Assembly: GCA_028864975.1 (NCBI GenBank)
Contig: JAGWLG010000010.1
Coordinates: 1-64,000 of the forward strand
From: Thermoplasmata archaeon
GTDB lineage: Archaea; Thermoplasmatota; Thermoplasmata; Lutacidiplasmatales; UBA184
DNA length: 64,000 nucleotides
Direction of reading: 5' to 3'
Within the stretch, counting starts at the first letter, position 1. Each line of letters begins with the position of its first letter. Below, one piece after another: positions 1 to 64,000 of the stretch. The translations under genes and the position numbers were made by a program. A model generated the notes under the pieces. That model searched no databases. It was not told the DNA's origin and worked only from the letters and a program-made list of their open reading frames with translations.

Positions 1-142
1 CTTCCGCGCGCCGGAGGACAAGGCCGCCCCCGCCCTCGACAAGACGCTCCTGCCGATGGTGGACCGAGCCCCCGCGACGACCGACATCTCGCTCGAGCAC
101 AACCTTCCGAAGTACCAGAAACTGCTCAATTCCTTCGCGTGA
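1..142 (+). CDS. 3' end of an unidentified CDS (partial, runs off the window edge)
   Basis: Open frame from position 2 (FRAPEDK...KLLNSFA) ending at TGA 140-142, with GC3-rich codons. Product not recognised. Confidence 0.55.
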   Translation, partial: FRAPEDKAAPALDKTLLPMVDRAPATTDISLEHNLPKYQKLLNSFA

Positions 143-238
143 GGGACCGCCTTCCGTCCTCTGACCCGACAGGCCGGGCGACGCCATCGAGATGAGCTGG
201 CTCGGTTGCCCTCGAGCGAACGGGAGTACGGGTCGTGC

Positions 239-1594
239 ATGGTCTGGGTGGGGATCGACGACACGGACTCTCCGAAGGGGGGGTGCACGACCTGGGTCCT
301 CTCCGAGGTGCTGCGCAGGGTCGCCCGGGAGGGGGACGGCATCGACCTGATCGGTCCTCCACGCCTGGTCCGCTTGAACCCGAACATCCCATGGAAGACC
401 CGAGGGAACGCCGCGCTCGCGGCGAGGTTCGGGCGGGGACGCGGCCCTTCGCATCGCGTGGGAGCTTCGAGAGGGGTCCCCCTTCTCGCCCACGACCGGG
501 CCGACCCGCTTCGCCCTCCTCAAGTGGACCGTCTCTGGGAGATCGTCCTCGACGTGGTCGCTCGGGCCTCGGACCGGAGCGAGCCCGGGACCGACCCGAC
601 GGTGGTCCTCGCCCCAGGCGCCCTTCCTTCCGAGCTCTATTGGAGGGCCGTGCGAGAGGTGGTCCCCTGGCGCGAGGTGCGCGAAGAGCTCCTCAAGGTG
701 AAGGGGCTCCGCTTCGCCGCCTACGGTTCGGGCCAAGGTCTCGTCGGGGCGACCGCGGCCATCTCCTGGCCCGGGAGACGCGCGACCTGGGAGGCGATCG
801 CCTATCGGGGGCCCTCCCGATGGGGCACGCCGCGCCATGTGGATGGCGAGAGCGTGCGACGGGTGGCCGAGCGTTACGAGGAGACCTTCCTCTCTTTCGA
901 TGAGAGGACGCGCCGGACCCTCGTCGCGCCCCACACCCCCTGTCCCATCCTCTTCGGCCTCAGGGCACTGACCCCGTCGCGCCTTCCGCGGGCGGTCGAG
1001 GAGATCGAGGCGGGCGAGGAGCTCGATCGGTGGGTCCTCTTCCGCACGAACCAGGCGACGGGCGACCACCTCCTCCCTCGTCCGCTCTCCGAGACCTCGC
1101 CGGGGACCTCGGGGGTCTATCAGGGCGTGGTCGCGCGAGCGCCGGAGCCTCTCCCCGGTGGCCATGTGCTGCTCACGCTCTCGGACGACGGACTCTCCCT
1201 CGGCTGCGTGGCGTTCGAGCCGACCAAGACGCTCCCTCGCCTGGCGCGGGAGCTCCTGCCGGGCGATCAGGTACGGGTCTGGGGCTCCTACCCGTGCGAG
1301 CGAGTGGGTGCGCGAAGGCTCCGTCTTGAGGGAATGGAGCTCCTCAGGGCCCGACCTCTCTGGCTGAAGAGGCACAACCCTCGCTGCCCCCGATGCCAGA
1401 AGCGCATGCGCTCCCTGGGAGCCGGCAAGGGGTTCCGATGCGGAGCGTGCGGAGGTAGGTCCCCTCCGGAGTCGGCGAGCGGCACGTGGCTTCCTCGCTC
1501 GCATCTCCAAGGGGTCTACCTCCCCACCCCTTCCGCCCGCCGCCATCTCGCCCCTCTGAGGGCGCCTCGTCCCCGGGGTCGCCCAGCCTTATAG
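239..1594 (+). CDS. tiaS: tRNA(Ile2) agmatinylcytidine synthase TiaS
   Basis: N-terminal VGIDDTD..GGCTT and RLNPNIPWKTRGN motifs, PHTPCPILFG, FRTNQATGDH, an OB-fold region and a C-terminal CxxC..CxxC zinc ribbon. Start moved to ATG 239. Confidence 0.95.
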   Translation: MVWVGIDDTDSPKGGCTTWVLSEVLRRVAREGDGIDLIGPPRLVRLNPNIPWKTRGNAALAARFGRGRGPSHRVGASRGVPLLAHDRADPLRPPQVDRLWEIVLDVVARASDRSEPGTDPTVVLAPGALPSELYWRAVREVVPWREVREELLKVKGLRFAAYGSGQGLVGATAAISWPGRRATWEAIAYRGPSRWGTPRHVDGESVRRVAERYEETFLSFDERTRRTLVAPHTPCPILFGLRALTPSRLPRAVEEIEAGEELDRWVLFRTNQATGDHLLPRPLSETSPGTSGVYQGVVARAPEPLPGGHVLLTLSDDGLSLGCVAFEPTKTLPRLARELLPGDQVRVWGSYPCERVGARRLRLEGMELLRARPLWLKRHNPRCPRCQKRMRSLGAGKGFRCGACGGRSPPESASGTWLPRSHLQGVYLPTPSARRHLAPLRAPRPRGRPAL

Positions 1595-1682
1595 GGTCGA
1601 TTCTCGTAGCCAAGACCAGGGTCCTCTCTACGACCGAGGCGAGGTCCTGCAGGCGGACCGGAAGGGAGGGGGAATAGCCACA

Positions 1683-3716
1683 GTGGCCACGCTGAAGTGC
1701 CCCGTGTGCCGGGCCGACCTTCCTACGGACGCTCCAGAGTGCCCGAACTGCGGCCTCCCCAAGGAGCTCTGGCCGACGTCGCCCGAGGCCGGGGGCGGCA
1801 AGGCGAGCTCGACGGACGACCTCTTCGGCGACCTGATGAAGGATCTCGAAGGGATGGACGAGGAGGGAGCGGAAGAGCGCCCCTCGACCCCGAGCCCTGT
1901 TCCGCCCGTGCCTGTCCGTGAGCCTTCCCGCTCCGGACCCCCGGTCTCCCCACGGGGCGACGCGGCTCCCCGGAGCGCCCCCGAGGAACGGCCCGAAGAG
2001 CCTGTCCCCCCCGCTCGTGAGCCCTCGCCCCCGACCCGCTCCCCGCTCCCCCCGACCCCACCGCCCACGCGGTCGCCGGCCGTCCCGCCCGGTTCCTCGA
2101 AGGCCCCGGGGCCGTCGCCCCCTCAGCCGAGACCCGAGCCTCCGGTCGAGGAGGTCGCGGCGGCACCGCCACCCGTTCCCGCCGAGGGCGCGGCGCCCCT
2201 CCCCGCTCCCGAACGGCACCACGCCGGGCATGTCGAGGCCGTAGTCGTGGCCCCTCAGCCCGAGGACGAGGGGATGCCGCTCCAGGTCATCATGGACGAG
2301 GTGACCACCATGATCCAGGTCGGACGGCGCGCGGCCTTCGACATGACCTCGTTCGGACCGACCGCGGCCCGCGCCGTCGGGCTGGTGCGCGCCGGTGCCT
2401 CCGAGGAGGCGCGGAGGATGTTGACCGGGCTCCGCAAGCGCCTCTACGACTACCTCGCCCCCCGTTTCTCGGGCAGGGTGGAGCAGCTCGAGGTGAAGCT
2501 CAATCGCTACCGCACCTTCCTGCGGACCGACCAGGCCTCGGTCCATCTCGAACGTGTGCGAGAGGCCCTCGGCACCGGCGACTTCCAGCGGGCCCAGCTC
2601 GAGCTGCGCCGCCTCGAGGGGGAGACGAACCGTTTGGAGGAGGAGCTGGGTTCGTTGGGGCAGACCCTGGAACAGGTCGACCTCCTGACCGCCGAGGTCG
2701 AGCGCATGGGAGGGGACGCGACCTCCGCGCTGCTCTACCAGGGCAAGGCGCTCGATGCCGCGCGGGCCGGCGACCGGAGGAAGGCGGAAGGGCTGCTCAC
2801 GACCGCCTCGGCGATGCTCCTCGACACGCTCGCTCCGCTCATGGGGAAGGAGCTCATCCATCTCACCGAGCGGATCAAGGTCCTCCGTGGCCACGGGCGG
2901 GACATCCGCGCCGCCGTCGGCCTGATCCGCCAGATCACGGTGGACCTCAAGACCCGGAACTACAGTCGCGGTGTCGCCTCCCTCGCGCGGCTCCGGGAGG
3001 AGGTCGCCCGCCAGGAGGAGGCCGTCCAGAGGGCCAAGGGGGAGAGCGCGGGGAGTGCCGCCCCTTCTCCCGCGCCGCAAGAGCCGGTCAGGGTCAAGAT
3101 CAAGGGCAAAGGGAGCGCCGTGGCGGTCTCCTCCTCAGGAGAGGTCGTGGGCTCGAGCGCCCCGTCGCCTCCTGCAGCCGCCTCCGTTCCTCCACCGGTC
3201 CGCGAAGCCCCCACGCCGCCGGTCCCCGCCCCCAAGAGCGAAGAGCCTGTGCCTGCCCTCGAGGTGAAACCGGGGCGCTCCTATCTGCTCTACGAGCAGC
3301 GGGCGAGGAAGGGGGCCCAGATCTTCATCAAGCTCATGCAGAGGAAGAACGGGCTCTTCCTCACGACGACCTTCCCCCCGCGCATCACCGAGGAGACCCC
3401 GTTGCGCGGCGCCGAGGTCGTCTGGCTCTCGGAGTCCCCCGGTTGGGAGGACTCGCTCAACCCCCGTGCGCTCGAGCACGAGGTGGCCGCCAGGATCCAC
3501 GCGTTCTTCCGCAGCGAGAACGCGGGGGCGATCGCCGTGGACGGGCTCGCCTACATCATCTCGGAGAACGGGGTCGACACCGTGGAGAAGTTCCTCAAGA
3601 GCGTCCTGGACACCGCGGCGGCCAAGGGCATCGGGGTCGTCGCCACGCTCGCCCCGGGAGGGATCGAGCCCAAAGCCCAGGCCCGACTGGCCTCCTTGTT
3701 CGATTACGCACAGTGA
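1683..3716 (+). CDS. Zinc-ribbon / Pro-rich / helical-repeat protein with C-terminal DUF835 domain
   Basis: N-terminal CPVC..CPNC, long Pro-rich linkers and a helical middle. The C-terminal ~150 aa (SYLLYE..GLFLTT..VVWLS..AVDGLAYIISENG) has the DUF835 pattern. Confidence 0.8.
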   Translation: MATLKCPVCRADLPTDAPECPNCGLPKELWPTSPEAGGGKASSTDDLFGDLMKDLEGMDEEGAEERPSTPSPVPPVPVREPSRSGPPVSPRGDAAPRSAPEERPEEPVPPAREPSPPTRSPLPPTPPPTRSPAVPPGSSKAPGPSPPQPRPEPPVEEVAAAPPPVPAEGAAPLPAPERHHAGHVEAVVVAPQPEDEGMPLQVIMDEVTTMIQVGRRAAFDMTSFGPTAARAVGLVRAGASEEARRMLTGLRKRLYDYLAPRFSGRVEQLEVKLNRYRTFLRTDQASVHLERVREALGTGDFQRAQLELRRLEGETNRLEEELGSLGQTLEQVDLLTAEVERMGGDATSALLYQGKALDAARAGDRRKAEGLLTTASAMLLDTLAPLMGKELIHLTERIKVLRGHGRDIRAAVGLIRQITVDLKTRNYSRGVASLARLREEVARQEEAVQRAKGESAGSAAPSPAPQEPVRVKIKGKGSAVAVSSSGEVVGSSAPSPPAAASVPPPVREAPTPPVPAPKSEEPVPALEVKPGRSYLLYEQRARKGAQIFIKLMQRKNGLFLTTTFPPRITEETPLRGAEVVWLSESPGWEDSLNPRALEHEVAARIHAFFRSENAGAIAVDGLAYIISENGVDTVEKFLKSVLDTAAAKGIGVVATLAPGGIEPKAQARLASLFDYAQ

Positions 3717-3968
3717 CTTCCTCCCCCCGAATCCCTCTCGGACCGGAGGCGGCCGCCGTCCGTCGCCCGCGCGACCGGAGTCCTCCGCCCCACGTGCTCG
3801 ACCGATAGGGCGCGCCGTTCTCGAGCCTTGGGGAGCCTTCCTTCCGCTCGCCCGCCCGGGCCGCCGTCTCCCCTCCCTCCCGGTTCCGTGTCGGATGGGG
3901 CGGTCCTCCTTGCCTCGAAAGGTCGCCGCCGAAGGGCTTACCTAGGGGGTCGTGCGTAGCGGGTCCCC

Positions 3969-4259
3969 GTGAGCGGAATCGAGGCCAAGGAGGTCGCCGA
4001 GCGCGTCAAGTTCGTCTTCGGGGATGTCGCGGAGAAGATCCTGCAGATCGAGGAGCAGCGGCTCGGGATCCGTCCCCCAACCCCTCTCAAACCGGAGGAC
4101 CTGAGACGCCTCGCCGAGGAGCTTCGTGAGCTCTCGGTCCGGATGGCGGGGGAGGAGCTCTCCAAACGCCTCTACCAGGAGATCATGACGCTCGCCTCGG
4201 AGGGGGAGTCTTCTGAGAAGGGCTCGGGGGCGACCGCGAGGTCCCGGAGAGGACCATGA
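3969..4259 (+). CDS. Small helical hypothetical protein coupled to the KaiC-like ATPase
   Basis: GTG start, typical codon bias, ATGA overlap with the next gene. Confidence 0.7.
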   Translation: MSGIEAKEVAERVKFVFGDVAEKILQIEEQRLGIRPPTPLKPEDLRRLAEELRELSVRMAGEELSKRLYQEIMTLASEGESSEKGSGATARSRRGP

Positions 4260-4978
4260 GCCCGGTCGCCATCGAGCGCATCCCGACCTTCGTCGAGGGG
4301 CTCGACCCCCGGATGGGAGGTGGGATCCCCAAGGGCTCGGTCATCCTCATCGAGGGGAGCGCCGGCTGCATGAAGAGCTCGCTCTCCTACAACATCCTCT
4401 TCCAGAACGCGCTCCACCATTCCCGCAATGGCCTCTACCTCACGATCGAGCAACCCCGCAAGGACATCGAGGACCAGATGGCGGCCCTCGGGATGGACAA
4501 GGCCGTCGACAAGGCGCTGGACAGTCGGCTCACGGTCATCGACCTGGGCGAGCTCCGGGCCTTCCTCTCGGAGGCGCAGGAGAGCGAGCTCGACGTGGAC
4601 TGGTTCCGCAGCGTGCTCAACCAGGTCAACAGCTTCCGACGGGACCACCCGCTCGACCTCTTCGTCCTGGACTCGCTGAACGGGCTGCTCGCCCTGTGCG
4701 CCCGGGAGAACCCGCGACTGGAGATCTTCCATTTCATCAAGGAGCTCAAGAGCTACCCGATGACCTCCATCCTCATCTCCGAGGTCGCCCCGGGGACGGC
4801 CTGGTCCGGTGGACCGCAGGGGTTCCTCGCCGACGGCATCATCCACCTGGAAGCGAAGCGGGTCGAGGACATCCTGAGGCTCCAGCTCGGGGTCGTGAAG
4901 ATGCGGAAGACCGCTCACGAGAAGCAGTACTTCCCGTTCCTGGTGCGCAAGGGCGGGTTCGAGATCGTGGGGAAATAG
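4256..4978 (+). CDS. KaiC/RAD55-family single-domain RecA-fold ATPase
   Basis: IPTFVEGLD..GGIPKGSVILIEG, Walker A variant GSAGCMKS, Walker B LFVLDS, C-terminal DGIIHL and VVKMRKTAH. Confidence 0.9.
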   Translation: MSPVAIERIPTFVEGLDPRMGGGIPKGSVILIEGSAGCMKSSLSYNILFQNALHHSRNGLYLTIEQPRKDIEDQMAALGMDKAVDKALDSRLTVIDLGELRAFLSEAQESELDVDWFRSVLNQVNSFRRDHPLDLFVLDSLNGLLALCARENPRLEIFHFIKELKSYPMTSILISEVAPGTAWSGGPQGFLADGIIHLEAKRVEDILRLQLGVVKMRKTAHEKQYFPFLVRKGGFEIVGK

Positions 4979-5104
4979 CCTCGGAGCCCCCCTCCCGAGT
5001 TTTATCTCCCTCAAGGGGCTTCCAGCCCGACGCATGCGGTCCTGGCCCGGGAGTCCCACATTTCCTCGAGACCCACCGGAAGCAAGGAGCCCGCGACGGT
5101 AGGG

Positions 5105-7792
5105 GTGCGAAGGCACGTGGTCGACCCGGCCTCCGACCGAGGGCATGCTGCGGGAGGCGGCCGGTCGGCGTCCTCTCCCCCGGGGCCGTCTTCCTCCGCC
5201 TCGAAGGCCGTGGACCGTCGGACCCAGCTCCTGCTGAGGGCCGGGCGCCACCTCCATCGCGAGGTGTCCCGTCGTCAGCGCGCGGAGCTGCGCGCCGCGC
5301 TGGAATCGGCCGTCACGCGCGTGATGACCTCTTCCCCCAACTTCACGGACGCCCTCCCCCATCTCGCCAAGGCGCTCTGCCTGGGAGGGAGCTGGGACGC
5401 GGTCGAGCACTGGACCATGGACAATGCGACCGGCGGGGTCGTCTGGGCCGGCCTGTTCGCCCGGGCGGGGCAAGACCTCCGGGGGCTCCAAACGGTGAGC
5501 GAGCACCTGAAGCTAGGGTCGGGAGACGGTATCCCGGGCCAAGTGCTCCGGGACGGCAAGCCCCTCTGGTCGAGGGCCGTCGCGAAGGAGACGCCCGGCC
5601 CCCGGGGGTCGGCCCTGAAGAAGGCCGGGATGTCCACCTCGCTCTCCCTCGCCTTCCGCGGCGGCGAGGGGACGGTGGGCGTCCTCACCCTGTACCGCCG
5701 CGAGGACCAACCGGAGAACCCCGAGGAGGTCGACTACCTGGGCCGCATCCTCCAGCAGGTCGCCCGGCTCGGCTCCTGGAAGTGGGGGGCCCAAGCCCAG
5801 AGCGAGGTCGAGGACCGCTTCAAGGACTTCGTCGAGTCCTATCCGCTCCCGGTCTTCGTCTGCGACGTGACCGGTCGGATCCGGTTCGTCTCGGACTCGA
5901 TGCAGAAGCTCCTGGGACGGGAGCTCCTGACCGCGCGCTCCTCCGTCCATGACCTCCCGAAAGGCCTCCCGCTCTACGTGGCGGGGACGAGCGAGGTGTA
6001 CCCGGTCCTGAAGCTCCCCTTCGTCCGCGCCCTCGCGGGGGAGGCCTCCTACGCGGACGACCTCGAGGTGCGTCGCGACGGAAGGAGCTCGTTCATGGAG
6101 GCGTGGTCCTCCCCGCTACGGGGGCGCTCCGGAGAGGTCGAGTACGCGATCGGGGTCGTCATCAACACCACCGCGCTCCGTCGTCAGCGCGAGGAGTTGG
6201 AGAAGGCTCGGGAGGCCGCGCTCGCCGCCGACCGGGCGAAGAGCGACTTCGTCTCGCGGATGAGCCACGAGATCCGGACCCCTCTCAATGCCATCCTGGG
6301 CTCCGTCGACCTGCTGTGGGAGACCCCGCTCACGCAGGACCAACAGGAGTACGTGCGACTGTGCCGCGACGCGGGGCAAGGGCTCATGAGCCTCATCTCG
6401 AACGTCCTCGACCTCTCCCGCGTCGAAGCGGGGAAGCTCGAGCTCGCGGAGACCCCCTTCGGGCTCGAGGAGTTCGTCGAGCGGACGGTGGAGCTCTTCT
6501 CGTTGCGGGCCCATCAGAAGGGGCTCGAGCTCACCTCCTACGTCGAGCCCGGGGTCCCGGAGCGGATCGTCGGCGACCCGGTGCGCTTGCGGCAGATCCT
6601 GGTGAACCTCATGGGCAACGCGCTCAAGTTCACCGACAAGGGCCACATCTCGATCCGCGTGCGCCACGACCCGGGCTCCCAGGACCCCGGCTATCTCTTC
6701 TTCTCCGTCCAGGACACCGGGATCGGCATCCCGGCCGACCGGAAGGAGGCCATCTTCGACCGGTTCGTGCAGGCGAAGGCCTCCACGGCCGCGGAGTACG
6801 GGGGCAGCGGGCTCGGGCTCACCATCACGAGGCACCTGGTCGAGCTCATGGGCGGGAGGATCTGGGTGGAGAGCGCCGAGGGCGAAGGCTCCACCTTCAA
6901 CTTCCTGATCCACGTCAAGGTCGCCCAGGGCTCCCCCATCCGTTCGGCTCGCCCCGAGCTCAAGGGGCTGCGTGTGCTGGTCGTCGACGGCAGCGCCGTC
7001 GACCGGCAGTCCATCCACGGTCTCCTGGAGGAGCTCGCCTCCTCCGTGAGCTTGGCCGAGTCCTCGAAGGAAGCGACCGATCAGATCGCCCAGGCCCGGG
7101 GGGAGGGGAACCCCTTCCAGCTGATCCTCTTGGGGGACCGCCTGTCGGACGGGGGGACCCTCTCCCTCGCGAAGGAACTCTCGAAGGACGGCCAGGCCTC
7201 GCACGTGGTCTTCCTGCCGAGCCCCGGGAAGGCGAAGGAGTCCGCGCCCGAGCTCCGCGCCCTGGGGATCGTGAACGTCGTATCGAAGCCCCTCGACCGC
7301 CAGACGTTCCTCGCCAGCCTCGCGAACGCGGCGAGGGCCGCGAAGGTCCTTCCGAAGCCCCCGCGTCGGATCTCCCGGGGCCCGAACGTCGCGACCCCGA
7401 ACCTGGAAGGGCTCCGCCTGCTGGTCGCGGAGGACAGCGAGGACAATCGGTTCCTGCTCCAGCGCTTCCTGAGGAACACCGCCTGCCGCATCGAGGTGGC
7501 CGAGAACGGGAAGGTCGCGCTCGACAAGTTCCAGAGAGGAGAGTACGACCTGGTGCTGATGGACCTTCAGATGCCGTTCATGGACGGCTACGCGGCGACC
7601 CGGGAGATCCGCGCCTTCGAACGCCGTCGCGGCCTCAACCCGACCCCGATCATCGCGCTCAGCGCCTACGCCATCAAGGAGGAGATCGAGAAGAGCCTCG
7701 CCGCAGGGTGCGACGCCCACGTGACGAAGCCCATCGACAAAGCGAAGCTCTTCGAGATCTTGGGCAATTTCGGCAAGAAGGCGGAGGCCTAG
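5105..7792 (+). CDS. Hybrid sensor histidine kinase (GAF-PAS-HisKA-HATPase-REC-REC)
   Basis: H-box FVSRMSHEIRTPLNAILG, N-box LRQILVNLMGNALKFT, G1 VQDTGIGI, G2 GGSGLGL and C-terminal receiver YDLVLMDLQMPFMDG..TKP. GAF-like and PAS-like segments lie upstream. Exact start uncertain. Confidence 0.93.
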   Translation: MRRHVVDPASDRGHAAGGGRSASSPPGPSSSASKAVDRRTQLLLRAGRHLHREVSRRQRAELRAALESAVTRVMTSSPNFTDALPHLAKALCLGGSWDAVEHWTMDNATGGVVWAGLFARAGQDLRGLQTVSEHLKLGSGDGIPGQVLRDGKPLWSRAVAKETPGPRGSALKKAGMSTSLSLAFRGGEGTVGVLTLYRREDQPENPEEVDYLGRILQQVARLGSWKWGAQAQSEVEDRFKDFVESYPLPVFVCDVTGRIRFVSDSMQKLLGRELLTARSSVHDLPKGLPLYVAGTSEVYPVLKLPFVRALAGEASYADDLEVRRDGRSSFMEAWSSPLRGRSGEVEYAIGVVINTTALRRQREELEKAREAALAADRAKSDFVSRMSHEIRTPLNAILGSVDLLWETPLTQDQQEYVRLCRDAGQGLMSLISNVLDLSRVEAGKLELAETPFGLEEFVERTVELFSLRAHQKGLELTSYVEPGVPERIVGDPVRLRQILVNLMGNALKFTDKGHISIRVRHDPGSQDPGYLFFSVQDTGIGIPADRKEAIFDRFVQAKASTAAEYGGSGLGLTITRHLVELMGGRIWVESAEGEGSTFNFLIHVKVAQGSPIRSARPELKGLRVLVVDGSAVDRQSIHGLLEELASSVSLAESSKEATDQIAQARGEGNPFQLILLGDRLSDGGTLSLAKELSKDGQASHVVFLPSPGKAKESAPELRALGIVNVVSKPLDRQTFLASLANAARAAKVLPKPPRRISRGPNVATPNLEGLRLLVAEDSEDNRFLLQRFLRNTACRIEVAENGKVALDKFQRGEYDLVLMDLQMPFMDGYAATREIRAFERRRGLNPTPIIALSAYAIKEEIEKSLAAGCDAHVTKPIDKAKLFEILGNFGKKAEA

Positions 7793-7806
7793 CGAGAGGC
7801 GCACCC

Positions 7807-8187
7807 ATGCCCGAGGAAGGACCCCGAGGACCCAGCTCCGCCGCAGGTCCCCCCGCTCTCAGGGAGGGCGAGGGCCCCCCGGGCTCGTCCGAGCCCTTCA
7901 AGGTCGAGATCGATCAGGACCTGGAGGACCTGGTCCCCCAGTACCTCGAGAACAAGAAGAAGGACGCCCAGAAGATCCGGGTGGCCCTTGACCAGGGCGA
8001 CTTCAACACGGTGCGGATCCTGGGCCACTCGATGGCCGGTAGCGGGGGCGGCTACGGGTTCGCGGGGATCACACGGATCGGCCGCAATCTGGAGAAGCTG
8101 GCGACGGAGAAGAACGCCGACGGCGCCCGGGCCGCGGTCCGGGAGCTCGAGCTCTACCTCTCGAGGGTCGTCGTAGAGTACGTCTGA
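7807..8187 (+). CDS. Stand-alone Hpt (histidine phosphotransfer) protein
   Basis: In the 3' part of ORF 6103..8187, from ATG 7807: DLVPQYL..GDFNTVRILGHSMAGSGGGYGF..IGRNLE matches the Hpt helix bundle with its conserved His. Confidence 0.88.
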   Translation: MPEEGPRGPSSAAGPPALREGEGPPGSSEPFKVEIDQDLEDLVPQYLENKKKDAQKIRVALDQGDFNTVRILGHSMAGSGGGYGFAGITRIGRNLEKLATEKNADGARAAVRELELYLSRVVVEYV

Positions 8188-8327
8188 GCGCCCCGGGTCG
8201 CCCATGAAGCGACCGCGACCTGCCCCCGAAGGGGCCGCTCCGGTCCCCCGAGCTGCAAGGGGGAGGGAGGCCAACGCCCCGTTCAGGAACGTCGGTGGGC
8301 TCGAGCCTTTGCTCGCCTCGAGGGGCC

Positions 8328-8897
8328 CTACCGCGGTGGTCGCGGTGCCGTGAGCTCCCGTTCCAGCAGGCCCTTGAGCTGGGAGAGCCCTCGAAGCGTG
8401 TTGGCCCTGACCCGCGCCCCAAGCTCCTCCTCGAGCCGCTTTCGCGCGCCCTTGAACAGCCGGCGTTCTGGCACGAGCTCGAACCGGAAGCTCACCTCGG
8501 TGCCGCTCCAGTCCGGGCGCCCGAGAAGCTCGAAGACCACGCGGCCGAACCTGCGTCGGTACCTCTGCGCCCCCCGCTCCTCCGGGTCCTCCCCGGTCTC
8601 GTGAAGGACACCGCTCAAGGACAGACGGCAGGGCTCCTCGACGACGAGCGAGCCGGAGAGCAGGCGAGAGCGTCCCGCGAGGACGATACGCCCTTCGATG
8701 GTCACGAGCTCTCCCTGGACGAAGACCCGATCGTAGCCGTCCGGGGAGAGCGGGAACCCCAGGGCGTCCGCCTGGAAGAGCGAACGGGCGAGCAGGTGGT
8801 CCCGGACGATCTCGACCGGCGCGCGAACATGCATGCCCCCGGAGAAGACGATGGCGTCGCCTCCATCTTCCGGTTCGACCGCCTCGCTCGAGAGCAC
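8328..8897 (-). CDS. Hypothetical protein, possible SRPBCC/START fold
   Basis: HVRAPVEIVRDHL near the N-terminus and LSQLKGLLE at the C-terminal helix resemble SRPBCC proteins. Confidence 0.55.
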   Translation of the reverse strand: MLSSEAVEPEDGGDAIVFSGGMHVRAPVEIVRDHLLARSLFQADALGFPLSPDGYDRVFVQGELVTIEGRIVLAGRSRLLSGSLVVEEPCRLSLSGVLHETGEDPEERGAQRYRRRFGRVVFELLGRPDWSGTEVSFRFELVPERRLFKGARKRLEEELGARVRANTLRGLSQLKGLLERELTAPRPPR

Positions 8898-8927
8898 TTG
8901 CTTATCCCGGCCCCGTCGGAGCGGGGC

Positions 8928-9662
8928 TCACGATGCGGAGAGGTGCCCCTCGGGGGGACGTAAGGTCACCGTGACATGGAACTTCCCTTCGAAGACGTGG
9001 ACGTCCCCGATCCGGGACCTCTTCGATTGGAAGACCTCGAAGGTGAATCGATTGAAGTCCACGGGGGACTCGAAGGCGAGCGTCAGCCCGACCTTCACGA
9101 CCTCCTTCGGGGCCTTCGTCATCTTCTCCTCGAACTCCTTCACGACCTGGAGCGCCTCTTCCACTCGAGAGACGTTGATGAGCACCATCCGAACTCGCTC
9201 CTGCCGTCGGAGGAGCGCCTCCTCGAGCCTTCGGTTCACTTCCTGCGGGTCGAAGGGCTTCTCGATGTAGCCGTGGACCTGGGCCAAGTTGACCGCTCGA
9301 AGGACCGCCCCCACGTTGGTGTGGGCGGTGATCAGCATCCGCACCGTCTCGGGGTAGCGCTCCTTCACGTCCATCAGGAAGGCGATGCCGTTCTCCTCCG
9401 GCATGATCTGGTCGGACAACACCACGTCGATGGGCTGCTTCTGCAGCATCTCCATCGCGACCTTCGGGTCCGGAGCCACGACCACGTCGCTCTCGAACTC
9501 CTTCGCCTTCGAGAGGGTGCGACGGAGCAGCATCAGGATGTCCGGGTCGTCGTCGACGACCAGGATGCGGTACTTCCGCTTCTCGAGCACGCCCGCGGGG
9601 GGCGCACCGGCGACGGACTTGGCCGGTCGGGTCGAGGGGACACGACCTCGGTCGGCACGCAT
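8928..9662 (-). CDS. Response regulator: receiver domain plus unrecognised C-terminal domain
   Basis: RILVVDDDP, DVVLSDQIMPEENG (phosphoacceptor Asp), MLITA and YIEKPF, followed by ~80 aa with no recognised output domain. Confidence 0.9.
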   Translation of the reverse strand: MRADRGRVPSTRPAKSVAGAPPAGVLEKRKYRILVVDDDPDILMLLRRTLSKAKEFESDVVVAPDPKVAMEMLQKQPIDVVLSDQIMPEENGIAFLMDVKERYPETVRMLITAHTNVGAVLRAVNLAQVHGYIEKPFDPQEVNRRLEEALLRRQERVRMVLINVSRVEEALQVVKEFEEKMTKAPKEVVKVGLTLAFESPVDFNRFTFEVFQSKRSRIGDVHVFEGKFHVTVTLRPPEGHLSAS

Positions 9663-9770
9663 GCTGTTCCTCCGATGAGCCTAGGGGCGACTCGACCCAG
9701 CAGGTGCACCCTCCTCCAGAATAAAGGTCCATCGGCGCCGCTCGGAGGGGGTCCCCCAAGGGGCGCGACC

Positions 9771-11030
9771 TCACCCCAGGGCACTGGCCAGCTCGATGGC
9801 CCTTTCCAGGACGGGGTCGCGCCCCGCCAGCAGGTCTTCGCGGGCGGCGAAGACCTCGAGGTCCGGGGTGATCCCGATCCCCTCGAATGGGCTCCCATCC
9901 GGGAAGTGGGCCCGCTTGGTCCCGACGAAGGCTCGGAGGCCCTCGGGAAAGTCAAGGATGTAGGGCTGCCCGGTGCTCCCACAGGTCGTCGACCCCACCA
10001 GCGTCGCTCGTCCCGTGTCCTTGAGCGGCATCAGGAAGTCCTCGCACGCAGAACCGCATCGCCGATCCGCCAAGGCGATCAGGCGCCCCCGGTAGCTTCC
10101 CTTCTCCGGTCGGTGGGCCCCCGAGGGGAACCAGGCCTGCAGCCCGTCCCATTCTCGTAGAGGTTCGAGGGGGGCGAGCCGCTCCTTGGTCAAGTTGAAA
10201 CCATCTCCCTCTCCCCGCTCGAGCAGGTCCAGCAGATGGACATGCGCCCGGACGAACCCCACACGCTGGGGGGTCGAGAAGGCCCATCCCCGCCATGGCC
10301 GGTCCATCAGGCGCGGGAGGAGGAGGGTCGGAGTGCTCCCTCCGGTGTTCCCGCGAACATCGATGACGATCGTGGAGGCTTGCTGGAAGTGGTGCGTGAG
10401 CTCGATCGCCCTCCTCTCGTGGTCAGGCGCTCCGAACGATGGGATGCGAAGGTAGGCGACCTTCCCTCTCCGGAGCCACCTCCCTCGGGTCCTCTCCCGA
10501 GGGGGTTCACGTCGGCCTGGGACCCGCCGCAGGGTCCATCGACGACCTTGGGTCTGGAGCGAGACGCGACGGGGGAAGAGTCGGGGCAAGGCGGTCAGGT
10601 GCCGCTTGCGAGCGTCTTCGCTCGAACCCGAGATGAATCGCTGGCGGTCCTGGTAGAAATCATGGGGAGTCGTTCCATCGATCCGTTCGAGGACCTCCCC
10701 CGCTCGGACCTCGGGAGACCATGACTCCTCGACCACCCAGTCTCGCCCGATCGGGGCCGCGCGGAAACCCAGGGACCCACCGAGAGGCTTCCAGCCCACC
10801 GGGTCGAGGTAGAATGTGTGGCCGTTCTTCAGGCTCGCGAGAAAGGCGGACATTTCGAGAGAGAAGTGGTTGCGGTCCCCTCGACCGATGGTGGAGTCCA
10901 GGAGCTTCTGATACGCTCCCTCCAAGTCGAGCCCGCCGGTCGCTTCCCAGTGGGCGAAGGCGAGGTCGACCGCGCTCCGAACGGACGAAGCGATGTAGGC
11001 CCGTCGAGCAGGGGAGAGGTCCTTCACCAA
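9771..11030 (-). CDS. S41-family peptidase with PDZ-like segment
   Basis: YLRIPSF, IVIDVRGNTGGS, catalytic-Ser motif CGSACEDF, ATLVGSTTCG and EGIGITPD. No obvious signal peptide. TTG start. Confidence 0.88.
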   Translation of the reverse strand: MVKDLSPARRAYIASSVRSAVDLAFAHWEATGGLDLEGAYQKLLDSTIGRGDRNHFSLEMSAFLASLKNGHTFYLDPVGWKPLGGSLGFRAAPIGRDWVVEESWSPEVRAGEVLERIDGTTPHDFYQDRQRFISGSSEDARKRHLTALPRLFPRRVSLQTQGRRWTLRRVPGRREPPRERTRGRWLRRGKVAYLRIPSFGAPDHERRAIELTHHFQQASTIVIDVRGNTGGSTPTLLLPRLMDRPWRGWAFSTPQRVGFVRAHVHLLDLLERGEGDGFNLTKERLAPLEPLREWDGLQAWFPSGAHRPEKGSYRGRLIALADRRCGSACEDFLMPLKDTGRATLVGSTTCGSTGQPYILDFPEGLRAFVGTKRAHFPDGSPFEGIGITPDLEVFAAREDLLAGRDPVLERAIELASALG

Positions 11031-11157
11031 GGCTGCACCTCTTGGCGACCGTGGGCGAGCCGCCTCCCTCTACTTGAACGGGACGGGGGAGGACAGGCCC
11101 GCCCGGTTGCGCTTGAAGGGCCGGCGGGGGGGCACGGTCCCTCACTCCCGGCAGGCC

Positions 11158-12150
11158 TTACCGACCCGCGCGCCCTCGGGATACGAACCGCGCCCTGAGG
11201 GCAAGGTAGGCGTCAAGGTCCTTCTCGAACGTACGTTGGGTCAGACAGACCCGGACCCCCGAAGGGTCCCCGAAGTAGTGGCCAGGACAGACCAGGACGC
11301 CGCGTCGGATCCCCTCCTCGGCGAGCCGCAGCGTGAAGTCCGGTCCGACCGCCCGGTCGAACCAGACCGGAGCTCGAAGCAAAGGGAGGTCGGGGACCCG
11401 TTCCCGCAGCAGACGCAGATTGCGCTCGAAGAGCGCGCGGGACTCCCGAAGCAGGGTCGTCCGGTTCCGCAGGATCGAGAGCGCGGCCCCCACCGAAGCG
11501 AGCGCCGGACGGTCCACCCAGAGGTCGCAGGCGTCGCGGAACCGCTCCGCCTCTCCCGCGGGAGGGACGGCGAACCCCATCCGGATGTCGTCCGCGCCGT
11601 AGACCTTCGTGAACGTTCCCGTGGTCCACCACCCCGCGCGCCCCAGTCGAGCGAACGACCTCGAGGGGGTGAACTCCCGGAACGTCTCATCGATCACGAC
11701 GTGGCGCGATCCCTCGGCAAGGCGGAGCACGTCCTCCGAGGTCCGAAGGACCCCTTCCGGGTTGTTCGGGTTCGACAGCAGGGCCACGTCGTTCCCCCCG
11801 AGCCCCTGAGAGACCCGGAACCCGATCCCCGACGCGATGTCCACGAGGGGAGGATACTCAGGGGTCCGGATCCCACAAAAGAGGGAGCTCTTCCCCTCGG
11901 CCCGCAGAGCGCGAGCGAGGTAGAGGAGGACGAGGGTGTTCGCCGTCGTCGCTCCGGTCGTCAGGACCACTCGCTCCGCCGGGACGCCCAGGACCCGACC
12001 GAGCCGCGCCCGCAGCTCGGGGGGCTTGCCGGGTCTGACCGAGCGGAGCAGTGGGAGGGCGGTCCGTAGCTGTCCCTTCATCCCGCTCTGGGCGAGGTCG
12101 TGGCGCATCCCGGGATGGTCCAGGATCCAGTCGGCGAGAGGGAAGGGCAC
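11158..12150 (-). CDS. PLP-dependent aminotransferase class I/II
   Basis: 3' part of the long ORF 11158..14253: VVLTTGAT, LSNPNNPEG, VVIDETFREF and GTFTKVYGADDIRMG. GTG start at 12150 inferred. Confidence 0.85.
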   Translation of the reverse strand: MPFPLADWILDHPGMRHDLAQSGMKGQLRTALPLLRSVRPGKPPELRARLGRVLGVPAERVVLTTGATTANTLVLLYLARALRAEGKSSLFCGIRTPEYPPLVDIASGIGFRVSQGLGGNDVALLSNPNNPEGVLRTSEDVLRLAEGSRHVVIDETFREFTPSRSFARLGRAGWWTTGTFTKVYGADDIRMGFAVPPAGEAERFRDACDLWVDRPALASVGAALSILRNRTTLLRESRALFERNLRLLRERVPDLPLLRAPVWFDRAVGPDFTLRLAEEGIRRGVLVCPGHYFGDPSGVRVCLTQRTFEKDLDAYLALRARFVSRGRAGR

Positions 12151-12290
12151 ACCCTCGCGAACCCGGGACCGCACAAAGCCTTCGCGCAGCGTCCCCGTTC
12201 GGCCCGAGGGCGGGACCTCGCCTGGTCCTCGACAAGGGGCGAGCGAAGAAGGCTCCCGGTCGGACCTCGGGCTGGGGCCGTCCGTGCGGG

Positions 12291-14114
12291 TCACCGCGGC
12301 GCAGCGACAGCATGCCCCGCGGGGGCTCCCGAGGCGCCGTCCCCTGCAGAGCCGCCCAGCCCGCGCTCGAGCTCCGCGAGCTCCCTCGAGGTCATCCGGT
12401 GGAGGAGGGCCAGGTCGGCCGCCTCCATCACGTCCGCGCTCTCGACCGTAGAGCGTCCCTCGAACGCGGCATTCGTCCGGGCGAGCTGCTCCATCATGAC
12501 GTCCAGGTTCGCGCTCTGGTGGTCGAGGAGCGTCATGCGCGCGATAAGGGTCATGACCTTCGTCGGAAGGTTGACGCCGTGCGTCCGGTCGCGCGCCTTG
12601 AGGAGGTTCGTCCGCGTCTCCTCCTCCTCGCGCGCATACTGCTGGCGGAAGGGCTCGGGGTTCTTGCGGAACTCCAGGTTGCGTCGGATGACCTCCAGGC
12701 GCTCCTCCACCGTGGACGGGCTCGAGACCTCCACGTGGAGCGTCATGCCCGAGAGCAGGTGGTAGGCCTCCTCGTCCTCGTCCTTGAGCCCGCCCAGGAC
12801 CGCGGGGGGAAGCGCGTGGGAGACGTGCGGGGCGGACCCCTGCTTCACGGGGGGCCGGGGGAGCGAGAGCGCGGCGGTCTGCAGGACCGTGTCGACCAGG
12901 TAGGCCCCGGTTTCCTTCCCGAAGTGGATGCGCCCGGTCAGGTAGCGCTCCTCGTCGCTCCACTTGCGGTAGTTCTCGGCGCCGAGCTTGAGCCGCTCGT
13001 GGACGGGCTCCAGCACCTGGGCGAAGGAGAGGATCAAGTTGAACTTCGCGTTCCCCTCGGGCCCCCAGAGGACCACGCCCCCTAGGGAGGGGTCGATCGC
13101 GCTTAGGAGCAGGGCTCTCTTCGCCTTGTCCTGACCCACGACCGCGGAGAAGGGGAACATCGGGGCCTTGAGCCGTCGGGAGAGCTGGGCGTAGCGTCCG
13201 CGCCGGAAGATGCGGGTCTGGAAGTCCGCCTCGATCTTCGCGCGCTCGCGCTCGAGGTCCGTATGGAACTTCTCCTTGAGGCGGGACTCCTCCTCCGAGA
13301 CCCGCGCCTTCGATTCCTGCGACAGGCGGGCTTCGATGGCCTCGGACTTCCGCACCATCTCGGTCTCGAGCCGTGAGCGCTCGATGGTGAGTTGCTGGGC
13401 GCCCTTCTTCTCGGCCTCGGCCTCGAGCTCGCTCGCGCGCTTGCGGCGCTCCTCCTCGAGCTTCGAGTGTCCCTCCGCCTCCCGTTGGCGGAGCTCGACC
13501 TCCAGGTTCCTGCGAAGTTCCGCCTCGCGGGCCTTCATCCGCTCGTCGACCTGTTCGCGGAGCTCCTCCTCCCGCTTGCGACCCTTGGCCTGGTAGGTCT
13601 CCTCCAGGTCCCTGCGGTCGCGGGCGAGCTCGCGGTCGCTGGCGCGCCGGGCCTCGTCCTCGAAGGCCTTCTTGTCCAGCGCGAGCTGGGACTTGAGGTC
13701 CTGTTCCCGCTTCTCGTAGCCCTGGAGCAGCTGGACCTTGAGCGCCTCGTTCCGCTGGTCGAGCTCGTCGCGGAACTTCTGGGTGAGCTCGGTCTCCTGC
13801 CGGGTCAGAGCCTCCTGGACCTTCCGCTCGGCGTCCGCGGCGGCATCGGCCTTCGCCTCGGCAAGGGCGCGTTCGAGCTCCCGCTGCGCCTTTTCCTCGT
13901 TCTGGCCCCAGCGTCGCTCCCACTCCAGGTCGCGGTCCCGCTGGGCCTTTCCGACAGATTCCGCGATGCGACGCTCGTTCGCCGTGGCGAGCTCCCTGAG
14001 CTCGAGAACCTTCGCATCCTCGAGCTCCTTGCGGGCCTTGGCGACCCCATCGGCGATCTTCTTCTGGATGAACGCCAGTTCCGCGTCCAGCTCGTTCGTG
14101 CTCTCGGGGGCCAC
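12291..14114 (-). CDS. Long coiled-coil protein fused to a degenerate ChlI-like AAA+ domain
   Basis: aa 1-~305 are an E/K/R/A-rich coiled coil. From aa 319: FPFSAVVGQDKAKRALLLSAIDPSLGGVVLWG (ChlI signature), but with Walker A GPEGNAKF, Walker B position IHFGKE and the arginine-finger DR replaced by SG. Confidence 0.85.
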   Translation of the reverse strand: MAPESTNELDAELAFIQKKIADGVAKARKELEDAKVLELRELATANERRIAESVGKAQRDRDLEWERRWGQNEEKAQRELERALAEAKADAAADAERKVQEALTRQETELTQKFRDELDQRNEALKVQLLQGYEKREQDLKSQLALDKKAFEDEARRASDRELARDRRDLEETYQAKGRKREEELREQVDERMKAREAELRRNLEVELRQREAEGHSKLEEERRKRASELEAEAEKKGAQQLTIERSRLETEMVRKSEAIEARLSQESKARVSEEESRLKEKFHTDLERERAKIEADFQTRIFRRGRYAQLSRRLKAPMFPFSAVVGQDKAKRALLLSAIDPSLGGVVLWGPEGNAKFNLILSFAQVLEPVHERLKLGAENYRKWSDEERYLTGRIHFGKETGAYLVDTVLQTAALSLPRPPVKQGSAPHVSHALPPAVLGGLKDEDEEAYHLLSGMTLHVEVSSPSTVEERLEVIRRNLEFRKNPEPFRQQYAREEEETRTNLLKARDRTHGVNLPTKVMTLIARMTLLDHQSANLDVMMEQLARTNAAFEGRSTVESADVMEAADLALLHRMTSRELAELERGLGGSAGDGASGAPAGHAVAAPR

Positions 14115-14137
14115 GCGATCGCCTTCTTCCCCGGACG

Positions 14138-16063
14138 TCAGAGGTTCTCCTCGATGACGCGCCGCAGACGCTCGGGACTGAACTCGGCCTGTTCAAAGGG
14201 TTTGCGCCGCATCCTGTGAGGCAGCGCCATCTCGGCGATCCGCCCCACGTCATCGGCGCTGACCTGGGTACGCCCCTCGAGGGCGCAGAGCGAGCGCGCT
14301 CCGCGCTCGATCATGATGTCGGCACGATGTCCGTCCACCCCGAAGGCCGTGGTGACCTTCGGGATCGCGGCGAAGAGCTTCTGGGAGATCTCGACCTTCG
14401 GCAGGATCTCCCGGCTCCGCTTGATCTTCTCCCGGATCTGTCCCTGAAGTGGCTCGAAACGGGCGCGGAAGTCCGCGGAGTCGCGTTCGAAGTCCTGCCG
14501 ACGTCGGACGATCTCCATCCGCGTGTTGAGGTCCTCGATGCCGACGATCGAGACCTGCAACGCGATTCGGTCGAGCAGCTGCGGCCGCAGGCTGCCCTCC
14601 TCGGGGTTCATCGTGCCGACCATGACGAACCTAGCGGGATAGGACACCGAGATCCCCTCGCGCTCGACGGTGACCCGCCCCATGGCGGCCGCGTCCAGGA
14701 GCACGTCCACGACGTAGTCGTCCAGGAGGTTGATCTCGTCGACGTAGAGGATGCCGCGGTTCGCCTCCGCGAGCACCCCGTGCTCGAAGGCGACCTCCCC
14801 CTCCGTGAGCATCCGGCTCACGTCCAACGTCCCCACGACCCGGTCCTCCGTCGCGTTCAACGGCAGGTCGACGACCTTGAGCGGACGCACCCGGGTGGGG
14901 ATCGCGTCGGGGGTGCGGCCCTGGTACTTCTCTGTGCACTCCCAGCACCATTCCTGGGGGCGGGCGGGGTCGCAGGAGAAGCGGCACCCTTCGACGATCT
15001 TGATCTCGGGGGTGATCTCGGTCAACCCCCGGACCGTGACGGACTTCGCGGTCCCCTTCTGTCCGCTGATGAGCACCCCTCCCACGAGGGGGTCGACGAT
15101 GTTGCAGAGCAGCGCGAGCTTCATCTTCTCCTGCCCGAGGACCCCGGAGAACGGGAAGAGCGCCGTCGCCTTCCGCCCCTTCGCTCCCATCAGCTTCGAG
15201 CGGGCTTCCTCGCGCTTCGCCTTCTTCGACTCCTCCGCGTGGGCGGCCGCGACCGCCTGCGCCTGGATCGTCGTCGGGGAGACCTCGGGCTGCTTGAGAA
15301 TGGCCTCCACCTGCACCTTGTTCTCGATCCGGCTCTCGACCTCGACCTCGGTCACCCCCGTTCCTCCCTCGAGGGTCGCCCGGAGCTGCCCCACCTGGAC
15401 CCCCGCCATCCCGCCACCCCCGGAGCCCGCCTGGGCGAGGGCTTCGCTGCGCTTCTTTGCCCCCTCGATGAGGAGGGCCCCGCAGTTCGTGCAGGAGATC
15501 GCGTCCGGCTCGACCGGCGCGTCGCACGAGGCGCAGCGCATCTCGCCGACCTCGAGCTCGGCCCCACACGTCGGGCAGGAGGAGGCGTGGAACGGGACAG
15601 GAGAGGAGCAGGTGGGGCAGAGCGCCTCGGGGTTCGTGAGCGGCTGTTTGCAATGCGGACAGAAGAGCGCCTCGGCCGGCACGAGGGCGCTACAATGCGC
15701 GCACTTGCAGCTCTCTGGGTCGAAGGCCGCCCCGCATCTTGCGCACCGGTCCGCGTAGACCGAGGTGACGGCCCCGCAGGCCGGGCAGAGCGACTCGTCC
15801 CCGACGAAGCGCTCCTCGCCCAGGACCTCCCCGACCAGGGCCTCGGTGTCGGGGTGGGCCCCTGGCTCTTCGACCGTGGGCAGCTCCGGGGTCGCCTCCT
15901 CCAGGAGCCCCTCGAGCTGCGCCGCGAGCTCGTTCACGGACTCATCGGGGGCGAACTCCTCGCCGTTCCCCTCCCCCTTGCCGTTGGTCGGAGGAGTGCC
16001 CTCCCCGCCCTCCGGTTCTGGGTCGGTGGGACGCGGCTCTTCAGGAGGAGGGACCGGGACCAT
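14138..16063 (-). CDS. ChlI/BchI-type AAA+ ATPase with four N-terminal zinc ribbons
   Basis: Acidic N-terminus, eight CxxC motifs, then FPFSGVLGQEKMKLAL..DPLVGGVLISGQKGTAKS, ANRGILYVDEINLLDD, TMNPEEGSLRPQLLDR and GHRADI. ATG 16063 has a GAGGTG Shine-Dalgarno 6 nt upstream. Confidence 0.92.
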   Translation of the reverse strand: MVPVPPPEEPRPTDPEPEGGEGTPPTNGKGEGNGEEFAPDESVNELAAQLEGLLEEATPELPTVEEPGAHPDTEALVGEVLGEERFVGDESLCPACGAVTSVYADRCARCGAAFDPESCKCAHCSALVPAEALFCPHCKQPLTNPEALCPTCSSPVPFHASSCPTCGAELEVGEMRCASCDAPVEPDAISCTNCGALLIEGAKKRSEALAQAGSGGGGMAGVQVGQLRATLEGGTGVTEVEVESRIENKVQVEAILKQPEVSPTTIQAQAVAAAHAEESKKAKREEARSKLMGAKGRKATALFPFSGVLGQEKMKLALLCNIVDPLVGGVLISGQKGTAKSVTVRGLTEITPEIKIVEGCRFSCDPARPQEWCWECTEKYQGRTPDAIPTRVRPLKVVDLPLNATEDRVVGTLDVSRMLTEGEVAFEHGVLAEANRGILYVDEINLLDDYVVDVLLDAAAMGRVTVEREGISVSYPARFVMVGTMNPEEGSLRPQLLDRIALQVSIVGIEDLNTRMEIVRRRQDFERDSADFRARFEPLQGQIREKIKRSREILPKVEISQKLFAAIPKVTTAFGVDGHRADIMIERGARSLCALEGRTQVSADDVGRIAEMALPHRMRRKPFEQAEFSPERLRRVIEENL

Positions 16064-16197
16064 GAAGCGCACCTCTTGAAGGCGCATGCGAGTGTATGTA
16101 CCTTGTCAGACCCCCGCCCGACCCCAACGGGTGCCCGAGGAGTGGGCTGGGCGGGGGCGAACTTGGTTCCTGGACCCTCCCGGGCTCCTCGCGAACG

Positions 16198-16203
16198 TTT
16201 AAG
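16198..16203. promoter_or_regulatory. TATA-like element in the divergent intergenic region
   Basis: TTTAAG in otherwise GC-rich sequence between the divergent chlI-like and cdvA-like genes. Confidence 0.5.
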
Positions 16204-16258
16204 TCCCCAGGCACGGTCTTATGACCTGCGGGACCCGCAAGGGGGGATCCCGCAGGTC

Positions 16259-17560
16259 ATGGGGGTCCTCGAGGGTATCAAAGGCTCGTTCTGGCCCTCC
16301 GGCAAGAGGGGCCTCGGTTCTCCGCTTTTCCTCGAGGAGGATGGTCCGATCCTCGGCGTCATCGACGACATCTTCCTCGACAAGAAGTCCGGACAGCCGG
16401 TCGCGTACCGCGTGCTGGCGAGCGGACAGTACCTCGAGGTCCCAGCCGAGGCCGTCACGGAGACCCCCGGGGGTTACATCTACCGCTCCCCCTGGTTCGC
16501 GGAGGCGGATGCGCTCGTCCGGAAGCTCGAGAGCCAGGAGCTCCTCATGCCCGAGCTCCTCTTCTCCTCCGTCGCGACCTCCGACGCCGACCGACGGCTC
16601 CTGGAGAGCGCGGTCGAGCGCTCTCCCGCGCTCAAGAAGATGGTCTCCCAGGCGACCGAGCTCTACCAGGGACTGTCCCCGCGCATCGACGCGCTCGAGA
16701 AGGAGAAGTACAAGGTCGTGGGAGAGGTCGCGGACCTCGCGGAGGGGCTCATGACGGGCCGCCTTCCCAAGGACGTCCATCGGGAGCGGTTCGTCGCGCT
16801 CAAGCGTCGTCTCCAGGTCTTGGATGCTTCCCTCCACCGAGGGGAGTCGCTCCGCCGTCGGCTGGAATCCATCCCGTTCGTCACGCTCGCCAAGAAGCCC
16901 GAGGTCGCCGGGGCCGGTCTCCCCTCGCTCCCTGCTGGAGCGATGGCGGGGGGCCGCCCCTCCGCCTTGAGCGCCGCCATGCTCCCCGGGTCCCCTGCGG
17001 GGGTCCGCCCCCCTCCCGGGGCCGGGGAGGAGTGGAAGCGTATCCGCAAGTTCCGCGTCCTGAAGGCGGAGGCCACGCTCCGCCAGAGAGAGGAGTCGCT
17101 CCACCGGATGGAGCAGGAGCTCCAGAAGACGGGGGGGGTCTCCCCCGAGCTCGTCCAGTCGCTCTCCCAGAACTACGACAAGCTCGCCAAGGCGATCGCC
17201 CAGGGCGGCCCCGACGGGCTCAAGAAGGAGATCGAGCGGATCGTCCAGGACAACGCCCAGAAGACGGCCAAGACGGAGACGAAGGCCCTCGGCTCGGCGC
17301 TCGGTTCCCCTGCCGCCTCGAGCCTCGGCAGCGCTCCCCCGGGGAAGACCTGTCCGCTCTGTGCCGAGCCGCTCACGGGGCGCGAGACCACCTGCCCCGG
17401 CTGCCAGGCCGACCTCAAGACCTTGGAAGAGGCGAAGGAGGGGTCGACGGGGCCCAACGGGGCCCAGAAGTTCTTCCGTGGCGGCGGAGCGACTAAGATG
17501 GGGGTCGTGCTGCTCATGGCGGCCGGCGCGACGTTCCTCTCCTGGTTCGTCCTACGTTAG
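16259..17560 (+). CDS. CdvA-like protein (PRC-barrel + coiled coil) with zinc ribbon and C-terminal TM helix
   Basis: 3' part of ORF 14216..17560, from ATG 16259. PRC-barrel-like LGVIDDIFLDKKSGQPVAYRV, then SPWFAEA and RIDALEKE..GRLPKDVHRE..LKRR as recalled for CdvA. CPLC..CPGC and a hydrophobic C-terminus follow. Confidence 0.7.
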   Translation: MGVLEGIKGSFWPSGKRGLGSPLFLEEDGPILGVIDDIFLDKKSGQPVAYRVLASGQYLEVPAEAVTETPGGYIYRSPWFAEADALVRKLESQELLMPELLFSSVATSDADRRLLESAVERSPALKKMVSQATELYQGLSPRIDALEKEKYKVVGEVADLAEGLMTGRLPKDVHRERFVALKRRLQVLDASLHRGESLRRRLESIPFVTLAKKPEVAGAGLPSLPAGAMAGGRPSALSAAMLPGSPAGVRPPPGAGEEWKRIRKFRVLKAEATLRQREESLHRMEQELQKTGGVSPELVQSLSQNYDKLAKAIAQGGPDGLKKEIERIVQDNAQKTAKTETKALGSALGSPAASSLGSAPPGKTCPLCAEPLTGRETTCPGCQADLKTLEEAKEGSTGPNGAQKFFRGGGATKMGVVLLMAAGATFLSWFVLR

Positions 17561-19623
17561 GTCGGTCCGCGCGCAGCGGATGCGGGGTCCTTTCCCCCGG
17601 CTCCGGCCGGTCTGTCCGCTTTTCCGTTACGGGGAGGTTTCCACTCGCGGGCCGGGGGACGTCGGTGGCCCGTGCCCGGCTCCGTGTTCTCCTCGGGACG
17701 CTCACGCTGCTCGTCCTCGTTGGTCCCCTTGGGCGGTCGCGGTGCCTTCGGCTTCAGGCCCCCGGACCCCCTCTCTCGGCGGGCCCGTTCGAGACGGTGG
17801 ACCCGGGTGCGGAGCAGGATGATTGCCCCGATGACGGCCCCGAGGCCGCCCACCTCGATCAGGAAGACCGGGATGAGCTGAGGGGGCACGGGGGGCACGG
17901 TCATGGTGAGCCGGATCTGCTGGTTGTCCGAGGTCACCTGCACCCGGGAGGCGGGGGCGCTGTACCCCGTGCCCTGGGCGACCGCCGAGACCTCGTAGGC
18001 CCCCACGAAGGTGTCGAGCCCCTCGAGGGTGACGACGTCCGTGGGGAGGAAGTGCCCGACATCCCCCTGCGCGTTCACCCCTAGGACCACGCAGGCGACG
18101 TTCGGGACCGTGCTGCACAACGAGACCTGGACCGAGGAGGCCGGGACCGAGGGTGGGGAGATGGGTAGCACGCTCACCAGCACGTAGCGGAAGACATGCA
18201 CGGCGACCTCGGCGGAGACCGTACTGATCCCGGCGATGGAGGCGGAAGCACCCCCCGTTGAGACGACCGTCGGGGTCCCCCAGTTGTAGACGCTCACGTT
18301 GGCGCTCCCCAGGACCGAGATCGCGGGCGCGCTCGCGTTCGTCAGGTTCACCCAGGGATTGTAGAAGACCATCGGGAACCCGAAGTGGGAGCTTCCGTTG
18401 GCCGTGAAGTTCCCCGTGGCCGCCGAGGTCACGGACGCGGCGCCGGGTCCGAAGCTCGAGTTCTCGACAGCCACGTTGACCGAGGAGGCGACCGCGAGGA
18501 CCGAAACCTGCGCATGGGCGATCGAGAGCTGGTGCAAGGGTCGAGCGATGGTCAGGTCGTTCACGACGACCTGGTCCGACGCGCTCCCCGTGGAACCCAG
18601 GCTCACATCGGTGGTGGCGTTGAGCGCCACGCCCGAGAGGACCGCGTCGTCCACCCCGAAGGAGGTCACGCTTTGCGGCAGGGAGAGGTTGACCACATGG
18701 ACCGGCACCGACGCCGAGACCCCTTGCAGGAGGACCTCGCCCACGCTCCCGCTCACGTTCAGCCAGTGGACATCGGAGCCCGAGTCGCTGAGCTCGGAGA
18801 GGGACCCCTCGAAGGACATCCGCGTGATCCGCGCGCCCCCCGGGGTCGCGCTGGGTCCGCCCGCGCTCCCGTCCAGCACCCCCCCGTTCGCCACCTGGAC
18901 GTTCCCGCCTCCGGCGGCCAGAAGGCTCCCGTTGGTGTAGAAGAACCCCCCCGCGACGGAGAGCCGGGAGAACGGGCCGAGGATGAGCGTGGAGGTGGGC
19001 GAGAGGGTCAGGTTCCCTCCGGTGTCGATCGTGAGGCTCCCGCTCACGAAGAGCCGAAGCGAGAGGCCCTTCTCCACCGAGAGGAAGGAGCTCGGTCCCA
19101 CGGTGAGGCCGCCCGCGACGTTCAGGAAGAGCGTGCCGTTGCCCGAGGCGGAAGCGTTGACCACGATGCCGTCCGCCCCTGAGACCACGAGGTTGCCGCC
19201 GGCGGCGATGTCCAGGTCCTCGTTGAGGTAGCAAGGAGAAGGGGTGGCGAACCCGGGAGGGGAGGCGGTGTTGAACGTGCTGGTCAAGGGGGAGATCAGA
19301 CCCTGGGCGCTGACGCAGTTCGGGAGCGGCCCCTGGGGCGTCGCCCCGATTTCGGGGCGTGCGCTCGGGAGCGAGGCAGGGGCGGGGTCGGAGGTAGTCG
19401 CGTGCGTCACGGTTCCCCTCTCGGAGGGGGCCGCCGTCAGAGATGTCGGCGCTCCCCCCCGTGCTCCGAGGTCTCGCGGGGCCGTGCTCGCGCCGAGAGC
19501 GTGGAGCGGGCCCTCCAAGCTGCCGAGGCTCAGGAGGAGCAGAACGAAGAGCGCGAGGCAGCTCGCCGCGAAGAGGTCCCCCCTCGCTCGTGCGGGATCG
19601 GAAGGCTCGCGGACGTCGCGCAT
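17557..19623 (-). CDS. Secreted or membrane-anchored beta-rich surface protein
   Basis: N-terminal hydrophobic segment, S/T/G/V/N-rich beta-helix-like body with many N-x-S/T sequons, C-terminal TM helix and charged tail. Its stop codon overlaps the convergent gene. Confidence 0.75.
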   Translation of the reverse strand: MRDVREPSDPARARGDLFAASCLALFVLLLLSLGSLEGPLHALGASTAPRDLGARGGAPTSLTAAPSERGTVTHATTSDPAPASLPSARPEIGATPQGPLPNCVSAQGLISPLTSTFNTASPPGFATPSPCYLNEDLDIAAGGNLVVSGADGIVVNASASGNGTLFLNVAGGLTVGPSSFLSVEKGLSLRLFVSGSLTIDTGGNLTLSPTSTLILGPFSRLSVAGGFFYTNGSLLAAGGGNVQVANGGVLDGSAGGPSATPGGARITRMSFEGSLSELSDSGSDVHWLNVSGSVGEVLLQGVSASVPVHVVNLSLPQSVTSFGVDDAVLSGVALNATTDVSLGSTGSASDQVVVNDLTIARPLHQLSIAHAQVSVLAVASSVNVAVENSSFGPGAASVTSAATGNFTANGSSHFGFPMVFYNPWVNLTNASAPAISVLGSANVSVYNWGTPTVVSTGGASASIAGISTVSAEVAVHVFRYVLVSVLPISPPSVPASSVQVSLCSTVPNVACVVLGVNAQGDVGHFLPTDVVTLEGLDTFVGAYEVSAVAQGTGYSAPASRVQVTSDNQQIRLTMTVPPVPPQLIPVFLIEVGGLGAVIGAIILLRTRVHRLERARRERGSGGLKPKAPRPPKGTNEDEQRERPEENTEPGTGHRRPPAREWKPPRNGKADRPAGAGGKDPASAARGPT

Positions 19624-19719
19624 GCCCAGGGTTCGACGGGGCCTCGAAGCCCAGGGGCCCAGAGAGGAGATGAAGTTCGCCCTCGCCCTGAAGGTCGTCG
19701 CCCGCGAGCGGCCCTCGAG

Positions 19720-19725
19720 CTTAAG
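19720..19725. promoter_or_regulatory. TATA-like element upstream of hisS
   Basis: CTTAAG about 32 nt upstream of the hisS ATG. GGGGAGGT Shine-Dalgarno at 19746-19753. Confidence 0.55.
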
Positions 19726-19756
19726 GGCGTGAACGAGGTCCAGCAGGGGAGGTCCG

Positions 19757-21148
19757 ATGCCGTTCCAGGCTCTGCGGGGGTTCCGGGACTACCTGCCCGC
19801 GGACGCGGCCGCCCGTCGCGCGATCTTCGACACCGTCCGGTCGGTCACCCGCCGCTACGGCTTTGACGAGGTGGAGACCCCCAGCGTCGAGTCGCTCGAG
19901 CTGTTCAAGGTGAAGAGCGGAGAGGGGATCGTCGACGAGACCTTCTCGTTCAAGGACAAGGGCGGCCGGGAGGTCACCCTCGTCCCCGAGATCACCCCGT
20001 CCGTGGCGCGGATCTACGTCGACCGGGCGAAGATCGAACCCCTTCCCGTCAAGTGGTTCTCGGTGCAGAGGCTCTGGCGGTACGAGGAGCCTCAGTCCGG
20101 AAGGACCCGGGAGTTCTCCCAGGTCAACCTGGACATCCTGGGGGTCCCTGGTGTCGAGGGTGAGCTGGAGGTCCTTGCGGTCACGCGGCAGGTCATGGAG
20201 GAGATCGGGCTCGGCGGTCGCTATGTCTTCCGCACGAGCGACCGAAGGCTCGTGGAGGGGCTGGGAAGGGCGCTCGGGGCGAAGGAGACGGACCCTTTCT
20301 TCCGTGCGCTCGATCGGAGGGAGAAGCTCCCCTCCTCGGAGTTCCAGGGAGAGCTCGCGAAGGCCGGGCTCGGAGAGGACGCCCGAGGCCGTCTCACGAA
20401 GCTCCTGACGGACTGCGGCCCCGGCTTGTCCCCGAAGGAGGCCCCACGGGTGCTCGAGGAGGTCCGCGCGTGGCCTGGTCTGGGCGAGGAGGGCGTCCGG
20501 GGGGTCGAAGCGCTCCTCGAGCTCTTCCGTCGGGCCCAGGGCACCGAGCTCGAAGAGGTCCTGGTGTTCTACCCCTCCCTGGTCCGAGGACTGGCCTACT
20601 ACACGTCCACCGTGTTCGAGGCGTGGGCCCGGACCGGGGAGGTCCGCGCCTTGTTCGGCGGGGGGCGCTACGACAAGCTGGTCGAGCTCTTCGGGGGCCC
20701 GAGCGTCCCCGCCTGCGGGCTGGCGATCGGGGACCAGACCCTCGAGATCCTCATGCGCGAGGCGAAGATCTGGCCCGAGCGCCCGCCCGGTCTCGACGTG
20801 TACGTCGCCACGGTCGACCCCTCCCTCGCGCCGCAAGCAAGGACGTGGGCGGAGCGACTCCGGAAGGAAGGGTTCCTGACCGACTACGACCTGCTCGCCC
20901 GACCCCTGTCGCGCCAGATGAAGGAAGGAGGGAGGCGCGGAGCTCGGTCGATCGTGCTCCTGGGTCCCCGAGAGCTCGCGAAGGGCGAGGTCACGCTCAG
21001 AAATATGCGGACCGGTCAACAGGTCGCCGTCGCTTCTGGGGAGGTTGTGCCGTTACTGAAGGCCGATGCGGATGTCGGGTCACCCTCGGCCGCTCCCGCT
21101 CGATCTCCCGCTCGGCCGTCTCCTCCGGGGACCTCGAGCGTACCGTAG
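19757..21148 (+). CDS. hisS: Histidyl-tRNA synthetase
   Basis: LRGFRDYLP, FKDKGGREVTLVPEITPSVAR, WRYEEPQSGRTREFSQ, LVRGLAYYT, GGGRYDKL and a C-terminal anticodon-binding domain. Confidence 0.96.
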   Translation: MPFQALRGFRDYLPADAAARRAIFDTVRSVTRRYGFDEVETPSVESLELFKVKSGEGIVDETFSFKDKGGREVTLVPEITPSVARIYVDRAKIEPLPVKWFSVQRLWRYEEPQSGRTREFSQVNLDILGVPGVEGELEVLAVTRQVMEEIGLGGRYVFRTSDRRLVEGLGRALGAKETDPFFRALDRREKLPSSEFQGELAKAGLGEDARGRLTKLLTDCGPGLSPKEAPRVLEEVRAWPGLGEEGVRGVEALLELFRRAQGTELEEVLVFYPSLVRGLAYYTSTVFEAWARTGEVRALFGGGRYDKLVELFGGPSVPACGLAIGDQTLEILMREAKIWPERPPGLDVYVATVDPSLAPQARTWAERLRKEGFLTDYDLLARPLSRQMKEGGRRGARSIVLLGPRELAKGEVTLRNMRTGQQVAVASGEVVPLLKADADVGSPSAAPARSPARPSPPGTSSVP

Positions 21149-21971
21149 CGCCCGGTGCCGCCGCGTCCCTTCGGGGTGGGCGCGAGGGGACGTGGGACTC
21201 GGTCCAGGGGCGGGGGGCCAGCCCTTCGAGCGTCTCGCCATCGTAGAGGAGGATCCCGGGGGGGCTCTCGGCTCCTCGGGTGTGGCCGTGCCAGTAGACG
21301 ACCGCCCCCTCCCCGAACATGTGCGTGTAGGGTTCGAGCTGCTTGCGCAGGTTGCGTCTGAGCTCCACATCGTCCCCGAAGTTCGCCTTCGATTCGATCC
21401 AGCAGACCTTCTGTCCGTCCAGGACGATGGGATGATCGAGCAGCGCGTCGGGGGTCTTCGCGAACTTCCCTCTCAGGTCCTTTTCGGTCCGGTAGGTCAA
21501 CCCATGCTTCTTCAGCCAGTTCGCGAGGCGGGTCTCGCCCTTGATCCCCCGGGCCCGCTGGATCTCTCCGCCCTTGGGCGAGTAGACCCAGTCCGCCTCG
21601 AGTACCTCTATGACCTCGCGACGCAGGCGGGCGTCGGGGATGGCCTCCGGTCGCCGGAAGGCGTCCCAAAAGGTCCGTCGCGGGGTCTGGCGGGCCTTCT
21701 CGATGAGCTGGGCCATCAGCACCGGGGGGAAGCGGTACTGCCGCGCGAGGTCGAGGTAGCTCCGCCCCCGGTCCCACTCCTTGAGGAGCCGAGGGGCATC
21801 CTTCTGGACCACGTAGAACCGCTTGGTCGCGTCGCGGGTGACCCGGTGGGTGTAGATGACCATGAGAAGGTCCGGGTCGATCCCTTGCTCCCGGGCGATC
21901 CTGTCGACGTCCTCGTACTCCCGGAGCTGCCTCGAGAGCGATTGGTACTCGTCGCGGGAGAGCATTGTCAT
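20997..21971 (-). CDS. C15orf41/CDIN1-like (TPD-motif) PD-(D/E)xK nuclease-family protein
   Basis: KTPDALL..WIESKANFGD..KQLEPYTHMFGEGAVVYW with an N-terminal helical FPPVLMA region. A low-complexity tail overlaps hisS. Confidence 0.85.
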   Translation of the reverse strand: MTMLSRDEYQSLSRQLREYEDVDRIAREQGIDPDLLMVIYTHRVTRDATKRFYVVQKDAPRLLKEWDRGRSYLDLARQYRFPPVLMAQLIEKARQTPRRTFWDAFRRPEAIPDARLRREVIEVLEADWVYSPKGGEIQRARGIKGETRLANWLKKHGLTYRTEKDLRGKFAKTPDALLDHPIVLDGQKVCWIESKANFGDDVELRRNLRKQLEPYTHMFGEGAVVYWHGHTRGAESPPGILLYDGETLEGLAPRPWTESHVPSRPPRRDAAAPGATVRSRSPEETAEREIERERPRVTRHPHRPSVTAQPPQKRRRPVDRSAYF

Positions 21972-22118
21972 GGTGGGGGAAGGACCGTTCGGCCGCTCCG
22001 AAGACGGACCGCGCTTAACGGTAAGGGTCCGTCCACCCCCCGGGTAGCCTCCAGCCATGGTTCCCACCGGGCGAGAACCCGTGTCTGGCGAAGCAGACTA
22101 GTGTTGACATGCGTCAGC

Positions 22119-22235
22119 ATGAGGCTCCCCCATCCGCTCGAGGACATCCTCTCCAACCGTTCGCGAATCCGCGTGGCCAGGGTTCTGCTCTCCATACGCG
22201 GGCGGAGTAGCCGACGGGCATCGGTGCTTCCTTGA
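22119..22235 (+). pseudogene. Possible truncated winged-helix regulator remnant
   Basis: 38-aa ORF MRLPHPLEDILSNRSRIRVARVLL.. resembles the first helix of archaeal wHTH proteins, then stops next to the convergent gene's stop codon. Confidence 0.3.
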
Positions 22236-22967
22236 CTAAAGTGTCGTGGAGCCCACGACCGTCTGTCCATTCAAGCCGTAGACCGCGAGTGACGCCTGAA
22301 CGAGATTCACGCTGGGCGAAGCGACCAGGAGAAGGGTTTGACCCCCGGAGATGGTCACGGGCGCCGGCAGCGCGGAGAGGGAGGTGCATGGAGCCGCAGG
22401 GGGGCCCGTGCACTGTTGCCACCCCGCGCCCGAGAAGATGGCCCAGTTGCTGCCGGTCGAGCCAGGCGGGATGAGGAGGACGTACCAGCCCGCCGGGGCA
22501 GGAAACGCATAGCAGGTGCCGCTCGCTGAGGTCGACGCCGTTCCCGGCGCGGTCGATGAGGACCGGCCCGACTCGGTAAGCGACAGACCGAAATCCGAGG
22601 TGACGAGGGTGTGAGTAGTCCCACCGAGGCCGATGTTGAAGGTATTGTCGGGGCTCCCATCGGCAAGACACGTTCCCGCCGAGCCGGCGGTCATGGAGAC
22701 GGAGACCGGCGAGGGACTGTTGGGGCTCCCGAGCATGTTCCCCTCGAGGACGTGCAGGATGGCGGATAGGACAATGGAACTGACGACGAAGAGGACAACG
22801 ACGAGGATCACGATCGTGACGACGTTGCTTTCCTTCTTAGGCGGCAGGGATGCGACGGGGACAAGCACGTACTGAACGGCCGTCGGAGGGGGGGGAGGCG
22901 GGGGAGGGGGCAGATAGGGGGGCGGGGGCTCGGCGCTCACGCCTGAACCATGGTCATGCCCCCTCAT
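22236..22967 (-). CDS. Single-TM pilin-like exported-domain protein with Pro-rich N-terminus
   Basis: Poly-Pro N-terminus, TM helix VVTIVILVVVLFVVSSIVLSAILHV and a beta-rich domain with four Cys. Start uncertain (22967 or 22940). Confidence 0.65.
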   Translation of the reverse strand: MRGHDHGSGVSAEPPPPYLPPPPPPPPPTAVQYVLVPVASLPPKKESNVVTIVILVVVLFVVSSIVLSAILHVLEGNMLGSPNSPSPVSVSMTAGSAGTCLADGSPDNTFNIGLGGTTHTLVTSDFGLSLTESGRSSSTAPGTASTSASGTCYAFPAPAGWYVLLIPPGSTGSNWAIFSGAGWQQCTGPPAAPCTSLSALPAPVTISGGQTLLLVASPSVNLVQASLAVYGLNGQTVVGSTTL

Positions 22968-22977
22968 CGGCCCTTCG

Positions 22978-23784
22978 CTAGTCCCTCCAGTCGAGCCCAA
23001 GCGTCCTGAGCATGAGCTTCGGGATGGGCGGAGGTCGGCGCTTGTGGCGAAAGGTCCTCACGCGCCCCACGATGGCCTCGACGCGGTCCAAGGGGACCCC
23101 GGTCGCCCGTGCGATCTCCTCGGGCTCGAGCAATCGCTCCAGGCCGAAGAGGATCTGGTCGAGCATCGCATAGGGCATCCCTAGCTCCTCCTCGTCGGTC
23201 TGTCCCTCCCAGAGCCCGGCCGTCGGAGCCCGCTCTCGGACGCTCTTCGGAAGCTCGAGCTCCGCCGCGAGGTCCCACACCGAGGTCTTGTAGAGGTCCC
23301 CGATCGGCAGCAGGTCCACGCCACCGTCCCCGTACTTGGTGAAGTAGCCCAACAAGAGCTCCGACTTGTTGCCGGTCCCGGCCACGAGGGCGCCTCGACG
23401 GCGCGCCTCCTGGTACCAGACGACCATGCGCAGTCGGGCCTTCAGGTTCCCGCGGGCGACACGGTCATCCGTTTCCAGAAGCGGAAGGAACGGGATCTCG
23501 AGCGGAGCCAGTTCCACCTCGCTGAACCCCACGCGCAGGTCGCGGGCGTAATCGGCGACCTCCGCACGGAGCGCGGGGGGAGTGCGCTCGTCGGGTATCG
23601 AGACCGCCCAGACCCTCGAGGGGCCGAGCGCATCCTTCGACAGGCGGAGCACGAGGGCGCTGTCGATGCCCCCGCTCGATCCGATGACCACGCCCTTCGC
23701 TCCCGCCTCGCGCACGTGGGCCCGGAGAAAGCGGTGGATCGTCTCCCGAGCATGGGTCGGGAGCCGAGGGACGAGGGAGTCCAT
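22978..23784 (-). CDS. nadE: NH3-dependent NAD+ synthetase
   Basis: GVVIGSSGGIDSA, GNLKARLRM, GTGNKSELLLGYFTKYGDGGVD, PIGDLYKT and PTAGLWEGQTDEEELG. Confidence 0.96.
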   Translation of the reverse strand: MDSLVPRLPTHARETIHRFLRAHVREAGAKGVVIGSSGGIDSALVLRLSKDALGPSRVWAVSIPDERTPPALRAEVADYARDLRVGFSEVELAPLEIPFLPLLETDDRVARGNLKARLRMVVWYQEARRRGALVAGTGNKSELLLGYFTKYGDGGVDLLPIGDLYKTSVWDLAAELELPKSVRERAPTAGLWEGQTDEEELGMPYAMLDQILFGLERLLEPEEIARATGVPLDRVEAIVGRVRTFRHKRRPPPIPKLMLRTLGLDWRD

Positions 23785-23860
23785 GGGCGAGCGACCCTGC
23801 GCTCATCGTGCATATCGTTTCTTCGGCGCGCCCGGGACGCGTCGTCGATCGAGGTGTCGA

Positions 23861-24763
23861 CTAGAGCCCGGGTTCCTCTGTGGGAGCCGCGCGCTCCGGC
23901 GCTTTCGCGGGTGCGGGGGAGGAAGCGTCGGAGGGAGGAGAGGTCGGAGGGACCGCAGGAGGGGCCGAGGGAGGGACAGAGCGCCCCAACCCCGCGACCC
24001 GTGGCAGCCGGCGGAGCGCCTCGAAATAGGCGACAGCCAAAAGCCCATAGCTGACGAAGAGGGGCGAGAGGAAGTACGTGAGCGGCCCGAAGTCGGTGAA
24101 GAGCCATATCGGGGCGGTGAAAAAGGCCACGAAGAGGGTCGTGAACTGCGCCCCGATCATCGCCCCCGCGAGGATGGCCACGCCGAGCGACCAGCCGAAG
24201 CCGCTCCAGGCAAGCACCTTCCCGGATCGCCCGACCAGATGATCGACCAGAACGGCGAGTCCCAAGAAGAAGTTCGCGATGGCGAGCGCGATGAGCCCTC
24301 CGATGGTCCAGGCCACCACCGGCGGGGTCGAAGAGGCGGCGGCGGCACCGTGCACGCTCCCCAAAACTGCGATGCCGAGCACCGCGACCCCGAAGATGGC
24401 CGCCGCCGTCCACAGGAACTTGTGCCCGCGGTGGATGTTCTTCCGATGAAGGTCCGTCCACTCGTGACGACCGCGGTACATGACGTAGAAGCCGAAGATG
24501 GTGGTGGCGAGACCGAGATAGGTGAACCCCACCCACCCGGGTTGGTTCACATCGTAGCTGACGAACTGGTAGATCTCGGTGGCACCTTCGATGGTGAACC
24601 CGATGAGGAACGTCGCGAGGGCCAGTCGGATCGTCTCGGTCAAGAACCGGCTCCCGTCGAGGCTCTCGCGCGCGATCCTCCACGGCCGAGCGACGGGGAC
24701 CTTGCGCCCCACGGGCCTTCCGCGCCGGGGGATTCCTGCATTCAGAGGTCGATAGTGGGCCAA
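23861..24763 (-). CDS. Polytopic membrane protein (6-7 predicted TM helices)
   Basis: Series of hydrophobic helices and a Pro-rich C-terminal tail. The true start may be downstream of 24763. Confidence 0.7.
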   Translation of the reverse strand: MAHYRPLNAGIPRRGRPVGRKVPVARPWRIARESLDGSRFLTETIRLALATFLIGFTIEGATEIYQFVSYDVNQPGWVGFTYLGLATTIFGFYVMYRGRHEWTDLHRKNIHRGHKFLWTAAAIFGVAVLGIAVLGSVHGAAAASSTPPVVAWTIGGLIALAIANFFLGLAVLVDHLVGRSGKVLAWSGFGWSLGVAILAGAMIGAQFTTLFVAFFTAPIWLFTDFGPLTYFLSPLFVSYGLLAVAYFEALRRLPRVAGLGRSVPPSAPPAVPPTSPPSDASSPAPAKAPERAAPTEEPGL

Positions 24764-24798
24764 CGATAAAGTGGCTGGGGTCCCTCCCCGCGGAGCGC

Positions 24799-27700
24799 AT
24801 GGCGGAGCCCGAGCCCGGGACCGTTCCTGGATCGGCGTCTGCCAAGGCCGTCAGGAACGCCCCTGGCATGCAGGATCGTCTCCCAGTGCCCTCGGAGGGG
24901 CTCGTAGGACGGAGCGAGGAGCTCTCGCACCTTCGGGGGCGCCTGACCGAGGTCCGAAGCGGCCGAGGGCATGCCTTGCTCCTGACCGGACCTGGAGGGA
25001 TGGGCAAGACCCACCTGCTCCGATGGCTTGACCGAGCGGCATCGGACCAAGGGTTCCAGGTGCGATGGGGAACGTGCCTCAAGGAGGCTGTCGCGCCCTT
25101 CTTCGCCTTCGAGCAGGTCTTCCGACGGGTCGAGGGGCGCGAGGAGGCGGTGCCGCACGACGTCGGGACCGATCTCGGAGGGAGCTTGCCTCCCTTCCTG
25201 CTCATCGAAGAGGACCGTCCGACCGCTTCCCGAACGCGATGGTCGGCCGCAAAGGATCCCTCGCTCCTCCTGGTCGTCTCGCGCGACAGTGCGTCCACTC
25301 TAGCTTTCCGCGGGACGCCCCTTCCCCCCGCCGCCCATCTCCTCCGGATGAGCCGTATCGGCGAGGAGGACTGCGTCCCTCCCGGACAACTGGACCTCCT
25401 TGGGGAGCGCACCTCGGCCCACCTACGTCGCGCCCCCGGGTCGATCGTGTCGCTGGAGGGGGCCGAGTACCTGGTGAGCCAGAACACCTTCGCGGGCTTC
25501 CTCCAGCTGGTCCAGTACCTACGCGACGTGGCCCAAGAGTCGGGAGGCCACCTCGTGCTTTCGCTCAACCCCGAGGCCTTCGACCCTCGCGAGGTCTCAC
25601 GGTTGGAGGCCGAGGCGGAGGTGCTCCGCCTGCGCCGGAGCGCCAAGGGTCACGGTCCCGACGCCCAAGGTGCCGACCGAGACTCGGAACCTCCGGCGGC
25701 GACGCTACTGCGCTACCTGGGAAGCTTGGAGTCCTCCGCGGCCCGGGCACCTCAGCTCGTGGTCCTGGATGACCTCCACTGGGCAGACCCTTCGACGGGG
25801 CTGGCTTTCCAGTTCCTTGCCAGGAACTGCCGGGACCTTCCGGTGCTCCTCGTCGGAGCTGCGCGAGGGGAGGAGGTCTCCGAGGTGGTCACGGCGGAAG
25901 GGACCTCGCTCGGGGACCGTCTGGAGTCGATGGAGCGCGATGGCGTGCTGGAACGGCTTGTCCTGACGCCCTTCCTTGCCGCCGACGTGTACGCGCTCGC
26001 CGCACGCGTGCTCGGCTCCCGGCTCGCCGCGGGGTCGGATCCCGAGGTCTCCGAGCTCCTTCGCAGGACCGAGGGGAACCCGTACTTCCTTCGCGAGACG
26101 TTGCTCCAGCTCCGCGAGGACGGCGCCCTCCGAGTCGCCCCGGGAGGTGAGCTGCGCTTCGAGCGGTCTCGGACGGCCCACGGCCCTCCATTGCGGCTCC
26201 CTACGAGCCTCAAACGCCTCGTGCTCCGGCGCCTCTCGGCCCTCTCCCCTGAGGACCGTGGGCTGCTGGCGACCGCGGCCGCCGCGGGGAGCATCTTCGA
26301 TGTCGCACCGGTGGCGGCGGTCCTGGGTCGGGATGCGGAGCAGGTCGAGGCTCGGTTCGAGGAGCTCTCCACACGTCATCGACTGCTCGAGAGGGCGGGA
26401 GGGGACCGGGCGCGGGAGTCGGACCGATGGGAGTTCTCCCATCCGCTCGTATGGGAGGCCACCTGGGAGGAGCTCGGCGTCGCGGGCCAGCGGCGAGAAG
26501 CACGCCGACTCTTCGCTTGGTGGTCAGAGGTCCGGTCGGACGAGGTGGAGTCGCTCGCGGCGCTAGGCCACGCGACCGGCGATCCCGCCCTGGGGCGACC
26601 CTGGCTCTCCCGGGCCTTCGGGCGCGCGATGGGTCGCGCGGCTCTCGAGACCGCGAGCACCTACCTGCTCTGGGCGGCGGACCTGCGGCGGAGCGGGAGC
26701 GCGCCGATGGACCGGGACCTTCTCGAGGAAGAGGTGGGATTCGCCTGGCGCGTCGCTCAATCGGGTGGGGGGCGTCTGGTTCGACCCGCGCTCGAACGTC
26801 TTCTCTCAGAGCCTCTGCCGAGCTCCGTCCGGTGGGAGGCGACCTCGGCGCTGGTCTCCGGGCTCCTCACGATCGATTCCGAAGAGGCGGCGCGGGTCCT
26901 GGACGGGCTGGGGTCGGAGATCGCGCGGGCGGGAGATGCGGTCCCCTCCTCCGTCCGTCATCGCGTGGAGGCCGTTACCGTGAGCCTGAAGGCCCAGCAG
27001 GACCGCAACCAGGAGACCCTCGACCACGCGCTGCCGTTGCTCGCGATCCCTCCGGAGGAGATCGACCCCGACCTGCGAGCGATGATGGTCGTCGCGACCG
27101 TCAACGCCCAGGTGTACCTGGGTCGCCCCGTGGAGGCGGAGGCGCTCCTTCGGGCCGAGACCCCTCGACTGCTGCAACTGGGCGACATGGGTCTCGCCCG
27201 GGTCGAGAACCTGCGGATGATCTTCGCGCGTCTTTCGGGGGACGAGAAGGAGGCGATCCGTGCGGGTCGTGCCGCTCAAGATGCCCTGTGGCGTGCCGGC
27301 CGTGTGCTGGGGGCGGGCATCGCCGAGTACAACCTCGGGGGGGCCCTGGTCGAGCTCGGCCGCCTCGAGGAGGCGGATGGCATGGCCGAACGGTTGCTCG
27401 ACCTCGGCAAGAAGTTCGACATGCCACGCCTGCGCTGCAGCGGGAGCTACCTCAGGGCCGAGGTCCTGGTGGCGCGGGAGGCCTGGGCGGAAGCGCGCCC
27501 CTGGTCGGAGAGCGCCCTGAGGGACGCCGAGTCGATGAAGCGAGAGGATGACCTGCTCGACTGCCGAGTGCTCCACACGCAGGTGCGGGGCCACCTCGGA
27601 GAGCTCGACACGGCCGTCCAAGCGCTGCAACAGATGGACCGGGACGGGGCCTTCTCCTCCCCCGCGAACGCTGCCGCCTATCTCGAGAAGCTTGCCGACC

Positions 27701-27840
27701 TCCTGGAGTTGCAGGGAGCGAAGGAGGAGTCCGCGACCGTATGGCGCAGGGCCCTCGAGGCCTCCCGTGTCGCAGGATATGCCCATACGGGGAAGGTGGC
27801 GCGAGACGCGCTCTCGCGACTTGGGGCGGCCGCCGAGTGA
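24799..27840 (+). CDS. STAND-like P-loop ATPase with inserted DUF835, winged helix and TPR-like repeats
   Basis: LVGRSEEL, Walker A GPGGMGKT, Walker B LVVLDDLHWAD, TEGNPYFL, VLRRLSAL and FSHPLVWE, then a helical-repeat C-terminus. DUF835-like insert at aa ~131-277. Confidence 0.88.
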   Translation: MAEPEPGTVPGSASAKAVRNAPGMQDRLPVPSEGLVGRSEELSHLRGRLTEVRSGRGHALLLTGPGGMGKTHLLRWLDRAASDQGFQVRWGTCLKEAVAPFFAFEQVFRRVEGREEAVPHDVGTDLGGSLPPFLLIEEDRPTASRTRWSAAKDPSLLLVVSRDSASTLAFRGTPLPPAAHLLRMSRIGEEDCVPPGQLDLLGERTSAHLRRAPGSIVSLEGAEYLVSQNTFAGFLQLVQYLRDVAQESGGHLVLSLNPEAFDPREVSRLEAEAEVLRLRRSAKGHGPDAQGADRDSEPPAATLLRYLGSLESSAARAPQLVVLDDLHWADPSTGLAFQFLARNCRDLPVLLVGAARGEEVSEVVTAEGTSLGDRLESMERDGVLERLVLTPFLAADVYALAARVLGSRLAAGSDPEVSELLRRTEGNPYFLRETLLQLREDGALRVAPGGELRFERSRTAHGPPLRLPTSLKRLVLRRLSALSPEDRGLLATAAAAGSIFDVAPVAAVLGRDAEQVEARFEELSTRHRLLERAGGDRARESDRWEFSHPLVWEATWEELGVAGQRREARRLFAWWSEVRSDEVESLAALGHATGDPALGRPWLSRAFGRAMGRAALETASTYLLWAADLRRSGSAPMDRDLLEEEVGFAWRVAQSGGGRLVRPALERLLSEPLPSSVRWEATSALVSGLLTIDSEEAARVLDGLGSEIARAGDAVPSSVRHRVEAVTVSLKAQQDRNQETLDHALPLLAIPPEEIDPDLRAMMVVATVNAQVYLGRPVEAEALLRAETPRLLQLGDMGLARVENLRMIFARLSGDEKEAIRAGRAAQDALWRAGRVLGAGIAEYNLGGALVELGRLEEADGMAERLLDLGKKFDMPRLRCSGSYLRAEVLVAREAWAEARPWSESALRDAESMKREDDLLDCRVLHTQVRGHLGELDTAVQALQQMDRDGAFSSPANAAAYLEKLADLLELQGAKEESATVWRRALEASRVAGYAHTGKVARDALSRLGAAAE

Positions 27841-27860
27841 TCGAGGGGAGCTCTCCCGCC

Positions 27861-28928
27861 TCAGCCCGCTTCCGGGGCCAAGCCCTCCAGCCCTTGCTCC
27901 CATCGCCAGCGTTCCTGGCACGGGCAGGGCGGCAGGTCCGCGAGCGGGGCGAACTCCTGCGAGAGCGAGGCCTCCTCGATGGCCGCGAGCACGCTCGCAT
28001 CGCACTCGAGGCAGTTGTGGACCCCCCTCGGGTTCCCCCCCGAGGTCGGGAAGCTGACGAGGCGGGTCCCCTCCCGCCGGGTCGGCGCGCCGCGGACGAG
28101 GGTCTCCACGAGGCTCCAGAGCCAGGGGGGACGGTAGAGCCCTCGGCGGAAGAGGTGCTCGACCACGGTACCCCCCTGGAGGTGGACCGGGTTGATGGAA
28201 AGGGTGTCGAAGTGCTCGCTCGCGAGCTTCACCGAGAGCACGGTGTCCTCGATCGCTTCGCGCTCGGTCAGGTAGGGAGGCTTCAGCAGGAGGTAGGCCT
28301 TCGGAGAACCTCCCCCTTCGCGAACACGACGGGCGGCCTCGAAGTACTCGGAAGGCGGCGAGTTCTTGTTCACCGCCCGGCGGAGCACCTCCTCCTGCGT
28401 GCTCTCCAACCCCAGGGCGACCTCGACCTCCCCGCCGCCGAACTCCTCCCGGAGCGACCCCACGTTCTGGGCGTTCACGAACTCAGGAAGGGTCTCGGTC
28501 AGGAACCGGCGGGCGCGGCCGCGGAAAGCCCGAACGACCACCGCCCGGGAGGTCTCGGGGACCTCCCGAGGGTCGAAGAAGCTCCCCGACGTGAAGACCT
28601 TGACGTAGGGCTCGCCCTGGTAGCGCTCGAGGGCACGGTCCACCTGTTCGGCGATCTCCTCCGGCGTCGCGGAGCGACCCAGGGTATCGCGGGCGTAGCC
28701 GCACATGGTGCATCCCTTGAGGTCCGCCCAGTAGCAGCCCCGGGTCCGAAGGATCAGGACGAAGGCGCGCACGCGTTCGCCATGCAGGGCCTCCTTCTCC
28801 GACCAGAGGTTCACGTAGCGCCGGGCGTCCGCCGGGGTCCCGGGGGCGGGCCGTCGTTGCTGGGCCACGGCCCGAGCCACCGAACGTGCGGCCCCGCCCG
28901 ACCCAGGGGCCTGCGTCATCGCGTTCAA
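27861..28928 (-). CDS. raSEA: Archaeosine biosynthesis radical SAM protein RaSEA
   Basis: LILRTRGCYW..GCTMCGY (CxxxxxxCxxC), VKVFTSGSFFD, EVALGLES, AYLLLKPP, LYRPPWLWS and RGVHNC. Confidence 0.9.
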   Translation of the reverse strand: MNAMTQAPGSGGAARSVARAVAQQRRPAPGTPADARRYVNLWSEKEALHGERVRAFVLILRTRGCYWADLKGCTMCGYARDTLGRSATPEEIAEQVDRALERYQGEPYVKVFTSGSFFDPREVPETSRAVVVRAFRGRARRFLTETLPEFVNAQNVGSLREEFGGGEVEVALGLESTQEEVLRRAVNKNSPPSEYFEAARRVREGGGSPKAYLLLKPPYLTEREAIEDTVLSVKLASEHFDTLSINPVHLQGGTVVEHLFRRGLYRPPWLWSLVETLVRGAPTRREGTRLVSFPTSGGNPRGVHNCLECDASVLAAIEEASLSQEFAPLADLPPCPCQERWRWEQGLEGLAPEAG

Positions 28929-29617
28929 CTCCGGCGCCCCGTCGGTCGGGTCCCGTCCCCAACGACCATCTCGACGGTGTCGCCGTCCTTGAGCCGGAGC
29001 GCCCTGCGGAGCTCGACTGCGGCGATGAACTCGGCCACGTCGGAGTAGTGGGTGCGGTCCGGGACGATCAGGTGGCAGGGGCGTCCGTTCAGCTTGGAGG
29101 GGTAGCAGTTCGCACCCCCGAAGGTCCTGCCCTGGTCGGTGAACCCATCGATCCGCACCCCGGCCAAGGAGCGCACCTTCCCCAGCCGTGCGAGACCCTC
29201 GGGCGTGAGCTTCACGTTGAGCGTCCCGGGGAACGGTTTGTACCCGAGGCGGGAGCGGAACTGCGAGACGTACCCCCCGATCGAGAGGTAGTAGCGCCCC
29301 TCCCCGAGCCCGGAGACCACACCGCCGGTGAGCTCGAGCGGCGAGGGCCCTTCCACGATGCTCTTCAGCTCCTCGAGCTCCTTCCTCAGGACCTGGGCGC
29401 CCGCGGGAGTGAGCGAGAGGCCCTGCTTGCGCCCGGAGAGCGAGCGGGTGAGAAGTCCCTGTTGCGTGAGCGCGATGAGGTACTGGCTCGCGGCCTGTTG
29501 GGAGGCCCCGATCGCCTCCCCCAGCTCGCGGGAAGACAGGAAGACGGGCGCTTCCGATGCGCCCCGGGAGGCCAGCAGCTTGAGGACGCCGAAGGCCTCG
29601 CGGGAGAGCGCGCTCAC
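28925..29617 (-). CDS. ribK: CTP-dependent riboflavin kinase with N-terminal winged HTH
   Basis: wHTH (SSRELG..SQQAASQYL), then GGVVSGLGEGRYY, PFPGTLNV, IVPDRTHY, EFIA and LKDGD. Confidence 0.92.
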   Translation of the reverse strand: MSALSREAFGVLKLLASRGASEAPVFLSSRELGEAIGASQQAASQYLIALTQQGLLTRSLSGRKQGLSLTPAGAQVLRKELEELKSIVEGPSPLELTGGVVSGLGEGRYYLSIGGYVSQFRSRLGYKPFPGTLNVKLTPEGLARLGKVRSLAGVRIDGFTDQGRTFGGANCYPSKLNGRPCHLIVPDRTHYSDVAEFIAAVELRRALRLKDGDTVEMVVGDGTRPTGRRS

Positions 29618-29886
29618 CGCCAGCGTGCCCCGGGTCGCGACTCCGTCGTGACCGCGGGAGCGGGCCCCAGTTTCTCCGCTTGGACCGCGATCACCTGACT
29701 TCCGCGTACCACCACCTTCCCGAGCTTGCGGGTCCTGGACTCGGTCGTTTCCTCGGCCTCTTCCAGCGAGAGGTTGATGAACTCGTCCCAGCCTTCGAGC
29801 TTTCCCTTGAGCGTGCGCGAGTCCTTGAGGACGACGACGACGACCTGCCCCTGGCTGCGGGCCAGGAAGTCCTTCGGGGCGACCAT
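29614..29886 (-). CDS. LSm/Sm-like RNA-binding protein
   Basis: Sm1 VVVVLKDSRTLKGKLEGWDEFINLSL and Sm2 LGKVVVRGSQV. ATG 29886 lies 30 nt from a CTTAAG element. Confidence 0.92.
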   Translation of the reverse strand: MVAPKDFLARSQGQVVVVVLKDSRTLKGKLEGWDEFINLSLEEAEETTESRTRKLGKVVVRGSQVIAVQAEKLGPAPAVTTESRPGARWR

Positions 29887-29915
29887 GGGTCGATTCCTGA
29901 CCACGAAGGGGTCGC

Positions 29916-29921
29916 CTTAAG
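29916..29921 (-). promoter_or_regulatory. TATA-like element for lsm-ribK-raSEA
   Basis: CTTAAG 30 nt upstream of the lsm ATG, consistent with a leaderless transcript. Confidence 0.55.
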
Positions 29922-30103
29922 TCTTGCGTGGAGCGCCCGACGGACGCAGACGTGGGAGCCCTGAGGTAGCCGGAGGGCTCGGGGCCCGAAAGGGGACCCT
30001 TGTCGGTGAGGGTCAGGCCTTCCGGTCGAGGGCCGCAGAGCCACGTCTCGCGAGGCTCGGCCGGTCGGCCAGGAGTCCTGGGGGCGATGACCGCTGGACG
30101 GCC

Positions 30104-32026
30104 CTAGGTCGTGCCCTTGTCGTCGACCACCTTGAAGTCGGCGTCGACCGCGCCCTTCTTGCCCGGTCCTCCGCCCTTCGGTCCGCCGTCGTCGGACGGA
30201 CCTGCCGTTTCGCCCCCGGCCTCCTCTTCGGCCGCCGGAGGTGGCGGGGGGCTGCCGCTGGCGGCACCCTCGCCGCGGGCACCCTGGTAGAGGCGGGTCG
30301 AGAGCTTGTGCATGGCCTGCGTGAGCTCATCGGCCTTCTGACGCAGGGCCGTGGGTTCCTTCTGCTTGAGCTCGTCGCGCAGGGCCGAGACCTTCTGCTC
30401 GATCTCCGAGCGCTCCTCGCTCGTCACCTTCTCGCCCAGGTCCTTGAGGAGCCGTTCGGCCTCGAAGGCGAGGCTCTCGGCCTTGTTGCGGGCCTCCACC
30501 GACTCGGCGCGCTTCTTGTCCTGGTCGGAGAAGCTCTGGGCCTCGCGGACCATCCGCTCGACCTCGTCCTTCGCGAGCTTGTTGGACGCGGTGATGGTGA
30601 TGCCCTGCTTCTTCTGTGTCCCCAGGTCCTTCGCCGTGACGTTGAGGATCCCGTTGGCGTCGATGTCGAAGGCGACCTCGATCTGAGGGACCCCCTGCGG
30701 CGCGGGAGGGATCCCGGTGAGCATGAACGTCCCCAACGAGACGTTCTGGTCCGCCATCGGGCGCTCGCCCTGAAGGACCTTGATCTCGACGCTCGACTGG
30801 CTGTCCGAGGCTGTCGTGAAGATCTGGCTCTTGCGCGTCGGGATGGTCGTGTTCCGGTCGATGAGCTTGGTGAAGATCCCGCCCTTCGTCTCGACCCCGA
30901 GGGAGAGCGGCGTCACGTCGAGCAGGAGGATGTCCTTGACCTCTCCGCCGAGCACCCCGCCCTGGATGGACGCGCCCACCGCGACGCACTCCATCGGGTC
31001 GACCCCGCGTTCGATCTTCTTCCCGACCAGGTCCTCGACGAACTTCTGGACGATCGGCATCCGTGTCGGTCCCCCGACGAGGACGATCTTGTCCACGTTG
31101 TCCTTGTTGAGCTTAGCATCCTTGAGCGCCTGCTCGAGCGGCTGGCGGCAACGCTGGATGATCGGGCGGATCAGTTCCTCGAGCTTCGCCCGCGTCAGGG
31201 TGAGCGTGAGGTGCTTGGGCCCCTCTTGCGTCGCGGTCAGGAACGGCAGGTTGATCGTCGTCTCGAGAACGCCCGAGAGCTCGATCTTCGCCTTCTCGGC
31301 CGCGTCCCGCACGCGCTGCATCGCCATCTTGTCCTTGCGGATGTCGATGCCGCTCTCCTTCTGGAACTCGGTGGCCACATACTCCGTGAGCGAGCTGTCC
31401 ATGTCCGTCCCGCCGAGCTGGGTGTCCCCGCTCGTCGACAGGACCTCGAAGACCCCTTCGCCGAAGTCCATGAGCGTGACATCGAGCGTCCCGCCGCCTA
31501 GGTCGAAGACAAGGATCTTCTGGTTCTTCCCGGCCTTGTCCAGCCCGTAGGCGAGCGCGGCCGCGGTGGGCTCGTTGATGATCCGGACCACCTCGAGGCC
31601 CGCGATGGTCCCGGCGTCCTTCGTCGCCTGACGCTGGTTGTCGTTGAAGTAGGCGGGGACCGTGATGACCGCCTTCTCCACTTTCTCCCCCAGGAACGCC
31701 TCCGCGTCCCGCTTGATCTTCTGGAGGAGGAAGCCGGAGAGTTGCTGGGGGGTGTAGTCCTTGCCCCAGATCTTGTACTTGTGGTCCGTGCCCATCTTCC
31801 GCTTGAAGGCGTAGACGGTGCCCTCGGGGTTCGAGACGGCCTGGCGCCGCGCGGGCTCGCCCACGAGCAGCTGTCCGTCCTTGGTGAACGCGACGTAGGA
31901 GGGGAAGGCCTTGCCCCCGCCCACGGTGGTCCCCTCGGCGCTCGGGATGATCGCAGGGCGCCCGCCCTCGAGGACAGCGGCCGCGGAATTGCTCGTGCCC
32001 AGGTCGATACCGATGATCTTCGCCAT
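30104..32026 (-). CDS. dnaK: Molecular chaperone DnaK (Hsp70)
   Basis: [42 protein letters not shown] and [14 protein letters not shown]. Lacks the diderm-type N-terminal insert. Confidence 0.98.
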
Positions 32027-32133
32027 GTTGCTTTCAGCTCCGGTGCTTTCGCTTCTCCCACGTGGTGGAACGTCAGCCTTCGGGGCGAGCGGACCGCCCT
32101 ATTTCTCCCCTCGCTCGGATGTGCGTCGACCCT

Positions 32134-32616
32134 TCAGGCGACCGCCACTTTCCGTTCCGGGACGGGGTTCGCCTTCGGGACGGTCACCGTGAGGAGACCA
32201 TCGCGGTAGAGAGCCCCGACCTTCTCCGGGAGGATGCTCTCGGGGAGTTCCAGGGCCCGGTGGAACCCCGAGTACGAGCGCTCCCGGCGGACGAAGTTCT
32301 TCGTCTTGGTCTCCTCCTCGGACGCGTGGTCCGCCCGGATGGTGAGGGTCGTGCCGGTCAAACGAACATCGATCTTCTCCTTCGGAATGCCGGGGAGGCC
32401 GACGTGGACCACGTAGCTCTTCTTGGTCTCCTCGACGTCCGAGAGGGCGGGGAGGGACCCGCCCGGGGTCGTCGCTCGCGGGTCGTCGGTCCAGAAGGAG
32501 GAGAAGAAGTGGTCGCGGAGTTCGTCGAACTTGCGGTCGATCTGCGTGGAGCCCGCCACGATCGGGAGGATCTCGCTCGGAGCCTCGGTCTTGCGCACCT
32601 TGAGCTTGGTCGTCAT
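32134..32616 (-). CDS. Small heat-shock protein (Hsp20)
   Basis: DVEETKKSYVVHVGLPGIPKEKIDV, RRERSYSGFHRALELP and YRDGLLTVTVPK. AAGGTG Shine-Dalgarno before ATG 32616. Confidence 0.93.
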   Translation of the reverse strand: MTTKLKVRKTEAPSEILPIVAGSTQIDRKFDELRDHFFSSFWTDDPRATTPGGSLPALSDVEETKKSYVVHVGLPGIPKEKIDVRLTGTTLTIRADHASEEETKTKNFVRRERSYSGFHRALELPESILPEKVGALYRDGLLTVTVPKANPVPERKVAVA

Positions 32617-32631
32617 GCGGCACCTTTCGCG

Positions 32632-32658
32632 CATAGCTATGTGAGTGCTCGTATATAA
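32632..32658 (-). promoter_or_regulatory. hsp20 promoter: TATA box plus 10-bp palindrome
   Basis: TTATATA on the minus strand at 32652-32658 in an AT-rich patch. Perfect palindrome CATAGCTATG at 32632-32641 just downstream of it. Confidence 0.6.
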
Positions 32659-32763
32659 GGTATAATGTTACGCTTTTCGACATTTTTCGCCGAAGTTGGT
32701 ATTCACCTCCGTGACCGCGGCGGCGGCGCTTCTTGCGCTCGAATGGGACCGGGGCGGTCTCGC

Positions 32764-33210
32764 TCAGAGTCGGAAGGTCCTTCGGACCTGCCGCTCAAGG
32801 ACGTGAGGGGTCACCATCCCCACGTGCCGGCGCACGAGCTCCCCCTCATGAAAGAAGAGAAGCGTTGGGATGCTCCGGACCTCGAAGCGTTCGGCGAGAC
32901 TGGGGTCCCGCTCGATGTTGACCCGACCGAACGCGACCTGGCCAGAGAAGCGCCCGGCCTCCGCATCGAAGATCGGTCGGAGCGCCCGGCAGGGGCGGCA
33001 CCAGGCCGCCCAGAGGTCGAGCACGACGTTCTCGTTCTTCTTGAGGTATTCCTTGGCCTCGAGCCCTGAGAGGTTGCGGGGTGACGTCCGCGGTGAGGTT
33101 CGCGTTCTTTCCCGCATCTCTCCCCCTTCCTCCGACCCCGCCCCACGATCGTGGGTGACCTTGGGCTCACCGCTGCTCTGTGAGCCGAACAAGCGCGACA
33201 GCACCGACAT
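32764..33210 (-). CDS. Thioredoxin
   Basis: VVLDLWAAWCRPC, VNIERDPSLAERFEVRSIPTL and an N-terminal extension. Confidence 0.9.
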   Translation of the reverse strand: MSVLSRLFGSQSSGEPKVTHDRGAGSEEGGEMRERTRTSPRTSPRNLSGLEAKEYLKKNENVVLDLWAAWCRPCRALRPIFDAEAGRFSGQVAFGRVNIERDPSLAERFEVRSIPTLLFFHEGELVRRHVGMVTPHVLERQVRRTFRL

Positions 33211-33340
33211 GGCGGCCTTGGGGGAGCCCAGGCGCCAAATGGCGTTTGAAGCTCTCCGTGAATGGCGGTTGACCTAACCCTCCGTCGGCGACCCGGGTCC
33301 CCCCCTCGGTGGGGGGGGGAAGAACGGCGAGCGACCCGCT

Positions 33341-33595
33341 CTAGGCTCCGACGGCCTGGACCAGACCGAGGACCCCGGCCTGAAGCACGATGGAGATCCC
33401 GTTGAACACCCAGACGAGCATTATGGCCATGGCCACGTTCCCGTTCTTGAGCTCCTCCATCAACGGGACCCGGAGCGTGGCCTTGTGAGGAATGGAGATC
33501 CCCAGGTAGATGGCGAGGCCGGCGAGCCCGGTCGCCACGAACAGTTGGACCAGTCCGAAGACAAGATGGACGATCTGGGTCACGAGGTCGACCAT
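33341..33595 (-). CDS. Small membrane protein, DUF350-like
   Basis: 3' end of ORF 33341..34201, from ATG 33595. Two hydrophobic helices flank EELKNGNVAMAI. Confidence 0.7.
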   Translation of the reverse strand: MVDLVTQIVHLVFGLVQLFVATGLAGLAIYLGISIPHKATLRVPLMEELKNGNVAMAIMLVWVFNGISIVLQAGVLGLVQAVGA

Positions 33596-33759
33596 GCGCG
33601 GTCGCAGACCGTTCACGTGCTTCGTTCTCCACTCGACGAGCGTCGAGCGGCCCGCGTTCAGGTTTCGGTGGTGCTCTACGAGGTAGGATCGGGCCGACAC
33701 CGTGGAACGCGACGGGGCTCTGGCGTCTCGGAGCGCCGCCCCGGGGGCCGACCGGCTCC

Positions 33760-34272
33760 TCAGCGCATGGCACGAGGTCCGGTGCGTTTCCCCCTGGCAT
33801 GGGGGCGATTCTCGCGGCCCGTCCGCTTCCGATAGTCGCGGTCGAGAGAGCGAGCGAATCCGCGCCACAGGTCGAGCAGACCCGGCTCGTACTCTCGGCG
33901 CGAAGGTTGGCCCGGGTACATCTCCCGGGGGCGGCGGCGGGCCCGAATATCCAGTTGCGTCCGACCCGCGGATAGCTCCCGCAGAGTATAGTCGAGAGAC
34001 AGGACGCGCGATGTCCCATACGAGTCCACGTGCCACCGATCGGGGGGGAACAGGAGGGTCCTGTTCTGATTCAGGAGCCACCGGTCCTTGGACTTCCAGA
34101 GGTCCTGCAGAACGATCTCGCTCGGGTCGCTTTGGAGCACTCTTCGGACGAACGGTGCTCCCGCACGCTTCCCGTCGTCGCGCGTGTAATCGGTGCACCA
34201 CCTGAAGACGTAGTCCAACGGTGCGTGGAACACGATGCGGATCCGGAACACCGGAGGGGGGAATCGAGCCAT
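33760..34272 (-). CDS. SRPBCC/START-like hypothetical protein
   Basis: IVFHAPLDYVFRWCTDY N-terminus and a C-terminal amphipathic helix. ATG 34272 is 30 nt from CTTAAG at 34302-34307. Confidence 0.65.
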   Translation of the reverse strand: MARFPPPVFRIRIVFHAPLDYVFRWCTDYTRDDGKRAGAPFVRRVLQSDPSEIVLQDLWKSKDRWLLNQNRTLLFPPDRWHVDSYGTSRVLSLDYTLRELSAGRTQLDIRARRRPREMYPGQPSRREYEPGLLDLWRGFARSLDRDYRKRTGRENRPHARGKRTGPRAMR

Positions 34273-34380
34273 CCGTAACCTCAACCGGATGGTGGGCGCC
34301 TCTTAAGTCCGCGCTCGACGACCGTCGAGCGGCCGCGTTCAGATCCTGGGAGCCGCTTCACCGGCCGACGGCGCCGCGGA

Positions 34381-34745
34381 CCGCCAGAGGTGCGTGGGCC
34401 GGTGTCGGTCGAGGGAGAGCCACTTGAACCGAAAGCAGGTCTCGGGCCGGAGGACCGGTGCCTCCGTCCTGCGAGAAGCTCAAATTCTCCCGACTGAGGC
34501 CAGCGGGGACGCTTCCCCCGCGCGGACCTCGCGGGTTGGGTGGGTGGAGGTCAGAAAGGGCGAGCAAGGCCTCTTCCTCGGATCACCAGGGTCGAGGCCT
34601 CGATGCTGCGGCCGCTATCGGCGGTTCCCTTCTGACCCATGGTTCGGTCCCCGACCTCTCGACCTTTAGGCGCCCTCCGCACCGAAAGGTCTCCCCTCCC
34701 TTTGACATCGAGAGCGGGAGTAGGAGCCTCCCGTAGGCTCTCACC
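34381..34745 (+). ncRNA. Candidate structured RNA; 5' module resembles a lysine riboswitch
   Basis: No credible ORF across 34273-34804. Several nested helices and an ordered run of lysine-riboswitch-like words, with some core motifs missing. Strand not established. Confidence 0.3.
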
Positions 34746-34804
34746 TTCCCTCCTCGGCACGCCACCGCAGAAAGCCCGAAGTATCCCACCACGTTCCGCC
34801 CGAC

Positions 34805-36046
34805 GTGCCCGCCCCCACTTCCCCTTCCTCTGACCCCTCGCTTCCGTTATCCCCTCTCGAGGCCGAGCTCCAGGACATCCTGCCCAGAGCTTCGGCCTGG
34901 CGGCAGGCCATCCACCGCTCTCCCGAGCTCGCCTACGGCGAACGAGGGACGCAAGCGACGGTCCTGGAGGTGCTCCGGCGGCTCGGGATCCCGGCGGAGA
35001 AGTTGGGCGACACGACCGCCGTGGTGGGCCTCATCGCACCCAAGGCGAAGGGTCGGTGCGTCGGGGTCCGGGCCGATATGGATGCGCTACCGATCTGCGA
35101 GGGGACCGGAGCGCCGTTCGCTTCGACCAACGGAGCGATGCATGCGTGCGGTCACGACGTCCACGTCGCTTCTCTCTTGGGCGCGGCCGCCTACTGGAAG
35201 GCCCACGAGGGCGACCTCCCCGGCCCCGTGAAGCTCCTCTTCCAGCCCGCGGAGGAGGAGGGGGCCACGGGAGGCGCACTCCCGATGGTCAAGGCCGGCG
35301 TCCTCGATTCCACACCCAGGGTCGATGCGGTCTTCGCGATCCACCTCAAGAACGTCCTACCGAACGCGACCTTCGGGGTCCGCCCAGGCCCCGCCATGGC
35401 CTCCCCGGACCACTTCGAAGTGAAGGTGCTGGGTCGTGGAGGGCATGCCGCCTACCCGCACAAGGCAATCGACCCCGTCGTCATGGCCAGCGAGGTTGTC
35501 GTTGGTCTCCAAGCTGTGGTGAGCCGCTATCGCGACCCTCTCGACCCGGTCGTAGTCTCCGTCTCGATGATCCACGGGGGCGAGAAGGACAACATCCTCC
35601 CCGACAAGGTCGAGCTGGAGGGCACGATCCGCACGGTACGCCCCGACACCCGGGACCGCATCGAGAAGGTCTTCCATCAGCGGGTGCGCGGGATCGTCGA
35701 GAGCGCAGGCGGGAAGGTGGAGATCGTCTACCATCGGGGCTATCCCGTCACGGTCAACCCCCCGAAGGTCGCGGCCCTCGTCGAGGAGGCGCTCCGCCAG
35801 GAGTTCCCTTCCGAACGGGTCCTCCATCTTGAGGAGCCCTACATGGGCGGGGAGGACTTCTCCCGTTTCTTGGAGGAGCGGCCCGGGCTCTACATGTTCG
35901 TGGGGACGGACGACGGCGGCGCCGGTGGCCAGGCGATGCATTCTGCGCGCTACCTCCCTCCTGAGCGCGCGGTCCTCACGAGCATGGCCGGGCATGTGTG
36001 CGCCGTGCGTGCGCTCCAGCATGCCCCTGCCAGCGCCCTCGGGTGA
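34805..36046 (+). CDS. M20D-family amidohydrolase (hippurate / N-acyl-amino-acid hydrolase type)
   Basis: IHRSPELAYGE, RADMDALP, MHACGHD, FQPAEE, GGHAAYPH and MGGEDFS. Confidence 0.93.
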   Translation: MPAPTSPSSDPSLPLSPLEAELQDILPRASAWRQAIHRSPELAYGERGTQATVLEVLRRLGIPAEKLGDTTAVVGLIAPKAKGRCVGVRADMDALPICEGTGAPFASTNGAMHACGHDVHVASLLGAAAYWKAHEGDLPGPVKLLFQPAEEEGATGGALPMVKAGVLDSTPRVDAVFAIHLKNVLPNATFGVRPGPAMASPDHFEVKVLGRGGHAAYPHKAIDPVVMASEVVVGLQAVVSRYRDPLDPVVVSVSMIHGGEKDNILPDKVELEGTIRTVRPDTRDRIEKVFHQRVRGIVESAGGKVEIVYHRGYPVTVNPPKVAALVEEALRQEFPSERVLHLEEPYMGGEDFSRFLEERPGLYMFVGTDDGGAGGQAMHSARYLPPERAVLTSMAGHVCAVRALQHAPASALG

Positions 36047-36173
36047 GACCCGGGACCTCCTCGAGCACCGTCCGGCAAGTGGGACCGACCCGCCAACCGT
36101 CCCGTCCGAACCGGTGAGGCCGAGGGTGAAAGGGTCTTGACCCTAGCACCGTCCCCGGCCTCGGGTGCTGCCG

Positions 36174-36566
36174 ATGCTCGCGAAGTCCCAACTGGTGACC
36201 TTGGTGCCGATCAGGAACATGGACCGCGCGGTCAAGTTCTACACGAAGACCTTGGGGGGGAAGCTCCTCATGCGCGCCACCGGGGAGATGAGGGACGGAT
36301 GGGCCTCGGTGAAGGTCGGGGGCGACGAGCTCTGGCTCATTGTCCCCTCGAAGAGGGAGCGTCGGAGCGCGGCGTACTCGACCTTCGTCGTGAAGGACAT
36401 TCGCAAGGTTGTCAAGGGACTTCTTCGACGGCGCGTCAAGTTCGACGCCGCGGAGCGGATGCCCGGCTCGAAGGCCGAGGGCCCGATCGCGGTCGCCCCT
36501 TGGGGCTCGTCCGCTTTCTTCCATGACACCGAAGGCAACCTCTTGATGCTCTGGCAGAACGCTTGA
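36174..36566 (+). CDS. VOC/glyoxalase-family protein
   Basis: VPIRNMDRAVKFYTKTLG and WGSSAFFHDTEGNLLML. Confidence 0.88.
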   Translation: MLAKSQLVTLVPIRNMDRAVKFYTKTLGGKLLMRATGEMRDGWASVKVGGDELWLIVPSKRERRSAAYSTFVVKDIRKVVKGLLRRRVKFDAAERMPGSKAEGPIAVAPWGSSAFFHDTEGNLLMLWQNA

Positions 36567-36603
36567 GCCGGGGGCACGGGAATCCCGGGGGCTGGGAACC
36601 GAC

Positions 36604-37089
36604 ATGCCGAGATCCCCTCCCGCCGCACGTGGGGTACGGCACGGAGCCGTTCTCCCTCGGCGGAGGCCCGCGAGCCCTCGCATCGGGGGCGGGCGAGCGA
36701 GAAAGGGGCGGGGCCCAACACGCGAGAGCGTCTCGGACGCTGGGACCAAGGCGGTGGACGCCTACCTCCGAGGGGTGGCCCCGAAGTGGCGGGGGCTGCT
36801 CACGGAGATGCGAAGGACGATCCGCGAGGCGGCGCCCGAGGCCCGCGAGGGGATCTCGTACCGGATCCCCACGTTCTTCCACCATGGGAACCTGGTCCAC
36901 TTCGCGGCCTTCGAGGGCCATGCGAGCTTCTTCCCCGGGAGCGGAAGGGCGCGCGAGAAGTTCCCCCGGGAACTGCGTTCCTTCCCCGGGACGAAGGGCT
37001 CGATCCACCTCACGCCGGAGCATCCCTTGCCCTCTGCGCTCGTGAAGCGGATCGTCCGCTGGCGCGTGCGGGAGAACGAGGGGCGATAG
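36604..37089 (+). CDS. DUF1801 (YdhG-like) protein
   Basis: VDAYL..LLTEMRRTIREAAPEAREGISYRIPTF and LPSALVKRIVRWR. Start uncertain. Confidence 0.8.
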   Translation: MPRSPPAARGVRHGAVLPRRRPASPRIGGGRARKGRGPTRESVSDAGTKAVDAYLRGVAPKWRGLLTEMRRTIREAAPEAREGISYRIPTFFHHGNLVHFAAFEGHASFFPGSGRAREKFPRELRSFPGTKGSIHLTPEHPLPSALVKRIVRWRVRENEGR

Positions 37090-37158
37090 CGGTCGGAAGG
37101 GGCGTGCGTGCCCTCTCCGCATCGCTTTGATAATCTTGCACGCTCCCGCCAGCCCGCC

Positions 37159-38394
37159 ATGGCCGCCCTGGTGCCCCGTTCTGACTTCCCGGCGCTCCAG
37201 CCTTCTCGAGGGAAGAGCGAGGTGCCGGCCTACCTCGACAGCGCTTGCATGTCCCTCGTCCCGTCGACCGTCCTCGACGCGCTCCGCGCGTACTACACCG
37301 AGTACCCGGGGTGTGGGGGACGGTCCGTCCATCGGTGGGCGGAAGAGGTTACGCGCAGGTACGAGGACGCTCGGGAGACTTTCGCTCGGTTCCTCGGGGC
37401 CCCTGACCCCGCTCATCTCGTCCATGTCCGCAACACCACCGAAGGGATCAACGTCGTCGCACGCGGATTCCCGTTCCAGAGGGGCGACCGGGTCCTGGTC
37501 TCCGATCAGGAGCACAACTCGAACCTTGTCGTGTGGCAGTACTTGGTGAAGGAGAAGGGGATCCGCCTGGAGGTCCTCCCTCTTCCCGACGACCGCCCCT
37601 TCGACCCCGAGGCTCTCGAGCGGGCGCTCGCGAAGAAGGTCCGGCTCGTGAGCTTCTTCCACAGCTCGAACCTCGACGGACGTACCCTCCCCGCCAAGGA
37701 GATCGTCCAGCGGGCCCACGATCACGGAGCTCAGGTCCTCTTCGACGGCTCGCAGGCCGCCCCCCACGAACTCATCGACCTCAAGTCGCTCGGGGCCGAC
37801 TTCTACGCGCTCTCCTTCCACAAGATGCTGGGGCCGACGGGGACCGGCCTCCTCTACGGCGCCCCGGGGGCGCTGGAGCAGCTCTCCCCCCTCCTCCGGG
37901 GCGGGGAGACCGTCGCCTGGTCCGACTACGACGCCCACGAGCTCCTCCCGCCTCCGCATCGTTTCGAGGCCGGTCTCCAGAACTACGCCGGCGTGCTGGG
38001 AGCACGCGCCGCGGTCGACTATCTGGCGAAGGTCGGGATGGAGAACATCCCTCCCCACCACGCGCGGCTGCAGCGCCGCGTCACGAAGGAGCTCGCCGAC
38101 CTCCCCGGGCTTCGCTTGCTCGGCCCGCCTCGCCCTGAGGACCGTGGGAACATCTTCGCCTTCGTCCTCGCGGGCATCAACCCCCATGACGTGGCGCTCT
38201 TCCTGGACGAGGGTCACGGGGTCCTGGTGCGCTCCGGGATGAACTGCGTTCACTCGTGGTATCGCGCCCGGGGGCTCGACGGGAACGCCCGGGCCTCGTT
38301 CTACCTCTACACGGACGAGGGGGACGTCGACCGGTTCATCGCGGGCGTGCGGGAGCTTCGGGAACGCATCCCCGCTCCCATGGTCCCCGCTTGA
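37159..38394 (+). CDS. Cysteine desulfurase, SufS-like (aminotransferase class V)
   Basis: YLDSAC, RNTTEGIN, EHNSN, DGSQA, SFHKMLGPTG and catalytic-Cys motif RSGMNC. TTTGATAAT lies about 25-33 nt upstream of ATG 37159. Confidence 0.88.
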   Translation: MAALVPRSDFPALQPSRGKSEVPAYLDSACMSLVPSTVLDALRAYYTEYPGCGGRSVHRWAEEVTRRYEDARETFARFLGAPDPAHLVHVRNTTEGINVVARGFPFQRGDRVLVSDQEHNSNLVVWQYLVKEKGIRLEVLPLPDDRPFDPEALERALAKKVRLVSFFHSSNLDGRTLPAKEIVQRAHDHGAQVLFDGSQAAPHELIDLKSLGADFYALSFHKMLGPTGTGLLYGAPGALEQLSPLLRGGETVAWSDYDAHELLPPPHRFEAGLQNYAGVLGARAAVDYLAKVGMENIPPHHARLQRRVTKELADLPGLRLLGPPRPEDRGNIFAFVLAGINPHDVALFLDEGHGVLVRSGMNCVHSWYRARGLDGNARASFYLYTDEGDVDRFIAGVRELRERIPAPMVPA

Positions 38395-38518
38395 GGGGCA
38401 CCCAAGAACGTCGTACCTCAGCGTCGCTCCCGCGCTTCGATGCGAACGACCCATCTCGCGGCGGTCGGTGGGGTCGAGCCTTACCAGCGCCGAGCGGGAC
38501 GGGGTCGCTCGGGACGGC

Positions 38519-39064
38519 CTATCCCCGTCGAACGGCCCCGTCCTGGCCAGAGGTGTGAGGCTTCGGGCGGGCCAGATGGCTTGGAACGAGCAGGACCGGG
38601 ACATGGACCTTGGGGACGACCTTCGCCGAAACTTCCTCGACCAGCCAGTTGACCAGCGCACCGTGCTGGGTGGTCCCCAGGACCACAAGGTCCGCCTTGA
38701 GCTCCGAGCACTTCGCCGCGAGACGCTCTGCCGGATGACCCAGCTCAACGAGCAGCGTCGCCCGGACGCCGACTTCCGCACCTTCGGCGACGAGCGGCTG
38801 GAAGCGCTCCAGATTGACCCTGACCATCGAGGCGCGCTCGCTCTCGTTCATCCGCGCGACGGCGTCGTGGAGAAGGTCGATCAAGTGCAGGACCCACAGG
38901 TCGCTGCCATGTTGCTGCGCGATCTCCAGCGCGACGTGCCAGGCGGGTCCGGACCGGTCGTCCCCCTCGTATCCCACGAGGATGCGTCTCGGCGGTACCG
39001 AGTAGGTATGCGGCGCGGTGGGCGACGGGACGGACGGGTCGGCGGACGGTTCCTTCGGGACCAT
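38519..39064 (-). CDS. Universal stress protein (UspA family)
   Basis: RILVGYEG, GHPAERL..ADLVVLGT..VPVLLVP. Confidence 0.88.
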   Translation of the reverse strand: MVPKEPSADPSVPSPTAPHTYSVPPRRILVGYEGDDRSGPAWHVALEIAQQHGSDLWVLHLIDLLHDAVARMNESERASMVRVNLERFQPLVAEGAEVGVRATLLVELGHPAERLAAKCSELKADLVVLGTTQHGALVNWLVEEVSAKVVPKVHVPVLLVPSHLARPKPHTSGQDGAVRRG

Positions 39065-39155
39065 GGCTCACCTTACCGCTCCCCCGTCCGATGGTGGCCG
39101 CCGCAGATGAACGTGTCGTCCACCCTTCTCCTGCGCTCCCCGAGGTCGGCACCGC

Positions 39156-40433
39156 TCATCCGCCCAGGGCTCCTTCGGAGCCTGTCGAGGCCCCCTCCGA
39201 TGTCACCTCGTGCCGAAAGGTTCGCGCGACGTAGCGGTCAGCGACGATGTTGCCGGTCACGATCGAAAGGAGTGCGACCCCGAGGACCCCCGCCACCACC
39301 ACATGGACCGTCGACGTGGGAAGTCCGGTCGAGGTGTGGAGCAGCCCTAACGCTAGGACCACCGGGAGGGCCCCGCGGATGCCCGAGAGCGTCAGGACAT
39401 GGTACCACTCCCTCGGGAGGCGGTGGTCCCGTCCGCTAGAGAGGGTCGCGAAGGGGATGTGAGCGTAGACCGAGAGGGCCCGTCCCACGAAAAGCAGCGC
39501 GAAGGTCAGGAGGATGAGCGGAAGGAAACCCTCCAAGCTGGAGACCGCGAAGAGGAGACCCATGGCGAGGAAGATGACCGAGTTGTCGATGTAGACCACC
39601 ACGTTCCAGAAGACCACCACGGATTGCCGGACCTCGGGGTCCATGGCCCTCGGGGCCACGAAGGTCCCCACGGCGATTCCCGCCAGCGCGGTCGAGACGA
39701 TGCCCGAGGCCCCTACCGAGGACGCGATGAGGTACGAGCCATAGGCGGCCACGACGGTGAGGGCCGTCTCCACGGCGGGGTCGTGCAGTTCGCGGTGCAG
39801 CACGTAGACCCCTCCCGCAACGAGGAGGCCGATCGCGGCCCCGCCTCCGATGAGCCAGAAGAACTGCTCCACCGCCGGTAGGAGTTCGACCCGGCCGGTC
39901 GCCACCACCGTGAGCACGAGCGTGAAGAGGATGACCCCGACCGCGTCGTTCAGTAGGGACTCGCTCTCGACGATGGTCGAGAGCTCTTGGGGGACCCGGA
40001 TCCGCTTGAAGAGGTCCACGATGCCGATCGGGTCCGTTGGGGAGAGGATGGAGGCGAGGAGGAGCGCGGCCCCCAAGGGAAGAAGCCCCACGAGCACGAG
40101 CGCCTCCCCCGTGAAGATCGCGGTCAGGACCACTCCGACAAAGACGAGAAAGAGCACGGTCGCCGCCCTGGAACGAAGCGCTCGGAAGTTCACATGGATG
40201 GCCGCCTCAAAGACGATAGGGGGCAGCAACAGGTCGAAGAAGACCGAAGGCGTGAAGATGGAGGCCACCCCGGCGAGCGTCGGGCCGAGCCAGGACGTTT
40301 CGGAGAGGAGCCCCAGCAGGATCCCGAGCGCGACGAGCGCGATGGTCAGCGGGACCTTGACCCACTTGCTGGCCGCCACCACGGCCACCGCGAGGACGAG
40401 AAGGAGGAGGAAGGGAAGCAGCGAGAGGGTCAC
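39156..40433 (-). CDS. CPA1-family cation:proton antiporter
   Basis: LLLPPIVFEAA, SPTDPIG, ESLLNDAVG and GIRGALPVVLAL, with about 12 TM helices and no long cytoplasmic tail. Confidence 0.92.
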   Translation of the reverse strand: MTLSLLPFLLLLVLAVAVVAASKWVKVPLTIALVALGILLGLLSETSWLGPTLAGVASIFTPSVFFDLLLPPIVFEAAIHVNFRALRSRAATVLFLVFVGVVLTAIFTGEALVLVGLLPLGAALLLASILSPTDPIGIVDLFKRIRVPQELSTIVESESLLNDAVGVILFTLVLTVVATGRVELLPAVEQFFWLIGGGAAIGLLVAGGVYVLHRELHDPAVETALTVVAAYGSYLIASSVGASGIVSTALAGIAVGTFVAPRAMDPEVRQSVVVFWNVVVYIDNSVIFLAMGLLFAVSSLEGFLPLILLTFALLFVGRALSVYAHIPFATLSSGRDHRLPREWYHVLTLSGIRGALPVVLALGLLHTSTGLPTSTVHVVVAGVLGVALLSIVTGNIVADRYVARTFRHEVTSEGASTGSEGALGG

Positions 40434-40524
40434 AGTTCCTCGCTTCGCCGCTGCGGTCTGCGGCGGCGGGAAGCCGCGGCCCTCCGGGCGACGGGGCCTC
40501 GAGGGGCGGCAGTGGGCACGTGCT

Positions 40525-41256
40525 TCAGCGCCCCTGAGGGAGCCCGTACCACTGGGCGAAACGCTTCAGGTTGGCGAGGCTCCCGATCACCAGCACGGCC
40601 GTCCCCACGTCGAAGCGCGTCGACGAGGGGGGGTTGATGACCGTTCGGTATTCCTCCTTACCCGCTGGGCCCGGGCCCCGCACGATCCCAAGGACAAGGC
40701 AGTCGGAAGCCTGGCGAACCCGTCGTTCGGCCTCAAGGAGCGGGAGGCCTGCGATCGGAGCGCCCTCGAGCACACGGTACTCCTGGACGTCGGCCCCGTA
40801 GGCCGCCGTGGTCAGGTCCTCCAGGGTCTGAACGACCTCGGGACGGAAGGCGGCGGAGGCGCACATGCGTCCGCCCATGTCCTTGGTCGAGACGATGAAG
40901 GTGACCCCGGCCGCCTTGAGGGTCTTGCGAAGCTCAGGTCGATGGAGGCTCACGACGACCCGGACCGTCGGATGCACGTTCCGAGTGAAGAGCGCCGCGA
41001 TGAGGTTCACAGTGTCCTCGGAGTGGCAGAGGATCAGGGACGCGGCCTTCCCCACCTCGGCCCGCTCGAGGGTCTCGGGACTGGTCAGGTCGCCCCGAAC
41101 AACGGGCGTCCTCTCAGGGCGGACCGCACCCCGAGCGGCCTCCTCCTCCTTCGCGTTCTCGGCGATGACCACGACCTCCCTGCCGCTCGCGAGCAGTTCG
41201 CGGACCGCCGCGGCGCCAACGGTCGTGAAGCCCCCGACGATGACGTGGCCCTTCAT
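40525..41256 (-). CDS. Stand-alone RCK/TrkA protein (TrkA-N + TrkA-C)
   Basis: HVIVGGFTTVG, VVRGD, DTVNLIAAL, then a TrkA-C segment VLGIVR..INPPSSTRFDVG. No pore domain. Confidence 0.85.
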   Translation of the reverse strand: MKGHVIVGGFTTVGAAAVRELLASGREVVVIAENAKEEEAARGAVRPERTPVVRGDLTSPETLERAEVGKAASLILCHSEDTVNLIAALFTRNVHPTVRVVVSLHRPELRKTLKAAGVTFIVSTKDMGGRMCASAAFRPEVVQTLEDLTTAAYGADVQEYRVLEGAPIAGLPLLEAERRVRQASDCLVLGIVRGPGPAGKEEYRTVINPPSSTRFDVGTAVLVIGSLANLKRFAQWYGLPQGR

Positions 41257-42116
41257 CGCACTTCTCCCGGGGCCCTGCCGTGCTTCCTCGTCCGGGAAAG
41301 AGCGGGCCGGCGGGCCCCAGCCCCCGTTAGCCGCACCCTCACCGGCGGTGGGGTCAGCTGCATCGTGACCTGGGATAGGTCGCCGACCGGGACCACCCGG
41401 GTCCCTCGAGACGGCGCTCCCGGACCCGTGCTCGGAGGTGAAGCGGACCGCCCCTCGCTACGGCCGAGGGCGAAGACCGCCAGCATGCCGGCGGCCTGGG
41501 CGCCGGCCACGTCCTCGGGGGCGTCCCCGACGTGGACCGTTTCCCGGGAGCGGACCCCCATCTCGTCGAGGCACATCTGGAAGATGCGAGGGTCCGGCTT
41601 GCACCAAGGAAGTTCCTCGCTGAGCGACAGGACATCGAAGTGCCGCAGCAGCCGATGCTCGGCGAGAAGCCAGCGAACGCTCTCGGCAGGCTCGGAGAGC
41701 AGGTTCGACACCACTCCCAAGCGGACCCCCTGCGCCTCCAGGCGGGGGAACAATCGGAGGACCTCCCGATCCACATGCACCGGCAGCTTCCTCACCAGGG
41801 GGTCGAGCCTGCGGGCGATGGCCCCGGGTTGGTGGAGGCGTCCTGCGAGCTCGGCCGCGTGACGGCTCTGCTTCTCGATCGACGCCGACCGCCCTCGGGC
41901 GGCGCACGCTTGGGCCTCCTTCCAGGCCGCCTTGACCGCCGCGCGTGGCGGGGTGGGTCGGGCGGCGAGGTCGCCTCGGGCCGCCCACGAGCTCACTTCC
42001 TCTTCCCAGATCTCCAGGCGGCGCCGCTCGTACCGACGAGCTTCGGAGGGCTCGAGCCGGAAGATCGTGCCCCATAGGTCGAAGGTCATGCCGCGGACCT
42101 CGGTGCCCCACAACAT
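41253..42116 (-). CDS. HAD-superfamily hydrolase
   Basis: Motif I FDLWGT, motif II VVSN, KPDPRIF and HVGDAPEDVAGAQAAGM. ATGA overlap with the RCK gene. Start at ATG 42116 inferred. Confidence 0.88.
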   Translation of the reverse strand: MLWGTEVRGMTFDLWGTIFRLEPSEARRYERRRLEIWEEEVSSWAARGDLAARPTPPRAAVKAAWKEAQACAARGRSASIEKQSRHAAELAGRLHQPGAIARRLDPLVRKLPVHVDREVLRLFPRLEAQGVRLGVVSNLLSEPAESVRWLLAEHRLLRHFDVLSLSEELPWCKPDPRIFQMCLDEMGVRSRETVHVGDAPEDVAGAQAAGMLAVFALGRSEGRSASPPSTGPGAPSRGTRVVPVGDLSQVTMQLTPPPVRVRLTGAGARRPALSRTRKHGRAPGEVR

Positions 42117-42148
42117 GCGTCGTCCCGCGGGATGGGCAGCCCCTCGCG

Positions 42149-42265
42149 CTAGAGCCCCCTGTAGAGAAGGTACAGGACGACCAGCAGGGAAAGGGCCACG
42201 GCGGCCACCAGGAACACGAGCAGGCGCTGCCGGGTCCTCTTCGTGCCGTGGAAGCGTCTCGCCAT
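42149..42265 (-). CDS. 38-aa single-TM small protein
   Basis: MARRFHGTKRTRQR followed by a 20-aa hydrophobic helix. A G-rich Shine-Dalgarno precedes ATG 42265. It fills the gap between mscS and the HAD gene. Confidence 0.55.
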   Translation of the reverse strand: MARRFHGTKRTRQRLLVFLVAAVALSLLVVLYLLYRGL

Positions 42266-42347
42266 CTGCTCCCCCCACCACGCCTGGAACGTCCCCGAGG
42301 CGGGGCCGAAGGGAGAGGTAGGCCCGGCGAGGAGGAGTTCCCCGGCG

Positions 42348-43124
42348 CTAGCTCGCAATCGACCACCTCCGTCGGGGGCGTCGTAGCGCTTCCAGGACGA
42401 GGGAGACCCGTCGGTTCGCCTCCGTGGCGACCGGCTCACGGTCCTGAGGTCTGCGGACGAAGAGGACCAGCGAGAGCTCCGCCACCCCCGGGGTCCTCGC
42501 ACGGTTGGTCAGGATCGGTGGGAACCTGGGGTCGAGACGAGGGCGGAGCCGGCTCAGGCTCTTGCGCACCTCGCTCTCGAAGGAGGGGAGGTCCACGTTG
42601 TTGTCGAGCGTGACAGGGATGACCACCTCGCGCCAGGCGTTGGGGGTGAGGTTGAGCACCACCTCGCGGACGAAGGTGGAGTTCGGGACGGAGACCAGGT
42701 GGTCGTCCTCGGAAAGGAGCACGGTGCTGATCGGATTGATCTCGATGACCTTGCCGGCGTGGTTGCCCACCTGGACCGTGTCCCCGGCCTTGAACGGCAC
42801 GTAGACATCCGAGAAGTACTTCGCCCCCAGGTTCTCGAGCGGCACGCGGAAGGCGACCACCAGGGCGACCCCTGCGATGGCCACGACGAGAAGCAGGATG
42901 TCCGTCGCGACCCCGAGGGTCTGGACGGCGATCACGATGCCCACGACCCAGATGAGCGCGGAGGAAAGGCGGACGGCGGTCGCCGCCACGTGAGGCACGC
43001 TCTCCTGCATCGCCGCACGGAGGATCCCGCCCACGCCCCGCGCAACGAGCCAGGTGACCACGAGCACGATCCCCGCGAGGGCGACCGGCTCGACCGGTCC
43101 CAGCTGGTCCAGATAGGGGAGCAT
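42348..43124 (-). CDS. Small-conductance mechanosensitive channel (MscS family)
   Basis: Three TM helices, PFKAGDTVQVG..GKVIEI..STVL..VSVPNS, and a C-terminal alpha/beta domain. Confidence 0.9.
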   Translation of the reverse strand: MLPYLDQLGPVEPVALAGIVLVVTWLVARGVGGILRAAMQESVPHVAATAVRLSSALIWVVGIVIAVQTLGVATDILLLVVAIAGVALVVAFRVPLENLGAKYFSDVYVPFKAGDTVQVGNHAGKVIEINPISTVLLSEDDHLVSVPNSTFVREVVLNLTPNAWREVVIPVTLDNNVDLPSFESEVRKSLSRLRPRLDPRFPPILTNRARTPGVAELSLVLFVRRPQDREPVATEANRRVSLVLEALRRPRRRWSIAS

Positions 43125-44504
43125 CTACGCCTCCGCGAGCTCTTCCATGAGCTTGGATTCCTCGATGGCCGCGTTGTCCAGCGAGCAGAGCGAGGAGGTC
43201 CGGTACCCCTCGTCTCCCATCATGGAACGGAGCTCGGGGTCGTTGAGGAGGGTCTCTATCTGGGCGGCGAGGGTGACTTCGTCCGCCGGGTCGAAGGTGA
43301 GGCCGTTGCGGCCCGAACGGATGATCTCGGTGATCCCGGCCTCCCGGGAAACGAGCGTCGGGCGACGATGTAACCAGCTTTCGACGACGACCAGCCCGAA
43401 GCCCTCCTTCGAGGAAGGTAGGACTGTGAAGAGGCTGCGCTCGTAGAGCGCGTCCAGGGTCTCCTGGGTGACGTGGCCGGTGAACAGGACGCGTGCGTCG
43501 AGGCCAAGCCGATGGACCAGCAACTCGAGCTCGGAGCGCCACTGGGCGGACTTTGACAGCGCAAGCCCTCCCTTTGCCCCCGAGAAGCTGCCGTTCCCGA
43601 CCAGTACCAGCTTGAGACGAGGGAACTTCCGGGCAATCCGCGCGAAAGCGCGGATCGCGCGGTCCTGACCCTTCGCGGGGTCCATCCTGGCGACCAACAG
43701 CCCCACCTCGTCCTCGGGCCGAAGACCCAAGGCCGCACAGCGAGAGGCGATCTCCGGGGGCGAGGGATACCCATACTCCTTGGGGTCCACGTAGGGGTAG
43801 AGCCTTCGCGTGTCCCCCTGATACCCGAAGTCCCGGAGGGCCGAGCGGTAGCGGTCCGTGCTGACGACGACCGTGTCGTAGTGGGAGAGGTACTCCTCGA
43901 ACGTGGCCCCCCACTCGGGGGGGACCGTCGTGGGACCGAACGGGATGTGCCAGCGGAAGAGCTTCGGTTTCAGCCCGCCCAGCATCGCACCCACCTGGAG
44001 CTGCTGGAAGTCGTGGATGTAGAACAGGTGGAAATCGTACTTGCGATCGAGCCGACGTAAGAGCTCGGCGGTCGAGCGATTGTAATAGGCGTACTCGGAG
44101 AAGTCGTCCGTCCAGAGGAGGTCCGAGGGGCGCCCCGGGGTCCTGAGCCCGTGGGCGAGGCGCCAGATCGCCTCCTTGACCACTCCGTACCCCAGCATGC
44201 GGGCGCGTCCAATCGAGACGTTGTGGAGCGCGAGGTCGTGGTAGCGCATCTTGGGAGGGGCGTTGGGGTTCAACGCCACCCAGTGCGCTTTCCCCAGGGT
44301 TCCTCGCGACCGGAGCCGTTCGACCAGGGGGAGCACCATCCGGGTCACTCCCCCCGGCGAGAGCCGGTAGTCCTGGCCTTCCTTGAGCCGGTCGAGGTCG
44401 AGCTCCTTCGCGACCCGTCGCTGCCGTGAAGTGGCGGGCCAAGGGGACAACAGCTGGACAAGAGGGGTCTGCGTGTTGATGCAGATGCTCAGAGGTTCCT
44501 CCAT
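43125..44504 (-). CDS. GT4 glycosyltransferase, TreT-like motifs
   Basis: GGVTRMV, IHDFQ, FRWHIP, ARMDPAKG and EGFGLVVVES. Start at ATG 44504. Its stop directly abuts the mscS ATG. Confidence 0.88.
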   Translation of the reverse strand: MEEPLSICINTQTPLVQLLSPWPATSRQRRVAKELDLDRLKEGQDYRLSPGGVTRMVLPLVERLRSRGTLGKAHWVALNPNAPPKMRYHDLALHNVSIGRARMLGYGVVKEAIWRLAHGLRTPGRPSDLLWTDDFSEYAYYNRSTAELLRRLDRKYDFHLFYIHDFQQLQVGAMLGGLKPKLFRWHIPFGPTTVPPEWGATFEEYLSHYDTVVVSTDRYRSALRDFGYQGDTRRLYPYVDPKEYGYPSPPEIASRCAALGLRPEDEVGLLVARMDPAKGQDRAIRAFARIARKFPRLKLVLVGNGSFSGAKGGLALSKSAQWRSELELLVHRLGLDARVLFTGHVTQETLDALYERSLFTVLPSSKEGFGLVVVESWLHRRPTLVSREAGITEIIRSGRNGLTFDPADEVTLAAQIETLLNDPELRSMMGDEGYRTSSLCSLDNAAIEESKLMEELAEA

Positions 44505-44697
44505 CTTCGTCGGCTCTCCCGCGTCCAGAACGGCCGCTCCACCTCCCGTTCGACCTCTCCGCCGCGGGCCCTCTCCTCGAGGCGGGGAACCCCCCGGAGC
44601 TCCGGAGGGGGAGCCGTAGTTGGAACCTGAAAGAAGAGCGAGAAGATGGTTTCTTACCCCAACATGTTGGATTTCTACATCGAGAGCGACATCCGCC

Positions 44698-45114
44698 CTA
44701 GAGCATCCCCCACGTCGCATTGAACCACACGGGCACGGGACCGTAGCCGCCGCTCTGGTAGCCCGCCCAGCACTCGTACATTCCACCGTTGGACCAGAAG
44801 GAGTAGGAGTCCCCGTCCGTCATGCGGGCGTGGTTGTACATCATGCCGCCCCCGGGTCCGTTCATGGAGTACATCATCGGTTCCGCTCCGTGGTAGGAGG
44901 CGTGCATCGTCGCGTAGACCGAGGATGGCAGGGCCATGCTCGCCGTGGAGCCTCCCGCCGTGGAGACGAGGACCTTCTGCGAAGCCGAGTTCACCGGCAG
45001 ATAGATCGCGGCCAGGACCGCAGCGAGGGCGGCAACGACCACGACAACAGCCACAAGGATCGCAACGCGCTTCCTTCCCTTCCGGACCGGGGCCCCCGGT
45101 GGTAGTGTCGACAT
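44698..45114 (-). CDS. Membrane-anchored Met/Tyr/Gly-rich small protein
   Basis: Basic N-terminus, TM helix and an exported domain with many Met residues. Confidence 0.7.
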   Translation of the reverse strand: MSTLPPGAPVRKGRKRVAILVAVVVVVAALAAVLAAIYLPVNSASQKVLVSTAGGSTASMALPSSVYATMHASYHGAEPMMYSMNGPGGGMMYNHARMTDGDSYSFWSNGGMYECWAGYQSGGYGPVPVWFNATWGML

Positions 45115-45415
45115 GCCCGAGAAATGAGAAGGCGAGAGAAAGACGACTTCGTCAAATCGGGGCCGCTGAGCGGACGCGGTCGTGTCGCGAGGCAGTCCCC
45201 GCCGCGAGGGAGGCCAGAGGACGTTCGGCTCGGGGTGGCCGTGGTCGCGGGAGGGTGCCCCAGCGCCCCGGGTCCCTCTCCTGGACAGGGTCGCCTAGGA
45301 CGGCCGCTTCACTCACCGTGAGTGACCTCCCCACGTGCCTACTCCTTATCCGAACAACCCCCGATGCCTCATCAGGGACGCCCCAAGCGTCAGTCGATCC
45401 CGGGGGAGGTGCTGC

Positions 45416-46429
45416 ATGGATTCGAAGCACGCGATCATGGTCGAGGACCTGGTCAAGACCTATCCTCCCGACGTGCATGCCGTGAAGGGGATCAGCTTCC
45501 AGGTCCCCCCAGGGCAGATCTTCGGCTTCCTGGGCCCCAACGGCGCGGGCAAGACGACGACGGTCTCGATGCTGACCACGCTCCTCCGCCCCACGAAAGG
45601 GCGGGCCGTCGTGGGAGGGATCGACGTGGCAGAGGAGCCTCGACGGGTCCGAAGGGCTATCGGTCTGGTCTTCCAGGATTCGACGGCGGATGGCGAGCTC
45701 ACGGGACGCGAGAACATGGAGGTCGCGGCCGGGCTCTTCGGCATGTCCTCCGCCGAATGCCGAGGACGGATCGATGAGCTCCTCGCGAGCATGGACCTGA
45801 AGGAAGCGGCAGGTCGAAGGGTGAAAGGCTACTCGGGGGGGATGAAACGCCGGCTCGAGCTCGCGGTGAGCCTGGTCCATACCCCCGAGGTCCTCTTCCT
45901 CGATGAGCCGACGATCGGGCTGGACCCTCAGGGGCGAGCCGGGTTCTGGCGATACATCAGCCAGATGCGAAAGGAGCAGGAGGTCACGGTCTTCATGACG
46001 ACGCACTACCTCGACGAGGTCGAGAACCTCGCCGACCGCGTCTCGATCATCGACCACGGCAAGATCATCGCGAGCGGCTCCAACGACGCCCTGAAGGAAC
46101 GTGTGGGGGGCGACGAGATCGAGGTCCGTGTGGGCAAGGGAACTCCGGTCCTCACGACCGCCCTGTCGGCCGTTCCCACCGTCCGCGAGGTCAAGCGCGA
46201 AGGGGACCTCTATCGAGTGAAGTGTCCGAGAGGCGAAGCGGTCCTCTCCTCGCTCGTGAAGGCCTGCGACCTTCCCGGCGCGTCCATCGAGGGGATTCGC
46301 GTCCTGCGGCCGAGCCTGGACCGGGTCTTCCTCGAGCTCACGGGCAAGGCCTACCGCGAAGAAGGGTACGATGAAGGACGCGCGGCGGCGTCCTCGGCGT
46401 TCCACCGCCGGCGACAGGGAGGGGGTTGA
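45416..46429 (+). CDS. ABC-2 exporter ATP-binding subunit (DrrA-like)
   Basis: GPNGAGKTT, YSGGMKRRL, LFLDEPT and TTHYLDE. GGAGGTG Shine-Dalgarno before ATG 45416. Confidence 0.95.
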   Translation: MDSKHAIMVEDLVKTYPPDVHAVKGISFQVPPGQIFGFLGPNGAGKTTTVSMLTTLLRPTKGRAVVGGIDVAEEPRRVRRAIGLVFQDSTADGELTGRENMEVAAGLFGMSSAECRGRIDELLASMDLKEAAGRRVKGYSGGMKRRLELAVSLVHTPEVLFLDEPTIGLDPQGRAGFWRYISQMRKEQEVTVFMTTHYLDEVENLADRVSIIDHGKIIASGSNDALKERVGGDEIEVRVGKGTPVLTTALSAVPTVREVKREGDLYRVKCPRGEAVLSSLVKACDLPGASIEGIRVLRPSLDRVFLELTGKAYREEGYDEGRAAASSAFHRRRQGGG

Positions 46430-47262
46430 TGTATCGCGAGCTCGCCGCCCTCCTCCGACGGGAGTATCTGCGATGGGTCCGAGCCCCCATGTGGATCGTG
46501 GCCGGCCTGATGATGCCCATCCTCTATCTCGCACTCTTCGGCCAGGCCTTCGACCTCGGGAAACTTGTCCCCCCCAATCCCCAGGCTCAGGCCGGACTTT
46601 CCTCGGCGCTCCTGGGCGCCCCGGACTACTTCTCGTACTTCGCGGTCGGCATGGTGGGGATGGTCGCGGTCACTTCCTCCCTCTTCGCCGGAACTGGGGT
46701 CATCTTTGACAAGCAGTTGGGCATCCTCCAGAGGACCATCTCGACCCCGGCCCGCCGGAGCGTGATCTTCGCTTCTTCGCTCATCTTCCGCGGCTTCTTG
46801 GTGGTCCTTCCGATCTTCATCGTCCTGGGTCTGGCCCGGCTCCTCGCTTTCATCCCCGGGTTCACGGGACTCACTGTCGTGGAGAACGTCGGTCCCGCCG
46901 GGGTCCTCGAGATCGTCGTGGGCATCCTCGCGATCTCGATGGCCTTCACCTCGCTCTTCCTCGCCTTTGGGTTCCTGTTCACCCGGGTCGAGTCCTACTT
47001 CGGAGTGGTCAATCTGTTGAACCTTCCGATCCTTTTCACGTCGAACGCGCTCTACCCCGCGGGGACTTCCCCGCTCTGGCTCCAGCACATCACGGCGTAC
47101 AACCCGATCTCGCTCGCCGTGAATGTGATGCGGGAGAACTTCTTCGGGGCCTCCTACTACGCCTACCCCGCTTACGTCTATCTTGGCGGGCTCCTGGCAT
47201 GGGCCGCGGCACTGATCCTCCTCGCCCTCGCGTTGGGGTCGAGGGCGCTCAAGACGAAGTAA
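46426..47262 (+). CDS. ABC-2 exporter permease (DrrB-like)
   Basis: Six TM helices, DYFSYFAVG, FTSNALYP and YNPISLAVNVMR. Overlaps the ATPase gene. Confidence 0.92.
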   Translation: MMYRELAALLRREYLRWVRAPMWIVAGLMMPILYLALFGQAFDLGKLVPPNPQAQAGLSSALLGAPDYFSYFAVGMVGMVAVTSSLFAGTGVIFDKQLGILQRTISTPARRSVIFASSLIFRGFLVVLPIFIVLGLARLLAFIPGFTGLTVVENVGPAGVLEIVVGILAISMAFTSLFLAFGFLFTRVESYFGVVNLLNLPILFTSNALYPAGTSPLWLQHITAYNPISLAVNVMRENFFGASYYAYPAYVYLGGLLAWAAALILLALALGSRALKTK

Positions 47263-47686
47263 CGGGCCCGGGCGGAGGTCTCGGCCCTCGACGGTGCCCG
47301 ACCCTCCGTAGCTCCCCCCTCAAGAAGAGGAGGAGCCACTCGACCTCAAAGATCCCCGGCGTGAGGAGCTCGAGGCACTGCCACCAGGGGACCCGGACCG
47401 TGGGAAGATGCTCTCGCCCCGTCCAGATCGCTTTGGAGATCCGGTGACGCCCGTCCAGGGCGATCTGGTACCACCTCCTTCCCGCGATAATGATGGGGAA
47501 GTCGAGGTCCGCCCGGTCCAGGAAGCTTGGGATGAGGCGAAGCGCCCAGCCGATCGCCCGTCGCGACAGCCGGGGCAGCTCCGTCAGCGGGGTCTCGACC
47601 ACGGGCACGGGGTGTCGCCTGAGATGGCGTACCGCAAGGAAGACCCCGGGCCGGAAGTGGAAGGCGAACTCTGAGGAATCGACCAT
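47249..47686 (-). CDS. ParB/Srx-like N-terminal domain protein
   Basis: ADLDFPIII..LDGRHRISKA..G matches the ParB/Srx core. GGAGG Shine-Dalgarno before ATG 47686. Confidence 0.65.
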   Translation of the reverse strand: MVDSSEFAFHFRPGVFLAVRHLRRHPVPVVETPLTELPRLSRRAIGWALRLIPSFLDRADLDFPIIIAGRRWYQIALDGRHRISKAIWTGREHLPTVRVPWWQCLELLTPGIFEVEWLLLFLRGELRRVGHRRGPRPPPGPVTSS

Positions 47687-47877
47687 GTCTCCTCCCCTTC
47701 CATCGAGCCGACCTCCCCGTCCCCTACAGGCCCAGCCTGGAAACACGACATCAGGCGCCTGTCAACTTCGGTCGACCTGACGCGCGCGTCGACCCTCCCC
47801 CTGCGACCGGGGACGCCCGCAGGAGATCCGACGAGTCCCTACCGAGAACCCGTCGAACGAGCCCTTCCGAACATTCC

Positions 47878-48486
47878 CTACTTCGCCTTTCTCCTTCGGG
47901 GTCGCTTGGGCTCCACGGGGTGGCGCCTCGCCCACTCCCGGGCCCCAGATATGAGGGCCGCCCTCGGAGGGGGCCATCTTCCGTGGAGCACACGACGGAA
48001 GATCCAGAACGTGTTGGGGGGTTCAACGTCCATCTGCCAGAGCATGGCCTCCACTTCCCCCAGGTGGAGGAGATGCTCGGTCAAGCACTGCGCGAGCGCG
48101 GCATCGCGCGTGAGACGAAGGGGGTACTTCCTCGACGCGACCCACACGGCAGGCTTCGAGAGCTCTTTCGGGGTGTTCCACTTCTTGAACCGTGCGTTCC
48201 CCATCGCCTCGACCTCCTTGAGCCTCTTTCGTACCTCGGCGATGCTCAGGTACCGGTCCCTGGGGATGTTCATCACCTCGTACATCCAGGGGGTGGCGCG
48301 GTTCTCGCAGAATTCGGTCACGTGCTGCTCCTCGACGTAGGCCAGGTGGAGGAAGATGTCCCGGAAGGAGTGCATGCTCACTCCGCGGTCCTTGGTGAAT
48401 GCCTTCCACCCAAGCTTCGCGGCTCGCTCGAAGAAGTCGCAGCGGAGCTCGTGGACGAAGTCCATCAGGTCGATGGTCGAAACCAT
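47878..48486 (-). CDS. DinB/YfiT-family protein
   Basis: SFRDIFLHLAYVE and TEHLLHLGEV (His triad positions). Confidence 0.85.
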   Translation of the reverse strand: MVSTIDLMDFVHELRCDFFERAAKLGWKAFTKDRGVSMHSFRDIFLHLAYVEEQHVTEFCENRATPWMYEVMNIPRDRYLSIAEVRKRLKEVEAMGNARFKKWNTPKELSKPAVWVASRKYPLRLTRDAALAQCLTEHLLHLGEVEAMLWQMDVEPPNTFWIFRRVLHGRWPPPRAALISGAREWARRHPVEPKRPRRRKAK

Positions 48487-48577
48487 GGAGTCCCTACCGG
48501 ACCGGGCTCATAGCGCGAGCGTCGCGTCTTCACGTTCGGGCCACGACCCGGGTCGCCAAGGTCGTGTGACGAACGGG

Positions 48578-49384
48578 TCAGAGCTTCGCGCCGCAACTGT
48601 AGCAGAACGCGCCTTCCTGTTCCGCTTCTCCGCAAGCACGGCAGACCGAGGCGGGGCCGGCGGCCGGGGCTTCGTCGGGGGTGGCTGCCACTGGAGGGCT
48701 GGCGGGCGGTCGAGCTTTGGGCCCGGTAAGGGGCGCGCCGCACGAGCCGCAGCGCTTGTCGGTGATCTGGACCAGCGCGGAGCAGTAGGGACATGGGACC
48801 TTGACGATCTCTCGGATCGTCTCCTTCTCCTTCACGATCACCTGAGGCGAGGGCGGGGCCTGAGGGGCGGCCGCCCGATGGAGCGCTGCGATCCGAGCTT
48901 GAGCCTCCGCTTGGGCCTGGGCGGCCGCGCGGCGGGTCGAAGGCAACACCTGCTGGATGGCGTCGCGGATCCCGTCCGTCGTCAAGCTCCGTTGGGCCGG
49001 GGACATGTCGCCGACCACGGCGAAGGGGCTCCATCCCCCTCTCCAGCGTACCCGCAGGAACGGCCACTGCAGGTTCCCCGGGACTGGGATCATCTCGGTC
49101 ACGACGGAGTCGATCGCGTCCAAGGGGACCTCGAAGGACGGGGGCACCGGGACCTCATAGTACACCGGGTTCCCGACGATCGTGGAGCTCTTCGCCGCAG
49201 GGACCATGAAGAGACGCTGGTAGGTCAGGACCAGGCATCCGGAAGGCGTCTGTCGCCAGGTCGCGAAGGAGGAATTGGCGCCAGGGGCGAACGGCCCCTT
49301 CACGCTCCAGGTCCCGCAGACCCCCTCCGAAGGGCGGAGGAAGGAAGGCAGGGCGGACGAGAACTGGGATGCCGAGACTTTCAT
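48578..49384 (-). CDS. Hypothetical protein: PH/GRAM-like domain plus two zinc ribbons
   Basis: GCLVLTYQRLFMV motif, then C-terminal CPYC..CGSC and CRAC..CYSC. Confidence 0.7.
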   Translation of the reverse strand: MKVSASQFSSALPSFLRPSEGVCGTWSVKGPFAPGANSSFATWRQTPSGCLVLTYQRLFMVPAAKSSTIVGNPVYYEVPVPPSFEVPLDAIDSVVTEMIPVPGNLQWPFLRVRWRGGWSPFAVVGDMSPAQRSLTTDGIRDAIQQVLPSTRRAAAQAQAEAQARIAALHRAAAPQAPPSPQVIVKEKETIREIVKVPCPYCSALVQITDKRCGSCGAPLTGPKARPPASPPVAATPDEAPAAGPASVCRACGEAEQEGAFCYSCGAKL

Positions 49385-49430
49385 GGCCCTCGTGGTGCGG
49401 TACCGATCGCTAGCTGGGAGGTTCGCATGC

Positions 49431-50555
49431 TCATTTCTCGGGAGGGACAGCAGGGGTCGCTTCGTGGGTCTGTGCCGGGGCGGCGGCGGGTGAAGTCGGC
49501 GCCGACGGGGCTGCAGGTGCCGCGGTGCTCATCTGGGCCTTGATGGCCTCGAGCTCCTGGCGCAGGCGCTGGACCTCTTCGGAGGGCGCGGTCGGGGTAG
49601 GGGATCGTGCGCCCGCTGTATCGGGGGCAGCCTCACGCTTCCAGTACGATCTCAGGCCTAGGCTTCCAACGAGGAGTAAGGCGAAACCTCCCAGGTCGAG
49701 GAAAAGCGCCGTGGAGGGTCCCCACGAGACCGTGCCAGTCGCGTTGGAACCGCTCGAGCCTCCTCCTCCACCCCCACTGTTGCCTCCGAAGTTCACGGCG
49801 CAGGACCCCATCGGTGAAAAGTTCGGCCCACCCCCGCCGTTCCCACCATTGCAGAGCGGGCCAACGAGGAATCCTGTGACGAGGGTCAGGATGACGAAGA
49901 GGATGAGGCCGCCGACGAGAGCGAGTACGGCCCCCGAGCGGGTGAGCGAGTACGGTTTCTTGAGCCCCTTCCGAGTGGCGGGAGCGCTGCCCGTGCGTAG
50001 ACCCAGGATCGCTCCCGCCGCCGCGAGCGCGACCCCGAGGAGTAAAAGGACAGCCCCGGCAGCAAGGAGCAGGACCACGAACTCGAGACCCTGACTGCCA
50101 CCACCGGATCCCGCGAGCCCGGCGTAGGCCAGACATTCTCCGGGAACTAGGGGGTTGTTGTTGCCCGAGTTGTTGTTGGAGCCGTTGTTCGAGGCGCCCT
50201 CGGGGCGTGCAGATTCTGGGGAGGAGCTCATCCTGCCTTGGGCGAGGGGGGACGCGGCGTGGCCCTGGTGCAGAGGCGGAGAGGAAGGGGCGGCGAAGCC
50301 GTGGTTCCCAGCGTTGCTGGACTCGCTCAGGCAGACCGAGAACGAGTCAAAGTCGGCGGTCGCATGGAGGAACTCGGACCCTGAGGAAACGTTGACCGCG
50401 ACCACGGTCCAGGGAAACAGGAGTGTGAGCAGGAGCAAGGCCGCCCCTCCAAGGACAAGGAAGGAATAGATCGGCGACGCCGGGGGCGGCAGACGCACGT
50501 CAGGGTTCCCCGGCGGAACGCGGCGTGGTGCGGTGGCAGGTCCAGAGGCACTCAT
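49431..50555 (-). CDS. Multi-TM membrane protein with Gly/Asn/Ser-rich loops
   Basis: About four TM helices (LLFPW..WGPSTALFLDLGG) and a short C-terminal coiled segment. ATG 50555 overlaps the stop of the upstream gene (ATGA). Confidence 0.75.
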   Translation of the reverse strand: MSASGPATAPRRVPPGNPDVRLPPPASPIYSFLVLGGAALLLLTLLFPWTVVAVNVSSGSEFLHATADFDSFSVCLSESSNAGNHGFAAPSSPPLHQGHAASPLAQGRMSSSPESARPEGASNNGSNNNSGNNNPLVPGECLAYAGLAGSGGGSQGLEFVVLLLAAGAVLLLLGVALAAAGAILGLRTGSAPATRKGLKKPYSLTRSGAVLALVGGLILFVILTLVTGFLVGPLCNGGNGGGGPNFSPMGSCAVNFGGNSGGGGGGSSGSNATGTVSWGPSTALFLDLGGFALLLVGSLGLRSYWKREAAPDTAGARSPTPTAPSEEVQRLRQELEAIKAQMSTAAPAAPSAPTSPAAAPAQTHEATPAVPPEK

Positions 50556-53500
50556 GTTGAGGGCCCGACCTCCACCACGGGAGACCCACAACTGTCGCAG
50601 AAGCCGGCGCCGGCTTCGACTTCCGCCCCGCAGGACGTGCATTTCCTCACGCCGGCCGCGGGCGGTGGAGCCTGCGTCCCAGCGCCCGGTTCCGCCGGGG
50701 GCCCAGCGGGCGGAGCTGTATCCCCGACGATGGAGGGAGGCTCGACCGGGGTGGCCGCCGGTACCGTCACTGGCCAGGCCGTCGACATCGGTGTGGAACC
50801 CCCGCTAGCTCCTCCGAGGGTCGCTGCCGCACCTGCCTCGATCAACGCCTTACGGCGTCGGCGAGCGAGCGCGAACTGTGCGATCCCGGCGGCGAAGAGG
50901 CCGACGACCGCGATCAGCACGACAAGCGTGGGGACCCCTCCTGGCGCCCCGAGGTTGAGCGGCCCTCCGGAGCCGATCCCACCGGTTCCCGGACCACTAC
51001 CGGGGGTCACGTGCACGATGCCGCTGGTGTAGGCCTTGTTCCCAACGTGGTCCGTCGCCGTCAGGTTGACGTAGTAATCCCCCGGGTTCTGGAACGTGTA
51101 GTTGATGCCCGAGGTGGAGAAGTAGGTGGAATTCTCGATGTTCCAGCGGAAGGTGTAAGGTGGGACCCCTCCGGTCGCGCTCGCCTGACAGGAGATCGAG
51201 AGAGGTGCCGTGCCGCCAGGGGGGCCGTTCGAGGTCGAGGGTTGGCACTTGACGTTCACACTGAGGGAGTTCCCCGGCCCTCCCGCTCCGACGGTGACGT
51301 TCGTGTAGTGTCTGTTGACCTGCGACGGGGGGCTCGAATCCGAGAGTTCGGCCTCGACCATGTAGGTCCCCCGGTTCGAATAGGTGTGCTGGAAGGTGGG
51401 ACAATTGGGGGAGGAGCAGTTCTGCCAGAAGCTGGGTGTGCCGTCCGCGAGGAACCAGACCCACGTGTAGGGGCCCTTTCCTCCCTGGATCGACGAGGCG
51501 AGGCTCACGGAGAGCGGAGGCGTCCCCGAGAGCGGGCTCAAGGTGACGGTGGAAGAGAGCGGGGAGGTCGAGCCTGGGACGGTGACACTGACGAATAGGC
51601 TGTGCTCCGCACTCGCCCCGGACGCATCGGTCGCCCTCAACGAGACCTGGAAGTTCCCGCCGGCCGTGAACGTGTGCGCGACGCGGACGGTGGTGCTCGT
51701 GTTGGTCCAGTTGAGGGAGGTGCCATCGCCGAACGTCCAGAGGAACGCGTAGGGGGAGGAGCCTCCGGACGCACTGCCCTGGAAGTACACGGTGAGCGGA
51801 TAGGGCCCTGTGGTCGGGTTGGCGCTCAGCGCGACCGAGGGGGGTGGGGAAGTTCCCACGGCGAGGGTCACCGTCTGCCAGGCCGTGCTCCCGACCTGAT
51901 CGGTCGCTGTGAGATTCGCGACGAAGGTCCCGGTACTGGCGTAGGTGTATGCGATGCGTCCTCCCGTGCTGGCGTTGGACCAGGTGACGACCGAGCCATC
52001 GCCGAAGCTCCAGCGGAAGGTGTAGGGTCCCGTGCCGCCCGACGCACCGCCGTTGAAGTAGACCGTGAGCGGAGGCGACCCCCCGGAGGGATTCGCGGAG
52101 AGCGAGACCGCGACTGAGCTGGCCGGGGTGACGGTGATGGTCGCGGTCTTGTACCCGACGGCCCCGTTCGAGTCGCGAACGGTCAGGTTCGCGATGAAGG
52201 TGCCCGCCCTCGGGTAGGTGTGCGACAGGCTCGAGCAACAATTGTTGTACGAGCCATCCCCGAACGAGTAGTTCCACGAGTAGGGGGGGGTTCCTCCGGT
52301 GGCCGTGCCCGAGAAGAATACCGCGAGGGGAGCCGTGCCGCTCGTGCGATTCGCGCTGATCCCGACCGTGAGGGCGGGGAGCGAAACCGGGCCGGCGAAG
52401 GACCATGTGCTGGAGCCGGAGAACTGGGTCCCCCATCCCCCGAACCCCAGAATGGCAGTGTAGGAGGGATCGTAGTCCATGTTCCAGGCGTCGGGTCCTG
52501 GGGAGCCGGAGGTCCCAGCGGTCACGTTCGACCATCTTCCCGCGGCGAACTGCCAGGTGTCCCCGTAGAACCCGGTGGGGGGAGCGGTCGTGGACCCGCC
52601 CTGGAAGTCCCCTTTCCATCCGCCGTAGAACATCAGGACGTTCGCCGCCGTGTCGGAGCTCCCTTCCATGAACCCGCGGGGTGAGGGCGAGTTGACCGGG
52701 GCGAGAGAGGTCCAGGTCACTCCCGAGAGCTCCCACGTGTCGCCCGTGGTGTAGCAGGGGTTGCCGCACCCGGTAATGCCCCCGAAGAGCACCGAATATC
52801 CGTCGGTCGCGTCGTACGCGAACCCCGCCCCCGCTCGGGGGCCGGGGCCGGGGTTCGTCGATAGGGGGCTCCAGGTCCCGGACCGGAAGGCCCAGGTGTC
52901 GTACGCTGACGACCCGCAGAGGTACCCCAGGAAGTACGTGCATCCCCCGAAGAGGACGACGCGGGTCGCAGCGGAATCGTACGTGATCGCCGCATCCGAC
53001 CTCGGTGAAGGGGGGGTGCCCGCCGAGGCCGTGAGGTTCGTCCAGGTCCCTCCCGCGAACGCCCACGTGTCCGACTGGTCGTAGCAGCCGGTGTTGCCCA
53101 CAAGATGGGCCCCGGAAGTGGAGACACACCCCCCGAAGAGCAGGACCTCATGGTCGAGCCCATCGTACACCATGGCGCCCCCCGCCCGAGCGGGGGGCGT
53201 GCTCACCGTTGTCCCCGTGAGGTTCTTCCAGCTCCCTCCGTAGAGGGCCCACGTGAAGGGCCAGACCGGGACCCCGCCACCCGCACAACTGGCCCCGGAG
53301 ACGCCACAGCCGGCGCCGCCGAAGAGCAGAAGGTAGCCGTCCTGGGCGTCGTAGACGAGCCCGTTGTCCGCGAGCGGGGGTGGGGAGTTCGAGATCGAGC
53401 TCGTGAGGTTCGTCCAGCCCGTCGCGTCGGGCACGAGGTGGGAGGTGGGGGCCTTCGGCGAAGTTGCCGACGCAAGGCGAACAGGATCCCCATGCAAGGC

Positions 53501-53704
53501 CCACGGGGGCCCGAGCATGTGGAGCGGCGAGGCGCCCGCCGCGAGCGTCGTCGCGGGAAGCGCGAGGAGCAAGAACAGGAGGACCAACGAGAGGCGGCTC
53601 CACCCACGGGCCGCCGTGCCCTGCGCGGATCGACGCCAGAAGCGTCCCGCGGAGAGGGGCCCCCGTTCCCCGCAGGTCGACACGCCCAGCGATGGCATCC
53701 TCAT
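50552..53704 (-). CDS. Cell-surface protein: kelch-like propeller + 5 PKD domains + TM + cytoplasmic zinc ribbon
   Basis: Signal-like hydrophobic segment, six YD..LLFGG-type repeats, five GGxxPYx(F/W)xW-type PKD repeats, TM helix, Pro-rich tail and CTSC..CDSC. Start at 53704 or 53698. Confidence 0.9.
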   Translation of the reverse strand: MRMPSLGVSTCGERGPLSAGRFWRRSAQGTAARGWSRLSLVLLFLLLALPATTLAAGASPLHMLGPPWALHGDPVRLASATSPKAPTSHLVPDATGWTNLTSSISNSPPPLADNGLVYDAQDGYLLLFGGAGCGVSGASCAGGGVPVWPFTWALYGGSWKNLTGTTVSTPPARAGGAMVYDGLDHEVLLFGGCVSTSGAHLVGNTGCYDQSDTWAFAGGTWTNLTASAGTPPSPRSDAAITYDSAATRVVLFGGCTYFLGYLCGSSAYDTWAFRSGTWSPLSTNPGPGPRAGAGFAYDATDGYSVLFGGITGCGNPCYTTGDTWELSGVTWTSLAPVNSPSPRGFMEGSSDTAANVLMFYGGWKGDFQGGSTTAPPTGFYGDTWQFAAGRWSNVTAGTSGSPGPDAWNMDYDPSYTAILGFGGWGTQFSGSSTWSFAGPVSLPALTVGISANRTSGTAPLAVFFSGTATGGTPPYSWNYSFGDGSYNNCCSSLSHTYPRAGTFIANLTVRDSNGAVGYKTATITVTPASSVAVSLSANPSGGSPPLTVYFNGGASGGTGPYTFRWSFGDGSVVTWSNASTGGRIAYTYASTGTFVANLTATDQVGSTAWQTVTLAVGTSPPPSVALSANPTTGPYPLTVYFQGSASGGSSPYAFLWTFGDGTSLNWTNTSTTVRVAHTFTAGGNFQVSLRATDASGASAEHSLFVSVTVPGSTSPLSSTVTLSPLSGTPPLSVSLASSIQGGKGPYTWVWFLADGTPSFWQNCSSPNCPTFQHTYSNRGTYMVEAELSDSSPPSQVNRHYTNVTVGAGGPGNSLSVNVKCQPSTSNGPPGGTAPLSISCQASATGGVPPYTFRWNIENSTYFSTSGINYTFQNPGDYYVNLTATDHVGNKAYTSGIVHVTPGSGPGTGGIGSGGPLNLGAPGGVPTLVVLIAVVGLFAAGIAQFALARRRRKALIEAGAAATLGGASGGSTPMSTAWPVTVPAATPVEPPSIVGDTAPPAGPPAEPGAGTQAPPPAAGVRKCTSCGAEVEAGAGFCDSCGSPVVEVGPST

Positions 53705-53770
53705 GGTTCTCACACAAGAGGTATACTTATCAACGGTCCCGACCCGGAAGGCCCCCGCGGCGAACCCCGC

Positions 53771-53778
53771 TTTAAAAA
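53771..53778. promoter_or_regulatory. TATA-like element between divergent genes
   Basis: TTTAAAAA 29 nt upstream of ATG 53807. Confidence 0.6.
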
Positions 53779-53806
53779 GGAGCTCCACCTTGCGGGTCCC
53801 TCGGGT

Positions 53807-54820
53807 ATGAGCCCACCGACCACCGGCCCCATCTGTCCGTCGTGCGGTGGGCTCAACAAGCCTTCCGCCAAGTTCTGCCGAAGCTGCGGGAAGCCGCTCG
53901 GCACGGCGGGCACCGCCACGCCGTCTCCCCCGAACGCGGGCCCGGCCCCTTCCCCCGCTCCCCTCACCATCGGGGCCTCGGCCCCCACTTCGGCGCCACG
54001 TCCCGCCCCTCTTCCGCGCGCTGACGACATGGAGAGCCGGTCGCGGATCGTGGAGGAGCGAGAGCTCGGGCTCCAACGCTTGCGCGAGGACCTCGACCGC
54101 CGAGCTTCGGAGTTGAGTGCGCGAAACGAGGAGCTGGAGCGCACCCGGGCTTCGCTCGAGACCCGCGAAAGGTCCCTCGCTCCCGCCGAGGCCAAGATCA
54201 CCCAGCGGACCCAGGAGCTCGACCAACGGGAAGCGGCGCTCGAAGCGAGGGCCGCTTCGCAGCGGACCCAGGAGGAAGAGCTCTCGGGGAAGGAGAAGCA
54301 GCTCGCGGAAGGACAGCAGGGGATGGAGACGCGCGAGAAGGAACTGCGCACTCAGCTCCAGGACCTCGAGCAGCAGAAGGGGCTGCTTCGTCGCCAGGCC
54401 AAGATGCTCGACCAACGGGAGGCCGACCTTCGGAGGAGGGAGCTCGCGGCCGCCTCGGCCGAGCCCGAGTCCCTAGGCGCCGGAGCTTCATCGCCCTCGG
54501 TCCCGCCACCGTCCCCTCCGGTCCGCACCGAGGCCCCCGTCGCCCCGCCCTCCCCCGCGGGTCCCGTTCCAATCGTACCCGTGGGCGTGGGCGCGAGTGC
54601 GGGTGGGAGTGCGCCCCCCACGCCGCCTCCACCGCCTCCGGCCCAAGCGCCCCTTCCCCCGCCCCACGCCCCGGGGGGCCCACCCGCCTATCCGCCCCCT
54701 CCCCCCACGAGTTCCGAGGAGCGGCCGCTCTTCTGCCAGGAGTGTGGCTCACCGAACCGACGGAGGCACCGGTTCTGCCACAAGTGCGGCGCCAAGCTTC
54801 CGGTGCAGAGCGCCCCCTAG
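53807..54820 (+). CDS. Zinc ribbon - coiled coil - zinc ribbon protein
   Basis: 3' part of ORF 53105..54820, from ATG 53807: CPSC..CRSC, Pro linker, ~125-aa heptad coil, Pro linker, CQEC..CHKC. Confidence 0.8.
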   Translation: MSPPTTGPICPSCGGLNKPSAKFCRSCGKPLGTAGTATPSPPNAGPAPSPAPLTIGASAPTSAPRPAPLPRADDMESRSRIVEERELGLQRLREDLDRRASELSARNEELERTRASLETRERSLAPAEAKITQRTQELDQREAALEARAASQRTQEEELSGKEKQLAEGQQGMETREKELRTQLQDLEQQKGLLRRQAKMLDQREADLRRRELAAASAEPESLGAGASSPSVPPPSPPVRTEAPVAPPSPAGPVPIVPVGVGASAGGSAPPTPPPPPPAQAPLPPPHAPGGPPAYPPPPPTSSEERPLFCQECGSPNRRRHRFCHKCGAKLPVQSAP

Positions 54821-55003
54821 GTGTCCTCTCCTCGTCCCTCGCCGAGGGCAGGACCGGCGGCCCCGCGCGCGAAGCGTCCCGCGGCCCGGCCCCGGCCGAG
54901 CTACGTGGGGCCGACGGCGAGGCAGGGTTACGCCCGGTGGGGGGCTCGGGCGGGACCTGCGGAGGGCGCCCTCTTCGTCGCGGTTCGGGGGATGCGCGTC
55001 CTC

Positions 55004-55540
55004 TCAGGCCGCCGAGGTGGCGCTGTAGCCTTCCTCCGCCGGGGCCGAGGGCGCGGCGAGCCAGAGTGCGAGCGCGCCAAGGAGCGCGAGCGTCCCTCCG
55101 ACCATGGCCAGGTAGAAGCCCACGCCCGCGCTGTCGAGGAAGAGCGCCCCCCATAGCGACCGGGCCCCCGTGTTGAACCGGAACGCCGCGACGAGCGGCA
55201 GGGCGAAGACGCCCAGCGCGACCAAGGTGGCGGCGAGCTTCGGGAGGGTCTCGTGGGCGCGTCCCGTTCCCCAGACCCGAGGACGGACCAGGGCGGCGGC
55301 CAGGATGACGAGGCCAATGGCCCCTGCGGCGAGAACGGCGAGCTCGGGGAGGTGGCCCATGAGGTCGACCCCATTGAGCCCGCGGACCGGTCCCAGGGCG
55401 CTGAAGGTGTACCACGGCAGCACGAGGGCGAGGAGGACCAGCAGGCCACCCGCCGCGAGAAGGAAACAGGGGAACCGCGACGGCGAGGCCTCGCGGTGGA
55501 AGAGGACCTCCTCGTCCCACGGCGCCCGGCCCGCGCTCAT
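55004..55540 (-). CDS. Small 4-TM membrane protein
   Basis: LVLPWY..GVGFYLAMVGG pattern. ATGA overlap with the upstream surface-protein gene. Confidence 0.75.
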   Translation of the reverse strand: MSAGRAPWDEEVLFHREASPSRFPCFLLAAGGLLVLLALVLPWYTFSALGPVRGLNGVDLMGHLPELAVLAAGAIGLVILAAALVRPRVWGTGRAHETLPKLAATLVALGVFALPLVAAFRFNTGARSLWGALFLDSAGVGFYLAMVGGTLALLGALALWLAAPSAPAEEGYSATSAA

Positions 55541-58500
55541 GCGTCCTCCGCGGGGCTCGAGGCGTCCTCGCCCTTGATCTCAGGACCCGCAGCGGGACCC
55601 GAGCCCTCCGGCTCCACGGTCGAGGACGGGGAGGGTCGCGTGGGGGCGGACGACGCGGCGGGGGCCGTGGACGGTCGGTCCGTGTCCGCCGCCCCATCCG
55701 CGTCGTCCCCTGCGGTGGGGAGAGACCCCCCGCGGGCGCCCTGCGTCCTATCGGACCCCCTACCGCGCGGGGAGGGCTCCCTTCCCCTCCGGTGGAGCAC
55801 CATCGCGAGCAGACCCATCGCCAGGATCGCCACGAGCCCGGCGAGGAGGGCGATCGGCGCCAGGCTCGCGTTGTCGATGCTCACCGTCTGCGAGAAGCTG
55901 CGGCTCTCTCCGAGCGAGTTCACTGCCGTGACGGTGACCAGGTGGTGCCCGTTGGGATACTGCGCGGTGTTGAGGCTCATCGACGCGGTGACCGGCGTGC
56001 CGCTCGCCGGGGCGAGCTCCATCGCGACCTGGGGGCCGCCATCGATCTGGAACCAGGCCGCCTGGAGGCCAGCAGGGTCGCTCAAGGTGACCGTGTAGGT
56101 CACGGTGCCGCTGAGGACCGGCACGCCCGGCTCCGCGAAGGCGGCGACCGTGCCGCTAAGGTCGATCTCGAAGGTGACGCTCGCCACCGCTTCGCGGTTC
56201 CCGGCGAGGTCCGTCCCGTAGTAGTAGACCGTGGTCGCCCCGGTGGTGGTGTACGTCAAGGGCGTCAGGTAAACGTGCCACGGGCCGTTCGCAGAAGCAT
56301 TGCTGTAGAGGATCGTGTCGACCCCGCTGCCACCGTTGTCCGTCGCCGAGAGCGAGAGCGCGACCGGCGTTGCGTACCATCCGGAGGCCGTGAGGTTCCC
56401 CGAGAGCGAGGCCGCGGTCACCGGCGGGGTCGAGTCGATGCGGACCGTCTGCGACTCGACGGGCTCGACAAGCCCCGAGCCGCTCACCGAGTAGAACCGC
56501 AGGGCGTGCACGCCGTCGCCCGCGACGAGGAGGGCACTCCCCCGCGTCCAGTTCGAACCGTCCAGGCTCCAGTAGGTGGAAGCGATGCCGCTTGGTCCCC
56601 CCTTGGCCGTCAGGGTGACCGGGACGCTGGAGGCCGTGTACCACCCTCCTTGCACGTTGGAGGTCGTCAACGGGACCACGGCATCGACCTCGATCGTAAC
56701 CGTCGAGCTCGGTCCTTGGACCCCGGAGTTCGAGACGGCGTAGGCGCTCAAGAGCGTCGAACCCAGGGCGGAGATCGAGAACGGTCCCGTGTAGATGGTC
56801 GGAGCGCCCGAGCCGACCTGGTCGACGATCTCACGCACGCCGCTCGGACCGGGGCTCGCCGAGAGCGAGACCGTGACCGGCCCGGTATACCACCCAGAGG
56901 TCCCGAGGGGGCCGGTGAGGACGATGGCCACAGACGGGGCGACCGGGTCCACGATCGTCGAGGCCTCTGACCCGGGGAACGTCCCGCGGTTGCCCGCGAG
57001 GTCCTGCCCCACGGCCGCGAACTCGTACGTACCGGCCCCGGGGGCGCTGAACGTGAACGGGCTGGCCGTGATGAGGGTGGTCGACGCGAGCGACCAGGTG
57101 GTCCCCGAGCTGTTGGACCAGTAGATCCAGACCCCGGCGACGCCGCTCCCTCCAGGGTCGCTCGCGGACCACGGGACGGGGAAGGACATCGCGGTCTCGA
57201 ACGCGGGCAATGGCAGGACCGTGGCGCGCGGCGGCTGGGTGTCGACCATGAAGCGCTCCGAGCTCGACCAGCCCGCCGTACCGCCGGAGGCCGAGACGGC
57301 CTCGACACGCCAGTACCAGTTCCCGTCCGTCAGGACCACGCCGAGCGAGGTGCCCGCGAGGCCGCCGTAGGTCTGGGTCCCGGGGCCGAAGGTCGCGCTG
57401 GAGGAGACCTGCGCCGTGTAGGACGCGTTCGCGTTCGCCACCGGAGACCAGACGAGGGTCGCCCCGCTCGAGTTGACGAAGCTTCCCGTGAGCGGGGAAA
57501 CCGGGGTCGGGACCGCGAGGGCCCAGACGTTGAAGGGGACGCTCGGGGCCACGTTGGGAGGGATCGCCTGGTCATAGGCCCCGAGCTGCTGCACGCCGGG
57601 GGTCGAGGGCACGGTGAAGGCGACCGCTCCCCAGCCCTGCGCGTTCGTGCCGACGGTGGTCCCGAACAGCGGCAGGCCGTTCCACGAGAGGGTGACCGCG
57701 TTGGAGGCCGCGAAGCCCGCGAGCAGGACCGACACCGAGTTCCCCTCGTAGGTCGAGGTCGTCGTCGGGAAGATCTTCGGGGTCTCCGTGAACGCGACGG
57801 AGTTGGGGACGTTCCCGAGGCTGTCGTACCCGCTGATCGCGTGCGCTCCGGCGGGCGCCGCCGGGACCGTGAAGGCGATGACCACCGTGCCCAGCACGTT
57901 CGTCATCTGTTGGATGCCGGTGGGTCCACCGTCCCAGGTGACCTGGACGTAGGAGAGGGCGCCCATGCCCTGGTAGGTGAGCGTGTCCACCGACAGGAAC
58001 GGACCGCTGGTGGCCGACTCGGAGAGCGAGGGCTCGACCGTGAAGTTCGCGAGCGCGCTGTGGGCGGCGCTGTCGTTCGCCCAGACCGGGTAGGGGCCGG
58101 CCGCGCGCGTGGGGACCGTGAACGTGGTGGCGAAGACCCCCGTCGCGTTGGCACTCGCCGTGGCGAGCGCGGTGGCGATCCCCTTCCAGAAGATCGAGAC
58201 GGTGGCGCTAGGACCAAAGTTGAACCCCAGCGCGGTAACGGTCGAGTTGACCACGCCGGCGTTGGGCACGAGGAGGAGCACCGGGCCCACGAGGAAGAAA
58301 GCCGGGGCCACCACCCCGTTGGCGTCGAGCGCGACCACGGGGTGGACACCGCGGTATGCCCCGACCGGGACCGTCCACGTGCCGAAGGCGGCCGGGAGGA
58401 CCGCGCCCGTCGCGTTCGAAGTGATCCCGGCCCCGAACCCGAAGATGGTCCGCTGCGTCGCGAGACCGTAGTCCCAGAGGAGGGCGACCCCGGCGTTCGC

Positions 58501-60084
58501 GCTCAGCCCTTCCGCGTAGGTGATCAGGACCGTGCTCCCCGCGGCTCCGGCGAAGGGGCGCAGGGTGAGCGAGGCCTCGATGGTGAAGGTGGCTCCGGCG
58601 GAGGGACCCGTCGCCGGGGTGAAGGTCACGGTGTGGCCCCCGTTCCACGCCGGGGGGGCGCCGTTGGAGAAGGAGAACCCGCCCCGGGTGTTGGTGGCCC
58701 CGGTGGCGAGGGTGTGCTGGTCCCCGAGCCCGAAATCCCAGTAGACCGTGATCGCCGAGGAGCCCGCGAAGCCGGTCCCCACCCCCGAGAAGGCCGTTCC
58801 CACCGGGCCGCTCGCCGGGGCGAGGAGGACCTGGGGGACGATCTGGAAGTTGTCGGTGGCACCGTGGCCGGCGACGTCGAGGCCCTCGACGGTGTGCGAG
58901 CCCGCCGTGTCCGCGGGGATCGTGACCCCGACCACGAAGCTCCCGGCGGGGTCCGTGGTCCCGCTCGCCAGGAGCGCCCGGTTCGGTCCCGTGGGGGACC
59001 AGATCACCTGGTAGGAGGTCAAGGGCGAGAACCCGTCGCCCGCTACGGTCGCGGTGCTGCCCACGAACCCCGAGCCCGGCGAGATCGACACCGACGCGGC
59101 GAGCGCGAAGGGGGCGGAGGCGGTGTCACCGGCATCGTCCGTCATCTGGACGATGTAGATGCCGGCCGGGTCCGCGGGGACGTTGAACCCGCAGTTGATC
59201 CCGCCGTTGCCGCTCAGGCCCGAGCCCGTGCAGCTGTCGCCGGGTAGACCTCCGGCCCCGTTCCACGTGAGCGAGACGATGTTCCCGCCGTTGTCATAGC
59301 CCGTTCCGACGACGGTGATCCCCTGGCCGACGTTCCCGGTCGCAGGGAACAGCTGGAGGTCGGTCACGGTGATGAAGGTCGCGGTCGCGGTGTAGCCGTT
59401 GTTGTCGCGCAGGGTGACGAAGTGGTTCCCCGCCACGCTCGAGGGGACCGTGAACGAGCAGGTGACGTTCCCCTGGGCGTCGATCCCGGCACCGTTGCAG
59501 CTGCTGCCCCCAAGGGGGCCGCCCGACCCGTCCCAGGAGATCCGGTTGATGGTCCCGCCGGTGCTCCAGCCGGTCCCCGTGACGCTGACCACGGTGTTCA
59601 CCGGGCCCGAGGAGGGGCTCATTGCGAACGTGGGGCTGACCGTGAAGGACGCGGTCGCGGTGTTTACCCCCTGGACCACGGCGACGTTGGCCGTTCCCGC
59701 GTTGCCCCACCACAGGTCGATCGTGACGTCGAGGTTGCCCCCGGCGGAGGTCGTGCAGCTCCCTGCGAGCGCTCCGGGGCCTCCCGCCTGGCAGAAGAGG
59801 AGGATCTGGCCCCCGGCGAACGTGATGGTGCCAGTGACGGCGGCGGTCGCGCCCCATCCCCCGCCGGTGATGCGCAGCGGGGTCCCCACGGTGGCCGTGG
59901 TCGGGTTCACGGAGATAGAGGCCGCCGGTAGCGCGTGTGCGCCGGGAACCAACATCATGAGCATCAGCCCCACGACCAGGAAGGCGACGCGAACGGTCGG
60001 GCGACGGAGCCGCGGGGCGAGGGCCCCCACAGGCGAGTTCGGCGCAACCCCGGCGGCCCTGCACTCAGCTACCTCTGCTTGCAT
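55537..60084 (-). CDS. Large cell-surface protein with tandem Ig-like repeats and C-terminal TM
   Basis: Signal-like segment, nine P..G..G..V.V.G.G-type repeats, an FN3-like segment, D..PP-type Ig repeats, a final Ig-like domain, TM helix and disordered tail. Confidence 0.88.
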   Translation of the reverse strand: MQAEVAECRAAGVAPNSPVGALAPRLRRPTVRVAFLVVGLMLMMLVPGAHALPAASISVNPTTATVGTPLRITGGGWGATAAVTGTITFAGGQILLFCQAGGPGALAGSCTTSAGGNLDVTIDLWWGNAGTANVAVVQGVNTATASFTVSPTFAMSPSSGPVNTVVSVTGTGWSTGGTINRISWDGSGGPLGGSSCNGAGIDAQGNVTCSFTVPSSVAGNHFVTLRDNNGYTATATFITVTDLQLFPATGNVGQGITVVGTGYDNGGNIVSLTWNGAGGLPGDSCTGSGLSGNGGINCGFNVPADPAGIYIVQMTDDAGDTASAPFALAASVSISPGSGFVGSTATVAGDGFSPLTSYQVIWSPTGPNRALLASGTTDPAGSFVVGVTIPADTAGSHTVEGLDVAGHGATDNFQIVPQVLLAPASGPVGTAFSGVGTGFAGSSAITVYWDFGLGDQHTLATGATNTRGGFSFSNGAPPAWNGGHTVTFTPATGPSAGATFTIEASLTLRPFAGAAGSTVLITYAEGLSANAGVALLWDYGLATQRTIFGFGAGITSNATGAVLPAAFGTWTVPVGAYRGVHPVVALDANGVVAPAFFLVGPVLLLVPNAGVVNSTVTALGFNFGPSATVSIFWKGIATALATASANATGVFATTFTVPTRAAGPYPVWANDSAAHSALANFTVEPSLSESATSGPFLSVDTLTYQGMGALSYVQVTWDGGPTGIQQMTNVLGTVVIAFTVPAAPAGAHAISGYDSLGNVPNSVAFTETPKIFPTTTSTYEGNSVSVLLAGFAASNAVTLSWNGLPLFGTTVGTNAQGWGAVAFTVPSTPGVQQLGAYDQAIPPNVAPSVPFNVWALAVPTPVSPLTGSFVNSSGATLVWSPVANANASYTAQVSSSATFGPGTQTYGGLAGTSLGVVLTDGNWYWRVEAVSASGGTAGWSSSERFMVDTQPPRATVLPLPAFETAMSFPVPWSASDPGGSGVAGVWIYWSNSSGTTWSLASTTLITASPFTFSAPGAGTYEFAAVGQDLAGNRGTFPGSEASTIVDPVAPSVAIVLTGPLGTSGWYTGPVTVSLSASPGPSGVREIVDQVGSGAPTIYTGPFSISALGSTLLSAYAVSNSGVQGPSSTVTIEVDAVVPLTTSNVQGGWYTASSVPVTLTAKGGPSGIASTYWSLDGSNWTRGSALLVAGDGVHALRFYSVSGSGLVEPVESQTVRIDSTPPVTAASLSGNLTASGWYATPVALSLSATDNGGSGVDTILYSNASANGPWHVYLTPLTYTTTGATTVYYYGTDLAGNREAVASVTFEIDLSGTVAAFAEPGVPVLSGTVTYTVTLSDPAGLQAAWFQIDGGPQVAMELAPASGTPVTASMSLNTAQYPNGHHLVTVTAVNSLGESRSFSQTVSIDNASLAPIALLAGLVAILAMGLLAMVLHRRGREPSPRGRGSDRTQGARGGSLPTAGDDADGAADTDRPSTAPAASSAPTRPSPSSTVEPEGSGPAAGPEIKGEDASSPAEDA

Positions 60085-60429
60085 GCGATGTCCTCCTTCG
60101 GATGGCGAAGGAGCATGATCCGGGACCCCGGGGCTCCCGAGGGGAAGGACGCCCCGCCAGCGTCACGGCTGCGAGGGGCGGGTCGCGGGGCCGGTGGAGG
60201 GAAGGCGCTCCGTCCGACGGTCCTCCCCAAGACCCGCTCAAGATGCCGCGTTGGACCCTCGGCGGGCCTCGGACGTACCATCGAACGACCACTACCCTGT
60301 CCGGAGGAGACATCCTTTTTGGCGCAAGGCCCGAACCGCGGCACCGACGCGCGTTCCGTCGATCCCGAGGGCAGACGGCCGACGCGGAGGGCGACACCCT
60401 CCGAGACCGTCCGCGCGAGGGGCCACGCA

Positions 60430-61584
60430 TCAGGTCGAGCATCGCGGGCAGGAGAGCACCCTCACTCCGGTGAGCGCCGAGGGGATCAGGGAGCTTCCAC
60501 ATCGTCGGCAAGCGGGAAAGGCGGGTCGAGCGCCGCCCCTTCCCATCTTCACCGAGGAGGACGCGAGCGCGTCCTTCGACGGCGTGGCCCGCGCTCGGAC
60601 CGCGACCGTACCCAGGACGACCGCGAGCAGCGCGGCGGCCGCGATCGTCCCCAGGACCGGGGGCGAGAGGACCCAAGCCGGCACCAGCGCCCTCGGGAAG
60701 TGTAGGGTGCTAAGGGCCACCGTGGGATCGTAGGAGAGCGAAGCATAACCGCCAGGGGCTCCGACGAAGAGCAGGTCGACGGACGAACTCTGGTCGTCGC
60801 TCGAGCCCTGGACGGAGCTCACGACGGAGACGGAAGCGCCAGCGCCGCCAGGGTAGCTGACCGAGGCCGTCGGTCCCCAGGTCAGACTAGCGATCGGCGA
60901 GCCCGAGCCGCCCCCCGACTCCTCGACGTCCTCCCCCGAGCTTCCGGAGGTGAGGTTCGTCGCTTGGGCCGCGCGGGCACCGAGCACCAATCCCAGGCTG
61001 TCCGAGGGATCCTGCCACGGCCAGCCCGAGGCCTGGACGTCGAACTTCACCCTCCAGTCGGAGCTGCCGCCGCTGTTCGAGAGATGGAAGGTCAAGGCGA
61101 CGTCGATCGGGGTGGAGTTCCCGTAGACGTAGTCGAGAGGCTCCGAGGTGTTCCAGGTCCCCGTCGCGGGAGAGGCGCTCGGCGTGCCCGTGAGCTGCAC
61201 AAGGACTCCTGAGGAGGTGGTCGACCAGGAGAGGTTCCAGCCGGGATCACCGTCTCCCAAGGGGGCGTACGCCACAACCTCCCCTGACGGCGCGACCTCG
61301 GCGAGACCCACAGCAGAGGCGCTGAAGTTCACCCGGCCATCCTGCACAGAAGAGACCCAGAACGTGGGGGTCTCTCCGGCGAACTGGAGCCGGACCTCTC
61401 CGTTCGTCCAGGTGAAAGGTGCAGGGTGCGGGTCCTCCGACGGCGCGCCCGGCGTGTCGGCACGGGCGGAGGAGGCCCCCAGGGTGAGGAGCAGGAGGGC
61501 GGCTACGAAGGTCGCGAGGAGGGTGGGGAGAGCTCGGCCCCGGAAGGCGGCGGTCCGGCGAGAGAGGAAGGTCGAGTCGTTCAC
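60430..61584 (-). CDS. Secreted, C-terminally anchored protein with cytoplasmic CxxC..CxxC tail
   Basis: Signal peptide (LLATFVAALLLLTLGASSARA), beta-rich S/G-rich body, TM helix, CRRC..CPRC. GTG start 61584 inferred. Confidence 0.7.
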   Translation of the reverse strand: MNDSTFLSRRTAAFRGRALPTLLATFVAALLLLTLGASSARADTPGAPSEDPHPAPFTWTNGEVRLQFAGETPTFWVSSVQDGRVNFSASAVGLAEVAPSGEVVAYAPLGDGDPGWNLSWSTTSSGVLVQLTGTPSASPATGTWNTSEPLDYVYGNSTPIDVALTFHLSNSGGSSDWRVKFDVQASGWPWQDPSDSLGLVLGARAAQATNLTSGSSGEDVEESGGGSGSPIASLTWGPTASVSYPGGAGASVSVVSSVQGSSDDQSSSVDLLFVGAPGGYASLSYDPTVALSTLHFPRALVPAWVLSPPVLGTIAAAALLAVVLGTVAVRARATPSKDALASSSVKMGRGGARPAFPACRRCGSSLIPSALTGVRVLSCPRCST

Positions 61585-61699
61585 GGTCGTTCCTGACCGG
61601 TCTAGTTCGGCCAGATGGTCAAGCGTTTTGGCGCAGGGTCCGAACTGGCTGGTGCAAGCTCTGGAGGGGGACGGCTCCCGGACACCGACCGCCATGGGT

Positions 61700-62224
61700 T
61701 CATTCCCTCAGGAGGCCGACGAAGGCCTCCAGGAACCGGTCCACGAGGCGATCATCGAAGCTCTCGCGGTAGGACCGGAGGAGCCCCTGCACACGGGCGG
61801 GGGAGGTCGGGCGGTAGCGGCGCGACTCGCCCTCCAGGTAGCTCTCGACGACCCCTCGCTCGATCATGTGGCGGAGATGGAAGGAGACCGTGGACCGGCT
61901 GAGCCCCACCCGGGAGGGGAGCTCCGCGAACGTGAGCCCCGGGGATGCGAGCATCTCGACGAGCAGCACGCGTTCGGCTGGGCTGCGGAGGAAGAGGAGG
62001 ATCTTTCGGTCCTCCCACGTCATCTCCTGGGGGAAGTAGCGGTCGCGTCCGCCCGCCCGCTCGCGGCGTAGCGCGCCGCCGCGCGTGAGCTGGTCCAAGT
62101 GGTACGCGGTCTGCCCCCAGCCCAGATGGAGCGCTCGTTGCAGCTCTCGCGCGCTGATCCCGGGGTTCGCGCGCACCGCTTCGAAGATGCGGCGACGGGT
62201 GCCTTGCTGGAGGAGCTCATCCAT
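61700..62224 (-). CDS. Tandem winged-helix transcriptional regulator
   Basis: TRRRIFEAVRANPGISAREL..YHLDQL and a second unit PGLTFAEL..STVSFHLRHM. Confidence 0.9.
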   Translation of the reverse strand: MDELLQQGTRRRIFEAVRANPGISARELQRALHLGWGQTAYHLDQLTRGGALRRERAGGRDRYFPQEMTWEDRKILLFLRSPAERVLLVEMLASPGLTFAELPSRVGLSRSTVSFHLRHMIERGVVESYLEGESRRYRPTSPARVQGLLRSYRESFDDRLVDRFLEAFVGLLRE

Positions 62225-62516
62225 GCCCGGGGACCGTGGCGGTGGGCCTCCGTCGGACCACGGAGAGGTAAAGCAGGCCCGCGGCCGCCACGAGGATCAT
62301 GAGCGGGAGCGAGGCGACCTGAAGACGCGCGCCGTAGAGGGGCGAGACCTCACCCACCAACGCGGCCACCCCGACCGCAGCGAGGAGGGTGAACGAGCCG
62401 GCAATGAAGTAGAGCCGCCGCTCCTCGTACCGTTTCGCCGCGAGGACGGCGATGAGGGCGAGAGTTCCCGCGAGACCCGCCAGAAGGACCGCCAAGAAGA
62501 CCGAGATGAGGTCCAC
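62217..62516 (-). CDS. Small 3-TM membrane protein coupled to the wHTH regulator
   Basis: Three hydrophobic helices and an 8-nt overlap with the regulator. GTG start inferred. Confidence 0.7.
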   Translation of the reverse strand: MDLISVFLAVLLAGLAGTLALIAVLAAKRYEERRLYFIAGSFTLLAAVGVAALVGEVSPLYGARLQVASLPLMILVAAAGLLYLSVVRRRPTATVPGHG

Positions 62517-62645
62517 GGCGTCTGCACGGACCTGTTGGCTATGAGGGCTCGGTGTGGGCGGCTGGGGGTTGCACCACACCGTTCGGAGCCTGCACCAAAA
62601 GCCTAGTCCCCTTCGTGGCGCCTCGAGGGTCCAGAGGTCGACAAC

Positions 62646-62894
62646 ATGGGCGCACTACCCTTGGTGCTGCTGGCCGTGATCGGGGCGACCGCCCTGGTCG
62701 CGCCGGCCGTCGTGCACCTCCCGGCGTTTTCCCATCCGGCCTCCGGTAGCGGAGCTTCCGGGTGTCCATCGGACACCCAGCCGAGCCCGGGGGACGGATC
62801 GGACGGACCCGGAGAGAACGAGAGCGAGATGGAGTACGAGAACGAGTCGAGCGACGATGGCTCCGATGGCGGCTCGGGCTCCTGCGGCTCGTGA
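62646..62894 (+). CDS. Small exported acidic peptide
   Basis: Hydrophobic N-terminus, then a D/E/S/G-rich tail flanked by two Cys. Confidence 0.6.
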   Translation: MGALPLVLLAVIGATALVAPAVVHLPAFSHPASGSGASGCPSDTQPSPGDGSDGPGENESEMEYENESSDDGSDGGSGSCGS

Positions 62895-63088
62895 GCACGA
62901 TGAGCGGACCTAGCGGTCAACGGCACCGTCCGCCGACCGGAAGCAGGGACCCCCGCGCCTCGAGGGCGGGCGGGGTCCCTGAACCCTTTCCCACCCCCGC
63001 GCGAGGACTCGCGAAGGCGAAGGAGGCGGGTCGCGGGAACTTCGCTTCGTCCCTGCCGCACCCACCGATCGCGCTCCTCCCCGGCTCC

Positions 63089-64000
63089 TTGCCGCGGCCC
63101 ACATCGCCCGTTCCCTCGCCCATCCGAGGGCCGCGCCCTCGCCATCACACTGCGTCTGGCCTTCGTGTTCCCATCCTGTTCCTTTCCGCGTGCCTGGTCT
63201 CGATGGTCCCGGGGTCGGTCGCCCATCCGACGATCGCCGGTGCCGCGAGCTGGACCCAGTTCCATGGCGACGCCGCGCTCACCGGCACGACGACGACCGG
63301 CGCCCCCGGTGGGACGACGCTCTACAGTGTCGACCTGACGCGCGACCTCGGGGCCGGCGTCGCGGACCCGCTCGGGAACGACTTCCCCTACCAAGCCTCC
63401 CCCGTCACGGACGGCACCAGCGTGTACGTCGCGCTCAACAACGCCGTGGTGTCCGTTTCCGCTGCCAGCGGGAGCTTCGAGTGGCTGCGCGGGATGCCGG
63501 GCGGCAGCGGCAATGGTCCGGTCGTCGGGACCCCGCTGCTCGACAACGGGATGCTCTATCTCGACCAGGATGGCGGCCCAAACGAGCTCGCCGCCCTCTA
63601 CCCGGGGAACGGCACGATCGCCTGGACCCTCACGTCGCCGAGCGGAGGCAACCCCTCCGCTTCCTCCGTCGTCGAGGAAGGGGGTATGCTCGTCCTGGCG
63701 GACACCTCGGGTGGGTTCTTCTGGCACCCTCCCTCTTCCACCGGCCTCTGGGGGGCTCCGGCGGTCCCCGGAGTGGCCGAGTATTTCGCGACGCCGAGCT
63801 TCACGGTCGTGAACGGGCAGGGTGCGGCGTGGGTACTGCCGGACCGTGGGAACCGTTCCCTCGACGCCTGGAGCCTGAGCGGGGTGCCCCTTCCAGGGTT
63901 CCCGGTCGCGACGGGACAGTCCCTGGACCGGCTCTTCTCGTCAGCGGCCCTCGTGAACCTGACCGCGCCGAGCGGTGCGGTCTCCACATGGGCCATCTTC
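63089..64000 (+). CDS. PQQ-type beta-propeller protein (partial, runs off the window edge)
   Basis: Frame with signal-like segment, SWTQFHGDAALTG, and repeats ASPVTDGTSVYVA..FEW and GTPLLDNGMLYL..IAW. Start uncertain. Confidence 0.8.
   Translation, partial: MPRPTSPVPSPIRGPRPRHHTASGLRVPILFLSACLVSMVPGSVAHPTIAGAASWTQFHGDAALTGTTTTGAPGGTTLYSVDLTRDLGAGVADPLGNDFPYQASPVTDGTSVYVALNNAVVSVSAASGSFEWLRGMPGGSGNGPVVGTPLLDNGMLYLDQDGGPNELAALYPGNGTIAWTLTSPSGGNPSASSVVEEGGMLVLADTSGGFFWHPPSSTGLWGAPAVPGVAEYFATPSFTVVNGQGAAWVLPDRGNRSLDAWSLSGVPLPGFPVATGQSLDRLFSSAALVNLTAPSGAVSTWAIF

Follow-up and report, generated by a model that had tools for sequence, protein, structure and literature searches.

A chelatase-type AAA+ motor encoded beside a predicted membrane-anchored, CdvA-like protein in an uncultured Thermoplasmata archaeon

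The window we analyzed is a 64,000-nucleotide stretch of DNA (contig JAGWLG010000010.1, assembly GCA_028864975.1) from an uncultured Thermoplasmata archaeon of acid mine drainage. Two co-oriented genes separated by 23 nt (14115-14137) lie divergent from a third, and the features of the locus are as follows.

12291-14114 (-): P0001, 607 aa, a ChlD/ChlI-like pseudo-ATPase with a conserved N-terminal tip motif (residues 8-25), a charged helical stalk (residues ~21-305, 13200-14054) and a degenerate AAA+ module with AAA_lid_2 (residues ~306-590).
14138-16087 (-): P0002, 649 aa, an acidic disordered leader, four zinc ribbons (residues ~100-205, 15473-15790), a linker and an intact ChlI-type AAA+ module (residues ~300-649, 14141-15190) carrying an extra Cys4 insert (C368, C372, C381, C384).
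16088-16258 (no strand): the divergent intergenic region, with TTTAAG at 16198-16203 and a 16-nt inverted repeat (16221-16236 / 16245-16260) whose 3' arm covers the first two bases of the ATG of the CdvA-like gene; any regulatory role is inferred only.
16259-17560 (+): P0004, 433 aa, a CdvA-like protein predicted to be tail-anchored, with a PRC barrel plus three-helix domain (residues 10-205, 16286-16873), a disordered linker, a second helical region (residues 255-347, 17021-17299), a zinc ribbon (residues 363-386, 17345-17416) and a TM helix (residues 414-433, 17498-17557).

The initial annotation described this arrangement as an active and an inactive ChlI-type gene divergent from a PRC-barrel, coiled-coil, zinc-ribbon and TM protein, and that observation is confirmed. 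The divergent spacer, which it put at about 195 nt, is 171 nt when measured from the ATG at 16087 and 195 nt only if Met9 (16063) is the true start of P0002. P0002 has eight CxxC motifs, i.e., four zinc ribbons (Pfam DZR, 7e-17), and also hits Mg_chelatase, AAA_5 and AAA_lid_2. Its AAA+ module aligns end to end with solved ChlI (PDB 8osf, E 9.5e-99) and retains Walker A (GQKGTAKS), Walker B (ILYVDE), the NPEEG sensor region, RPQLLDR and GHRADI, so that the sequence criteria for a ChlI/BchI ATPase are all fulfilled. P0001 fails every one of these except the lid, which is its only Pfam hit (1.2e-8): its Walker A reads GPEGNAKF, the ~90-residue stretch of ChlI that carries Walker B is replaced by ~30 residues, and the Arg-finger segment reads YHLLSG. 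The next-best database relatives of this degenerate paralogue are ChlD/cobaltochelatase proteins. The stalk of P0001, which had been called a ~300-aa coiled coil, is rich in E, R, K and A and is helical over ~285 residues, but its hydrophobic period is 3.75 rather than the heptad 3.5 (none of 1000 shuffles reached that peak), and the same period is seen in eight homologues; the term is right in spirit, but the structure is non-canonical. We found no tandem DNA repeats of note in the region encoding it.

The evidence that P0004 is related to CdvA is structural, and only remotely a matter of sequence. An AF2 model shows a beta-barrel at residues 24-75, three helices at 78-204, helices at 255-347, CxxC...CxxC at 365-382 and a TM helix at 414-433. 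The top nine PDB hits returned by Foldseek are all CdvA chains (E 3e-6 to 4e-5), a VIA comparison of residues 10-205 with residues 6-196 of Sulfolobus islandicus CdvA (9s9i_B; also 9s9g) gives Z 12.0 over 180 of 195 residues, 3.4 Z above the next row, and the nearest Atlas structural cluster is a PF18822 CdvA cluster. P0004 itself has no hit to NCBIfam NF041007, even at E <= 1, or to Pfam PF18822, and on its own reaches Pfam PRC only at E 0.076; a profile of its close family searched against PDB sequences gave chance-level hits and did not reach CdvA. Among 68 representatives of the wider family, however, 44 hit Pfam PRC, 7 hit PF18822 and 18 hit NF041007 (best 5.4e-9), although the two members whose scores were reported reached only 17.7 and 18.7 bits against a cut-off of 350 bits.

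Conservation of the three-gene linkage had been named beforehand as a test of the proposal, and we find that the linkage is conserved in three gene orders. It is divergent in the window; it is co-directional (CdvA-like -> ChlI -> pseudo-ATPase) in the related genomes G067 and G206 and at locus L009; and at loci L011, L096, L099, L103 and L104, whose CdvA-like proteins are only ~20-29% identical to P0004, the CdvA-like gene is convergent with a [beta-helix TM protein <- ChlI <- pseudo-ATPase <- vWA] operon. Every motor-linked CdvA-like protein has a C-terminal TM helix, whereas none of ~35 soluble relatives has the motor within the flanking DNA examined, up to about 10 kb per side. The association is not absolute. 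Most CdvA-like relatives (families f22, f11 and f43) are soluble and lack the motor entirely, indicating that the CdvA-like fold works without it; three TM-anchored relatives (P0162, P0167 and P0169) showed no motor on their contigs, two of which are short; and in a further related genome, G010, the motor operon and the CdvA-like gene lie on different contigs. In G010, on the other hand, the operon lies next to the S26-like polytopic membrane protein that is the operon partner of soluble CdvA-like genes in 32 of 36 loci. No S26-like protein was found in the genome under study with the one query used.

Neither the window nor the rest of the 3.6-Mb, 89.6%-complete assembly yielded a match to CobN, Snf7 or Vps4_C, which agrees with the initial annotation's statement that no ChlH/CobN, ESCRT-III or Vps4 gene is in the window. 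The CobN model (PF02514) also found nothing in G067 (98% complete), G206 (98%) or G010 (95%), while control searches were positive in five genomes, and Snf7 was not found in those three relatives either. With assemblies that are 89.6-98% complete, absence of CobN is likely but not proven, and the Snf7 model is weak on archaea, since Sulfolobus itself is detected only below its cut-off.

It was also correct that no vWA domain lies in the window, but the system is not vWA-less. A dedicated stand-alone vWA protein (357-435 aa) belongs to it, encoded in the operon at L011, L096, L099, L103 and L104 and in G010, and on another contig (C104) in this genome. Among 401 genomes of the phylum, the vWA orthologue at E <= 1e-30 occurs in exactly the five genomes that hit the pseudo-ATPase profile most strongly (E <= 1.5e-37). 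Its vWA fold is confirmed, with NorQ-NorD structures among the fold matches, but its MIDAS motif is incomplete (DxSx[Y/F/L], with no final Asp), and its N-terminal half modelled poorly (pLDDT <50 over most of residues 1-212, from a 6-row alignment), so no fold is assigned to that half. An 840-aa neighbor of the unlinked vWA gene showed no similarity to the ~800-aa beta-helix protein of the distant operons.

Comparison with described systems suggests where this module differs. Mg-chelatase and cobaltochelatase motors (ChlI-ChlD, BchI-BchD; PDB 8osf, 6l8d, 1g8p/2x31) likewise pair an active ChlI-type ATPase with a catalytically dead paralogue and a vWA domain, but ChlD is a single polypeptide with an N-terminal degenerate AAA+ module, a linker and a C-terminal vWA/MIDAS domain. 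Here that protein is split and re-ordered: P0001 has its stalk at the N-terminus, in place of ChlD's linker, its AAA+ module at the C-terminus and no vWA. The active subunit carries four zinc ribbons and a Cys4 insert, and no ChlH/CobN client was found. In MoxR-class pairs (NorQ-NorD, CbbQ-CbbO, RavA-ViaA) a ring ATPase also works with a separate vWA protein that bridges to a dedicated client, and the genetic coupling of the ATPase to a vWA gene is found here as well; the present motor, however, is of the ChlI rather than the MoxR-proper branch, includes a dead paralogue with a stalk, and has a CdvA-like membrane protein as its presumed client. Relative to CdvA of Sulfolobales, with which it shares the PRC barrel plus three-helix fold, P0004 has a second helical region, zinc ribbon and TM anchor in place of the E3B peptide and has no cdvB or cdvC neighbors; CdvA-type polymers are antiparallel double-stranded filaments formed through hydrophobic coiled-coil contacts, and solved CdvA filaments showed no membrane-binding surface (PMC12818579), whereas this protein is predicted to be tail-anchored. 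The resemblance to Vps4 (CdvC) acting on ESCRT-III/CdvA-templated polymers is a functional analogy only, an AAA+ ATPase genetically coupled to a membrane-associated protein that would form polymers; the motor here belongs to an unrelated AAA+ clade, and there are no MIT/MIM elements. CdvA-related arCOG03733/03734 of Thermoproteales and CdvA-like proteins of Bathyarchaeia (PMC11188069) also combine divergent CdvA-like domains with a zinc ribbon and long coiled coil outside canonical cdv loci, but they come from a different phylum, have an N-terminal zinc ribbon, and are reported in that paper with neither a TM anchor nor a chelatase-type ATPase partner. No paper in the literature we searched contains both "CdvA" and "chelatase," or both "PRC barrel" and "MoxR."

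We suggest, with a probability of roughly 0.45, that the window carries the core of a conserved Thermoplasmatota module in which a chelatase-derived AAA+ machine is functionally coupled to a membrane-tethered CdvA homologue. The machine would comprise an active ChlI-type ATPase with zinc-ribbon (elsewhere HhH plus zinc-ribbon) N-terminal extensions, a catalytically dead ChlD-like partner on a long charged stalk, and a stand-alone vWA adaptor. By analogy with ChlI/ChlD and MoxR-vWA pairs, the active and dead modules would form a mixed ring complex; the vWA protein and/or the stalk tip and zinc ribbons would dock it onto the CdvA-like protein at the cytoplasmic face of the membrane, where ATP hydrolysis would assemble, disassemble or reshape a CdvA-type polymer. 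On this view the module is neither a metal chelatase nor an ESCRT/Cdv system. What our analysis establishes is the identity of the domains, the intactness of one ATPase and the degeneracy of the other, the CdvA fold, the conserved linkage and co-occurrence, and the failure to find CobN, Snf7 and Vps4_C; hetero-oligomer formation, direct contact with the CdvA-like protein, polymerization and the cellular role (accessory division, membrane or envelope shaping) are inferred. A complex prediction that combined the vWA orthologue (1-405), the P0001 tip (1-65) and the P0002 zinc ribbons (96-210) with the CdvA-like protein (1-390) as partner returned a score of 0.00 and no answer, and counts neither for nor against binding. 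A search for RNA evidence turned up only DNA sequencing runs, from mine-drainage and soil metagenomes in two studies.

The initial annotation had inferred a hetero-oligomeric AAA+ motor of chelatase origin, repurposed to remodel a membrane-tethered CdvA-like filament in, for example, division, vesiculation or cell shape, and this interpretation is only partly supported. The active/inactive pair, the kinship with CdvA, the conserved linkage and the failure to find CobN/ChlH in four genomes carrying the pair speak for it, but the system includes a vWA protein, the CdvA-like family is much wider than the module, and remodelling of a filament stays an inference. In addition, the genome encodes three tubulin-family proteins (two of which score as FtsZ-like), SepF and two small PRC-barrel proteins, leaving no obvious gap for the module to fill; a primary role in division is therefore unlikely, and any such role would be accessory.

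Other explanations must be considered. The CdvA-like protein could be only a membrane receptor or scaffold, with the AAA+/vWA machine acting on something else at the membrane: the large beta-helix surface/TM protein that heads the distant operons, another envelope protein, or DNA, through the HhH and zinc-ribbon extensions. The five vWA-type loci and G010 start the operon with a conserved ~800-aa beta-helix protein anchored at both its N- and C-termini, the active ATPase carries HHH_5 at L096, L099, L103 and L104, and vWA adaptors of MoxR-type motors normally hold the substrate. The window, too, has a 688-aa beta-helix-like TM protein (17557-19623, -) convergent with the CdvA-like gene, but we rejected it as a homologue of the ~800-aa protein, since BLASTP gave E 0.004 in repeats only and hhalign a probability of 1.5%. 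The ~800-aa family was not found in this genome, G067 or G206, where the three-gene core persists, and the one partner kept next to the motor in every gene order is the CdvA-like gene itself. We consider this alternative doubtful, though it is the strongest of those examined.

A conflict system (defense or signalling) of the MoxR/ChlI-vWA type, with the CdvA-like protein as membrane effector or sensor, seems very unlikely. The patchy distribution (5 of 401 sampled genomes), which also weighs against our preferred reading, the highly variable N-terminal extensions of close ChlI relatives (DZR, HHH, DUF835) and weak bpMoxR Pfam hits would be consistent with such a role. However, P0001, P0002, P0004, the vWA orthologue and P0158 gave no PADLOC hit at E <= 0.001, the module is single copy and has no nuclease, protease or pore effector, and its flanks are housekeeping genes (HisRS here; ribosomal proteins, POR and IleRS-type genes at L009). 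Least likely of all is an ordinary ChlI/ChlD motor serving a CobN/ChlH encoded elsewhere, its position beside the CdvA-like gene being incidental. The closeness of P0002 to true ChlI, and the existence in the same class of archaeal relatives with ChlI of ~345 aa plus ChlD of ~620-700 aa (families f2, f4 and f8), are compatible with this possibility, but the missing CobN, the split and re-ordered ChlD equivalent and the linkage in three arrangements argue against it.

CdvA is regarded as specific to ESCRT-based division in TACK archaea, and how it meets the membrane is an open question (PMC12818579). Here a CdvA-fold protein carries its own predicted membrane anchor, in an archaeon where FtsZ genes were found but ESCRT-III was not, and is genetically linked to an AAA+ motor of a family known only from metal insertion. 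If the coupling is physical, a chelatase motor has been re-used for protein or polymer remodelling, and the module would offer an experimentally tractable handle on what CdvA-type and PRC-barrel proteins do outside the Cdv system. A bolder possibility, which we regard as unlikely although the evidence does not rule it out, is that FtsZ-using Thermoplasmatota possess a second, previously unrecognized membrane-cytoskeletal system: a tail-anchored CdvA-type polymer whose assembly state is driven by the AAA+/pseudo-AAA+/vWA machine, a non-ESCRT functional counterpart of Vps4. In related lineages a soluble CdvA-like protein would use the S26-like membrane protein as its anchor instead, and CdvA-type proteins would predate, and be separable from, ESCRT-III. 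The pairing of the soluble form with the S26-like protein widens the question to Thermoplasmatota lineages with smaller genomes (1.0-2.7 Mb). The zinc ribbon also appears to have been shuffled among the components: it sits on the C-terminus of the CdvA-like protein in the window's clade, but on the N-terminus of the pseudo-ATPase at L011, L099 and L103.

The 64-kb sequence is 65-73% G+C and lies on contig C28 of a 3.6-Mb, 124-contig assembly (G000) that is 89.6% complete. Close homologues of its proteins are labelled Thermoplasmatota/Thermoplasmata MAGs, and near-identical DNA occurs in mine-drainage and soil metagenomes from two studies. The features considered here are as follows.

9771-11030 (minus), 19757-21148 (plus) and 20997-22067 (minus): flanking genes for a peptidase S41, histidyl-tRNA synthetase and a TPD-motif protein.
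12291-14114 (minus): P0001, 607 aa, a pseudo-ATPase; its helical stalk is encoded at 13200-14054.
14138-16087 (minus): P0002, 649 aa, a ChlI-type AAA+ protein; a four-cysteine insert (residues 368-384) is encoded at 14936-14986.
16198-16203: the sequence TTTAAG.
16221-16236 and 16245-16260: the arms of a 16-nt inverted repeat.
16259-17560 (plus): P0004, 433 aa, a CdvA-like protein.
17557-19623 (minus): a 688-aa protein whose stop overlaps that of the CdvA-like gene.

P0002 consists of an acidic low-complexity leader, eight CxxC motifs forming four zinc ribbons (Pfam DZR, 7e-17), a linker, and a ChlI-type AAA+ module that matches Mg_chelatase, AAA_5 and AAA_lid_2. The AAA+ module aligns over its whole length with solved ChlI (8osf, E 9.5e-99), and Walker A (GQKGTAKS), Walker B (ILYVDE), the sensor-1 region, RPQLLDR and GHRADI are all intact. 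This branch of the ChlI family also carries an invariant C-x3-C-x8-C-x2-C insert where cyanobacterial ChlI has no cysteines, which may be an extra metal site in the region between Walker A and Walker B.

P0001 starts 23 nt downstream, and only its lid reaches Pfam. Aligned against ChlI, the P0001 family profile matches in two pieces, the N-terminal helix with the P-loop and the post-Walker-B helix through the lid; the approximately 90 ChlI residues between them, which carry Walker B, are replaced by approximately 30 residues. Since the P-loop of P0001 reads GPEGN[A/G]KF and the Arg-finger segment reads YHLLSG, this protein is a pseudo-ATPase. Residues ~21-305 form a helical stalk rich in E, R, K and A, with a hydrophobic period of 3.75-3.76 rather than the 3.5 of a heptad; no shuffle out of 1000 reached the observed peak, and the same period appears in eight homologues. 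The period is pentadecad-like, and so suggests a right-handed coiled coil or a single stable helix. The best-conserved part of the otherwise variable stalk is a short N-terminal motif (ELDAELAFIQKKI).

An AF2 model of P0004, built from a 16-row alignment (pLDDT 69), shows a small beta-barrel (24-75), three helices (78-204), a disordered linker, a second helical region (255-347), a CxxC...CxxC ribbon and a C-terminal TM helix. The top nine Foldseek PDB hits are all chains of S. islandicus CdvA (9s9i/9s9g, E 3e-6 to 4e-5, ~190 columns), with PRC-barrel proteins following. VIA-align gives Z 12.0 over 180 of 195 residues, 3.4 Z above the first unrelated helical row, and the Atlas's own model has a PF18822 CdvA cluster as its nearest structural neighbor. 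By sequence, P0004 alone reaches PRC only at E 0.076. A profile search of 1.84 billion representatives found 77 relatives; of the 68 that were scanned, 44 hit PRC, 7 hit PF18822 and 18 hit the NCBIfam CdvA model (best 5.4e-9), although the two whose scores were reported lie far below that model's 350-bit cut-off. P0004 is therefore a remote CdvA-fold relative and not a CdvA orthologue. The inverted repeat ahead of its gene (94% complementary, 8-nt loop), which follows the TTTAAG, includes in its 3′ arm the first two bases of the ATG, and could be a translational or operator element.

The linkage of the three genes is conserved. In the same family, two further genomes (G067 and G206) and locus L009 carry them co-directionally, in the order CdvA-like, ChlI, pseudo-ATPase. 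In five distant metagenomic loci (L011, L096, L099, L103 and L104), where the CdvA-like proteins are only ~20-29% identical to P0004, the CdvA-like gene is convergent with an operon that reads, from left to right, ~800-aa beta-helix TM protein <- HhH/zinc-ribbon ChlI <- stalked pseudo-ATPase <- ~415-aa vWA protein. The 688-aa neighbor of P0004 has a similar architecture to the ~800-aa operon protein, with an N-terminal signal/anchor, Ser/Gly/Val-rich beta-helix-like repeats, a C-terminal TM helix and a basic tail, but no homology between the two is detectable. Several further close homologues of all three proteins share the size of their longest contig, which is consistent with co-location, although this evidence is indirect. 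Three TM-anchored relatives showed no motor on their contigs, two of which are short.

The distant operons revealed a vWA gene that the initial annotation had taken to be missing. Its orthologue is present in this genome at G000:C104:143004-144281 (minus) and matches the L099 protein over its full length (E 1e-51, 29% identity), but it is flanked by archaeal pilin-N proteins rather than by the motor. The C-terminal half models as a vWA fold, with an incomplete MIDAS motif (DxSx[Y/F/L], and no final Asp). In a sample of 401 genomes of the phylum, orthologues at E<=1e-30 occur only in G000, G067, G206, G010 and G089, and these are the five genomes that hit the stalked pseudo-ATPase profile most strongly (E <= 1.5e-37). 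Weaker hits in families f2, f4 and f8 are ordinary ChlI proteins (~345 aa) and ChlD proteins (~620-700 aa).

Searches for the systems to which these proteins might otherwise belong were negative. The CobN-Mg_chel model found nothing in G000, G067, G206 or G010, while the positive controls gave matches. Snf7 and Vps4_C found nothing in G000, and Snf7 found nothing in the other three, with the caveat that the Snf7 model is insensitive for archaea. PADLOC found nothing. The genome does encode three tubulin-family genes (two scoring as FtsZ-like, one weaker), SepF and two small PRC-barrel proteins, which is the full known FtsZ-based set (PMC11188069; 10.1101/2023.03.28.534520).

CdvA-like proteins extend well beyond the motor-linked examples. 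Of the 401 sampled genomes, 38 carry a relative, mostly in families f22, f11 and f43. These copies lack the TM helix and the zinc ribbon; none has the motor within the flanking DNA retrieved (up to ~10 kb per side, several contigs being shorter), and no pseudo-ATPase-profile match was found in any f22 or f11 genome. In 32 of 36 loci (L048-L083), they lie directly downstream, on the same strand, of a ~580-aa polytopic membrane protein (e.g., L048:10471-12204, minus) that has about seven hydrophobic (TM-like) segments and an S26 signal-peptidase-like N-terminal domain. This is a likely conserved two-gene unit, which the papers we consulted do not mention. In genome G010 (locus L116, contig C22, 5628-16084) the motor operon reads vWA <- pseudo-ATPase <- ChlI <- 248 aa <- 395 aa <- 801-aa beta-helix protein, the two small intervening genes being uncharacterized, and a homologue of the S26-like protein (E 3e-31) is convergent with the vWA gene, the position that the TM-anchored CdvA-like gene occupies elsewhere. 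G010's own soluble CdvA-like gene is on another contig, and no S26-like homologue was found in the present genome with the one query used. These neighborhoods therefore connect the CdvA-like protein, a membrane anchor supplied either in cis or in trans, and the motor. The zinc ribbon also moves between components, sitting on the C-terminus of the CdvA-like protein in the clade of P0004 and on the N-terminus of the pseudo-ATPase in L011, L099 and L103; this fits, but does not prove, proximity of those two ends.

By analogy with ChlI/ChlD and MoxR-vWA pairs, we propose that the active and dead AAA+ modules form a mixed ring. The ring would be docked by the vWA protein, the stalk tip and/or the zinc ribbons onto the tail-anchored CdvA-like protein, and ATP would then be used to change the assembly state of that protein at the membrane. 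Hetero-oligomerization, contact between the components and polymerization are all inferred. The main alternative is that the CdvA-like protein only anchors the motor, whose client is another envelope protein or DNA.

In the literature we searched, no paper mentions CdvA together with chelatase, or PRC barrel together with MoxR, and the survey of ESCRT/CdvA diversity reports extra CdvA-like proteins only in Thermoproteales and Bathyarchaeia (PMC11188069). The vWA partner, the match to the solved CdvA structure, the pairing of the soluble form with the S26-like protein, and the complete FtsZ context are new here.

The genes flanking the module are ordinary, and no mobile-element genes are adjacent. 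One CdvA-like relative (P0161, which has a zinc ribbon but no TM helix) lies 1.4 kb from an ftsZ gene on a 5.4-kb contig (L097, 1478-5237), although this is a single case. Elsewhere in the present genome, a second pair, consisting of a ChlI/MoxR-like AAA+ protein (531-aa ORF) and a vWA protein (725-aa ORF) about 2 kb apart, occurs on another contig (G000:C6:74594-77036), and further weak ChlI-lid-like ORFs occur on contigs C48 and C115.

Follow-up and report, generated by a model that had tools for sequence, protein, structure and literature searches.

The locus and the layout of P0001

Within the window (the whole 64,000-nucleotide stretch of DNA that was analysed), positions 16259–17560 of the + strand hold a gene that runs from an ATG at 16259 to a stop codon ending at 17560 and encodes a tail-anchored CdvA-like protein of 433 aa, herein P0001. 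The gene is real and conserved: its translation is matched by 15 full-length homologues, all MAG proteins of Thermoplasmata/Thermoplasmatota, with 48–83% identity and the same start methionine. Alignment A1, used throughout, comprises 16 sequences, i.e., 15 close ones and the outlier P0017. A longer upstream frame from 14216 was rejected as a high-GC artefact, because the close homologues share the MGV... start. Upstream of the ATG, an SD-like GGGGGGATCC (10–19 nt) and a TTTAAG box (~56 nt) could be read from the sequence. The record titles of orthologous loci bear out the “probable Thermoplasmata” origin proposed in a preliminary description, which had been made from the sequence alone. No report of such a protein was found in the literature searched, and an NCBIfam search with P0001 returned chance-level matches only. 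A single-sequence phmmer search against the PDB retrieved a designed helical repeat and pieces of the TFIIH p44 zinc finger, which we judged to be composition and zinc-ribbon noise.

From the N-terminus, P0001 consists of a PRC barrel, a three-helix coiled coil, a disordered linker, a second helical hairpin, a four-cysteine zinc ribbon and a C-terminal transmembrane (TM) helix. Two AF2 models were used, one full-length and one domain-only (pLDDT 83.8), with six strands within aa 24–75 and helices at aa 78–96, 109–166, 171–204, 255–291, 296–347 and 401–432. The PRC-barrel domain (aa 22–76; 16322..16486, + strand) is supported by the AF2 strands, Pfam PRC, VIA matches and invariant glycines. Pfam PRC (PF05239) matched 14 of the 16 A1 members (best E 5.4e-4); P0001 itself, at 13.5 bits and E 0.076, fell short of the 21.2-bit cut-off, which wider relatives exceeded with up to 29.5 bits. 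In VIA the model matched the PRC proteins 1pm3 (Z 8.6) and 3htr (Z 8.2), and G29, G33 and G72 are invariant in the barrel. The PRC-barrel assignment of the preliminary description thus held at the level of the family profile, the wider relatives and the structure. The barrel is followed by a PxWxxEA junction and the three-helix coiled coil (aa 77–212; 16487..16894, + strand), a CdvA-like helical part defined by VIA and by HMMER against the CdvA of S. islandicus (SiCdvA), in which W79, P98, L160 and E162 are invariant in both clades of the family. The strings quoted for this region in the preliminary description were all confirmed, namely SPWFAEADALVRKLE at aa 77–91, LSPRIDALEKE at 139–149, VADL at 157–160, GRLPKDVHRE at 167–176 and LKRR at 181–184.

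Beyond this module lies a Pro/Ala/Gly-rich linker (aa 213–254; 16895..17020, + strand) that is disordered in the model (pLDDT <50 at aa 215–255), variable in length and unconserved in sequence across the alignment. The second hairpin (aa 255–347; 17021..17299, + strand), built from the AF2 helices 255–291 and 296–347, opens with a conserved basic motif, EEWKRIxKFRVLK, in which W259 is almost, and R261, K264, R266 and L268 are fully, invariant. The hairpin yielded no specific fold match, and its one Pfam match was weak (ZapG-like, E 0.032). The zinc ribbon, CPLC...CPGC (aa 363–387; 17345..17419, + strand), matches Pfam DZR/DZR_2 in 15 of the 16 members, and its CxxC pairs (aa 365–382 here) are kept in the same proportion of A1, the outlier P0017 being without them. 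The C-terminal TM helix (aa ~411–432; 17489..17554, + strand), assigned from Kyte-Doolittle hydropathy and the AF2 model, is preceded by a conserved KFxKGGGATK motif and separated from the stop by one residue. It corresponds to the sole hydrophobic segment of P0001 (aa 413–433, Kyte-Doolittle 2.07), with neither a signal at the N-terminus nor a further TM segment. The criterion for a tail-anchored protein, a single C-terminal TM helix, is therefore met by P0001, and all 16 A1 sequences carry a TM segment at the extreme C-terminus. The second coil, zinc ribbon and TM anchor of the preliminary description are accordingly real and conserved features.

Relationship of the N-terminal module to CdvA

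CdvA has been regarded as exclusive to the ESCRT-type division system of TACK archaea and as a diagnostic mark of it (PMC11188069, PMC12818579). The preliminary description had placed it in both TACK and Asgard archaea, which was only partly correct: CdvA is a marker of TACK and is absent from Asgard (PMC8970359, PMC11188069). It polymerises through its PRC plus coiled-coil module, and the filaments themselves offer no surface for membrane binding (PMC12818579); the polymer consists of double-stranded antiparallel filaments held by hydrophobic coiled-coil contacts. When the P0001 model was compared with the PDB using Foldseek, the nine best matches were all SiCdvA chains (9s9g/9s9i, E 3e-6 to 4e-5 over 185–197 columns), followed by PRC-only proteins at E ~1e-2. 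The structural comparison with CdvA proposed at the outset therefore held, with SiCdvA on top at E 3e-6. In VIA, the full-length model aligned with SiCdvA at Z 12.0 and 11.5 (180–184 of 195 residues, next Z 8.6), and an exhaustive search of 48,161 chains with the domain-only model placed 9s9g_A at the head of the list (Z 13.0, 183 of 194 residues, next Z 9.8), the aligned span of SiCdvA being residues 6–197. CdvA thus stood ~3 Z units above all other chains in both independent searches, and S. islandicus CdvA is the sole solved structure that covers the entire aa 1–205 module.

The same relationship was recovered by profiles. Profile A4, built from 21 sequences of the two clades, matched CdvA in the PDB with E 3.4e-7 over 154 residues (CdvA 21–174) with both domains collinear, while the next match stood at 0.046; profile A2 matched CdvA with E 7.3e-5. 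In the HMMER alignment PxWxAEA pairs with P68–A74 of SiCdvA, and GRLPKDVH pairs residue by residue with SEIPENAY (S158–Y165), so the two parallels that the preliminary description had drawn, the PxWxAEA junction and the helix segment, are both sustained. Profile and structural likeness to CdvA and PRC proteins, the absence of which would have refuted the original proposal, came out in favour of the CdvA-like reading. In ESM-Atlas the nearest named clusters were PF18822 CdvA families of Thermoproteota and Bathyarchaeota, an observation that we treat as a lead only.

One proposed check, against the Pfam CdvA coiled-coil family, failed. PF18822 (30-bit cut-off) matched neither P0001 at E ≤10 nor anything in the genome at E ≤1; sub-threshold matches appeared in 2/16 and 4/57 relatives (best 0.00024), the three examined singly scored 15–18 bits, and the threshold was reached by no relative examined. 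Identity to SiCdvA is 13–15% with an rmsd of 6–7 Å, and the weakest phmmer matches that were tested included no canonical CdvA. A complex prediction with two copies of aa 18–213 (70-row alignment) scored 0.00; its controls were not run, and it counts neither way. The CdvA relationship is shown for aa 1–212 as fold and profile-level homology.

P0001 is nevertheless not a canonical CdvA. It resembles the CdvA of Sulfolobales (arCOG04054; PF18822 plus PRC; 9s9g/9s9h/9s9i, PMC12818579) in having a barrel on a three-helix coiled coil with the same order and spacing, a PxW..EA junction, an (I/L)P kink motif and ~183 of 194 residues that can be superposed. The ESCRT-III-binding tail of CdvA is an E3B/BWI peptide in Crenarchaeota and MIM2 in Thaumarchaeota. 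Neither occurs at the C-terminus of P0001, which ends in its zinc ribbon and TM helix, so that linker, second hairpin, ribbon and own anchor stand in place of the E3B peptide. The filament contacts also differ. The residues of the longitudinal contact in SiCdvA (A90, L94, I100, I149, M153 and I156) correspond in the HMMER alignment to E99, S103, D109, A158, E162 and M165, i.e., only two of the six positions are hydrophobic in P0001, and E162, opposite M153, is invariant in the family. Since the contact residues are mostly non-hydrophobic, the CdvA filament interface is likely not conserved as such, with the caveat that the alignment is remote and unreliable in the alpha1–alpha2 loop.

Three further comparisons place the protein more closely. 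The arCOG03733/arCOG03734 proteins of Thermoproteales, put forward as components of a division system not yet known (PMC11188069), likewise join a zinc ribbon and a long coiled coil to divergent CdvA-like modules and occur in hosts without the canonical Cdv set, but their ribbon is N-terminal, no TM anchor has been described for them and they belong to TACK rather than Thermoplasmatota. CdpB1/2/3 (8qzo, 8onw; 10.1101/2023.03.28.534520) share with P0001 the archaeal PRC barrel, for which Foldseek returned 8onw and 8qzo, and an FtsZ/SepF host; they are small single-domain barrels, whereas P0001 is a 433-aa multidomain protein with a CdvA-type helical domain, second hairpin, zinc ribbon and TM helix. 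Lastly, helix 2/helix 3 (model aa 120–188) superposes on the ESCRT-I core hairpins (Vps23/Vps37/Vps28 “steadiness box”; 2f66, 2p22, 2caz, 6vme) at Z 9.3–9.8 and rmsd 1.1–2.9 Å, which echoes a CdvA-to-steadiness-box similarity proposed in PMC11188069. This match covers just 60–69 residues of a simple hairpin, in a range reached by unrelated helical proteins, and is a lead and no evidence of relationship.

Linked AAA+ genes, a distant clade and the host division set

The most informative context, which the preliminary description had left unused, is a pair of BchI/BchD-like AAA+ genes on the opposite strand. Gene B (14138..16087, − strand) encodes 649 aa with an acidic leader, multiple zinc ribbons (DZR x3) and a complete BchI/ChlI-type AAA+ ATPase (TIGR02030 BchI-ChlI, E 3.4e-118 over aa 311–647), and its orthologues all keep Walker A GQKGT[AG]KS, Walker B [IV]LYVDE and LLDR. 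Gene A (12291..14114, − strand) encodes 607 aa, a charged coiled coil of ~300 aa followed by a degenerate BchI/BchD-like AAA+ module with partial BchI/BchD and AAA_lid_2 matches; its orthologues consistently show Walker A as G..GN[AG]KF, lack Walker B and have LLDR replaced. From these motifs we infer that gene B is a catalytically competent ATPase and gene A a dead paralogue. Gene B and the CdvA-like gene diverge from an intergenic region that, by its coordinates, spans 171 bp (16088..16258), and the divergent arrangement is common to loci L023, L028 and L029. Across the close clade, the A+B pair was linked to the CdvA-like gene in 10/10 loci, in two gene orders related by an inversion, and gene B adjoined the CdvA-like gene in every one of these 10 loci. 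Full-length gene A orthologues were present in only 3 of 401 sampled genomes, exactly those with a close CdvA-like orthologue. None of the three proteins had a defence-system match in PADLOC.

The pairing of a competent BchI-type ATPase with a paralogue whose nucleotide site is degenerate recalls BchI-BchD (ChlI-ChlD) of Mg-chelatase. Genes A and B differ from that system by the lack of the vWA/MIDAS domain that BchD or MoxR partners typically carry, by the lack of any CobN-Mg_chel match (CobN/ChlH) in the genome, and by two non-chelatase features, the N-terminal zinc-ribbon array of B and the 300-aa coiled coil of A. A classical Mg/Co-chelatase reading was therefore rejected, the role being unlikely because no CobN/ChlH was found and the vWA domain is missing as well. 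A search for longer forms (759–2165 aa) uncovered none in which the module is fused to a BchI-type ATPase, which is weak evidence only.

The AAA+ linkage is limited to the close clade, and the distant relatives have other neighbours. In the distant clade the CdvA-like module lacks a TM anchor and its gene lies directly 3′ of a gene for an S26-like polytopic membrane protein in 16/16 loci, with a 4-bp overlap in three of them; a single query found no homologue of this membrane partner (c1) in the present genome. Because the distant clade keeps the module without such an ATPase, the module has a function of its own by this argument.

The host genome (89.6% complete) carries FtsZ1, FtsZ2, SepF and, as ORFs of their own, two small PRC proteins of 119 and 93 aa, which fit CdpB better than P0001 does. 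No Snf7 match (ESCRT-III) was found at E ≤1, and for Vps4 there were only sub-cut-off Vps4_C matches inside ORFs of 774 and 1263 aa. P0001 thus neighbours BchI/BchD-like AAA+ genes and not cdvB/cdvC, in an FtsZ/SepF host in which ESCRT-III and Vps4 went undetected. The family is patchy, occurring in 38/401 sampled genomes of the phylum, and ftsZ, sepF or cdpB-like genes were unlinked to the CdvA-like gene in every locus examined.

A putative membrane-fixed scaffold and competing explanations

On balance we lean towards reading P0001 as a tail-anchored CdvA-type scaffold that works with the AAA+ pair, with the reservation that its function is inferred and that no experimental or expression data exist. 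In this view the core is a distant homologue of the crenarchaeal CdvA polymerising core, a barrel packed on a three-helix coiled coil, which the linker, second hairpin and zinc ribbon would connect to the C-terminal anchor helix. Since core and tail anchor are joined, the CdvA-like part would lie on the cytoplasmic face of the membrane, as a membrane-fixed scaffold or adaptor that may self-associate through the CdvA-type module, and the A and B proteins would assemble it, remodel it or use it as a docking site. By analogy, the logic would be that of a scaffold plus AAA+ remodeller without ESCRT-III or Vps4, operating in a cell with an FtsZ/SepF/CdpB-type division set. Fold, profile-level homology, architecture, conservation and gene linkage are shown, whereas it is only by inference, without experimental data, that the protein would self-assemble, interact with the ATPases or take part in division or membrane remodelling; the “division or membrane-remodelling protein” of the preliminary description accordingly remains an inference.

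The strongest competitor, which remains possible, is that P0001 serves as a membrane receptor or substrate adaptor of a BchI/BchD-type AAA+ machine unrelated to division, e.g., in membrane-protein assembly or quality control, or in cofactor or metal insertion, with the CdvA-like fold as a mere interaction platform. It gains from the linkage of A, B and the CdvA-like gene, which is invariable in the close clade, survives inversion and is matched by strict co-occurrence, from the intact motifs of B as a complete BchI-type ATPase beside the BchD-like dead paralogue A, and from the full FtsZ1/FtsZ2/SepF/small-PRC set that the genome already has. Against it stand the missing CobN/ChlH in the genome, the missing vWA/MIDAS in A and B, and the retention of the module by a distant clade without such an ATPase. 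We consider it unlikely that P0001 is instead a CdpB-type accessory of the FtsZ divisome that would give the Z-ring a further hold on the membrane by binding SepF or other PRC proteins through its barrel, and whose likeness to CdvA would reflect only the common descent of archaeal division PRC proteins. CdpB1-3 are indeed FtsZ-division proteins recruited via SepF (10.1101/2023.03.28.534520), SepF is encoded here together with two FtsZ and two small PRC proteins, and the second hairpin gave the weak ZapG-like match (E 0.032); however, no ftsZ, sepF or cdpB-like linkage was seen in the loci examined, the patchiness of the family (38/401 genomes) is unlike that of core divisome parts, and the CdvA similarity extends beyond the barrel over the whole helical domain.

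The remaining objection, that there is no true CdvA homology and that a barrel and long helices arose independently, the matches reflecting the barrel plus generic coiled-coil geometry, we regard as very unlikely. It can draw on the middling Z that long helices yield with many unrelated proteins (rows at Z 8–10 are abundant), the sub-threshold PF18822 and the rmsd of 6–7 Å. It has to contend with a profile match of E 3.4e-7 in which both domains are collinear and no other PDB protein falls below 0.04, with the PxW..EA junction and helix-3 (I/L)P motif common to both proteins, and with CdvA lying 3 Z units clear in two independent searches as the only match that covers the whole module.

Returning to the tail-anchored scaffold, a CdvA-fold protein beside two AAA+ genes in an FtsZ archaeon implies that the CdvA module is more widely spread and more versatile than thought, and a family in FtsZ-using Thermoplasmatota extends the module's origin beyond TACK. 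What attaches CdvA filaments to the membrane has yet to be explained, the solved filament having no membrane-binding surface, and the two clades offer natural cases of a built-in tether (the tail anchor) or a co-encoded one (the polytopic membrane partner) that make the question testable. The family also suggests AAA+ partners of a class that had not been expected, and would add a new, structurally tractable member to the PRC-barrel biology of FtsZ archaea. A bolder extension, which we raise only as a possibility, is that the three genes form an unrecognised ESCRT-independent system for membrane remodelling or associated with division, in which a two-tier BchI/BchD-like AAA+ complex would build up or take apart a tail-anchored CdvA-type polymer on the inner membrane face, the whole being a functional counterpart of CdvA-CdvB-Vps4 made from other parts; taken with the anchor-less clade and its polytopic membrane partner, the module might then be an ancient archaeal membrane-scaffold unit that predates the TACK Cdv system and depends on a tether, here provided in cis.

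As a separate observation, no RNA run was listed among the sequencing runs that contain the locus; the DNA runs, two of which may represent the source sample, derive from mine-drainage and soil metagenomes of two studies.

Gene and domain layout of the CdvA-like protein

The frame at window:16259-17560(+) gives a stop-free translation of 433 aa (P0001, the CdvA-like protein), whose start we place at the ATG at 16259 because an SD-like GGGGGGATCC lies upstream of it and because the close homologues in the family alignment share the MGV... start. A longer frame from 14216 that runs over the gene was rejected as a by-product of the ~69% G+C content. When 5.8 billion proteins were searched by word index, 16 relatives were retrieved, all 'hypothetical' or without a name and one of them from 'Candidatus Thermoplasmatota archaeon'; 15 have 48-82% identity to P0001, 14 of these being full-length. 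Eight orthologous loci were found in Thermoplasmata archaeon MAGs (species-representative genomes), and DNA of the locus was detected in mine-drainage and soil metagenomes.

The protein was modelled with AF2 from the family alignment, and its N-terminal module was modelled alone (pLDDT 83.8, pTM 0.67). The predicted layout comprises a six-stranded barrel (aa 24-75), helices at aa 78-96, 109-166 (with a kink at 122) and 171-204, a P/A/G-rich disordered linker (aa 215-255), a second hairpin (helices 255-291 and 296-347) and a terminal helix (aa 401-432). A CPLC...CPGC zinc ribbon lies at aa 365-382 and is found in the 15 close sequences of the 16-sequence family alignment, while the sole hydrophobic segment, at the extreme C-terminus, is found in 16/16. 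From this we infer, by the general behaviour of tail-anchored proteins, that the protein is tail-anchored and that all the rest is cytoplasmic.

Convergent with the gene, and overlapping its 3' end by 4 bp, window 17557-19623 (-) encodes a 688-aa Ser/Thr/Val/Ala-rich protein with an N-terminal hydrophobic segment and, at its C-terminus, a TM helix and basic tail; no Pfam model matches it, and its conservation (~49%) is limited to the two nearest relatives (loci L023 and L029). A TPD-motif domain (PF14811, E 5e-38) is carried by the 356-aa product of window 20997-22067 (-), a gene that overlaps the oppositely oriented histidyl-tRNA synthetase gene (19757-21148) at the latter's 3' end.

Remote homology of the N-terminal module to CdvA

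The preliminary description had proposed a CdvA-like protein with a PRC barrel followed by CdvA-type helices; the observation was confirmed, and the CdvA-like reading held at the level of fold and profile. Against Pfam, P0001 alone gave only a weak PRC match (E 0.076) and no CdvA match. Across the family the proposed PRC similarity held (14 of 16 members), and the CdvA model, PF18822, was seen only below threshold. The decisive evidence for the CdvA likeness of the module is structural and rests on the predicted model. The nine best Foldseek matches in the PDB were all chains of S. islandicus CdvA (SiCdvA; 9s9g and 9s9i; E 3e-6 to 4e-5, 185-197 columns), so that the structural similarity that had been expected held, and these were followed by PRC-only proteins at E ~1e-2. 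VIA aligned 180-184 of 195 residues with CdvA (Z 12.0 and 11.5), the next being an unrelated helical protein (Z 8.6). An exhaustive VIA search of 48,161 chains with the domain model, which is independent of Foldseek, placed 9s9g_A first (Z 13.0, 183 of 194 residues; next Z 9.8).

The sequence profiles agree with the structural matches. A profile of 21 module sequences from two clades matched CdvA along 154 residues of both barrel and helices at E 3.4e-7 (the best PDB sequence after it scored 0.046), and a broader 57-sequence profile matched it at E 7.3e-5. The alignments to CdvA reproduced two motifs put forward in the preliminary description, PxW..EA together with (S/G)x(I/L)Pxxx(Y/H); in the ESM-Atlas the nearest named clusters were PF18822 families, which we treat as a lead only. 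We conclude that aa 1-212 are a true yet remote homologue of the CdvA core, at 13-15% identity.

After CdvA, the next structural matches in the exhaustive search were ESCRT-I core ('steadiness box') hairpins, which matched the hairpin of helices 2 and 3 (model aa 120-188, window about 16658-16864): 2f66, 2p22 and 2caz at Z 9.7-9.8, and 6vme a few rows lower (Z 9.3). This likeness recalls a published suggestion linking CdvA to ESCRT-I, but generic hairpins also reach such scores.

Departures from the canonical Cdv system

In the literature searched, CdvA is termed unique to the Cdv system and the diagnostic protein of the TACK clade, it is reported as absent from Asgard archaea, and further related families are described for Thermoproteales and Bathyarchaeia alone (PMC11188069, PMC8970359, PMC12818579); a survey of archaeal PRC-barrel proteins makes no mention of a PRC plus coiled-coil family in Thermoplasmata (10.1101/2023.03.28.534520). 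Unlike canonical CdvA, the protein lacks an E3B or MIM2 tail. Searches of the 3.6-Mb genome, which is 89.6% complete, yielded no match to PF18822 or Snf7 and nothing above cut-off for Vps4_C; the genome carries three tubulin-family genes (two strong FtsZ matches), SepF and two small PRC-barrel ORFs. We regard the family as an architecturally and contextually new variant of the CdvA kind, outside the canonical Cdv system. The third tubulin-family gene (G000:C119:23964-24443, locus L008) matches the Tubulin/FtsZ model at E 3.4e-22, far more weakly than the FtsZ genes on contigs C59 and C15, and is possibly CetZ-like.

In SiCdvA, polymerisation is abolished by changing A90, L94, I100, I149, M153 and I156 to Asp (PMC12818579). 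Since HMMER alignments place E99, S103, D109, A158, E162 and M165 opposite these residues, with E162 invariant in both clades, the CdvA-like protein, if it polymerises, is unlikely to use the longitudinal contact of SiCdvA, given the caveat of a remote alignment.

Membrane coupling and the linked AAA+ genes

An exhaustive phmmer search of 1.84 billion representatives matched 57 proteins at E up to 1e-3, through aa ~19-211 only; public records call such relatives 'PRC-barrel domain-containing', 'zinc ribbon domain-containing' or hypothetical. Many are extended at the N-terminus by some 100-180 aa, and their C-terminal parts vary (a tail anchor with or without zinc ribbon, PAS plus HisKA, or nothing). 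Matches occur in 38 of 401 sampled phylum genomes; outside G000, G067 and G206, all but one of these genomes belong to other classes and match at E ~1e-30, the exception being G073, where only the C-terminal half matches.

The distant-clade relatives lack both a TM helix of their own and a BchI-like neighbour. At all 16 of their loci (L031-L046) the CdvA-like gene is directly downstream of a gene for a polytopic membrane protein of 530-590 aa, whose N-terminus is S26 signal-peptidase-like and whose C-terminus carries a conserved ...CD(L/I), with 4-bp overlaps in three (e.g., L035, 6205-7977 and 7974-9191). In 11/16 a gene for a giant coiled-coil/PAS protein (2,100-2,600 aa where whole) follows, as in L036 (6015-7727, 7749-8771 and 8865-15842), and the genes form a conserved operon-like unit. 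The tail anchor of the close clade and the polytopic partner of the distant clade lead us to infer that the module is recurrently membrane-coupled, in cis or via an operon partner, and the case for a membrane-proximal role of the whole family rests mainly on this coupling. Some distant-clade members carry PAS and HisKA without a HATPase domain. The 736-aa metagenome protein P0049 joins the module (aa 22-274) to a bacterial DnaA ATPase domain (aa 371-530, E 2.8e-69) on a single contig, and could be either a real fusion or a gene-calling artefact.

By tblastn, two genes, A (12291..14114, -) and B (14138..16087, -), adjoin the CdvA-like gene (C) in 10/10 close-clade loci, eight from species-representative genomes and two from the phylum sample. 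The arrangement is A< B< >C in the window, L023, L028 and L029, and co-directional C> B> A with short gaps in L024-L027 and L030 (L009 and L011 show C> B> as far as the fetched locus extends), so that an inversion has left the association intact. In B (649 aa), an acidic leader and several zinc ribbons accompany a complete BchI/ChlI AAA+ module (TIGR02030, E 3.4e-118), and every orthologue retains Walker A and Walker B as well as the LLDR arginine finger. A (607 aa) combines ~300 aa of charged coiled coil with a partial BchI/BchD-like module, and every orthologue has G..GN[AG]KF without Walker B or LLDR. Of the 401 sampled phylum genomes, G000, G067 and G206 alone contain a full-length A orthologue, and exactly these three have a close CdvA-like orthologue.

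We consider a chelatase role unlikely for the AAA+ pair, because no CobN/ChlH was found in the genome and a vWA domain is missing from both ATPases. CdvA filaments show no membrane-binding region, and an unknown tether has been speculated (PMC12818579). We lean, by a small margin, towards the CdvA-like protein being a tail-anchored scaffold that would cooperate with the BchI/BchD-like AAA+ pair; both its self-association and its cooperation with the ATPases are inferred.

PADLOC returned no match, and no further neighbour is conserved across both arrangements. No counterpart was seen beside the module in the window, L023 or L029 of a conserved ~207-aa frame that lies directly 3' of A in L024 (14877-15497, +); with equivalents in L025, L026, L027 and L030 (73-78% identity), it is possibly a fourth gene of the unit in the co-directional sub-clade.
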